Part shown: positions 1 through 64,000 of the stretch, piece by piece | Position numbering within the stretch: the stretch's first letter is position 1 | Layout: each line of letters starts with the position of its first letter | Assembly (NCBI RefSeq): GCF_033153115.1 | Contig: NW_026889752.1 | Location: 2,294,001-2,358,000 of the forward strand | Length of the DNA: 64,000 nt | Direction of reading: 5' to 3' | Source: Saccostrea echinata | Lineage: Eukaryota | Notes under the pieces: model-generated | What the model saw: the letters and a program-made list of their open reading frames with translations, nothing else | Database searches by the model: none | Told to the model about the DNA's origin: nothing | Position numbers and translations under genes: made by a program

Positions 1-238
1 GAATCCTATCGATTTTTGGTCACAAGGTCAAAAGGCAAGGGTCAAACTGACAAAGGAAGTTATTGGAAGCTCAATATCTTGAGAACCCTGGACTTGATAC
101 ACTGGTTTCCACAGAGTAGTAGATGACCCGTATATTGCTTATGTGGTCACATTGCGGTCAAACTGGACATAGGAGAATATTGACTGCTCGATATCTTGAG
201 AACCCTTTGCATGACAGACATTAAATTTAGTATACAGG

Positions 239-444
239 TAATCTCAGCGAGATTCGTAGGGACTAAAAATTTTGGTCTGGTGTCCCTATGAATCTCAGTA
301 CAGTCTCACACAAGGTGATTCGGGTTTGAAACAAGCGGTCGAAGTCGGGACAAGAAAACCCGAATCACTTAGTGTGACACTGTACTGAGATTCGTAGGGA
401 CACCAGACCAAAATTTTTAGTCCCTACCAATCTCGCTGAGATTA
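239..444. mobile_element. Small palindromic MITE (~206 bp hairpin)
   Basis: Arms TAATCTCAGCGAGATTCGTAGGGACTAAAAATTTTGGTCTGGTGTCCCTA... and ...TAGGGACACCAGACCAAAATTTTTAGTCCCTACCAATCTCGCTGAGATTA are near-perfect reverse complements over ~90 bp. Flanks are GTATACAGG (230-238) and GTATACAGT (445-453), a probable 8-9 bp TSD. Confidence 0.8.
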
Positions 445-3400
445 GTATACAGTCAGGTAGCTCCTTCAAGAAGTAAATTACGTCTGATAGTGATCAAACT
501 AAGTATTATGTTTGCCTCTTACAGTTTAGATGATGTTGCTGTTGCTTACTGTTGCTTTCACTATCATTTCAAACATTCTGCATGTAAATTTAATGTAAAT
601 TGAAAGCTGTTCTCTTTTTATTATCCCACACTAGGGGGAAGGGGGGGGGGGCAAATATATTAATCAAACATTTGTTGTTTGTTTCCTTCCTTCCCTCTTT
701 TATAATCTTTTTTTCTTAATTTTGTGATAGGGGCCTACAGTCAGTGTAAATAGCTGCCATGATATGAAGAATCGCTTAACTTTATACCTGACATTAAGGG
801 TAAAAAAAATAGTTAAATGTACATATAATAGTATCTATTGTTTATATTAAATACTATTTCTTGAATAAGTAATTCATGTATAAATACCAAGATAGATTAT
901 TGCAAAATTTAAAATGATAAAGTTTTAACATGCATGTATGAATGTATAAATTAGTGCCAGTTTGAGTATGAAGTTTGAGTATATGCTAAGTATAAACAAA
1001 TCTGACTACCTCTTTCAGCAAAGTTCTTGTATCACAATGATAGAATATTGACTATTACATATTGTATATGAAGTTAATTAAAATGGTGTTTATAAGCTTT
1101 TAAAAAATATTGTTTGTTTGCAGTTGCTTACTGACCCACTTAAAATGTACCAAATCTGTTTTTTTTTCCCAGCTATTTATTACAAGATTTTTTTTTCCAA
1201 TATTTAATTTTTTTCTATTGAAAAGGACAGAACATTCAAATTGGGATGTTTAAATATGGTGAAAATCCCTATAACTCATAATCCAAACAAAAACCTAAAA
1301 ACTAGGGGGAAAATGTAAAAATGTAGCAGGGTGAAAGAAATGTCCCTGCTTACATGCAAGTTTTAAAAAATGTGTAAGTCCAAGAATGTGAATATAACAA
1401 TGGGTAGAAATGACACAAAAATATATCACACTGTTGCTTTTGTTTTCTGGAATAACTTGTCTATACCACAACATCCTTAAGCTGTTTGAAATGGTGATCC
1501 CTTACAAGCAAAGTAATAAAAAAGGTGCAAAACAGTGCATCATTAATTTTTAAGGCCATAAAGTCTCGAATGCAGTATGTGATTTCTTTGAGAATTTTAA
1601 AAGTTTAAGGGTCATAAATTTTGTAAGAATGGGTCATTAAACACAAAACTAAAACCTGATCATAGATATCAAAATTCATACCAAAAACCAGCTTATTATC
1701 TAAAACAAAAAACTCTAGAAAACTACGACAGAATGACAGACCCAGAGGGTAACACTACATGTGTATATGCCCCAGGCCATTTCAAGGTGGGGGCATAAAA
1801 AATATTTACCTACCCACCTATTCTAAAAATTGTGGGTTGGCAACTGCAAACAAAGAAATTTTTAAGCTTGGCCTTAAGCACTTTCAAGTTATTGCAAACA
1901 TACACTAAATAAATATACAACCTAAAAGCCCTACACAAACACGACTAATGAAACAAAGAGAAATGACAATGCTTACTGTAAATTCATTTAAGTATAAATT
2001 TCTTTCAAGAATCGCCATAGTTTATACATTTTAGAGTATTCATTTTAAATAATTACTCATTAATGACATTAAAAATCAACATCATAAATTGTTTTGCATG
2101 AAATCTGAACACTCTTGAAATCATTAATGTAATTCATACAAGTCAGACAATGAATTACTGGAAAATCACTAACTTCCGTGGGGGTTTCATTTTTATTGTT
2201 TTCAAGGTATAAAGAGATCCATGAATCATGTCCATCACGAAAATGTAAAATTTCATAAACATAACTACTGAACACTTCCTCAACCATGAAATCAAATTCC
2301 CACAAACCAATATTTTTTTCTTCAAACTTAGAAATTTGACCCCACGAAAATATAAGCTTTCACAGTAAAATCAAAGTTTAATGTGGACACATAATACCTG
2401 CAGTAATAAATTACATGTACTGGTATATAGGTACAACCAACGTAACAAAAAAGCCATTAATAGTAAAATAAAACAAGAATAAAACTGAAAATTAAAATGA
2501 CAGTCAAATAAATAAATTGTTTAGTCTCCCAAGATTTTTCTGTTCTCGTTCAAATATACACCTGAAAATGTTATAATAAAGTGCCAAAACTATAAGATAT
2601 TACAATAGCTACCCATTAACAAAACATATAATAACAAAAACAAAACAAAATCAGGTCCCTATATTTATCAACAAATTTTATTCACTTCTGGGATCAATTG
2701 TAATGACTCTGAAACAGAATGTATATCTTGTTTATGAATTTTATATCAATGTGTATTTTTTATTTTGAGCAACATGAAATAAATAAATAAATATACAATC
2801 TAATAAACAACCTTCACAAATGAAACAAATAGAAATAGCAACTTAAAAAGCTTCTTGTAAATTTATTTAAGTCTTCTACAAGAAATGCCCTAGTTTATAC
2901 ATGTGCGTAATCAGTGTAATATTACACAACTGTGCAAAAGCCAAAAGTACTTTAACAATTTCAGTATGAACACAGATTTAGGTGGTCAACTGAAATAAAT
3001 TAATAGTCATTAAAATTAAATTTCTGCAAAAGCTGGTGACTTTAAAAATCACTTCATCATAAGTTGTCTTTCATGAAATCTTAACACTCTTGAAATCAAT
3101 TATATAATTCAACTAAGTCAGAAAATGAACCATAATCATCTCTGAACTATTGATGTAATGGAACAAGTTCATTGAAAGTCTACAATAAACATGATAAAGC
3201 TGAATAAAGCTTATGATCTATAAATTATTTTTGACAAATGTAAGATTTTAAAGAAGGGATGTTATTAAATCAAATAAGTTTAATTGAAATTTATTAATTG
3301 GATGTACAAATATTTATATTGATTTAGTTAAAAAAAATATGAAGTAAAGGTGGATTGCTTGTGTTGTTTACATGGATCAGCATGTTAACAATAGGTACTT

Positions 3401-3875
3401 GTGCCCCCTATACTGTGCTCTTTAAATTCTATTTTTTGATTTTGTTCAACATCAGCTGCTTACCATTCAACACACAATCATGACAATAAAACCATATACT
3501 GCTAACATTTTCAGACTTTAAAAAGTAGTCACTCAAACAAAAATTACGCTTAAACATGTATCTATGGTACTTACAATTTATCTGTAAATATCGAATATAT
3601 AAAAACACGAAACGATTCAATATACATGATTGCAGATGCACACAGGTGTAGCAAAGAAATACTACCAATTTCATCACAATTCAGAATTTATTCATTTACC
3701 ATTTTCTAATGCTTGATAAACATAGTGCACTCAAAAAAAACATGAAATTTTATGAACATGATGAAAATAAGTACCCTTAAATCACCCCCCCCCCCCCCAA
3801 AAAAAAACCCCATATATTTGAACACATTTACATCTGTACAAACCAAATATAAATTTGCATCAGAATCGTCCACAA

Positions 3876-6233
3876 TCATATTGGCAAACTGTCTGGTAGG
3901 ATGACCACAGTCAATCCATGAGTTTTGATGTCATTTTCGTAGCCCAATGAGTCTCCCATGTTGATACATGGACCATAGCTTGACACCTGGTTTACGGTAT
4001 CATTCATAATTTTCACCTCTGCAAAGCCGTTTCGTTCTCTTTTGGTCAAGCGGATCACCCTAAGCTTGAAGGGAACCAGATTCCCCAGTGCACTGACCGG
4101 GGAGGGAAGTAGATCTAGTTCGTTAGGTTTTCTGTTTTGGTATTTCCATTTCAAAGTGGCTCCGTATTTTGCCGACATGTGTGATGGCGTTTGGAAATAA
4201 TGTTCCCAAAATGTTGTGGTTTTGAAAGTGGTTCCACAACGTTCGGTGTATATTCTTGGGACGTAATTTTTGAACATTTTGTCTTCAGGTGGAATTTGAA
4301 CTCCCAAGCCAAATGAGTGGTACTTGTAGCTTATGTAGAACTTGGGAAGCAGTAACATTACAAAATCCTGTATTTCTTTCATCTTTTCAATCTTATCAAT
4401 ATCATCGGGAGAAAGCATTGGGGCACGGACACTGCCAAACAACTTGACAATATCATCTCGCAGACTTTCCTGAACTGGTCGATCATATGCCTTCATCCAC
4501 TTTATTATTGCCTGGATGATATCCATTTCCGACTTGCAAACTATGGCGCCAGAATCCAACACCAAACTCAGCTCATTGGTTTCCAGTTCCACCAGCTTTC
4601 CACTGAGGTTGAAATGCTCAAAATTATGGCTTATGTACGTAATGCACTTATTGTACAATGCCTTGACATCATATTTCAAAGCAAACCTAAACCAAGGGAT
4701 GGCATTTTCACCACAGACTTCCTCAACCATGAAATCAATGCACAGTGAAGCGAGATCTTTGACCAGATACTTATCAGCCAATAGACCGAGTGGAATGACA
4801 TTTTCCTCATTCAGCTTTACTTTCCATGTGTAGAGAAACTCAAGGAATTCTGGGAAAACTTCCTCGCAGTCACCAGTTTCCTCCAAATGAAGATCAGAGG
4901 TCGAACACCAGACCTGAAATTAGAAATTAAGTTTAAAAAATTACTTTATGATTGGAAATCTGATTTTACTCTATACTGGAGTTTTCCACATCCATCCAAT
5001 GCATATCATCATAGGAAAAAAATATTCTCCATAGAAATTTTAAATATTCTCTTTATCTCTATCACTTATAATCAGACTCATTCAAGCTCTTGGATTTGTG
5101 CCAAAATCTAAGAGACAAAAATTTGGCACATAATGAAATTGAAGAGCTTAAATGAAGGCGAGTAAATATGCATGGACTGCAAGATTTCCTAGGTTCTGCA
5201 TTTTCACTTGTTTCACTTTGAATTTTTATACATGCTGCAGGGTTGTTCCTAAGACCCGGGGAATTTCCCCACCTTTATGATGTAATCCCCCGGTTATTTT
5301 GGTATTCCTCATAAATCCCCATTAGGGGAGGAACCCCAGATCCCATTTTACTTTTTAAATGTCCCCTTCTATTTCATTACTTAAGGAAAACCCTGCAGGA
5401 TGATTGTAAATGATTTTGGTCTGAAAAATTTTTTGTGTTCAGTTCTTTGTGTCCCTTGAGTACAAAGGACAGACTGTCCTACGAGACCCCAAAAACTTTT
5501 GCATCCACTGAAAATAGTCTTTGGCCAATTGTACATGTATCCCCAAACCTGATTTTGTTTATGAAATATTACTTTCAAACTAATTCTTGACTGGGGGTTG
5601 CAATATACAGCATTCCTGATTCTCTCTGTATATAATGCATGCAAGGCCTAGAAAAAGAAATATGTTTCCACTTTCAAGCTTATGGTACATAGGGATTAGA
5701 AAGGCACTTATTCACTTTTTGTGAATTTCTTCAAACAAAACATGGATGACGATAGGACTGATGCTTTGAAACATTTCTGTGATTTAAATTTACATTCGAA
5801 ATTTTTATACATTGGAAAAAATACAAAATTCAGATCCTCACTGATAAACATTTTGAAAAAGAAAAAAAGGTCAGTGCTATATTTTAGGGTTAGTGTGTTA
5901 AGCAGAAACATATTTTTTTTTTCCAAGGTCAAAGGTTTGTTACCAGATTTGTGAGTAGAGACAAAACTGATGGAAAAATGGAAACTTTTAACCATCATGT
6001 TAACACTCGAGACTTACAGACGAAAGCATGGTTTGAAAGACTTCACTGGCGCTTGCCAGAACAATGCGATGACCAAAATAGGTTGTGTCTCCAACCGTGA
6101 TTCTAACATCACTGAATTCTTCGTTACAACAGAAAACCCCATAATCTGGCGGCTGCGCCCCATTCAGTTGTTGTCCATACTTTTGCATCAGGCGTTTTCC
6201 ATATTTCAAAGAGGAAGTTGAACCTTCCATCAT
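3876..6233 (-). CDS. BTB/POZ + BACK domain protein (BTBD17-like family), 417 aa, 2 coding exons: complement(join(3876..4913,6018..6233))
   Basis: Exon A encodes the BTB start (FSDVRITVGDTTYFGHRIVLASASEVFQTMLSS) and ends at a GTAAGT donor. Acceptor TTTCAG at 4914-4915 continues in phase 0 (VWCSTSDLHLEETGDCEEVFPEFLEFLYT...LLADKYLVKDLASLC), followed by BACK-like helices (KCITYISHNF...KSEMDIIQAIIKW...VRAPML). An acceptor just upstream of the ATG (6243-6244) implies a 5' UTR exon further right. Confidence 0.9.
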
Positions 6234-6433
6234 GTCGAAACCCTGTGTGATTATAAAAACATGTTAATTAACAAATACTTGATACTATAAATGTCATATA
6301 CAAGTATATGTAAACTAGAATTCCTTAATATTGACAATATAAAAATAAAAGTCATACATGAGTACACAACAATAAGATGTTAACAGAAATTTCCTATTAT
6401 CAACAATAAAGTAAGAATATTTCATTGCTTTAA

Positions 6434-7223
6434 AGGTGCTTGGACACAGATTTGAAGTTAATAATATTTTCTCTAATTTTCTGAATAATTTCATGACTCA
6501 GATGTTGCTATACCATTTCACACTAAAATATAATATAAATCGTATTTCATCTTGAAGTTATTAAAACTTTGAATTTCTGGACACATTGGATTGACACATC
6601 CTTGCGCTTTCACATATTTTAATTTTATTCTTAATACAGTACTTAAGAAAAGTGGCAATTTTGTTGTGCATTAATGAAAAATATTAAAACTATAACCCAG
6701 AAAATTCAGAGTAGAAATGTTCGAAAGCAAAACCCACACACAGTATTGTCAGTCCGTGCTCAGTGGGGTGTGCAGAGTTTGACAATTGAACACACCCGGT
6801 GAATCGTAAACATGAACTGTTGAACAATAACAGAGCTCATGCCCTGCTTACAAAAACAGTTTACGTTTCACAGGTGTGTTCAATTTGTTAAACTCTGTAC
6901 ACATCACAGAGCACGGACTGACAATACTGGTGAGTTGGTTTTGCTTTCGAACATTTCTACTCTGAATTTTCTGGATTATAGATGTAATATTTTTCATTAA
7001 TACATAACCAAATCGCTTCTTTTCTTAAATATTAAGGATAAAGTTAATATTTGTGTAACTGCAAAGATGTGTTAATCAAACGAGTCCCGGAATTCGTAGT
7101 TCCAATAATTTCAAGATAAAATAAGTTTTTAAATATATTTTTGTGTGAAATCTATTGCAATAGTCATGATATTATCCAGAAAATTTGAGAAAATATTAAG
7201 TTCAAATCTGTGTCTAAGCACCT
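6434..7223. mobile_element. Kolobok-like non-autonomous foldback element (whole element palindromic) in the BTB gene 5' intron
   Basis: Termini TTAA|AGGTGCTTGGACACAGATTTGAA ... TTCAAATCTGTGTCTAAGCACCT|TTAA give a TTAA TSD and purine-purine ends. Internal arms (6700-6810 vs 6858-6972) are also reverse complements. Confidence 0.8.
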
Positions 7224-8139
7224 TTAATATAATCAATCAATAGTTAGTTAAACTTAAAACATCATCTTGTCATGAGGCTCATAAGGCCTGTGTTTATACC
7301 CATTTTCTGTAATGCTAAGCAGATGAGAATCATTAATTCCCATTGGATGGGACACCAGCCCATAGCAGGTTAACCCCCAGCATACAATGTAAGCCAGTGC
7401 CAATTACAGCTGGGTGGGGTGAGACATGACAGATGATACAAAAAATCTTTCTTTATAATCATGAAAATAACAACTTAAGCCATGTTAACATTTAAGTAAC
7501 ATGAAAGTTTAGCCACATGTTTTTTTTTTTAATCTTATATTTAAAATGTTCACATTAATGTTCATGATGTTGTTGGAAACATACTAGGCTAGTGATAAAA
7601 AAAGGTATGAAAAAGGTAAAAATTGGAACTCCAGAGTTTTATTTGTAGCATCTGTCCTTAAGCAAATTTTCCTAAATTATATATATTTTATCACTGTAAA
7701 ATATGGCTCCAGTCCATGTAGGTGATCAAAAATTGCCTAAGGGCATAAAAGGAACATACAAATATGTTGTGAACATCGCCGCTTCCCCTCCCTCGCCCCA
7801 AAGTTAATTTTACTTGAGAACAAGTATCGTTCATTCTTGAAACTTGTAGTGCGCCATAAAATCTTCAAAAATAGATATACACAATTACAAAATAACCTGT
7901 GTGTCCATTAAATCTTTTACTCTTTCCTCCTGTGTTTAAACTATAAAATGCCCGCGCTGTTGTTGCGTTTTAAACTTTATTTAGATAGGTTGTTCTGCGA
8001 ATATGTTAAATTTCACATCTAAAATATGATAAAAAAGAATTTACACGAAAGACAAAATAATATTAAGAGACAGTAAATTTTATGTTTCTGAACTTGAGTT
8101 GAAAGGATAATGGAAAAAATAAATAAAAAGCCCCCAAAA

Positions 8140-8260
8140 AATATGCTTTCCGGAATTTAACATGACGACTTTCACTTTTAGGTACTAATTGGCTAGATCA
8201 ATAAAACGTTTTGAAATTCCGCTTCAGGTTGCTGAGCAAACTGTAAACATCAAGGTATGA
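8140..8260 (+). promoter_or_regulatory. Probable CAPS2 promoter / non-coding first exon, in a head-to-head arrangement with the BTB gene
   Basis: X-box-like GTTGCTGAGCAAAC (8228-8241) is directly followed by forkhead core TGTAAACA (8242-8249) and a donor CAAG|GTATGA (8254/8255). The next acceptor (8663-8664) lies 6 nt before the CAPS2 ATG. An ETS-like TTCCGGAA is at ~8148. Confidence 0.45.
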
Positions 8261-8670
8261 AACTTGTCTAATAAATTAAAATAAGTCACCCTATAGTAGG
8301 TATAGCTTAGTATACCCTAAAGTTTTACCCTTTCGTTAATCTGAACTGTAAATCTAACGAAAAGATGTCACAATTTTCTCATCGCCAATATTGTAATTTT
8401 ATGTGGTTCTGGAAAGATCTAGTGACATGCATAACACAGTAACAGATGGAACCGCCTTCTTGTTTGGAGTTATGCTCTTAAATAATCTGTAGACCAAAAA
8501 AGCTATCGTAAATTTTGATCCATACTTGTATTTTGTTTAAACAATAACAGCTGATGAAAAGGCAGTGCATGCTTACCTTTAAAGGCCTTTTTAGGAAAAA
8601 AAAAATTACTGAACATGTAAACATGTTAAATATGTAAATATGTTGATATATTTTTTTTTTACAGATTGAT

Positions 8671-30181
<21,511 letters not shown>

Positions 30182-32012
30182 AATATAGGATTGAATTAGA
30201 ACAGGTGTGATAGTAACAGAACTTCTTGGACAGGTATTGGCAGTGTTTGATAATAGCCAGGAGTTTTCCAGAGGAGATGAAAAAGTATTAGATTAAAAGG
30301 AAACTTGTGTCTAGATCATTTAAATTTACCAGGAAGTTCAAACCCTTTGTGTGTAAAAGATAGATAGATGTTTGTGCAAGTATGGGAAATCAGAAATGGA
30401 GACTTTTATATAATTTAAGAACACAAGTCAAAAAGGTTCAGGGTAAACATGTGCTAGAAGTAGGAGTTGTCGTAGTTATTAAAAAATTTATGTATATTGC
30501 TATTGTTTCCACAAAGAACAGAAGAAAAGACATTCTTAGTATAGGAAAGAAAGACCAGATACGTTTAATGGTATGGAAATAAGTACAGAGCAGAAAGTCA
30601 GAACATTGATTCCGGTGATTAATAATATGTGTTTTAAAGAATTTGAGCTATGAAAAAAAATGTTTTGTTCCAAAAATGGGAGCATCATGAGTTTTGCCAC
30701 CTTGAAGAGAATTACAGAAAATAAAAATTGAACATATATTGCCAAAACAATTTGATAATACATGTATATACAATGTATGTAAATTTGATTTATTGCCTAC
30801 AAAATACATTCATGCTTGCTTGTGATGTAAACGTGTATGTCTATATCTCAGGAACAAAGTTTCATTTTTCCTTTGATGATTGAATTAGAAATTTTGTTTT
30901 ATGAATTTTGTCAATGTGTAATTAATCCATGTTGTTTATGATATGTTTCTATCTGTGATATTTATCCTTTTTTAATTCAAGATGCAGAAATGAGAATTAT
31001 GTTTTGTTTTTTTTTTAAATCAAAGATCCCATGTCTTTTATTTTGTTACCTTTAACTGTTTGATCATGTTTATTCAAATTTTCAATGCCAATGTTTTACG
31101 CTGAAAAGCTTTTCTGATCAAATTTTTCTGTTGTCCATTTATTAACATTTTCCACCTCTTTTCAAGAACCACTGTGTTGATTTAATTTCAACCAAACTTG
31201 ATACAGAGTATCCATAGGCAAGATTCAGGTTTGTTGAAATGAAGGTAAATGCTTCTTTCTTAAAATGGAAATATAAAAGAATAGAACTAGGTTGGATTAC
31301 ATAAATATTTTATTCTCAGGAAGCACTTTGGCAGAAAATCATTATGTAGAGTCTAGGATAAGGATCATATGTACTTCTAATTATGGCCCTTATTAGCTGC
31401 TGGAATGGGGCCTTAGTTAAGAATGCAAAATTTTATAAAGAAATAAACAGGGCATAATTTTTCATAAAAAAGAATTTTTACATGTAGTAAAATTAATATA
31501 GAAAAATATTTGAATAATGTAGTTTCAAATTAATTTGAATCTTGGCCCTCATGTGTTAAAGAGAACAACCAAAAATCTTAAAAACTACATGCCACAATTT
31601 GGCTCAAATTCAAACAATATGTAAATATGCAAATGGCATGGATCCCAGTTTTGTGTTACGCTGAGGGTGTTAAAAAATCTCTGAACAAATGGAAATAGGT
31701 CAAAAGTCTACCTAGAGATACAAAATATAGTTAAATACAAATAAAACAAGATAGAGAGAGAGAGAGATTAGGAACGTCATGACAACAGTTAATCAAAATA
31801 TAAATACAAGAGAAAGTGTGAGGAGAAATTTGACTTGGGTGATCTTTGTGAATTATTGGTCTTACTCTTTTTTTAACAAATTTAAGCCGTCCTATGAATT
31901 TTTTATATAATTAAATTTTTAAGTATAATTTATAAGTCTTTTATAGGGAATAAGTTTACAGAACTTAGAAAATGTGTTTCCATTAGTATATTTAAAGACA
32001 GTCATGTACTAA

Positions 32013-33468
32013 AGGGGCCTGGACACAGATTTAAAGTTAATGTTTTCTCAATTTTTCTGTATAATATCATGTTTTATATGTTGCTATAGCATTTCACATG
32101 GAAATATAATTAAAGCCTGTTCAGAAACTTCTTTTATCTGGAAATTATTGAAACTACGAATTTCGGGACCTGTTTGATTGACACATCCTTGCACTTTCAC
32201 AAAGTAAACTTTATCCATAAGGAGGGATTCTTCGCATATTTATTGTATTTAAAAGTTAATGAAATTTTCACAGATTCAAGAAGACAATATCACTAAGTAA
32301 TGGTATCAATTAGATTAAATTTGACTGCTTTATTTTAGAAGCAAGTTCAGGTTAAGGTCACTGTATCTTTTTCCTTGACATTAAGAATAAAAAAATACTG
32401 TTACCATTCATCTGATGCCTACTTCTATTTCAAAAGACTAAATATTTTTCTGCTTGCATAAAAAGATCTCACCATACAGGGTCTATCAGGTGATATTACC
32501 AAATTAAAATAACTAAAAAAGATATTGGCTAACCCGAATTTCCTCTATTTTTCTTATTTTTTATGGAATGTTAGTTATTTTTGTATGCTTCATATATTTA
32601 AAAATTTTTTGTTTTCACATATGGTGAAGTAATCATATAAAGATACAAAGTGATACAAACATAAAAAAGTTTTGACCGTCTAGTAAGAGAGAAAAACACT
32701 TTTTACTGACTTTTTTTGCTAAAATCTGTTCTTAGATTGGAAGCTCTCAGAAGCTAGCAAGATTGTAGTTTTTTTTCTAGAAAATCACATTTATATAATA
32801 TATTTTAAAACTTTTAGTCCATAGTTATTAATTTCAATCATTTCAGAAAATTTCTTGTAGTTAAGGATTGTTAAAATTTTAACTAAATTCATTGTTCTTA
32901 GTAATTTTATGAAGCAGAAAATGAGATATTTTCATATGCCGCACTTCCGCCGAAAATATAGTCCCTGCTAGATTTCAAACTATGTTTACCATTTCTATTC
33001 AAAGTTGTACAATTATGACAAGGAAAGAAAATTATGATCTTTTTATTCCCTTACATCTAAATATATAAGACAAATAAGCAAATATACTTTGAATATTTCA
33101 TGACGTCAGAAACCAGACAAGAATCCCTCCTTAAGTTAATACTTAGGAAAAGTAGAAAATTTGTTGTGTATTAATGAAAAATATTAAAACTTTAATCAGA
33201 GTAGAAATGTGAGAAAGCAGAACCAACTCACCAGTATTGTCAGTGATGTGTGCAGAGTTTAACAAATTGAACATACCTGGAGAAACATTAAAAATAATAG
33301 AGCTCGTGTCCTGTTTACAAAAACAGATGTTTGACATGATGTAAAGAAGAATATCGTTATCATTAAATTCTAAGAATATTCATATAAGTTCAATTCCTTT
33401 AACTGGTTTTATTTTATGTATATAACAGAAATTTAAAATGTAAACAATGCGACTGTGTCCAGGCCCCT
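32013..33468. mobile_element. Kolobok-like element (same family as 6434-7223) containing a nested second Kolobok-like element at 32221-33130
   Basis: Outer TIR is AGGGGCCTGGACACAG / CTGTGTCCAGGCCCCT|TTAA, and its body matches 6434-6860 (GACACATCCTTGC, CAGTATTGTCAGT). Inner TIR is ATAA|GGAGGGATTC ... GAATCCCTCC|TTAA. Confidence 0.75.
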
Positions 33469-33833
33469 TTAATATTATCAGAGTTTTTCAAATTGAAAAT
33501 CATAATCATTCTGAATTGAAGAAAAAAGAAATAACATTCAGTGGCACAGCATACACATTTGAAAAAAAAAATAATGAAAATTTCTTTGATGTATGGTGGC
33601 ATAGTTCTGCCCCCTACATGCAAGATGAATTATGTTAACATGCAGCATAATTATGTCGACATGCGACTTATTTATGTCAACATGCGACTTATTTATTTCA
33701 ACATGTTATACATATATAATTATGTAGACATGGGACTTATTTATGTCATCATGCAAGATAATTATGTAGACATGCAACTTATGTCAGAATGCAAGATAAT
33801 TATGTTAACATGCGAGGTAATTATGTAAACATG

Positions 33834-36701
33834 TGTTAGGAATGTAGCTAAAGTAAAACACCTCTGTATCGTATAGTGGTTTATTGAAACTCTAAAACTG
33901 TTATCTTCATAACGTCGTAGTAACCTCTATGACGTCACATCTTTATGACGTCATAGTTCAGTAAAAGTCATTTACACAATCATGATAAATCAAGGTAAAT
34001 AAGAAAGTTACATGTACTAATGTCCATATTTCACAACATTCTCCGGCCCCCAAAAGTGTCCATATTTCACAATATTCTCCGGCCCACAAAAGTACGAATT
34101 GAGAAAGTCATTGGACAGAGAAATAAAAGGCGGTTTTTAAATGAAAATGCAAAATGTGCATTACAAAAGTTATTCACAATGTGACATGAGAAATATCACG
34201 ATTTCACTTGGTTCAAGCTTGGATTCACTCTGTCTTTGGGTTTGGTATCATCATGTACTTGAACAAAGTCTCCAAGAAATGTTGGATAACTTGATGTTAT
34301 GTACTGAAAGCTTTGTTTGCTGTTAAATGGTTCAACTCAGATCTGAAGTTCTCTTTGTCTTTATCTGCATATGCATTGTGATGCTCGAAGTACTCCTTGA
34401 TAAACGCATTCTCTTTGGCTTGAATTTCCTGCTTAAGCTGATCAATCTGTTGATCCATAATGTTCACCTTCCTCTTCATATCTGTGATCTCTGCATCCTG
34501 AGACTCGATGATGTTTTTTCTGTAAGTGTTTTTTTCATCTTTGAAAGCTTCGTATAGATTCTGTTGTTGCCTGATTTTGGTGTCATTCTCAGAAATCTTC
34601 TTCTTGTAGTCAAGAATCTGCATGCCATGAACTTTGTTATCTTTCATGTAATTCTGAGTTAGATTGTTGGCCTCATTAATGTAGTGGTCTCGCTCCCTTC
34701 TCAGCTGGTAGATGATATTCATCTTCTCCTGGGTCTCCTCTCTGTAATTCTGAATGTTTTGCTTCAGGTTTTTCTTATCAACTTCAGCTAGCTTCTTTGC
34801 TGCCTCCAACTCTCTCTTCAAACCAGTAATTTGATCCGTAAAAGTTTCTCTCTGCTGTTCTACATCCGAATGATTTTTGTCTCTTGGTTGCTGATGTTTC
34901 CTCTGAAGTGTCTCTCTCGATATGTTGAGCCCTTGTATCTCCTGTTTGAGCTTGTTAACTTCAACTTCTTTTTTCTTTAACTCTGTTACTTGAGCTTGGT
35001 TCTCAACAGTCAACTGATTTGTAGCAATTAACTGTGCATCAAATTTGGTCTGAAGCTTTGCAAGTCGAGTTTGTAAAAACTTAACATCCCTCATAGTTTT
35101 CTCATTCACAATCTTCTGTTCTTTTATCTGCTGTTCCAATTTCGTGATGTCACTTTTATAGTTCTGTAGGTGTCCCTGTAGTTTCTTGATTTCTCTAGTC
35201 TTTGCATCCAATTCAGCCTTTGCTTGTAATGTAGGGGTATTCACCTTTTTGTTTTTGACTACGTCATGAGCAGTGCACAAACTTGTATGATGACGTCTTT
35301 TACAAATTTTACAATTAGATTTAGACTGGCAATCTGCAACACGATGTCTGCCTAAGCAGTTAAAGCACAGTTTGTCTCGTTTGAGAATTTTCACACGGTC
35401 GTTTTGTTTTCTGTATCTTTCACAGTCATTTGAATGATGTGACTCCTTGCAAAGTGCACAGCAAACTTGATGTTTCTGATGACTGTAATTCTGTTGTACT
35501 TTCTCATCACTGGATTTTGAGTGTATGTAGAAAATAGCTGTAGCACTTTCTTCTGCTGTGTCCATATGTGTTCCAGCTTCTAAAATGTCAAGTTCCCTGT
35601 AAAGACTATTCCTTAAGTCACCTAGCAACCAATCAGTAGAGCCATGTTCACGTTCACGTGCCAAATTTTTGCGCAATTCACTTGGTAATTTGTTGAGAAT
35701 AATAGGTACAAGAAGTGAACCATATGTATCCTGAGCTTGACCGAAGGATTCTAGTCCCCTGACATATGTCTCCACTTGATCATGAAAATGACGCAGGCTT
35801 GTGAGATTATTCTTCGGAACAGGTAGGTCTAAAAGTGCTTGCATGTAGGATTGCACTATCTTGTGTTTTTTTCCAAACCTTTCATGTAGGAGCTCAATCG
35901 CTCTGTTGTAATTTGCATGGGTAAGTGCAAATCCTGCAATGGTGTTCGATGCTCTCCTTCTACTAAAGACTTTAAGTAATTAAACTTTTGTACTTCAGTT
36001 AACGTGTTGTTGCTATGAATAGCTGAATCGAATGAATTCCAAAATGACTGCCATTCTAATACACTTCCCTCAAAAATAGGCAAGTTGAGTTTTGGTAGTT
36101 TATGAAAGTTACTACTGCTACTCGAATTGGAATTAGAATGAAAGTTTGTGAAGGACTGATGGCCTCTGGAATTTTCACTGAAACTATGTGATGATTGACC
36201 ATTCTCTCTGATTTGTGAATTCTCATTGTGATCTGAGTAACTGTTGGCAGTTGGATTTAAATTTGATCTTTCTACTAACAGATGTTTCTTAAATTTCCGC
36301 AAATTAGAATTTAGATTAAAATTGTACTCATCTGTATCAAGTATTTCTTTCTCAATTTCCTCCTCTGCTGTTTCTGTTCAAATTTTTTCATCAAGATCTT
36401 TGAGAACTTCTTGCTTCTCTGTCAGTGTCTCCAAAATTGTTTCCATATCCTCAGTATTTTCTTCAGAGCCATATTCTTCTAGTCTTTTTAAAAGTCTGGT
36501 TACTGCACTTCTTTGTCCTGCTCGGACTGCCTTGAGTTTAGAAATCGTAACTCCTCTTTTGTCACGGCACCAATGTTAGGAATGTAGCTAAAGTAAAACA
36601 CTCCTGTATCGTATAGTGGTTTATTGAAACTCTAAAACTGTTATCTCCATAACGTCGTAGTAACCTCTATGACATCACATCTTTATGACGTCATAGTTCA
36701 G
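33834..36701 (-). mobile_element. Non-autonomous BEL/Pao LTR retrotransposon lacking pol (gag plus captured host sequence)
   Basis: 3' LTR 33834-34038 is 205 bp, TG...CA. The 5' LTR at 36574-36701 is near-identical but truncated. PBS TGGTGCCGTGAC (minus strand, 36572-36561) is complementary to the tRNA-His 3' end. PPT GGGGCCGGAGAA lies at 34050-34039. The gag has a DUF1759-type motif and triple Zn-knuckle. No protease, RT, RNase H or integrase is present between the LTRs. Confidence 0.92.
34297..36543 (-). pseudogene. Degenerate BEL/Pao gag fused in frame to a CFAP58 (CCDC147)-like coiled-coil segment
   Basis: The gag N-terminus SKLKAVRAGQRSAVTRLLKRLE is preceded by ATT (probable former ATG), has a premature TGA at 36380-36378, then KLPKLNLPIFEGSVLEWQSFWNSF, and a 1-nt frameshift at ~35953. 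An open frame of ~550 codons follows, through the knuckles CALCKESH...CFNCLGRH...CKICKRRHHTSLC into QILDYKKKISENDTKIRQQQNLYEAFKDEKNTYRKNIIESQDAEITDMKRKVNIMDQQIDQLKQEIQAKE, which is recognisably CFAP58-like. Confidence 0.85.
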
Positions 36702-36744
36702 CTGCATATTCATGTTTCATGTTACATAAATAAGTCGTATGTTG

Positions 36745-37022
36745 ATTGATTGATTGTATGTAGTTTAACGTCCCTCTCGAGAGTTTTTCACTCCTACGGA
36801 GACGCCACCACCCGCCGGTGGAGAGCTGCAAATTTTGTCCTATACTCGACACTTACGGTCATTGAGCAGTGAGGGATCTTTTTCGTGCCAGCACCTACTG
36901 CGACACATCCGAAGGACCGGTCTCCCCGTCTCACAGTGGGATTCGAACCCGCGACGTAAGGATCAACTCCTTACTTCGCGACTCTAGAACAGACGCTCTA
37001 ACCACTGCGCCACGCGGGCGAC
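36745..37022 (-). mobile_element. tRNA-derived SINE with 13-bp TSD
   Basis: On the minus strand: A-box TGGCGCAGTGGTTAGAGC, B-box GGTTCGAATCCC and a (CAAT)n tail. TSD AAGTCGTATGTTG is at 36732-36744 and 37023-37035. Confidence 0.88.
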
Positions 37023-38473
37023 AAGTCGTATGTTGGCATAAAATCTTGCATGTTAATTAATATAAATTTATATCTTGCATGTTAACATAAAAGTCGCATG
37101 CCAACATAATTCTGTTGCATCTTGTTTGTATGAATTCGTATACTGGCGTTAGTGAGTTTACTAACAATAAAATTAGATTCTCAAAAAAAAAAGTTGGCAA
37201 CTTGCATGTTCACATAATTATTATGTATGTAGACATAAGTATTTACATTTCCAAATGTTTTCTATTATATAACATTATTGAAAGCAACGCGTATCTATAT
37301 CCGTCTAAACTCGGGTTCCTCGCGTCATAAACGTTCGACGTAAATTCTCTGTGACGTCAAAAATTACCCTCAGTCATTATCTATGGGTATCATTCTTCTT
37401 CTTTTCACCGACGTGGAGAAGGAACGTTTTGGAAGACGTAGGGGTTGAGGTTTATATTTTGAAATAGCAAAGGACTGATAACATTTAAAAAAAATGAATG
37501 AATAAATAAACTGACGAATAACTTTCACACTTGATAGTTAGGCTCACATTGTCGGAAAAATTATTATACTCTCAGTTGCACAGCAGTCATAGAGTAAATT
37601 TTATGCAAAGGCAGGGGATATGAGATTTGGGACCACCTTGAGGCTCCGAGCATAGAACATTAGAAAAACTCTAATTTGGAATTAGGGAGTGAAACCTCCG
37701 GAATCTTTTTAACTATAGCTTTCTTTAAGAAAGAATTCAAAACGATGTATATATAAATTCTTAAAATTTTATCAGTGTATTTGATCAGAGACCTATATAC
37801 TATATTTTAGTATATAGGTCCCTGATTTGATAAAGATTTTGCATTTAAATCACAACTATGATTCAATTTCTAATTTCAAGGGACAACCATGAACACAGTT
37901 GATTTATTTAAAAAATAAGTAATGTTATGCTAAAAATAATTCTATATCTTCCTATGACATGGACCTTCCTATAAAATTATTTTGCTTGCACAGTTACCTT
38001 AGTTTTCGAAACACAAAAATTACATGGTTTTCTCAAAACTTAATACATTGATATAAATTGATGATCGAGAGCAATCCTTTATGGTGTCATAATTTTTTGA
38101 CCTTTTGTAAGTCACTGAACGTAATGTTTCCCCATTTTGTTGCAGCCCATTTTATTAAATTTTATAGAGGATTACTTTCTACAACTCCATAAACAAATTT
38201 CATTGAGAGCATGTCTACCTTACCAATCTCATGAATGTACATACATTTTTGCCACATCTGAGAGAATGAATACGAAACACAGAGACTTCACTAAGATGTC
38301 AGATAAATAGCATGAATCAACACTGCACACCTTGCCACAAAAGGCAATAATTGTACTAAAGGTTTTTATGAAAATAAAATAAAAAATACTTTTATCATGT
38401 TTTACTACCGGGGTATTAACACAGAAAGGAAATTAAGGTACATTTCTTTACATGTTGTAAAACAAATGCACCT

Positions 38474-38785
38474 AGTCGCCTGCGTGGCGCAGTGGTTAGA
38501 ACGTTTGCACTAGAGTCGCAGAGTTATGAGTTGATCCTTACGTCAGGAGTTCTAATACCACTGTGGGACGGGGAGACAGGTCCTTCGGACGAGACCGTAA
38601 AAACCCAGGTCCCGTGTCGCAGTAGGTGCTGGCACGAAAAAGATCCTTCACTGCTCAATGGCTCTGAGTGCCTAGTATAGGACTAAATTCGCAGCCATCT
38701 ATCCGCAAGTGGTGGAAACTCCAGTGAAAAATTCTCGAGAGGGACATTAAACAACAAACAAACAAACAAACAAACAAACAAAACA
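38474..38785 (+). mobile_element. tRNA-derived SINE (Deu/Nin-like central domain, tentative)
   Basis: Head GCGTGGCGCAGTGGTTAGAACG, core GGTCCTTCGGACGAGACCGTAAAAACCCAGGTCCCGTGTC...AAAGATCC and an (AAAC)n tail. Confidence 0.85.
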
Positions 38786-40792
38786 AAAGTATCTTGGGCG
38801 GGGATATTCATGTCTTATGGACATATTTCTATTTTATAAATCTATGTCTCCCATTATGTTCCGTAGAAAATGTCCTTGAACTAACAACACAAAGGGTCTG
38901 CCATGTTTTCGAAGTTGGGAACAAAATGAAAAGTAGAAAGATAGCCTTATAGAAAAGGTGGGTAAAAGGATGATAGGCAATGATTAAAAATGAGTTACGT
39001 CTAATCGGTAGAATAATTAATGAAATGCTCACAAATATGAGACGATAATTGAAGTTGATATGACGGAAGTCGATCGATCTAATCAAGAAAAAATGTTTTC
39101 GGAAATTGATCGATCTACTTAACAACAAATGTATGTTTTAATTTGTGTTATCTATTAGGATTCGCATTGTTTTTCACTGACAATATTTACAACATGCAAT
39201 CACATGCATTAATGGTGGTTCACAATGGGTGTTGGGCTTTTGAACGTATTGCTAAAGATAAAGGATTTTCACGGTATTTGCACATCGTATAGAATTTTCA
39301 ACACACAATACCCATTTAAATGACGTACTTGAATTAATTAAAAAAAAAAATCTTAAAGCCTTTAAATCTGTAGAAGGTGAATTAGCATTCTTCAAAATCT
39401 TTACCAGTAGTACAAATATTACTAAGCGTAGTAATTGATATTGATCATTTTATTACGTTTGCATAATGATTCCAGGTTTTTCTGCCTAACCTTGCAATTT
39501 TATTGAAAAAAATTCACCGTTCTAGCAAAACGTCAAGCAGATATTCACACAAGACCAGTCCTCTATTTCAATAAATCTGCGTAATATTTTAGTTCTTACA
39601 GTCAGTTTGGATTATACAATGCCAATTAATTAAACTATGTTCAATTAAAATTTCGTGATTAAATTATACCAAAAATCATACCAAAGCATTAAGTGAGGGA
39701 CTATTTTTTGTGGTTGCAGATTTTTTTTTTTGAGAAGAAAATGGTCAATTTTTCTCTTTCGAAGTACATGTATTTTCAATACTGTTATGTTTGCATTTCT
39801 ATTTTTCCATGCAGGCTGAACAGATAGTTATTTTGTGCAATAAAATGTTTTATGATGATGCCATATTATTTACTAAATGATTTAGTCTAAAGTTTATCAT
39901 CACATTGTGAAAAATATAGCACATATATTGTGAAAGTCTTGAGAAAATAGCTCCAAATAAAGCTTAAAATTTACTTTATTTTAATAATATCTAAGAATTT
40001 ACGTCATAGGCCTACGCTTTCAATTTCCTTTTCTGTATGCATATTAATAAGATAATTGTATCATCAAGCTTAAATGTAGTGAAAGTTTAGAAGATTAAAA
40101 TGTTTTTATTTTGCCTCTTAAATTTTTAATACCAGAAAAATGACATTTTTGAGTGCAGAAAGGTCAGATAATGGACTATGCAAAGTAAAGTTGAAAATTT
40201 TCATTGTCACAAATTTTAATGTGTCTATTCAAGATAAAAGAAGATTGTTTTTGGTCCCATAATCTATTTGGATAAAAAAAAATATTGGAGGAAAAACATC
40301 TAAAAATTGAAATTTGTCTTAGAAGTAATAACAGTGCAAAAAGGTCTTATCAAATACTCCGTATCGCATTGTTCCCTCCTTATTTGTTTTGATTTATAAT
40401 TAAACTATGTGTGTAAATTCTAAACATATACGGAACAATAAAGTTCTTAATACTTTTGATAACAGGGTCCACCCTCCTTAATATTTGAAAAGCTAGATAT
40501 TTATATCAGAACAGTTGCGAATCGTGTTTGATATAACTTGTGATCTGTTTGCGATAATCTTGAGATTTATGTGCAAAAAGTTGATACTGTAAAATCACGT
40601 AGGGTATTTCCGTGGGGTCAAATTTTCCAGGTTTGAGGGGAGAAAATATGGGTTCGTGGGTATTTGATTTTGTGGATGAAGAATGTAATGTTACTATGTT
40701 TTACCACATTTCGTGGTAGACATGAATTTGTGGGTCTCTTAAGGTACGTATTCATATAAAATGTAACACAATTTATATCCATAGCTTATTTT

Positions 40793-40841
<49 letters not shown>

Positions 40842-41502
40842 CAGAAACATCTTTTCCTTGAAATTAAAATCTACCCTGCAATTCAAACTTAGTAGATAAG
40901 TAGAAGTAATTTAATTCGGATTGATACCGTGATTTCTTGTAATTTGAAAATGTTTGGCTTTTGTTTATTTTTCTGTTGTGCTATTTATAATAATGCAGAC
41001 GATTGGCGTGCCTAGCTATTATAAAGCCAGGAGTCTTTAAAATATTAACACCTTTTACAAGCATTTATTTGTTATATTTTGATGACAAAGCAGTTAACGC
41101 TTAAAAAACACGAAACATTTTATGCAAAAACTGTTCTAACCCAGGTTATACATTTATAACTTGGGTAATTATAAGATCTAATTCTTATTATTTGATTTTC
41201 TATCATTCAGTATAAAGAATAAAACGATTACCCTTAAAATGTCTTCAAATTTTACAAACTTTATTTGTAATGTCAATTATTTAGCACAGCTTAATATATA
41301 TGAACAATTTCTCTATCCTATCAAATACACCAATAATTCTTACAGTATTGCTTACAATAGTAAATGTTCGCCTACCATATAGCATTTTTCTATTTTTAAT
41401 CTTTGTATTAAAAGTAATTAACATATCATTTTCAAGAAAGACCGGATAAAGAGAGCGATAAAAGAGTTTTATAAATTATCGGGTCTTTTTAAATTTCTAT
41501 TA

Positions 41503-41848
41503 ATTGATTGTATGTTGTTTTACGTCCCATTCGAGAATTTTTCACTCATAGAGAGACATCACCATATACCGATGAAGAGCTTCAAATTTTGACCTTTACT
41601 CGGCACTCAGGGCTATTGAGCAGTGAGGGGTCTTTATCGTGCCAACAACAGCCATGATACAGGGCCTCGGTTTTTAAGATGTCATCCGAAGGACCCGCAA
41701 CTTTCACTGCAAAGTGTCGAGCGCATGGCGAAGAAACAGTTGCTACCCATTTTTTATCGACTTAGGTCAGTCGCCGCCGAGATTCGAACTCGATCACGAC
41801 CTCCCGATCACGGAGCGAGCGCTCTGCCAACTGAGCTACCGTGAACGG
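41503..41848 (-). mobile_element. tRNA-derived SINE just upstream of the HEPN exon
   Basis: Same body as 44365-44697 and 60115-60468, with a tRNA-like head (GGTAGCTCAGTTGGCAGAGC...GTTCGAATC on the minus strand) and a (CAAT)n tail. Confidence 0.85.
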
Positions 41849-41908
41849 GTTTTTTTTTTTTATTTTTTATTTCTAAGATGAACATATTGCTTAATATTTC
41901 AGAACACA

Positions 41909-44900
41909 ATGTATGCATCAACAGAAGAAACAACTTATGCAAATCGAGCAGCTCGTTTGATATGTGGACCGTGCAAAGGTCAAATGAGGGATTTGCTAGA
42001 ACATTACGTACCAAGCAAATCTTTTCATTACGTACTTAAACACAATTATAAAAACCTACCAAAATTGACATTTTCTCAGCGAAATCTTATTTCCCCAAAA
42101 TCCGGTTCCTACAATGGAAATTATGAGGATTTTGACTTATCATTACTCTATGTCTTGTTGCGAAGCATATGTGGTCTAAGTGAACCAACCAACGGTTGGG
42201 ACGACAAACCAGATGACAGTGACAGGTCCATATCTGCAAACATAGCGAGAATAAGAGAAGCCAGAAACACGATTGCTCACTTACCGAACTACTCTATGAA
42301 TAGAAAAGATTTTCAAGCATTGTGGACAATGGTAAAAATGTCTATCATTGATATTGATACATATTTAAGTAACAGCAAATTTTATGAAAAGGAGGCTGAG
42401 TTTTTAGAAACAGAAACAATGGATCCGGAACGGGACAAGAAATACCAAGATGATTTACGTTTACTTGCAAAACAGGAAGAGGATTTGAAAACTCAGATAA
42501 GTAATAACTTACTTAAAACTTTATACATACAAAATGTTCAGATGTTAAATCGTTTCATTTAATTATTTGGATTAATGCATGATTTGGCATGCACCTTTGT
42601 TGCGTTTATTTTACGTATGAAAGGTAAAAATATTTCATTTTGGTAAAAAAAATTCTCCCTATCTAGAACACACGAATGAACGTATTGATAAGCAAGAAGA
42701 TGCTCTGCAGCTTTTTTCTAAGGATCTGGAACGTCTAAAGAAGATAGTGAAAAAACAAAACGAGGTTGCAGAAAGCCAAAAAACCAATATTTTGCCACAC
42801 AGTGAAGCATCTTATCTGCTTGAAGATTCCATAGAATGTACAAATCAAGCTCAACGCCTATTAGAAAAAGCAGAGGCAAAACTAGCAGACGCAGCTAGAT
42901 TAATAAAAGATGCCCAGCTAAGAGCACACATTGGTACATGTTAATTCTATTTTGGAAACACACTTCAACAGTAATGCTTTGCTATTTATCATTATTGGTC
43001 ATATCATGTACACCTCATGTAATATTTTTCTTCTTTTGTAGAAAAAGAGGTGTTTATGTTGACAGGTAAATATGAAAAGAAGTATTTCGAGGAAAATGAT
43101 TACTTACAATTAGTTATTGTTTATGTCCAAAATTTGGAGAATTCAGCTAACGAATTATTATTATAGAAAAATATTTTGTATAATAAGGGTGTAGTTTCCT
43201 TTTCTATTATGCAATGTGTTGAATATGAAAGATGCACCTAAGAGGGAACTTTTTCTCTATGTGAACAAGTAATTCATGAGAAGTACATGCATTGGTTGAC
43301 TTCCAGTAGTCCAAACTATATCTTTCTGGAGGAAAATGCACAATTATATTTAAATTGTAATTACGTCCATTATGGATTCATTTCATTATCAATACATTAA
43401 AGGTTCTTCATAACATCATTTACAAAGCATGCATGTCCTCAAAACATGACTTAATGATGGTACTAAGAATATTTCTTCAGAATGTAGTTTCAGGGGTTAG
43501 AATGGGTTTTCATATATAATCTCCCATGCAATGTTAAACATTAAAAAATCCTAGAAAAACAAATAAGAATATTTTTATCATAATGATAGTATAGCATTTA
43601 ATCAATTTGTAAGCAAATTTTTGAAGCATTATTTTATACATCACGGTCCATAAGGTAGGTTATTGCTTCAAAAGGAGTTCAATATTATTTTTTATGATGA
43701 CTAAATTTTACCGAATAATCCCACTACTTCCCACTGTCTAGTTTAAAGAAGCAAATTGTTGCCAAGCCAAACATGTTGTTAAAAATTATAATAAAAATGT
43801 AATATGGAAAAGATGTCAATTTCCCAACATTATCTTTTGTCGGGTCACCACTGTCACTTTAGTTAAACGACAAATTAGAATCACCATGCACGTCATGTCG
43901 TGACAAAATAGGCTGTTTTTTTTTCTTATACAGATATATATCTCATATCTAAAAATACTACCATCTGAATGCTGAAGGACAGTGCTTTATTATGTAAATA
44001 TAAGACTAGGAATATTAAGGTTGCATATAGACCCCCCCCTCCCACCCCCCACCCCCCACCCCCCAAAAAAAATGAAATTGAGGTTAAAAATTAAAATGCA
44101 CCTTTTAGGCTGCTTAAAATTGTTTTTGGACAATTATTAGGTCAAATGATAGTTGTTTTATAAGCTCATCCTAGCTGAAAGCACAAGTGAGTGTTTTTCT
44201 AATTACAATTTGTCCGACGTCCGTCTTTCCGTCTGTCTGTAAATTTTCCTCATTTTCAATTCTCAGGAACCACTGGTCAATCTCAACCAAATCTTCCCAC
44301 AAACCAATGTTGGGTAAATATGATTCAAGTTGGTCAACTGAAGGGTCACGCCTGCTTTTAAGGAATTGATTGATTGATGGTTGTTTTACGTCCCATTCGA
44401 GAATTTTTCACTCAGAGAGAGACGTCACCATATACAGGTGAAGTGCTTCAAATTTTGACCTCTACTTGGCACTCAGAGCCATTGAGCAGTGAGGGATCTT
44501 TATCGTGCCAACGTCTGCCGGTTTTTAAGGTGTCATCCGAAGGACCCGCAACTTTCACTTCAAAGTGCAGGGCGCATGGCGAAGGAACAGTTGCTACCCA
44601 TTTTTTATAGACTTAGGTCAGTCGCGGTCGAGATTCGAACTCACGACCTCCCGATCACGGAGCGAGCGCTCTACCGCCTCAGCTACCGTGAACGGTCGCT
44701 TTTAAGGAGATAATTCAGAGAAAATATGATGTCATCCTTTAAAAATCTTTTTCTGAAGAACCACTCGGTCAGGAACGATGAAACATCTGAAAGCTTCATT
44801 ACATTTGTAGATTCAAGTTTGCTAGGCGGGGCCACAATTGGGAATAAAACTTTTACATAGAAATATAGAGGGGAAAATAGATAAAAATGTTCTCCAGAGC

Positions 44901-47900
44901 AACAAAAGTCCTGATTGTACTAAGGTACAGTGTACTCAAATTTGTTCAAATCCTGACCCCCGGGGTCAGGGTGGGACCGCAATTTGAGATGACATGAATA
45001 TGTAGAAAAAATATTTAAAAATCCTCTTATGAAGAACAGCAAAGCAAAAATTAGTCATATTTACCAGGAAGCATCCTCAGGGAGTGTAAATAAATTTTTG
45101 TTAATAGCATGACCCTTGGGTGAAGGGATGGACCAGAATAGGCGATCAAAGTTTTACATAGGAATAAATATGAAGAAAACAAAAATTAAAAACCTTCTTG
45201 TCTAGAAGTAGAAAGCAATGAAAAGTTCTGAAAGCATCCTCAGATAGTGTAGATTCAAGTTTGTTCAAATCGTGGTCTATATGGGTAAATTGACGTCATT
45301 TTATATATGTACGACGTAATGACTCCGAAATTAACGTTTAGAATACCATGTGTTTCGTATAGTACCAACCAGATACAACCTAACACTAGAGCAAATTCTA
45401 AAAGTAAACCCTGGGTTTAATCTGCGTTCGCTCGGGATCCGCTATTTAAAAAAAATGTTGCAGTCTGGGTTCGCTGTACGTTCGGGTCAGGAGCGAACTA
45501 TTTTTGTGTTTTCTTTTTTATTTACGTAAACATTTTTTTTATCTCTTCTGAGTCAAAGGCTCAAAGAGCTAATGCTATAGCCATTTGTGCGGTGTGCATA
45601 AACTTTTAAGAATATGGGCCATAACTCAAGAACCCCTTCGCCATTTATTGTCAAATTTGTCACAGGGTATCCTTGGCCCAAGGGTTCCCGTTTATACTAA
45701 AACTAGGATTGCGACCCTTAAACAACGGGAGATAATTAGGAAAATAGAAACAAAAGTACTGGTTGCTAAAAAATCTTCTCAAGAACCACTCGGCAGATTA
45801 TCACCAAACTTACACAAAAGGATGAGGATATGTTGTAGATTAAAATTTGCACAGGGATTTACCCTGGGGAAAAGGGCGTGATCTCAAGGTCACTTCAAAG
45901 TTGACCAGAAATTACATATTATTAAAATGTTGATTTTTTGCTTACTATAAGGACTAGGATCATCAAATCTTGTCTGTTGATGCATCTAAGGACCTCATAT
46001 CATTTTGACTCAAAAGTAGGTCAAGGTGACATACTTTTTAAATTTTATGGCTTTATTTAAATATATCTGGTACTTATTCGCTTAGAACCATCAAACTTTG
46101 GCAGTTGATGCATCTTGGGTCCTCAAAGTATGTCATTTGAAAAGTATGTCACTGTGACCTACTTTTGAAATTTTATGGTTATAATTTTAAAAATATTTTA
46201 GGTATTAATTGGTTTAGAAACATCAAACTTAGTTGATGCATCTTGGGTCCTCAAAGAATGACAAGTGATAAGTAGGTCACCATAACCAACTCTCAGGTAC
46301 TAATTGGCTTAGAATCATCTTGGGTTCTCAGAGTGTTTCATCTAAAATGTAGGTCATGATGACCTACCTTTGGAATTTAAAGGGTTTATCTAAATATACA
46401 GGATACGTAGAGGCTTTAAATAGAAGTGATAGGTTGTACAGTTTATCAGAAGAGCGATTCAAGCCCCTTGGGCCTCTTGTTTTTAACTCCGTGGTCATCT
46501 TACATCTATATCTGTTCTATTTAGTTTTCATATCACTGTTATGTTAAACTGCATTGTTTAACAGGTACATTTACATTTATTTTTTTTCAATTAATGTTGA
46601 ATCTCAATAATTAAAAAAAACAATGAACAGTAGCCTAAATGACGAGAAAGAGAAATAGTTTGATTTTTTGTTCAGTACAGTTTATCTTAGTTACTTCAAT
46701 TTTTAACCGAATTGGAAGTGCATTTTTTATGTAATACGTAGATATTGATTTGCATATACCTTGCGTGTCATGTTTTGTTTCTAATAATTTCGCATACTCT
46801 CAAAAAGGGGGTAAAAATTCCCTGTCTCTACTCACTTACAATTAATTATTTTCATTTACTCATCATGATTTCAATATTTCAATTGCAAACAGACATATCC
46901 AGAAATGATGATTTTTGAAATGCCCGAAAAAAATATCAATTATAATAATTTTGTATATAAGCGGATTTTGTACATAATGATTGTTCATAAGCATGCCTCC
47001 AACCCCTTTCAAAAAGAACAAAAATGTTTAAGTAAATACAACAGCAAGAAATATAATTACTCCTTTATTAGCGGCATGAGGTCAAACAGAATTTCATTTT
47101 TAAATAATTTTGAATTAAGCAGTATCTATGAAAAGTATAAAAATAATGAATTTAAAATTAAATTTAAATTTAAGATGACTTAAGTAACAGAAATTTGGAT
47201 TTTTGACAAAAAATGTTGTAAATTAAGGGTAAGTGCAGACTATCTTCTAAAATATAAACTCTGGTGAGGCTTTGAAAGTGGTTTGACTACTTCTATAAAT
47301 TATGTAATTCACCTTTAATCAAAGTGCTGGTTTCATAATTTATTCTGTTCATGTTATTACGTCCTCAAAAATCTTTTTAGGGATGATGAAAATATACCAG
47401 TTTATCAAAGTATTCAGTGGAATTATACATAGTAATCCATATTTTATACCCCACCCCATCCCGCTCTCCAAGTCTTATCTATAAAAACATATTTTCTGTA
47501 CCTGTAATTTTTTTGTTCGTGGCGCCACTGTGTAGATATTTCTATCTGGACCCTTCAATTCAACGTTCTAAATCGGCGTTTCAAGTTTGTATATTCAAAC
47601 AAACCAGAAAACTTAAGGGGTTGGTGGGGTGGGGGAAGGGGGGAGTAATGGAAGGTTCAAATGTAAGGGGATTTATACTTAGGTACAACACTCTGACCAT
47701 GGTAAGGGATACACAACATGGAACCTTTGCACCCCAAAATAACTCCTCAACAGGTCTATGATTTTCAATACGTAATGGACTCTGGTTATCTTTCAAAAAG
47801 TAAATAAGTTTATGATATAAAGGCAATATAGAATTTTTTAAAAAAAATGTCAAAACGTAACAATTTCAATATACAAATGTCATTGAAAAAATATGGGTTC

Positions 47901-48934
47901 GCTCTGGGTTCAACCAGGGTGCACTTAAGGTGCCCTCTGGGTTCGCTTGGGGTCAGCTCTGGTCGGTACTGTACATTGGAAAATATTGAGAAAACTAGAA
48001 TAGGGCTATCATGGGCTTTTTCGAAAAGACTCTTCAAAGAAAAATTGGAAAGAGACAGAATTAGACGGGAAGAATGATACTGTCAATCAGCAATTCCATA
48101 TTCCACTTGGTTGGATAATAATCTTGGTTTATAAACGGTTATGTTAATGTACACATTCATAGAAGATTTTATTTATAGATGGACTATTGGTCTATTATAT
48201 AGCTCTCAACTTTAATAAAATAAAACTTACAGGGGCATAAGTGAAATGTATCATTGCTGTTTTCTTCAAATGTATCTTGGTTCATAGGTCTCTCACCGTA
48301 TATAAATGAAACGTACAGAACTTTTCTCACGACATGTTTTCTGTGCACTGTTTCATATCATTTCAGCTTTGGCGATCCTATTGCTTTTGACATCTGCATT
48401 TCATTGTCAAGAACAATGTTATTTTCCATGAGTTAAATTTTGCAAATTAACATAAAGAGTTACAGTTCAGCTAAAACTACAAGGTCGCAATTTTATATTT
48501 TATGAAAAAATACTGGACACCCTTTCCAAAAACTCTTCTGAGCTTAATCATTCTAATAAATTGGAAAAAAAAACACCTGACGAATTAAGGACAGCAAATT
48601 CTGAAAACATTCTCCTGTTATGACTTACTTGTCATTTTCGCATGGCAATGACTTTCTCACCACATATTTAGCGCAATTTTGATAATAATATGCCATGTTT
48701 GAGACACTCCTAAACTATAGGAGCTCCTGATTATAATTTCATATGATAGACTGTAGTTTATGTAAACTTTCTCCCGACTGTCATTTGTGTCTGTTCGCGT
48801 GCTTCCAAATTTTGAACAAAAGCTGGCTTTCAAAATTTAATTCATTAAAAGTTTGTATCTTGTTATATCATTTGTATGTCTTAAGACAAATCATACAGGG
48901 GTCTTGAAGTCATTTTTGGATTCTTACGCAAAAA

Positions 48935-48993
<59 letters not shown>

Positions 48994-51841
48994 ACAAATT
49001 AAAAAAAAGGAAAGTGGTGTCACGCTATCTGTTGTTTTGAAATAATCTTACATTGATATCAGGTTAATTTACATCCGTTACACGGTTTATATTTTATCAA
49101 ACAATTCCCAGAACTTTTGAAATACCCCTCATATTATGACGCTTGCTCAAATAATGCAATTGTGAAGAAGGCTTATTTTTTGGATACTTAATATTCACAA
49201 TACTATTTGGAGAACGCAAAATCTTTTGAGGGTACATTGATAGAGTATGTAACAAATGACATAAAAAAGCATACTTTCTTCTTTAAAATAGTTTATAAAG
49301 CTACTCGTTGATTCAATCAATATGTCATTTTGTCCATAAGTTAAATAGAATAACATGCGTCATTAAATAAAACAAAAGTGAAGCATGATTGTTTATTCCT
49401 TTGCAGATAGAACCAGACATATTTTGAGAAGGCATTGCGAGTCACAGTCATATGCAGAACTTTGTTTTGTTCAGCAAACCATTCAACAGCTTGAAGAAAA
49501 AAAGATTTCCATTATCTCTGGAGAAATTGGTTCTGGTAAAACATGCACTGCATATCAGGTGATGTGCAAGTTAGAAAAATTAAAACGTGAATTATTTCGT
49601 ATTCCTGTCATTGTTTCTTCTCCTCAAGAATGGGAAGCTGTTATTGTTACCAAATGTCGGTACGTTATTTTGCTGGATGATATTTTTGGCAGAGTTTGCA
49701 TTAGTAAAAATTCTTATTACGAATGGAATGCCTTTCTGGACAAAATGTACTCGGATGTTGAAACAACTAACCAACACGTCATTCTCTGTATGCGGACAAA
49801 CATACTTAATCAAGCTTTGGATATTTTTTCGAAGAAAAAAATGTTTAGATGTGCAGGGCATATTAAGCATGACATTTCAATTGAAGAAAAACGAAAAATT
49901 ATAAGACAATTCTCTATTTCCTGTCTAGATGAATCAAATCACATACATGGTACCAAAAAGCTTATCGAATCTGAGATAGAGGAGATTATTGACACACAAC
50001 TGTTTGACAATTATGGATTTCCATTACTTTGCTTTTTCTTTTTTGCAAATAAAACATTTTATTCCAGTAAAGCTGATTTCTTTAGAAATGCAAAGAATGC
50101 TCTTCGTATATTAATAGACAGGATGATGAATTCCGACAACATTCAAGAGAAACTGGCTTATTGTGTTCTTGTATATGTGTTGTTTAAAAAACAAATCAAT
50201 CTTCAAAGCATACCAGAGAAAGAACTAGTCTGTATTTTGAACCTGATAGGAATATCATCAGAACACATTGTGGAAAATGATATGAGGAATGCCTTGATGA
50301 TCTTTCTGCATGGAACATTTCTTTCATCAACCACTGAAGGAGACATATTCGAACTTTCACATGATGTAATAGGGGACGTTGTACTCGTTTCATTTGGAAA
50401 GTTGCGACCAGATATACTTATCAAATACTGCAGTCGAGAAACATTTCTAGAGTATATTGGACCCTTCGAATCATGCGAAAATGAAAGCGTTTTAACAATT
50501 ACAAAAACTCACTACCAGTATTTGGTGAACAGAATGTTTCGTCGTGATGATTGTGACTGTGATGAAGGTGAACTTCTAAATGGGGCTCTGGATATTCTGT
50601 GGCATCCTGCTTGTGAAAATGAAAAATTTGTTGCGTATTTACTAGACCATGGAGTCTCGGAGCATATGCCAGCAATATTAAGGAAGGTCTGGAAATGTCT
50701 TGAAGATGGAAAGCACGAAAATGCAATGTTATTCCGAAATTTACTACAAAGATTTGGTCCAATACAAGACAGTAGGGTATGGACAAATTCATTATCTGGA
50801 ATAACAACATCTCTGAAAAAAATCTTGGGTTTTGCGAATCCTAAACCCTCTATCAGTATTACGAAAGAAAACATTTCCTTGGCATTGAAAGGCTCCATTA
50901 TTCGTGGACATGAGAAAAACACTCTGAGTATTTTGACATATATTAAAAAAGATACAAAACTCCACGATCTTCTTCATCTGAAAGTAGATGGAGTAAACAT
51001 ATTCCACCTGTGTATTGCATATGGTTGGGAAACTGTTGTAAATTTGATGTTCGAGATAAACCCTGAATTAGAAGGAAAAAGTACTTTAGATGGATACACA
51101 GCCGTTCATTTTGCTGCATATGGGGGTCGTACTGAACTTCTGAGAATGTTAGAAGAAAAGAATGCAAGCTTTATCAGAAAATCAAAGAACGAATACTCTG
51201 CTTTTCATTGCCTTTTGTTTGGATTAAGATACGGACAGCATATTGTGAGAGGACCAGCTTTTACCAAAAAAATTAAGCTGGATGTTAACCTCAAATTTCC
51301 AGGGGAGAAAAGCTACATGGAAGCATTAGACATCTTGGCGGAGAAAGGTTTGGACATATCAAAGGATGTACAGTTTGAGGTTGATCGGTATGGTCACAAT
51401 ATCATACACTACCTAATAATTCACAATTACAAGGAACTACTAGTGAAATGTCTCGGAGACAAAAAGTTAGATTTTTTCTTTTTTAAATCAAGCAATCTTT
51501 TATCCAATCCCCTAAACGTTGCTGTCTATTTGGGGCGAGCTGAAATAGCTGAAAAGCTATGGGAGGCTGGAGGAAGAGTAGATAGATCTCAAGAGATAAG
51601 TCCATTCGATCTCATATCTGAAGGAAGAAAGTTTCAGGATAAAACTGGAAGTAGAACTGGTGAATGGTATGATGAATTTGCAACATACGATACCCCAGAA
51701 CAATTCGATAAAGATGAAGTTCTACAGACCCGTAGCATGCTTTCAATAATTGAGAATGTCCTGGTGACATATGGGAATAAAGACGATTTTGATACCATAC
51801 AAATGTTCTTGGAGAGCCATGTATACAAAAAACCCATCTAA
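41909..51841 (+). CDS. HEPN (DZIP3-type) - coiled coil - STAND NTPase (nSTAND3-like) - ankyrin repeat protein, ~1105 aa: join(41909..42500,42667..42933,43042..43065,49407..51841)
   Basis: All three GT-AG introns are phase 1 and the join is stop-free (3318 nt). HEPN hallmarks are FDLSLLYVLLRSICG, PTNGW and REARNTIAH. The NTPase has Walker A GEIGSGKT (49520-49543) and Walker B ILLDDIFG, then GFPL and a winged-helix-like H-D motif (FELSHDVIGD). Ankyrin repeats include DGYTAVHFAAYGGRTELLRMLEEKNA and NPLNVAVYLGRAEIAEKLWEAGG. Extra small exons in the 6.3-kb intron cannot be excluded. Confidence 0.82.
44157..45280 (+). mobile_element. HINE-type element with Cg170-like repeats, interrupted by a SINE
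   Basis: 5' end AGCTCATCCTAGCTGAAAGCACAAGTGAG, a GTCC/GTCT tract and repeated GTAGATTCAAGTTTG / ATCCTGACCCCCGGGG units, as in 15488-16417. Confidence 0.7.
44365..44697 (-). mobile_element. tRNA-derived SINE with 11-bp TSD
   Basis: TSD GCTTTTAAGGA at 44354-44364 and 44698-44708. The tRNA head and (CAAT)n tail are on the minus strand. Confidence 0.88.
45540..46482 (+). mobile_element. HINE-type element with ~135-bp internal repeats
   Basis: 5' TCTTCTGAGTCAAAGGCTCAAAGAG, repeated CATCAAACTT...GTTGATGCATCTTGGGTCCTCAAAG units, and 3' CAGAAGAGCGATTCAAGCCCCTTGGGCCTCTTGTT. Confidence 0.65.
48932..48993. repeat. (AAAT)n microsatellite
   Basis: About 15 consecutive AAAT units. Confidence 0.95.
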
Positions 51842-54800
51842 CCAATTCAATCCAAAATAATAATAATAATAAGAAGAAGAAGAAGAAGAAGAAGAAAGAC
51901 AGACAGACAAACAGATATACCAAAAAATTCCAATATTTTGAATTCTTTTGCTTGGTCTAAAATAATAGGTTAATAAGTGTTAAAAGGACTTAGACGTATG
52001 AACCTGAACTGTCCATGATATTTAAGACCACAGAAAACAGCAACAAAAATGATTGAGATAAAAAGTGTTTTCATAGTGACATGACATAATTTGTGCAATT
52101 AATCTAAATGAGACAATGCTGAAATATTATAGGATAGATTTCAGTAACTTAAATAGATCTTGATTCCCACGTATAGTACCTCATGGTAGAACTTTTAATG
52201 AATTTAAACATAAGCCATCAACTGATTGCTGACAGGGCGTTTTATATCTAATACCAAACCCTGCACGACTTTTTGCGCCCCTATGTGTTTGTGCCTTTGA
52301 GCCTAATTTTTCTCTAGACCTACATGTAGCTGTTTAGATATTCCACGTTTGTTTTCTTAGATTTAAATATGATCCATAGAAAAAAACTTTTGCACATTAG
52401 AGGTTCTTGTATAAGCCTTAAGGTCAATATTATCATTTTGAAATTTTAAATGAAACAAATATTTGTAGAATTTTTGAAAATAATATCTTGATAGTGAATC
52501 AAAACTTATAACATAAAAAAGGTTGAAGTAATTTTGTCTACTTTTCAGCTAACAATTTTGGATATCCAAAAAGTAGATGAGCAAATTGATCATACTTTTT
52601 CCATTTCATTCTTAAAGATGGTGAAACAAGTACATGTATCTTACTTCTAATTACGTGGACTACTAATAGAAAGTGTATATATAGTCACAGAAAAGTCTTC
52701 AAATTTTAGTTCCGGGTGACATTATGAGTTTTAACAGGTGCATATACAAATTTTTGTACTTAATTCTTTACTTTTTGCTTTACAACAATTAAGTACATTT
52801 TATGCCTTTTTGTATTAGGAACATTGCCGTTGGATAAACGAATTGCTTGAGTTACAATAGATAATAAATTTCTGATAAATTTCTTTTTCCTGTTTTTCTT
52901 TTCTAGTTTATTCTCCTTATTATTAAAAGTTTTTTGCAAAGTTCAATATGAGATTTCCTGTTCAGAATGCACAGTAGTATGCATAATACATGTATCTTTA
53001 TACAGTTTCGGAGTACGAAAATAATAGCTTTTACTGAGGAACATTGGTAACCCGGACCCACAAATTGGACCCTTTCATCTTTCGGTCTAAATTTCTGGGT
53101 AATGCAATTTTATATTTACTGTAAACATACATTTTACGCTGGTTCAAAATTCCTCGAAATCACAATTTCTGTTAAATCCGCCGGTAAAAAATTACGCGGA
53201 ACTCTTATATTGCCCTTGTATGTCTAACTAGACATTAAGTACGCTGTGATAAATTTCCATGGAATATTTGCTGTCATGTACGTAGGGTAAAAATTCCATT
53301 CCAAAAAGTACTGCTACAATTATCTTCAAATAATAAAAAATACGACTGACGATTCACTGATCGTGACAATATGTTGGGAAACACAAGCGTCCAGATAAAT
53401 AAGGCTCGACTGTATAGATTTAGCCTGTTTTCACATTCCATGATGTTTGTAACCTCATAAAGCAGAGGGTTAATTTGAGAGCTCAATTCTCTGGCAATTG
53501 TGGAAAACCTAACAATGAAATTCTTTCTCTCTTTCTGTGTTACTGTGTAACACTGTCAGTCTTCTGGAGACGTTTTCTATTGATTCTTTTTATGCCAGCT
53601 TAACTTAAATATAACATCAAAGTAATTACAACACAAATAAAATTTATTTGATTTTACAGACTGGTTTTGAACTAATACTGTGCTTAAAATCATTATACAT
53701 CTGTCTTAAACGTGGGATTTAAAATTGTGGTTTTAGAACCAAATAAGTTTTGCACTAGCAGATCTCAACACCTCGTTTATACGTGACGTTATCCTATCCA
53801 AAATCTGACAATATTCCCCTAGTTATTAAAGCAAATTGAGAGTTACTTGATTAGTCTGTTGAAAAAGTAAATGATTTAATCAAACGATCTCAATACTGCT
53901 TTTGGTGGGAATATGACAGTTATGCAGTGTTGTAGTGAAAATATGTAAATGCTGGAAGGCAATTATATATTCAAACATAATTACTTTGTTAAGTTAAAAA
54001 CATCAAACATTATAAACTAGAACATCAGTTTAATTCCAGCTGTGTGCAATTTATATTTTTATATATTCATATTTTATTTACATTTTTATTATTTTCTTAA
54101 ATTCTTCACCATGTTCATACTTTACCAAATATTTTTGAATCGCGATAAATCTGCACACACACTGGAGTCGAAGTGACAATGGTGGTGTGTTTACTTTCTC
54201 ACATTTCTTGACTGCAGTTAATTTTAATATCTATCATAAAAACACCATAGATTTCCAATTTTCTCAACTACTATTGGACTTTTGCGAGAAGCGCTGACTT
54301 TTACTATCAACGACTTACTTTTACACTAGGTTAGTGTATGGAAGCTCTTTTGCAATATGAATATTAAGCTTAGCAGTTCATTAAACGATGATAATGGACT
54401 ATTTCAAAGAACATATTACAATGTCTAGGAAGGGAAGGAAAAACAAAAAATGCCACAATTCGTCTTGAATTTACACAAAATGGGGATCTCTACATATTTA
54501 GATCCCCATTTTTTATAGAGTTAAAAAAATGGAGCTTACAAATTAAGTATAGGTAATATATTTAAATAGAAAAATGTAAAAATAGAAATAAAAAGTTAGA
54601 AATAATCTTAAAAAGGTCTTAAGAATAGTACAGCAAAGTCTAAGCACCCATGCGCTGAAGAATATATTTTGAATCGGAGAGTTAGTGTGAGACAAAATGG
54701 GATCAAAGTTTTCATTAGATTTCATTCATGAAATAAATCTATGAAAATGGTCTTTAAAATAACTATAATTCGTCAAAATAATAAGCATTGAAGATTATCT

Positions 54801-55398
54801 GAATGAAGCATACACACGATAAATTAATTAGTGGGTTTACATGAAAAGTTCAGGAACACGTACTTTCCAAAAGGCACTTTGATTAGAACTTCAGTTTCCA
54901 TATATTGAATTTTATATATGGACCAATCATAATGCTTACCATTGGTCACATGATCTTATCAATGGAAAACTCACTGTGAAAGTAAACGTATTCATATTTA
55001 CTTTAACAGTTTAATAATATAATAAACAAAGAAGTGTATTTCTTTACTCAATGTGAGTCCTTATAAAAACTTAATTAGTGAAGCATGGGATGACAGTCAC
55101 CTGAGTATAATGAGTTTTTAAAGCTATAACCATTCTAGTACCATAAGATTTGGACCTCTGGTCTCACAAAGAATAGTTTTGAGAGGATTATATACTCATT
55201 TCTATGGAGCTTTCCTCCTAGAAATCCAAGCACCCTGTAGAATAAATTTCAATACATGACCAACTTAGCCCCACCCTAGGGCCGGAGCGCTGATATCAAA
55301 ATCGTGTAATGCATTATAATTTACGACCAGTTGAGTACCACCCTAGGGTCTAAACCAGTGGCTTACATTTTTAGAGGGATATAAGTGTTTATTATAAT

Positions 55399-56245
55399 TA
55401 GGGATGTCAAAATATTTATTTTTCATAGTCGATTATTCGATTGAATTATTCGAACGAAAGTCGAATATTCGCCATGGTACATGACGTATTGTTACTCACA
55501 AACCCTTTCATTTAAATGTATTTAAAATGTAACATCAAAATTAATGCGATGTGACGTGTGGATAGCATAATTATATAAATAAAATTCCCCGTCGATCGAA
55601 TTCATAAATCGGTCTGTACAGTAAATTTTTATTTTAACAAGCATTAAAAAGCATTTAAAAATTGCAAGCCGATATTTTTTAAAGCTCACAATGTAATGAA
55701 TCATGAAACATCAGGTGCTTGTGATATTGTTAAACAGTTAGATACTGCTTATTCAATAATATTATTGATTGTTTCTACTATCCGTAAAATGTAAGCGAAT
55801 TGTTTAAATAATTATCGAAGTGTCAAAACAAGTCACGGCTATGGTGTGTTCCTTGGATTTGAGCAATCTTAAAATAACTAAATATAATTGGTACACGGTT
55901 TAGAATCAACCCCAATTAATATTTTTACAAAGAAAGCAGAGTAATTTGATCGGTAATTTACTACAAAAACAATACGGACAAATAATTCTCGCGATTGTGA
56001 AGCACTAACAATTAGTGTACTTTCTATATATGCATATGGAAAATCAATATTTTGTGGAGGAAAATTATCGACTGTGTCTGAAGACTGAGGGTTTCTCAGT
56101 TTTGAGATGAGAATTCCATCTCGTTATCCCACTTTTTTACATTTATTTAATAATAATAATAATAATATTCGAATGTCGTTTCATTATTCGATCGTCGGTC
56201 CAATCGACTGATAGTCGAATAGTCGACTATTCGTTGACATCCCTA
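55399..56245. mobile_element. hAT-like MITE with TCGA-rich subterminal repeats
   Basis: TIR TAGGGATGTCAA...TTGACATCCCTA with 8-bp TSD ATTATAAT / ATTATCAT (1 mismatch). Clusters of TCGA/ATTCGA occur at both ends. The terminal 8 nt are the same as in 25215-25625. Confidence 0.85.
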
Positions 56246-56681
56246 ATTATCATATATAAAGTTAAAAGTTTACATGTTCTTGCCCATCATGTTATATATC
56301 CAGTATATGACAATGACCATCACAAGGCCTGAAAACATGGACTCAGGTGACTTGGTTTCCACAGTTTTGGTAAAAGATTGAGTACGAATTATAATTAAGC
56401 AAAACATTTGCCTGGTAGATCTCAATTAGGAACGAAGAAAGCTTTCAAAGATTCTTTAAAAACCTTCTCTTTCCTCCATTCCCATCGTACCCAAGAGTGT
56501 CAGAGGCCAGGAAAATTTGCAATTATATTTATCTAAATATGAATTAGTATACATACATGTATATTATTTTTTACCCATTGATGATTTATTATAATATACC
56601 AAAATTAGTTGAAATTGGTATAGCTGTTCTGGAGTAGAAACAGAAAATATTAAACAGTAGAGTTTACGCTTTAGGACGGAA

Positions 56682-56896
56682 TACTGTAGATTCCTAAATA
56701 TAGCAGGGATTTAATTATCGCGTAATTTCGCGAGAAGCACCACTCGCGAAATAGAATTACTCGCTTTTATTTTTATGGTGCTGAAATCAATATAAAATCT
56801 CTTGATCATCCGTCCACATGCGAATTATTGTTCTCTTGACGTTAAAGAGCCATTTTGCAATAATAAGTACTCGCGAAAAATAAGGAATCTACAGTA
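56682..56896. mobile_element. Short TA-flanked MITE (Tc1/mariner-like)
   Basis: Termini TACTGTAGATTCCT ... AGGAATCTACAGTA with internal TCGCGAA repeats. Confidence 0.7.
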
Positions 56897-57205
56897 ATGG
56901 AAACAGCATGAGGCACCTGAAAACCTCAGGCGACTTTTTCTGTCGTTGTTGAACACACAGAGCTTAAAGCGACTTTTTATGTTTTATAGAAAATACAGAT
57001 ATTTTCTCTCTCCTTTTGTTGTGATTTCAATGGTTAAATGATATTTCTACAATGAAAAAATAATAAATTGAAATTGTCAAAAATTCAATAGAAGGCATTA
57101 AAAACCTTTTCTTTACTATTTTCACATCAATATTAGATGTAAAGTGAAACATTTCATCAGTAAACATCAATAATGCTATTGTAGAAAAAAAATCATATAA
57201 TCCGC

Positions 57206-57684
57206 TTATTAGTCCCCTACCCGGTGAAACCGGAGGGGACTATAGGTTTCCTCTGAGTCTGTCCGTCCGTCTGTCTGTCTGTCTGTCGGTCTATCCGTCT
57301 GTCTGTCCCTCTGTCTGTCCCACTTGGTTTTCCGCACTTTTTCCCTAAACGCTTGCAGATATTGAGCTGATTTTTGGTATGTGAGTGTATCTTGATGAGT
57401 TACAGATCAAGTTTGCATTTCGTTCCGCTTCATTGATTTTTGACGGAATTACGGCCTTTTCAATTTTTAAGGGTTTTCCGCAATTTTCTTCTGAACGATT
57501 TCAGATATTGAGCTGATTTTTGGTATATGACTTTACCTTGATTAGCTATAAATCAAGTTTGCATGTCGTCCCGCTTCATTGATTTTTGACGGAATTATGG
57601 CATTTTCAATTGTTAACGGGAACCAGATTACACTTGCCGGTAGGGGACTAGTATTGCTAATGCAATACTCTCAGAATGCTTGTT
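57206..57684 (+). mobile_element. Compact, apparently complete HINE/Helentron-associated element
   Basis: Sub-terminal inverted repeat TAGTCCCCTACC / GGTAGGGGACTA, a 5' hairpin, a (GTCC/GTCT)n tract, two ~150-bp core repeats (GATATTGAGCTGATTTTTGGTAT) and a 3' stem GTATTGC..GCAATAC. It is inserted in T-runs. Confidence 0.8.
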
Positions 57685-58264
57685 TTATTTTATTTTTTTC
57701 AAAATATTTTTTGGTCATAAAATTATTATTGAAATAAAAAAATTAAAATTTTCTAATGTCTGAAGAAATAGTTTTCCATAACGTTAAAATTTGGAAATGT
57801 TTATAAACCACTATGAAATGAAGATAAGCAAATTTGCTTTCATTTCTTGTTTGAAAATCTTTCTCACGAAAAAAAAAAAATTTCCATAGAAAACTCCTTT
57901 AAAATGAATGTCTGTCGTGTTATAAAATTATGTTTGGTTGTATATGTACAATATTTCGTAAATAGGAATATTTATATTAACACACATTTTGTAAAATATC
58001 AAATCAGTCACTTTGAAATCAAAATGGTTAGGGGCGTACTTCCTTAACAGCTGCGATGCATTACTGCATATTCTGCTTGATAATACATGTGTAGCTTCCT
58101 TTTCTATAATGGCTGTCCTGTGGTGGATGTGGTTTATTTTGATCAGTGGATTTGTTGACTGTTACGGTATGTCCATCTTTTAACATTTCCATCTGTACAT
58201 TTTACATGCTTATTTTATCTTTGTGTCTTACATAAATACAATTTCTTAAAATATTTATTGAGTA

Positions 58265-59290
58265 TTTATCCCCGTTTCTTTATATAGAAAAAGTCATTTC
58301 TTTTTACTCCCATATGACCCCCAGAGTGAAAAAGAAAATTTGGAAAAATTATTGTAAATCTACAGGACACCACCAATCGTCTTCCTAAAGACAATAAGGC
58401 TACTAAGTAAAATGTGAGGGGAGTTCTGGGAAGCAGGGTTTTTTTATATGGAAAAATGTCATTTTCGACCCCCATTTGACCCCCAGGATGAAAATGAAAA
58501 CTCGGAAAACTGATTGCAAATCAATAGGACACCCTCAATCATCTTCCAAAAGATGATTAGGTTAATAAGTGAAGTGTAAGAGGAGTTCTGGGAAACAGTT
58601 TTTTGTACGAAAAACCTCGGTTTTCGACCCCCATTTGACCCTCATGGTGAAAATGAAAATTCCGAAACTTATTGCACATCTACAGCTAGGACACACCAAT
58701 CATCTTCCAAAAGATGATTAGGCTACTGTATAAAATGTAAGAGCAGTTCTAGAAACCAAGGTTTTTGGGTATCTAAAACATTTGGTCATTTTTTTTTACT
58801 CCCATTTGACCCCTAGTTTGAAAATGAAATTTCTGAAACCTTATTTTACATTTACAATACACCACCAATCATCTTCCAAAAGATGATTAGGCTACTGCAT
58901 AAAATGCAGTAAAATCTCGGAACCAGGTTTTTTGGGGTATCAAAAACGTCATTTTTCGAACCCCCAGTCATTTTACCCACGGGTGTAAATATAAATCCCG
59001 AAGCCTTATTGCCCATCTATAGGACACCACCAATCATCTTCCAAATTTAGGAGGAGTTCTGGGAACCAGGTATTTGTAGAAAAATGTCATTTTTTGACCA
59101 ACATTTTGCTTCAGGGCAAAATTGAAAATTCTTAAACCTTATTGCATACCACCTATTATATTCCCAAAGATTAATTGGTTACTGCTTAATATAAAAGGGG
59201 AGTTTGAGGAGGAAAGAGTGTCAGACGGACGGACGGACCAGGGTAACAACAATATACCTGCACTTTCTTTAGAAAGTACGGGAATAAAAA
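58265..59290 (-). mobile_element. HINE-type element with ~160-bp satellite array (5-6 units)
   Basis: CCCATTTGACCC...GAAAATGAAA...GGACACCACCAATCATCTTCCAAAAGATGATTAGG recurs at ~58310, 58471, 58630, 58801 and 58960. A (GACG)n tract and hairpin mark the right end. Confidence 0.75.
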
Positions 59291-60114
59291 TATTTCGCAG
59301 ATGAGCTGTCTATGAGGGGTGTCTATATGTCCCTACTGCCTGTGTGTTCGGTGTAAATATAGTAAAAATATAGTAAAAAGAATTAAGTAAACATTTTTAA
59401 AATGTCTTTTGGGGTTGTCTGAAAACCAGATTGATACATGCGAATCATTTTGCATGGCAAATCAAGAAAATATCTGGATACTGTATGAACCAATATTGTT
59501 CAGGGCATTGCCCTTTGCATATGTTTAAATATACATTATATAATGAAAACTATTTTCCATTTGGGTTAACGCAGGATTTTTTCTAATAAGTTCTCAACTT
59601 CTGTATGTAGAATACAATTGTGGACAAACAGACATGTATTTGTCAGGTCATAGCTTTTATATTTAATTTGATTACACATTACTCCGTAAACCTGATCAAC
59701 ACACAGGGGAAGCTCACTCCTCCTAGGCACCTGATCTCGCCTTTGGTGTTTCCAGGGATTAGTGTTTTTCCCTATTCAGATTTGTTGTATTTTCTGGATT
59801 TATGAAATTGATCACTGTTCATTATCTTTACATTTTACATTCTATTTGATTTTCACATTTTATAATGAATACTACTGTAGCATCACAGTCTTACCTTCTA
59901 TGGACTTTTTGAGGCACATGCATTGAACTATAATACTTAGTCTAGTATGCAAACAAATAAAATATTTACCTCATTTAACTTTTATTCATAAAATTAATGT
60001 TGTTTCTGCAGGCGAAACATGCGTTCCTTGCAACTGTCTAGTTTTTATTCAGCGATATGCTCTGTCATAATCTTTAAAAGGACCAATAAAATATAGTGTA
60101 TGTTAGGAAGTAAT

Positions 60115-60468
60115 TAGATTGATTGATTGATTGCATGTTGTTTTACGTCCCATTCGAGAACTTTTCACTCATATAGAGACGTCACTGTATGCCGGAGAAG
60201 GGCTTCAAATTTAGACCTAAATCGGCACTAAGGTCCATTGAGCAGTGAGGGTTCTTTATCGTGCCAACGCCTACCATGACACGGGGCCCACGTTTTTAAG
60301 GTCATATCCGAAAGACCTGTGACTTTCACTTCTAATTCCGGGTGCTTGGCGAAGGAACAGTCAATACCTCGTTTACGTCTTAGGTTTCAAGCGGCGCGGC
60401 GAACGAGAATCGAACCCAGACCTTCCGATCACGAAGCGAACGCCCTACCACTAGGCTACCATGACCGG
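60115..60468 (-). mobile_element. tRNA-derived SINE
   Basis: (GATT)n tail on the + strand and the same body as 41503-41848. The head GGTAGCCTAGTGGTAGGGCG...GGTTCGATTC is on the minus strand. A degenerate relative lies at ~61895-62100. Confidence 0.85.
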
Positions 60469-60602
60469 TGGGATGTAATGGAAAAGCAACTGGCTAATCA
60501 TATTTAAACACACTTCATTATAACTTAATCAGTAAACCAAATTAAAAAGATAATCTCTAAATAAATTTTAAGGATCTCAATTTATATCTGTCTCGTCCAC
60601 AG

Positions 60603-61348
60603 AGAACTTGAGTAGAAAACCAACAACGAATGTATCCCAGAATTCCATGTATTTGCAGAGAAAAGCAACATACGCAAATGACGGTAACCTGAATACAACA
60701 CTTGATTATTGCGCCCATACTGCTGTCAACCAGTCTAAGGCTTGGTTCCAAGTTGATCTAGGAAAACCTCACAAAATAAACAACATTAAGATATACTATA
60801 GAAGAGAAGGTATGGAAAAATTCATGCAAGATCTAAAGTAGTTTATTCAAACAGATAATATTACTTTTTCTAAGAATCAAATATACATGTAATTCAAAAT
60901 TGTTTGAAATGTCACAAATTGACATTCGATTTATTATATTCATATTTTCTCCGCATTTAAAAATTATCATGATCAAATGAATAATATTTATGTATTTCTA
61001 CATTAACAAGGTGTACACACGCGTAACACAGTAGGAAAATAAGAAAGTAATTTAATAATAAGAAAATAATTTCATGTCTTAGGAGATGGAGATAAAGATT
61101 GGAAACAATATAGATTTAGAAACTTTTATTTGGATGTCTCTGACTCCCCTGCTAGTGAGACTATCACGACGCAAAGGACTCGATGCTATACAGACATTAG
61201 CATAGGATCAGCCTTACCTAATAATATTATCGATATTCCCTGTGAACATAGAGCCAGATACATCATCGTGGAATCTACATATAAAGCTCCAGAAGATACA
61301 AAATCCACGGGGCCCATTCTGGAAATCTGTGAGATAGAAGTTTATGGT
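60603..61348 (+). CDS. Partial gene: two exons (60603-60809, 61083-61348) encoding a galactose-binding-like / F-type-lectin-like domain, typical N-terminus of bivalve MEGF/scavenger-receptor/RPTP-like proteins
   Basis: Translation (E)NLSRKPTTNVSQNS...ATYANDGN...CAHTAVNQSKAWFQVDLGKPHKINNIKIYYRRE|GDGDKDWKQYRFRNFYLDVS...RCYTD...IDIPCEHRARYIIVE...LEICEIEVY. GT-AG sites are canonical. The gene probably continues beyond the window. Confidence 0.8.
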
Positions 61349-62634
61349 GGTAAATGATCTTTTAACGATTTTTGAATGGGAATGCTTCTGTATTGTGAAT
61401 TTTATATATATAGCAATCAAGTTTTCATTTGTTAACTAGGCCCTTTGCTTTGTTGTCTGGTGTTTGTTTTTTATATTATTTTTTGTTTAGTTGTAATAAT
61501 TTTTGTCAGGAATCGGTGCATGATTGCATGATTGTCATTTCAAATATACTAATAGTATGAGGATAATGTTTAATTATTTATAGTTTTAAATAAAATTTTA
61601 TGCATACTTAAATTTTGCAACACACATTCTAAATCAATCGTATCTTTATTGACTGTTCAGTGCTCATCTACATTAACATTATATGTATATACCTCGTTCT
61701 CAACGGCTGACCCTATAATCTCCTAGCTTTTGCAAACCTTTCTTGCTTGTTGGTGTAAATCCAAACTTTGTTTTAGCTCGAACCCTTAAAGTCAGGCTTA
61801 GCAAATGACGCCACCCAATGTATTCATTTGTTTGCTTTACATTCCTTCGAATATCACTCATGTTGGGACGCCATCAATTGAACACTGCTGAAGACCTGTA
61901 CTCGGCACTTATGGCCATTTAGCTGTAAAGGATCGTAATCGTGCCAGCATTTACTGCAACGCAGGTCCTCGGTTAATTCCGTCTCATCCGAAGAATACTC
62001 CCCACACGTAGCGCGATGGCTTTCAAATCCGCGACCTAAGGATCAACTTCATTTTTTCCGACTCTAAAATGAAACTAGACCACTGCCTGGCGCAGTGGTT
62101 TGAGCGACGTACAGATTTTCTGAAAAGAAAAGAACAGAATACACAATTTCAACTTGATGGATATTGAATAAATGTATCACTTATAAATCTGTTAAGTATT
62201 ATATACAGGATCAGTTAAAAATGATAAAATATAAGCAATTGGGTTCGGGGTTATGTACATGTATTTGAGTGCAAATGGCACAGATCTTCAGACCTCATTT
62301 TTAAACAGTGTTTGGTATTTTACTTCATTTTGAAAAAATGAAGATTTTTTTGAAGGATACATGATTTCAAGTTAAATGTGGGATAATTACATGTTATAAA
62401 AGAGTGATGCAAAGTGATCTTAATAATTCTAAATTTCTGTCCAAAAAAAAACATGTTCACTTCATCACAATTATATCAATTATGAGGTTTTAGAGACTTT
62501 TCGAGGGAATATGTAAATTTAAATGACATAAAGAATAAACCGGCAAGATTAATAACGTAATAAGAATATATATAAGAAAAAAATAATAAAAGAAACAGAA
62601 ATGTTTTGTTATTATAGATCTCCTTAACCTATAC

Positions 62635-63732
62635 TACGATGGCCGATAGCGGCCGACAATTTACACTAATGTTATGTGTGTAACATGTACAGCATTTTCA
62701 CTGAAAACTCACTGACACATTACACCTAAAAGGAAAAGTGTACAAAGTGTACAGCGTCAAAGCAAATTCCGTGTACACTCTACACCAAAGTTATGTGTGT
62801 AAAGTGTCAGAAAAACTTTCATGTACACTCTACATCTAAAGGTGAAATCAAGATTCAAAACAGAACCAGACGTGTTTCTTTGTGTTGCTCCCACAAGGTA
62901 CCTCTTGAAGTTCACATAGATCTGGCAACAACATTCAAAAAAAAAAAATTCAAGATACTAAAAAATCAAATTTTGACTTAATTCTATTCTCATTTTATGG
63001 TTTTGGGGCCTGAGGAAATGCTGGCAAATTAAGTTCTTTGGTAAATAATCAGTAAAGAGCAAAATTAGTATTTTATGAAAGGTTTAAAAGGGTCATCAAT
63101 TAAATTACAGGTACTTAATCAGATCATGATAATAACTATCGAAAATGCTATTTAGGACACAGCTTGGAAAACGGATCAGTCTGCCAGTAGGAGAGGTACA
63201 TCAGCATTCAAATTTTCCAGTCAAAAAATGGAAAGTGATAATTATCACATAAAATGATTGTGAATATTACTGCTAAGTAAAAGAAAATGATTCACTTTAT
63301 ATATTTTGAATAACCTTTCATCCATATTTACTAGAAACAAGATTTTTCACTTCCAGAACTATGTGAACTGTTTGATATCTTCTACTGGACAGACGCATTT
63401 ATTTAGCCATTTCCTTATAGCGAAAATATAAATAAAAATTACTTCAGGTTTATGTGAACATCAAGAGGCACTTTGAGGGAGCAGCACGATAAAGAAACAT
63501 TGGATCTGTTTTGAATCTTGATATCACCTTTAGGTGTAGAGTGTACATGAAAGTTTTTCTGACACTTTACACACATAACTTTGGTGTAGAGTGTACATGG
63601 AATTTGCTTTGACACTGTACACTTCGTACACTTTTCCTTTTAGGTGTAATGTGTCAGTGAGTTTTCAGTGAAAATGCTGTACATGTTACACATAACATTA
63701 GTGTAAATTGACGGCCGCTATCGGCCATCGTA
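62635..63732. mobile_element. Non-autonomous DNA element with ~210-bp TIRs and 6-bp flanking direct repeat
   Basis: TACGATGGCCGATAGCGGCCG...CTAAAGGTGA (62635-62845) is the near-perfect reverse complement of 63525-63732. It is flanked by CTATAC at 62629-62634 and 63733-63738, and has internal TGTACAC repeats. Confidence 0.88.
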
Positions 63733-64000
63733 CTATACACATTAACGAATCTGTACACAGACGGATGTAAGATATTGAATATCTACAGTGACAGTATTAT
63801 CTTGAATATGACAGTAGCTTTCTACGAACAAACATGCATTGACAATAAAATCCGGAAAAACTTCCTGAGTTTTTTCACTTCAATTTTGTAAAAAGTATAT
63901 TGTTTCAAATATCATGCTTCATCTCGAATGGATAGACTGACGAGCTTTGCTAACTTTAAAGTAAAGCTGCAATAGTGGACCAAAGGTTTGTAGATAAGCC

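Follow-up and report, generated by a model that had tools for sequence, protein, structure and literature searches.

Two questions are raised by a locus in the oyster Saccostrea echinata: how a piece of a host ciliary gene came to stand where the pol gene of a retrotransposon is expected, and what has kept it there. The window, that is, the whole stretch of DNA analysed, comprises 64,000 nucleotides of contig NW_026889752.1 (positions 2,294,001 to 2,358,000). The element on its minus strand is a pol-less BEL/Pao LTR retrotransposon, in which gag runs in frame into a piece of the host gene CFAP58 (Table 1).

Table 1. Features of the chimeric element, in positions of the window
Feature	Position	Strand	Remarks
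3' LTR, complete, TG...CA	33834..34038	-	AATAAA at 33880-33885; flank beyond begins CATGT
Two 36-nt repeats of polypurine tract (PPT) and LTR start	34021..34092	-	LTR-adjacent PPT at 34039-34051
Integrase-derived tail, start of the DUF5641 region	34237..34328	-	private stop 34297-34299 in the window copy
3' junction microhomology	34329..34340	-	host vs partner 10/12; frame resumes in the end of the integrase gene
Intronless CFAP58 piece	34329..35226	-	host residues 226-562 of 874
5' junction microhomology	35218..35226	-	9/9 to host CFAP58; host vs gag-pol partner 8/9; in frame
Three Cys/His zinc knuckles (nucleocapsid)	35275..35460	-	read from sequence
BEL/Pao gag	35227..36548	-	DUF1759 at ~35659-36074
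Primer-binding site	36561..36572	-	complementarity to the 3' end of tRNA-His: 12 nt here, 13 nt in most sibling copies
5' LTR remnant, 128 of ~205 nt	36574..36701	-	first 77 nt and left target duplication gone

A sequence-only reading of this locus had listed two matching LTRs, a tRNA-His primer-binding site, a PPT, a BEL-type gag and the absence of pol. Apart from the LTRs, where the claim held in part, all of these were borne out. The direct repeats (33834-33961 and 36574-36701) are 97% identical, but the true LTR of the family is ~200 nt long, exceeding the 128-nt repeat pair, and the 5' copy has been shortened. The 3' LTR starts with TGTTG directly after the PPT. The primer-binding site matches the genome's own tRNA-His over 12-13 nt; a pattern search for this tRNA gave 12 genomic matches, among which three inspected loci were full genes, called tRNA-His by ARAGORN in 3/3 cases, and three inspected loci were 3' halves without a His call. 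In gag, DUF1759 was identified by Pfam (E 4e-21 and 9e-16), and after the knuckles a CFAP58_CC domain follows in the same frame (E 4e-40). A domain search of the chimera for the pol domains, in the order protease, reverse transcriptase, RNase H and integrase, found none. With paired TG...CA LTRs, short target duplications, a DUF1759 Gag with three knuckles, a tRNA primer-binding site and a PPT, the chimeric family shows the hallmarks of BEL/Pao, and the chimera is a non-autonomous derivative of this group, whose Sailor lineage comprises the clades Sinbad, Sparrow and Surcouf (PMC6238403).

The window copy is decayed, which the sequence-only reading had overlooked. The start codon present in sibling copies is missing (~36547); a stop at positions 36378-36380 interrupts gag, whose frame is also shifted by one base near 35950. 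With the second stop, at 34297, the copy carries two stops and one frameshift in all, besides the shortened 5' LTR. The claim that the gag frame continues into the coil and ends at 34297 was right for the frame and wrong for the end: the captured piece ends at ~34329, and the stop at 34297 is unique to this copy, since the open reading frame of an uninterrupted sibling goes ~21 codons into the integrase-derived tail.

The colinear CFAP58 match put forward in the sequence-only reading was verified by alignment. The piece is 76-81% identical to the spliced host coding sequence at the nucleotide level, and the protein identity is ~60% (gaps counted) compared to ~20-23% for generic coil matches, by which a generic coiled-coil similarity was ruled out. 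The host CFAP58 gene (G000:C1:39.12 Mb) was found as seven matching exon pieces, whereas the element copies are uninterrupted, so that six host introns are absent. The piece spans several host exon junctions: five were located (~35113, 34975, 34812, 34651 and 34498), and the sixth lies near 34775 inside an internal deletion. Four exon joins are exact, one stands beside a 9-nt deletion and one within the internal deletion. This deletion, estimated before as 35-40 residues, measures 114 nt or 38 codons; exon skipping was ruled out as its origin, because its ends fall inside exons at a shared AAGAA.

The gag-pol partner aligns with the element over positions 1-1484 and resumes at 2362, ~3.7 kb further along the partner, which implies that the host piece replaces internal open reading frames and does not merely interrupt them. 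The place of protease, reverse transcriptase, RNase H and most of the integrase is taken by host coding sequence of ~900 nt, which keeps the reading frame at either end. The similarity at the two junctions was matched by 0.15% (8/9) and 0.08% (10/12) of 200,000 random junction pairs. That template switching captured a spliced CFAP58 mRNA, as suggested before, is supported by the six lost introns and the microhomology at both junctions.

It might be asked whether the captured part still acts as CFAP58, binding CCDC146 or the axoneme and steering particles to sperm or ciliated cells. The piece holds part of the conserved central coiled coil, CFAP58 is an axonemal protein with solved structures, and it was described to pair with MBO2/CCDC146 (PMC11151096). 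However, 329-337 of the 337 residues of the host segment are identical across oysters (98-100%), whereas ~40% of the aligned residues have changed in the element, and several register-changing indels and the loss of 38 residues are present. In one copy another 133 codons (399 nt) of the piece are gone, and sister lineages carry unrelated coils (see below). With ~300 of 874 residues and without host-like conservation, the captured part would no longer work as a CFAP58 paralogue. Even with an ML omega slightly below 1 (see below), a retained CFAP58-specific activity is very improbable, and the axonemal or sperm targeting tag considered in the sequence-only reading found no support in the same evidence, the near-neutral residues making such targeting unlikely.

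By DNA search, seven chimeric copies were identified in the genome, of which six have distinct 5-bp target duplications, and segmental duplication as the source of the copies was ruled out by this. The frame is uninterrupted in one copy and broken in six; the uninterrupted copy has identical LTRs and is among the youngest. Gag-pol partners with an identical LTR were found in the same genome, one of them (L050) with the domains DUF1758, RVT_1, Peptidase_A17, integrase and DUF5641. In one chimeric copy, the LTR and the first 600 nt are 99-100% identical to a gag-pol element, compared to 73-93% for the other six; segments of LTR and gag were thus swapped between this copy and a gag-pol partner. 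Gag is mosaic in two copies. Mobilisation in trans, as had been predicted, is supported by the dispersed copies, their target duplications and the partners. The same Gag-CFAP58 fusion is present in Saccostrea cucullata gene models, the only occurrence beyond S. echinata among 221 Gag-like proteins, in searches that covered the best 120 of 248 matches and the best 150. In runs tentatively taken as RNA, in which the strand is not readable, contigs span the junction in two of four, and one sibling contig terminates in poly(A), 13 nt downstream of AATAAA. Contigs in two runs miss 1491 nt, including most of gag; splicing was rejected as the cause, since GT-AG ends are absent, and the contigs are taken as a deletion derivative.

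A dominant-negative Gag kept by the host, poisoning the particles of gag-pol partners, was also considered. Here, a conserved Gag bears a bulky tail attached ahead of the protease start, and plants and fungi have co-opted Gag-host fusions (PMC8321522). A domesticated gag gene, however, is a single fixed locus without LTRs and in synteny between species, whereas the chimeric copies are dispersed, LTR-flanked and mostly decaying after insertion, with the one uninterrupted copy among the youngest. This is the pattern of a selfish family, and a benefit to the host is very unlikely. The chimeras equal or outnumber the gag-pol partners observed, as might be expected if a piece of an essential gene made piRNA silencing costly; gene capture lifts the copy number of Drosophila telomeric elements (PMC13534243). 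The same report, however, gives almost no cross-targeting piRNAs at 79-82% identity, and the oyster piece stands at 76-81%; such a shield would moreover leave the maintenance of the frame unexplained, and is scarcely credible.

Computing dN/dS among the copies, a test put forward in the sequence-only reading, gave a divided result, with Gag constrained (0.3-0.45) and the CFAP58 piece near neutral (0.72-0.94). With a purpose-written maximum-likelihood (ML) codon model, whose tree is breached by recombination among copies, omega was 0.45 for Gag (p ~5e-12 against 1) and 0.72-0.75 for the CFAP58 piece (p 0.035-0.07); permutation tests gave a non-significant 0.83-0.94 for the latter. For Gag variants shared among copies and absent from four partners, omega was 0.26-0.35 (P<0.001). 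The frame itself is protected. Stops in the CFAP58 piece number 2 compared to 10.3 expected (P=0.001), and 0 compared to 7.5 in the stem; shared indels are in frame in 8/8 cases and private ones in 2/8 (Fisher p=0.007), and the frame is kept by each of the large deletions (114, 399 and 1491 nt). The view that the captured part evolved as an open coding frame was thus upheld. It was shown statistically that selection keeps Gag and the open frame, and not the CFAP58 residues.

Were the element a neutral passenger, the signal of selection would stem from helper-derived patches in gag and from the way in which copies were found. Two mosaic gags are present, omega over all gag variants in the seven copies is 0.85 and not significant once helper-shared variants are dropped, and a second family, described below, was sampled from top matches. 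However, the seven CFAP58 copies were collected by searching at the DNA level, the shared gag variants absent from helpers are strongly biased to synonymous changes, and the captured piece has diverged from the host by ~20% without gaining any stop or frameshift that copies share. This explanation is quite improbable.

A trace of constraint is also seen at the protein level. Prolines in the stem and in shared changes of both coils number 1 compared to 8.2 expected (p=0.003), and private ones 6 compared to 5.3, in a test that pools three small counts picked post hoc and in which shared CFAP58 variants by themselves give 1 compared to 1.5. Replacements in the stem are milder than expected at random by BLOSUM score (P=0.0075); among the copies, helix-propensity and BLOSUM tests were mostly not significant. 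A single-sequence structure model of the tail consists of long helices (mean pLDDT 70.6).

Pieces of other host coiled-coil genes occupy the same position in two more BEL lineages, whose Gags are only 42-55% identical. The second family has at least 20 copies in the S. echinata genome. In 20 aligned copies, drawn from the top protein matches, which favours intact ones, omega was 0.56 for shared gag variants (P=0.002) and 0.93-0.99 for the coil, with 3 stops compared to 12.3; ML on 12 of the 20 gave 0.59 for gag (p 4e-5) vs 0.87 for the coil (p 0.36). Its tail is read in a shifted frame and is still open for ~30 codons. Pfam and both Atlas searches gave no name for its donor gene. In the third family (P0041/P0275), Gag is followed by a piece that shares 76-82% identity with PF15742 proteins of oysters and by the integrase tail, LTRs and intron loss being presumed from protein evidence. 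In a metagenome scan of this family, 16 loci were found, the chimera not being among them as far as examined and L074 being a gag-pol relative; Pfam and both Atlas searches yielded nothing further on P0041. Twenty more DUF1759 loci, taken from 116 matches, gave no host capture wherever the sequence following the knuckles was readable. Three BEL families with rod-shaped host proteins suggest a design that recurs, as opposed to a one-off accident, though the sample of three captures is small, and coil mRNAs, being A/G-rich, may just give more microhomology. Derivatives without a coil were also identified: a copy of 968 nt with its own target duplication, L109, in which an in-frame deletion leaves Gag, protease and integrase tail, and P0233, an in-frame protein of Gag and integrase tail. 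The coil is thus not required for every mobile derivative.

Long 3' UTRs trigger nonsense-mediated decay, which is assumed for oysters too. The captured sequence could then be a filler at the RNA level, an open frame near the 3' end that shields the RNA from decay or keeps it at a good length, the coils being merely harmless and their mRNAs resembling the A-rich element. Near-neutral omega with strong depletion of stops and frameshifts in two families, the in-frame deletions, the derivatives without coil and the open shifted-frame tail would all fit. The rarity of prolines in shared and stem changes and the conservative stem replacements nevertheless point to some constraint on the protein, and a pure filler is considered rather unlikely.

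It is almost certain that a spliced CFAP58 mRNA was captured between gag and the integrase tail, followed by repeated insertion and exchange with partners. The family is best taken as made by LTR-mediated retroposition: its two junctions unite gag, the piece of spliced mRNA and the integrase tail, and reverse transcriptase probably switched template on a co-packaged mRNA, as known for this mechanism. The chimera then inserted repeatedly and swapped sequence with gag-pol partners, as the copies record, presumably co-packaged with them and using their enzymes. On the statistics above, purifying selection on Gag continues in the chimeric lineage, while the captured part stays open, avoids prolines and otherwise drifts. 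The Gag-coil protein may enter helper particles and favour its own RNA; since Gag of Ty1 and HIV-1 shows no cis-preference (PMC3945221), this benefit of retaining gag is something that we infer. In the place of Pol, the coil would serve as a generic soluble helical tail, letting translation reach almost the 3' end of the RNA and possibly adding self-association; two other BEL lineages have reached this layout using other coiled-coil genes of the host. The whole model is best read, with modest confidence, as a working Gag that carries a generic helical tail tolerant of mutations. More tentatively, oyster BEL/Pao elements may repeatedly yield a parasite of a parasite, in which a host coil of ~250-300 residues replaces Pol and is useful as a self-association or spacer module that aids entry into helper particles. 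With a useful coil it would be understandable that the layout arose three times independently, outlasted a species split and reached copy numbers at least equal to those of the helper.

Gene capture by LTR elements of animals is usually seen as young or dying, whereas the oyster case is long-lived and still mobile. Donor gene, helper and copies all lie within one genome, with an internal replicate, and three targets of selection, namely Gag, the open frame and helix-forming character, can be told apart, which makes it testable why non-autonomous LTR elements retain gag and which captures survive. Annotation has listed chimeric copies among the host genes, in one case under the name 'protein hook homolog', with a risk of confusion with CFAP58 paralogues. 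For the recurrent, long-lived Gag-coiled-coil layout, no earlier report was found in the literature.

In acutely transforming retroviruses, a gag-onc fusion carries a spliced host piece in place of pol, and a helper is needed. The oyster family is a natural model of such fusions with no oncogene involved; in the retroviruses, however, the activity of the captured protein is selected, whereas in this germline retrotransposon the host sequence drifts. The TR-GAG elements of plants are non-autonomous, with LTRs and gag, without pol, and are mobilised in trans. The oyster chimera shares these features outside the plant lineages, and we know of no TR-GAG element with a host-derived tail. As to the donor, CFAP58/CCDC147 (PF21771; PDB 8j07, 8glv, 9fqr), the element has residues 226-562 minus 38. 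Maize Bs1 is likewise an LTR element with transduced host sequence that was recopied and reported as a chimeric gene; it differs in belonging to a plant and in combining pieces from three unrelated genes, and the descriptions in PMC5131818 and PMC7264820 contain no recurrent coil layout. Drosophila telomeric retrotransposons also captured one class of host genes repeatedly and independently, with capture families at higher copy number; they are non-LTR elements with piRNA-pathway genes (PMC13534243), acting via small RNAs without a Gag fusion. The capture mechanism itself is already known as LTR-mediated retroposition. Absent introns, replaced internal open reading frames and microsimilarity at both switch points were all found in the oyster chimera, and in the metazoan retrocopies of Tan et al. 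2016 (PMC5131818), partial spliced mRNAs likewise replace internal open reading frames with microsimilarity at the switch points, both LTRs and further non-autonomous copying, the Pao element BATUMI being among the donors. The Drosophila cases in that text are <1% diverged, most older ones are decayed, and the frame was judged against the parental protein; the oyster chimera, in contrast, is ~20% diverged, occurs in two species, is in frame with a selected Gag and belongs to a recurrent series of coils.

The element at 33834-36701 (-) carries two matching repeats, a PBS and a gag that has DUF1759 and three knuckles. The gag runs on without a change of frame into a 300-codon segment which Pfam identified as CFAP58_CC (E 4e-40); a Pfam search of 33834-36701 (-) revealed no pol domain. 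The sequence-only reading had described this architecture correctly apart from the LTR, whose real length, judged by comparison with other copies, is about 200 nt, the first 77 nt of the 5' LTR being gone here. It had also described an open frame up to a terminal stop. That stop is real but private to this copy, and the gag, which lacks a start codon, is itself broken by a stop and a frameshift. The window copy is a decayed family member. It contains 36-nt tandem copies of the PPT and LTR start, as do L019, L020 and L052; in some such loci the upstream PPT was used, giving two longer LTRs. The element lies within a 21-nt minisatellite found on both its sides. Elsewhere in the window, an inverted pair of ~290-nt repeats with a tRNA-Arg-like head (ARAGORN) is probably a tRNA-derived SINE, a tRNA-Thr was called, an HEPN_DZIP3 exon and an ORF for an nSTAND3 NTPase with ankyrin repeats possibly form one immune-type gene, and a further ORF encodes a BTB-BACK domain.

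For the captured piece, seven exon pieces of host CFAP58 are matched in order, with 81% and 76% identity to the spliced CDS on the two sides of a 114-nt gap, the deletion previously estimated at 35-40 residues. Of the exon junctions, four are exactly joined, a fifth borders a 9-nt deletion and the sixth is inside the gap. The colinear, intronless CFAP58 origin proposed earlier was confirmed, with a source spanning several exons. The piece corresponds to residues 226-562 of 874. The host segment is identical to the S. echinata RefSeq protein at 337/337 residues, to S. cucullata at 335/337, to Crassostrea at 331-332 and to Ostrea edulis at 329; nearly all amino-acid change therefore lies on the element side.

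Gag-pol relatives were identified in the oyster genome (L050-L053, L055), with protease, RT, Peptidase_A17, integrase and DUF5641 in L050. They match the element to base 1484 and resume at 2362. Host and partner agree at 8/9 bases at the 5' switch and at 10/12 at the 3' switch, a likeness reached by 0.15% and 0.08%, respectively, of 200,000 random junction pairs, and S. cucullata gag-pol models have LQAK at the 5' switch point, as in the chimera. Both joins are in frame, leading from gag through the CFAP58 piece into an integrase-derived tail. With introns lost and microhomology at both switches, the proposed template-switch capture of a spliced mRNA is supported; there is good support both for a double template switch at the family's origin and for its spread in trans.

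A DNA search of the genome identified seven copies of the chimera (87-92% against the window copy), six with their own 5-bp target duplication, in agreement with the mobilisation in trans that had been suggested. In a single copy the frame is uninterrupted, over 772 codons, and the two LTRs do not differ. Across its LTR and first 600 nt this copy matches a gag-pol element at 99-100% (73-93% for the other six), a recent exchange for which co-packaging is the best explanation. The junction and the large deletion are shared by three S. cucullata RefSeq models (XP_062621678, XP_062586234, XP_062607336), so the chimera would either predate the split of the two species or have moved between them. 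Chimera copies are annotated as host genes (P0003-P0006), and one of the S. cucullata models bears the name 'protein hook homolog'. In four sequencing runs, all only guessed to be RNA, X1 gave contigs identical to the uninterrupted copy, one spanning the gag/CFAP58 junction, X4 another such contig with 8 differences, X2 a sibling contig with a terminal run of 26 A, 13 nt past the LTR's AATAAA, and X2 and X3 an in-frame 1491-nt deletion form. The poly(A) contig is a short deletion derivative, not the full chimera, and resembles the 968-nt derivative L057, which has the CFAP58-family backbone, both LTRs and a target duplication. Three loci (L060, L061, L062) are tRNA-His 3' halves, two followed by a genomic CCA, and are possibly reverse-transcribed primer remnants.

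Coordinates in the window, and in the oyster genome (G000; C, contigs; L, loci)
Feature	Location	Strand
Gag stop, window copy	36378-36380	-
Gag frameshift, window copy	near 35950	-
Stop private to window copy	34297	-
36-nt tandem copies	34021-34092	
21-nt minisatellite	33626-33833, 36702-36745, 37040-37240	
Inverted ~290-nt repeats	36742-37025, 38472-38773	
tRNA-Arg-like head	36928-37019	
tRNA-Thr call	41769-41846	
HEPN_DZIP3 exon	41882-42562	+
nSTAND3/ankyrin ORF	49382-51841	+
BTB-BACK ORF	3876-4919	-
Host CFAP58 gene	G000:C1:39.118-39.123 Mb	
968-nt derivative	L057:1275-2242	
Second-family copies	L098-L104, L107, L108, L110-L114, L116, L117, L152, L154, L155, second half of L105 (G000)	
Second-family donor gene	G000:C54:65.137-65.141 Mb; L149:3125-6862	
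Head-to-tail pair, L105	G000:C64:1.52-1.53 Mb	
Third-family host gene exons	L151:4955-8309	
Coil-less derivative, L109	L109:1495-3861	

Selection was analysed with L056 masked across its deleted part. Gag is under purifying selection (ML omega 0.45-0.46, p ~1e-11; 0.34 among shared variants; 0.26-0.35 for shared variants absent from four partners); for all partner-absent variants, omega did not differ significantly from 1 in seven copies (0.85) but did in five (0.73, P=0.026). For the CFAP58 piece, omega was 0.57 by counting with kappa 2, 0.72-0.75 by ML (p 0.035-0.07) and 0.83-0.94 by spectrum-preserving permutation, the last not significant; between host and copies, dN was 0.16-0.18 and dS, which includes the host branch, 0.48-0.54 (kappa 2). 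Stops in the piece numbered 2 among copies (10.3 expected) and 0 on the stem leading to them (7.5 expected), and shared indels keep the frame in 8/8 cases vs 2/8 for private ones (p=0.007, manual count from the alignment). With omega near 1 and stops and frameshifts depleted, the open frame is under selection and the CFAP58 residues barely are. Of the earlier claim that the piece evolved as coding sequence, the open frame stands and residue constraint hardly does; the junction is multi-copy and not a one-off.

To look for recurrence, 221 Gag-like proteins were screened for stretches of at least 100 residues past the knuckles that do not match the pol of the partner. Eight passed, six of which resemble divergent protease or deletion forms. 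The others, P0041 and P0275, have a coiled coil unrelated to CFAP58, 76-82% identical to oyster PF15742 proteins (putatively CCDC30, by one low-scoring Atlas row), and then, still in frame, an integrase tail. This family is known from protein records, the G000 matches containing only the intron-split host gene and no chimera DNA. The P0041 search of the genome exposed a second pol-less BEL family, of ~2.7-kb elements with ~138-nt LTRs, mostly 95-100% alike, and a single ORF of 778-805 codons, uninterrupted in 8/20 aligned copies. Here, Gag and the first protease residues lead into five exon pieces, joined without introns, from a host gene for a long coiled coil, possibly CCDC150-like, with an 11-nt microhomology from coil into integrase end. 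Gag-pol partners are L105/L106; in L105, partner and chimera lie head to tail, apparently sharing one LTR. The selection pattern of the CFAP58 family is repeated: omega is 0.56 for shared variants in gag and 0.93-0.99 in the coil (ML on 12/20 copies, 0.59 vs 0.87), with 3 stops vs 12.3 expected. Since the Gags of the three families are only 42-55% identical, each family made its capture independently. Both local families were recovered by a search for DUF1759 that was blind to the coil (116 matches), and 20 other loci taken from these matches had no host capture where the sequence past the knuckles was readable.

The favoured reading for persistence is that the element makes a Gag-coil protein whose coiled part would serve as a generic helical tail, keeping translation going to near the RNA end without poisoning Gag, and perhaps adding self-association. 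Across both coils, stem and shared changes include 1 proline where 8.2 were expected, and private changes 6 where 5.3 were expected, in a pooled test chosen post hoc. The main rival, a role of the captured piece purely at the RNA level, is favoured by coil-less in-frame deletion derivatives from other BEL lineages, L109 (Gag-protease-integrase tail) and P0233 (Gag-integrase tail). As Ty1 and HIV-1 Gag show no cis-preference (PMC3945221), the reason why the chimeras keep gag, presumably some benefit to them, is inferred.

The CFAP58 capture is real and, taken singly, a clean example of known capture. Titles and abstracts searched, with subscription journals and Repbase outside their scope, held no CFAP58-carrying element or recurrent Gag-coiled-coil captures, and the available text of a mollusc LTR survey (PMC6238403) makes no mention of capture, non-autonomous elements or coiled coils. 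Comparison cases include Bs1 (via PMC5131818, PMC7264820), Drosophila telomeric captures (PMC13534243), a survey of BEL/Pao elements, gag co-option (PMC8321522) and, for CFAP58, work on MBO2/FAP58 (PMC11151096). The available text of Tan et al. 2016 (PMC5131818) describes the same capture process as here, including a Pao donor and re-mobilised retrocopies. Set against that paper without its supplements, which could mention gag-frame fusions, what goes beyond known capture is the recurrence with coiled coils and a selection that acts on the frame, not the sequence.

What the first reader, a model, noticed from the sequence alone, without database searches (positions are those of the whole stretch)
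41909..51841. HEPN RNase - coiled coil - STAND NTPase - ankyrin gene: an animal effector/switch/sensor receptor resembling NLRs and prokaryotic Avs defence proteins
Seen: the 217-aa and 818-aa ORFs, 7 kb apart, splice together through a coiled-coil exon and a 24-nt micro-exon, with all introns in phase 1, into one ~1105-aa frame. The HEPN catalytic motif RNTIAH (RxxxxH, 42263-42280), Walker A GEIGSGKT and Walker B LLDD are intact. From knowledge: HEPN nucleases act as dimers, and STAND NTPases oligomerise when their C-terminal repeat sensor binds ligand. Inference: ankyrin sensing could trigger oligomerisation and switch on an RNase, an innate antiviral or cell-death module functionally analogous to RNase L and bacterial Avs. 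Such domain combinations are annotated in bivalve proteomes but, to my knowledge, are not functionally characterised.
Basis: partly seen in the sequence, partly recalled or inferred. Interest (0 to 1): 0.8.

Follow-up and report, generated by a model that had tools for sequence, protein, structure and literature searches.

The report
Oyster HEPN–STAND–ankyrin receptor-like gene
This is one intact, transcribed oyster gene that joins a predicted RNA-cutting HEPN head to a STAND NTPase switch and ankyrin repeats. It belongs to a large bivalve family that has already been described, and the proposed immune role of that family has never been tested at the bench.

Summary
The window is Saccostrea echinata. 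The four exons (41909-42500, 42667-42933, 43042-43065, 49407-51841) are all GT-AG and all phase 1. They encode exactly the 1105-aa RefSeq protein LOC133178514. Spliced RNA contigs from four runs (three samples, two studies) carry the end of exon 2, the 24-nt micro-exon and exon 4 in one piece. Pfam gives HEPN_DZIP3 (1e-29), nSTAND3 (7e-23) and ankyrin. R119/N120/H124, Walker A, Walker B and the sensor-1 arginine are intact and near-invariant in relatives.

DZIP3-type HEPN fused to STAND NTPases and ankyrins, expanded in oysters, was described in 2013 and called NLR-like in 2021-2022. This genome alone holds at least 150 HEPN_DZIP3 exons. The scan has met the family three times before on other DNA of this genome.

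By sequence it is not a NACHT-LRR NLR, an Avs or an RNase L relative. Ligand-triggered RNase activity remains inference.

This copy has three distinctive features. It is single-copy, with its nearest relative only 31-32% identical. It carries a heptad-rich long-helix linker encoded by in-frame cassette exons. It is expressed.

The parts
41909..42500 (+). Exon 1: start codon, HEPN_DZIP3 domain (residues 42-179, 42032-42445) and the start of the first long helix. It ends in phase 1 with donor GTAATA.
42263..42280 (+). HEPN Rx4H motif RNTIAH (R119, N120, H124).
   Evidence: Conserved 70/72, 71/72 and 68/73 in relatives.
42667..42933 (+). Exon 2, 267 nt, phase 1-1. It encodes residues 198-286, the middle of two long helices (model H173-238 and H246-306).
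   Evidence: Heptad periodicity. Its last 9 nt are seen in the RNA contigs.
43042..43065 (+). Exon 3, a 24-nt micro-exon, phase 1-1 (residues 287-294).
   Evidence: Present in RNA contigs of 4 runs.
43066..49406 (+). Intron 3, 6341 nt. It contains a SINE-like copy (44365-44720) and 128-nt tandem repeats (45955-46411).
49407..51841 (+). Exon 4: STAND NTPase module, helical domains, ankyrin repeats and the stop codon.
49469..49906 (+). nSTAND3 P-loop core (residues 316-461), with Walker A at 49520-49543, Walker B at 49667-49681 and the sensor-1 arginine at 49793-49795.
   Evidence: Fold matches.
50864..51823 (+). C-terminal ankyrin-type repeat region (residues 781-1100; the Pfam Ank_2 match is residues 806-883).
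51842..52800 (+). 3' UTR, covered by RNA contigs at least to 52800. An (AAG)n repeat lies at 51847-51921.

Best explanation
Shown: this is a single four-exon gene of the oyster Saccostrea echinata, intact and transcribed. It encodes a 1105-aa protein with no detected signal peptide. The order of parts is: a DZIP3-type HEPN domain with an intact RNxxxH motif; two long helices of about 60 residues each; a STAND NTPase of the nSTAND3 clade (NBD, helical domain, winged helix) with intact Walker A, Walker B and sensor-1 arginine; and about seven to eight degenerate ankyrin repeats. It is a divergent, single-copy member of a very large bivalve family with this same architecture.

Inferred: it works as an intracellular conflict or immune receptor of the STAND type. 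The ankyrin repeats hold the protein inactive until they bind a ligand, which may be a viral protein or an altered host protein. Nucleotide exchange in the NTPase then drives oligomerisation. That brings HEPN domains together so that two Rx4H motifs form a composite RNase site. The active RNase cuts viral or host RNA and shuts down translation in the infected cell. The helical stalk sets the distance between the HEPN heads and the NTPase ring.
For: Gene model: it equals RefSeq P0001. Spliced contigs of four runs from two studies confirm the two downstream junctions, and no retrocopy exists in the assembly.
Domains and motifs: Pfam scores are far above the cut-offs. The catalytic and NTP-binding residues are intact here and conserved in 88-99% of up to 90 aligned relatives.
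Structure: the AlphaFold model has mean pLDDT 86.7 and pTM 0.70, with helices H173-238 and H246-306. The first of these has heptad periodicity that 0 of 2000 shuffles reach. The longest structural alignments of the NTPase module, 274-347 residues through the winged helix, are to STAND proteins: MalT, NRC1/NRC2, the STAND-TPR protein 6mfv and NLRP9. Avs5, SAMD9, Apaf-1 and NLRP3 are among the Foldseek hits.
Family: 39 of 46 relatives have HEPN_DZIP3, 39 have nSTAND3 and 34 have Ank. Nine of the 21 scored nSTAND3 exons in this genome have a HEPN exon within 15 kb upstream on the same strand.
Conservation pattern: the HEPN exon is 46-51% identical to paralogues, the STAND-ankyrin exon only about 31%. 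That pattern fits a fixed effector with a diversifying sensor.
Precedent: human SAMD9 is a STAND-like protein whose intrinsic N-terminal tRNase is switched on by poxvirus infection (PMC10246899). The RNase-effector idea for HEPN-NACHT proteins is stated in PMC3710099 section 16.
Against: No RNase activity, oligomerisation, ligand or induction has been shown for this protein or any family member in the literature searched. The founding member of the HEPN family, human DZIP3/hRUL138, is known as an RNA-binding ubiquitin ligase and not as a nuclease (my own knowledge). Transcript polymorphism gives pN/pS of about 0.43 over exon 4 and about 1 over 51329-51597 (small numbers), so constraint on the sensor end is weak. 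By Z-score the NTPase fold is as close to Clp/Hsp104 AAA+ domains as to STAND proteins over the first roughly 210 residues. The HEPN domain was not folded and searched on its own.
Confidence: 0.6

Rival explanations
1. The polarity is reversed or the head is non-catalytic. Here the HEPN domain binds RNA as a sensor or tether, as in human DZIP3. The NTPase-ankyrin part then recruits other proteins, so no RNA is cut.
For: PMC8662601 proposes that HEPN-NLRs may be cytoplasmic RNA sensors. DZIP3/hRUL138 was described as an RNA-binding protein (my own knowledge). Ankyrin repeats are generic protein-protein modules.
Against: R119, N120 and H124 are kept in 93-99% of relatives, and in 194 of 202 pearl-oyster HEPN proteins (PMC9646362). 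That is the pattern of a maintained active site. In characterised STAND proteins the N-terminal domain is the effector and the C-terminal repeats are the sensor (PMC10246899).
Confidence: 0.2
2. The biochemistry is the same, but the target is not a virus. The family would police transposon RNA, mediate self/non-self recognition, or act against transmissible cancer cells.
For: PMC9646362 suggests degradation of viral and transposon RNA. PMC8195603 raises infectious tumour cells as triggers for bivalve expansions. The gene is expressed in all three samples examined, with no challenge on record.
Against: No evidence favours any one trigger. The expression data are contigs only, without sample conditions.
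Confidence: 0.12
3. This is a functionless drifting copy of an expanded family: transcribed, but no longer under selection.
For: Many paralogues carry in-frame stops. pN/pS is about 0.43 overall and about 1 near the C-terminus. No orthologue above about 35% identity appears in other oysters.
Against: The 3318-nt frame is open. There are no stops or frameshifts in the exon-4 part that the contigs of four runs cover (table 8). Every catalytic and NTP-binding motif is intact. All splice sites are canonical.
Confidence: 0.06
4. These are two separate genes (a HEPN gene and an NTPase-ankyrin gene) that were wrongly merged.
For: The two large ORFs lie 6.8 kb apart. Short HEPN-only proteins exist in the family.
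Against: RNA contigs of four runs join exon 2, the micro-exon and exon 4. The contigs carry 914 and 968 nt upstream of the joint, which matches exons 1-3. The RefSeq model is identical. The same join is seen in paralogue P0033.
Confidence: 0.02

Closest known systems
Bivalve/invertebrate 'HEPN-NLR' proteins: DZIP3/hRUL138-like HEPN fused to a STAND NTPase and repeats (Anantharaman 2013, PMC3710099; Tassia 2021, PMC8662601; Takeuchi 2022, PMC9646362)
   Same: Same HEPN family (PF18738). Same N-terminal position and the same Rx4H motif with N after R. Same tripartite layout, same host group and the same lineage-specific expansion. Ankyrin is listed among the fusion partners as early as 2013.
   Different: Those papers counted NACHT (PF05729). 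This protein and 39 of 46 relatives match nSTAND3 instead, and only 2 match NACHT. This copy has an extra helical stalk encoded by cassette exons. It is only 31-32% identical to its nearest relative.
Human SAMD9/SAMD9L
   Same: An animal cytosolic STAND-like NTPase with an intrinsic N-terminal RNase effector. It is autoinhibited by its C-terminal half and activated by virus infection (PMC10246899). It is the top full-length Foldseek hit (9zjs_B, E 5e-6, 869 columns) and is also hit by the NTPase module alone.
   Different: The effector is an AlbA2-type tRNase, not a HEPN. The sensor is not ankyrin. TM-scores are low (0.25-0.42) and there is no sequence similarity. This is an analogue, not a family member.
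Bacterial Avs (antiviral STAND) proteins
   Same: An effector nuclease, a STAND NTPase and a C-terminal repeat sensor in one polypeptide. Avs5 and Avs4 structures appear among the fold hits (9jap_A Z 13.6 over 188 residues; 8dgf_B E 1e-4).
   Different: No PADLOC Avs model matches. The only defence-library hit is the candidate PDC-S73, on the P-loop core (2.4e-11). The host is eukaryotic, the gene has introns, and the sensor is ankyrin rather than TPR-like.
RNase L
   Same: Ankyrin repeats plus a HEPN-superfamily RNase that is activated by dimerisation or oligomerisation in antiviral defence. 6m12 appears at rank 46 of the full-length fold search, probably through its ankyrin repeats.
   Different: In RNase L the ankyrins are N-terminal and bind 2-5A. 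The switch is a pseudokinase, not a STAND NTPase. The RNase is the KEN type, not the DZIP3 type. No kinase or Ribonuc_2-5A hit was found here.
Canonical NLRs and plant CNLs (NACHT or NB-ARC plus LRR)
   Same: The NBD-HD-WHD module aligns over 274-347 residues with NRC1/NRC2 and NLRP9. The effector-switch-sensor logic is the same.
   Different: There is no NACHT hit, and NB-ARC reaches only E 0.14. There are no LRRs. The effector is an enzyme rather than a death-fold adaptor.

Membership tests
HEPN superfamily, DZIP3/hRUL138-like family (PF18738) | Profile match above Pfam's gathering score | tested here: met
   103.4 bits against a cut-off of 27, E 1.2e-29, profile positions 7-144 of 144
HEPN superfamily, DZIP3/hRUL138-like family (PF18738) | Rx4-6H motif, usually with N after R | tested here: met
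   R119-N-T-I-A-H124 at 42263-42280. The columns are conserved 70/72, 71/72 and 68/73.
HEPN superfamily, DZIP3/hRUL138-like family (PF18738) | All-alpha HEPN fold | tested here: inconclusive
   The model is all-helical over residues 6-168, with block-mean pLDDT 74-98.
HEPN superfamily, DZIP3/hRUL138-like family (PF18738) | Metal-independent RNase activity of a dimer | not testable with these tools
   Needs a bench assay
STAND NTPases, nSTAND3 clade (PF20720) | Profile match above the gathering score | tested here: met
   81.6 bits against 27.2, E 6.6e-23. 39 of 46 relatives also match.
STAND NTPases, nSTAND3 clade (PF20720) | Walker A, Walker B (hhhhDD) and sensor-1 arginine | tested here: met
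   GEIGSGKT, ILLDD and R424 are intact and near-invariant in relatives
STAND NTPases, nSTAND3 clade (PF20720) | NBD, helical domain and winged-helix module followed by repeats | tested here: met
   The module model has pLDDT 89.6 and pTM 0.88. Alignments running through the winged helix are found only with STAND proteins: MalT 311-317 residues, 6mfv 302, NRC2 276, NLRP9 347. Ankyrin repeats lie C-terminal.
STAND NTPases, nSTAND3 clade (PF20720) | Ligand-driven oligomerisation | not testable with these tools
   Needs biochemistry or cryo-EM
NLR in the strict sense (NACHT + LRR) | NACHT domain | tested here: not met
   No NACHT hit at E <= 1. Only 2 of 46 relatives match NACHT.
NLR in the strict sense (NACHT + LRR) | C-terminal leucine-rich repeats | tested here: not met
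   Ankyrin repeats instead
Bacterial Avs1-5 | Match to an Avs family model | tested here: not met
   PADLOC gives only PDC-S73 (2.4e-11), PDC-M72A and BrxA at weak scores, and no Avs model
Bacterial Avs1-5 | Nuclease effector, STAND and repeat sensor in one protein | tested here: met
RNase L | KEN-type RNase plus pseudokinase plus N-terminal 2-5A-binding ankyrins | tested here: not met
   No kinase or Ribonuc_2-5A match. The HEPN is of the DZIP3 type and N-terminal, and the ankyrins are C-terminal.
SAMD9/SAMD9L | SAM, AlbA2 tRNase, SIR2-like, P-loop, TPR and OB architecture | tested here: not met
   Only a fold-level likeness of the STAND part. No sequence match to solved SAMD9 chains.

The most novel reading that the evidence does not exclude
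The protein is a true ligand-activated RNase, which would make it the first animal HEPN-STAND receptor to work like bacterial Avs or human SAMD9. Its helical stalk, built from in-frame phase-1 cassette exons, would be a length-adjustable spacer that sets how HEPN heads pair in the oligomer. Stalk length, by exon gain or loss or by alternative splicing, would then tune activation across the family.
Probability: 0.35. Interest if true: 0.7.

Novelty: new member of a known kind. Interest (0 to 1): 0.35.

Why it matters
If the mechanism holds, bivalves, which lack adaptive immunity and interferon-type RNase L, would carry hundreds of single-polypeptide sensors that cut RNA directly. That is the logic shown so far for bacterial Avs proteins and for human SAMD9. 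This copy is a convenient test case: it is intact, expressed and single-copy, has all catalytic residues, and at 1105 aa is small enough to express. The idea itself is published, and any intact family member would serve equally well. The value of this finding is therefore a confirmed gene model and a candidate for experiments, not a discovery.

Tried and rejected
- Word-index protein searches, with the 818-aa ORF and with residues 1-780 of P0001, returned no related protein beyond the gene's own product; one search also listed one weak ankyrin-only hit. The candidate lists were capped at 8000. The full HMMER search was then used.
Exon structures of the S. cucullata, C. virginica and O. edulis relatives could therefore not be read. 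One S. echinata paralogue was used instead.
The exon-4 side was laid and the join was read from the loose ends. The exon 1/exon 2 junction and the 5' end were therefore not seen in reads.
- Sequence search of the PDB found only ankyrin proteins.
- VIA Z-scores do not separate STAND from Clp/Hsp104 AAA+ domains over the first roughly 210 residues. Only alignment length does.
- The six-frame search with nSTAND3 is unspecific: it rings in all 14 control prokaryotes. No phyletic claim is based on it.
- NCBIfam gave nothing useful.
- The separate-genes reading and the retrocopy reading were rejected.
The exon pieces were searched by reference, and the identical database protein P0001 was used by its id. 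In one search a script tested which GT/AG pair reproduces the database protein P0033.
Full report
**What is there**

The 217-aa ORF (41909-42562) and the 818-aa ORF (49385-51841) exist as described. I read the borders from the sequence and checked them against a tblastn of the database protein. The coding exons are 41909-42500, 42667-42933, 43042-43065 and 49407-51841.
- Every intron begins with GT and ends with AG.
- Every junction falls after the first base of a codon (phase 1).
- The sum is 3318 nt, which is 1105 codons plus the stop.

A protein search with the large ORF returned P0001, 'uncharacterized protein LOC133178514 [Saccostrea echinata]', 1105 aa and 100% identical. Its sequence reads straight through the four exons. 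The window is therefore oyster DNA, G000:C3:2294001-2358000.

**Transcript evidence**

Runs holding exon 4 were found. Their contigs were laid on 48300-52800.
- In all four runs (X1, X2, X3, X5; three samples, two studies) the contigs cover exon 4 without gaps and stop matching at 49404.
- The overhang reads CACACATTG, then AAAAAGAGGTGTTTATGTTGA. These are the last nine bases of exon 2 and the micro-exon. The micro-exon's final CAG is shared with the intron end, which is why the match breaks at 49404 rather than 49407.
- This shows junctions 42933/43042 and 43065/49407 directly.
- One X3 contig carries 968 nt and one X5 contig carries 914 nt upstream of the joint. The expected coding sequence there is 880 nt. 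The X5 contig continues through the 3' UTR beyond 52800.
- The assembly has no second high-identity copy, so a retrocopy does not explain the spliced form.
- The exon 1/exon 2 join was not seen in reads.

**Domains and motifs**

I searched exon by exon, by reference.
- HEPN_DZIP3: 103 bits, E 1.2e-29, covering nearly the whole profile.
- nSTAND3: 82 bits, E 6.6e-23.
- Ank_2: 44 bits.
- NACHT does not match. NB-ARC reaches only E 0.14.

Motif positions are RNTIAH at 42263-42280, GEIGSGKT at 49520-49543, ILLDD at 49667-49681 and the sensor-1 arginine at 49793-49795. In an alignment of up to 90 relatives the conservation is as follows.

| Residue | Conserved in |
|---|---|
| R119 | 70/72 |
| N120 | 71/72 |
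| H124 | 68/73 |
| Walker A lysine (K339) | 73/74 |
| D385 | 69/77 |
| D386 | 67/78 |
| R424 | 71/77 |

All of these residues are intact here.

**Structure**

The full-length AlphaFold model has mean pLDDT 86.7 and pTM 0.70. It shows:
- a helical HEPN head (residues 6-168);
- two very long helices, 173-238 and 246-306, separated by a seven-residue turn;
- a P-loop alpha/beta domain, followed by helical and winged-helix parts;
- about seven to eight ankyrin-like helix pairs with two disordered loops.

The first long helix has strong heptad periodicity: 0 of 2000 shuffles reach it. The second is weaker, with 10% of shuffles reaching it.

The NTPase module was folded alone (pLDDT 89.6, pTM 0.88).
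- Foldseek finds plant CNL resistosomes, NLRP2/3, NOD2, Apaf-1/Dark, MalT, Avs5, Avs4 and human SAMD9.
- By Z-score the first roughly 210 residues are equally close to Clp/Hsp104 AAA+ domains.
- The long alignments that run through the winged helix are only to STAND proteins: MalT 311-317 residues, 6mfv 302, NRC2 276, NLRP9 347.
- No STAND subclass stands out.

Sequence search of the PDB finds only ankyrin proteins.

**The family**

This genome has at least 150 HEPN_DZIP3 matches over the cut-off, from 276 candidates. Most lie on open frames of 210-240 aa, like exon 1. It also has 278 nSTAND3 candidates. Nine of the 21 scored nSTAND3 exons have a HEPN exon 1.6-14 kb upstream on the same strand.

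The exhaustive HMMER search found 2242 relatives at E <= 0.001 and 63 at E <= 1e-30. The best is only 32% identical. The named ones are all bivalves: Saccostrea cucullata, Crassostrea virginica, Ostrea edulis, Pecten, Ylistrum, Mercenaria, Sinanodonta, Potamilus and Tegillarca. One gastropod appears for the STAND part.

Of 46 relatives scanned, 39 have HEPN_DZIP3, 39 have nSTAND3, 34 have Ank_2 and 2 have NACHT.

In the oyster's own genome the nearest paralogue is 46-51% identical in the HEPN exon but about 31% in the STAND-ankyrin exon. Exon 2 has no paralogue at E <= 1e-30. Several paralogues carry stops.

**Exon logic**

In the S. echinata paralogue P0033 the HEPN exon is joined directly to the STAND exon, again in phase 1. 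So in the gene studied here the 267-nt and 24-nt exons are in-frame 1-1 cassettes that lengthen the stalk. Across 57 relatives the distance from the HEPN histidine to Walker A ranges from 35 to 444 residues and bunches near 110-160 and 195-210. The closest S. cucullata relatives, P0004 and P0013, share the long form.

**Variation**

Among the differences between the RNA contigs and the reference that were listed for exon 4, 14 are synonymous, 23 are non-synonymous and none is a stop. This gives pN/pS of about 0.43. In 51329-51597, within the last ankyrins, 11 of 14 are non-synonymous. The numbers are small and the list was truncated by the tool.

**Comparison with what is known**

- Anantharaman et al. 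2013 (PMC3710099, Table 1 and section 16) list the DZIP3/hRUL138 HEPN family with fusions to ankyrin, NACHT, CARD, Death and LRR, and with expansions in Nematostella, the oyster and Capsaspora. For a sister HEPN family (CXorf38) fused to NACHT and Death domains, they propose RNase L-like degradation of cellular or viral RNA, and they note the likeness to bacterial HEPN-STAND proteins.
- Tassia et al. 2021 (PMC8662601) report HEPN-NLRs in nine invertebrate taxa.
- Takeuchi et al. 2022 (PMC9646362) report more than 50 HEPN-NACHT proteins in the pearl oyster, an intact Rx4-6H in 194 of 202 HEPN proteins, and an NLR-like sensing hypothesis.
- I found no functional study.
- Human SAMD9 is a tested animal precedent for a STAND-like protein with an intrinsic RNase effector (PMC10246899).
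- PADLOC gives no Avs match, only the candidate PDC-S73 on the P-loop core.

The protein is therefore a member of the published bivalve HEPN-STAND-repeat kind. More exactly, it belongs to the nSTAND3-ankyrin branch. It is an analogue of NLRs, Avs, RNase L and SAMD9, not a member of any of them.

Earlier notes of this scan describe three other loci of the same family in this genome and reach the same view.

**Verdict**

The class is 'new member of a known kind', with modest interest.

Noticed in passing
window 41499-41850 and 44365-44720: These are two copies (89-93% identical) of a SINE-like element. Its end reads as a tRNA-Thr-like gene on the minus strand (41769-41846). One copy ends about 60 nt upstream of the gene's ATG and is followed by a T-run. 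The other copy lies in intron 3.
   Followed up: partly
window 41897-41908: An acceptor-like tttcag lies 6 nt before the ATG. The RNA contigs carry about 34-88 nt more than the coding sequence upstream of the joint. The 5' UTR may therefore be a separate upstream exon, or it may start inside the SINE. This is unresolved.
   Followed up: no
window 45955-46411: Three to four tandem copies of a unit of about 128 nt (61-84% alike) lie in intron 3.
   Followed up: no
window 51847-51921: An (AAT)n/(AAG)n microsatellite starts a few bases after the stop codon, in the 3' UTR. Contigs of all runs are interrupted there.
   Followed up: no
window 51329-51597: There is a cluster of differences between the RNA contigs and the reference in the last ankyrin repeats: 11 non-synonymous against 3 synonymous. 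X2 and X3 each have two alternative contigs here. This may be allelic diversity of the sensor end.
   Followed up: partly
window 48419-48772: Contigs of X3 and X5 match short pieces of intron 3 and show a joint 48442>48740 with 318 other letters in between. This is probably a repeated element transcribed elsewhere, or an intron polymorphism.
   Followed up: no
G000:C1:53311278-53312867, G000:C33:30778128-30779897, G000:C33:35154814-35156463: These paralogous STAND exons carry 2-4 in-frame stops, so decayed copies sit beside intact ones in the same clusters.
   Followed up: no
G000:C33:36306514-36318898 and G000:C33:37022394-37034849: These two HEPN + nSTAND3 loci have identical scores and open-frame lengths (1831 aa) and lie 716 kb apart. 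They are either a recent segmental duplication or an assembly duplicate. The pairs C5/C36 and C17/C63 look the same.
   Followed up: no
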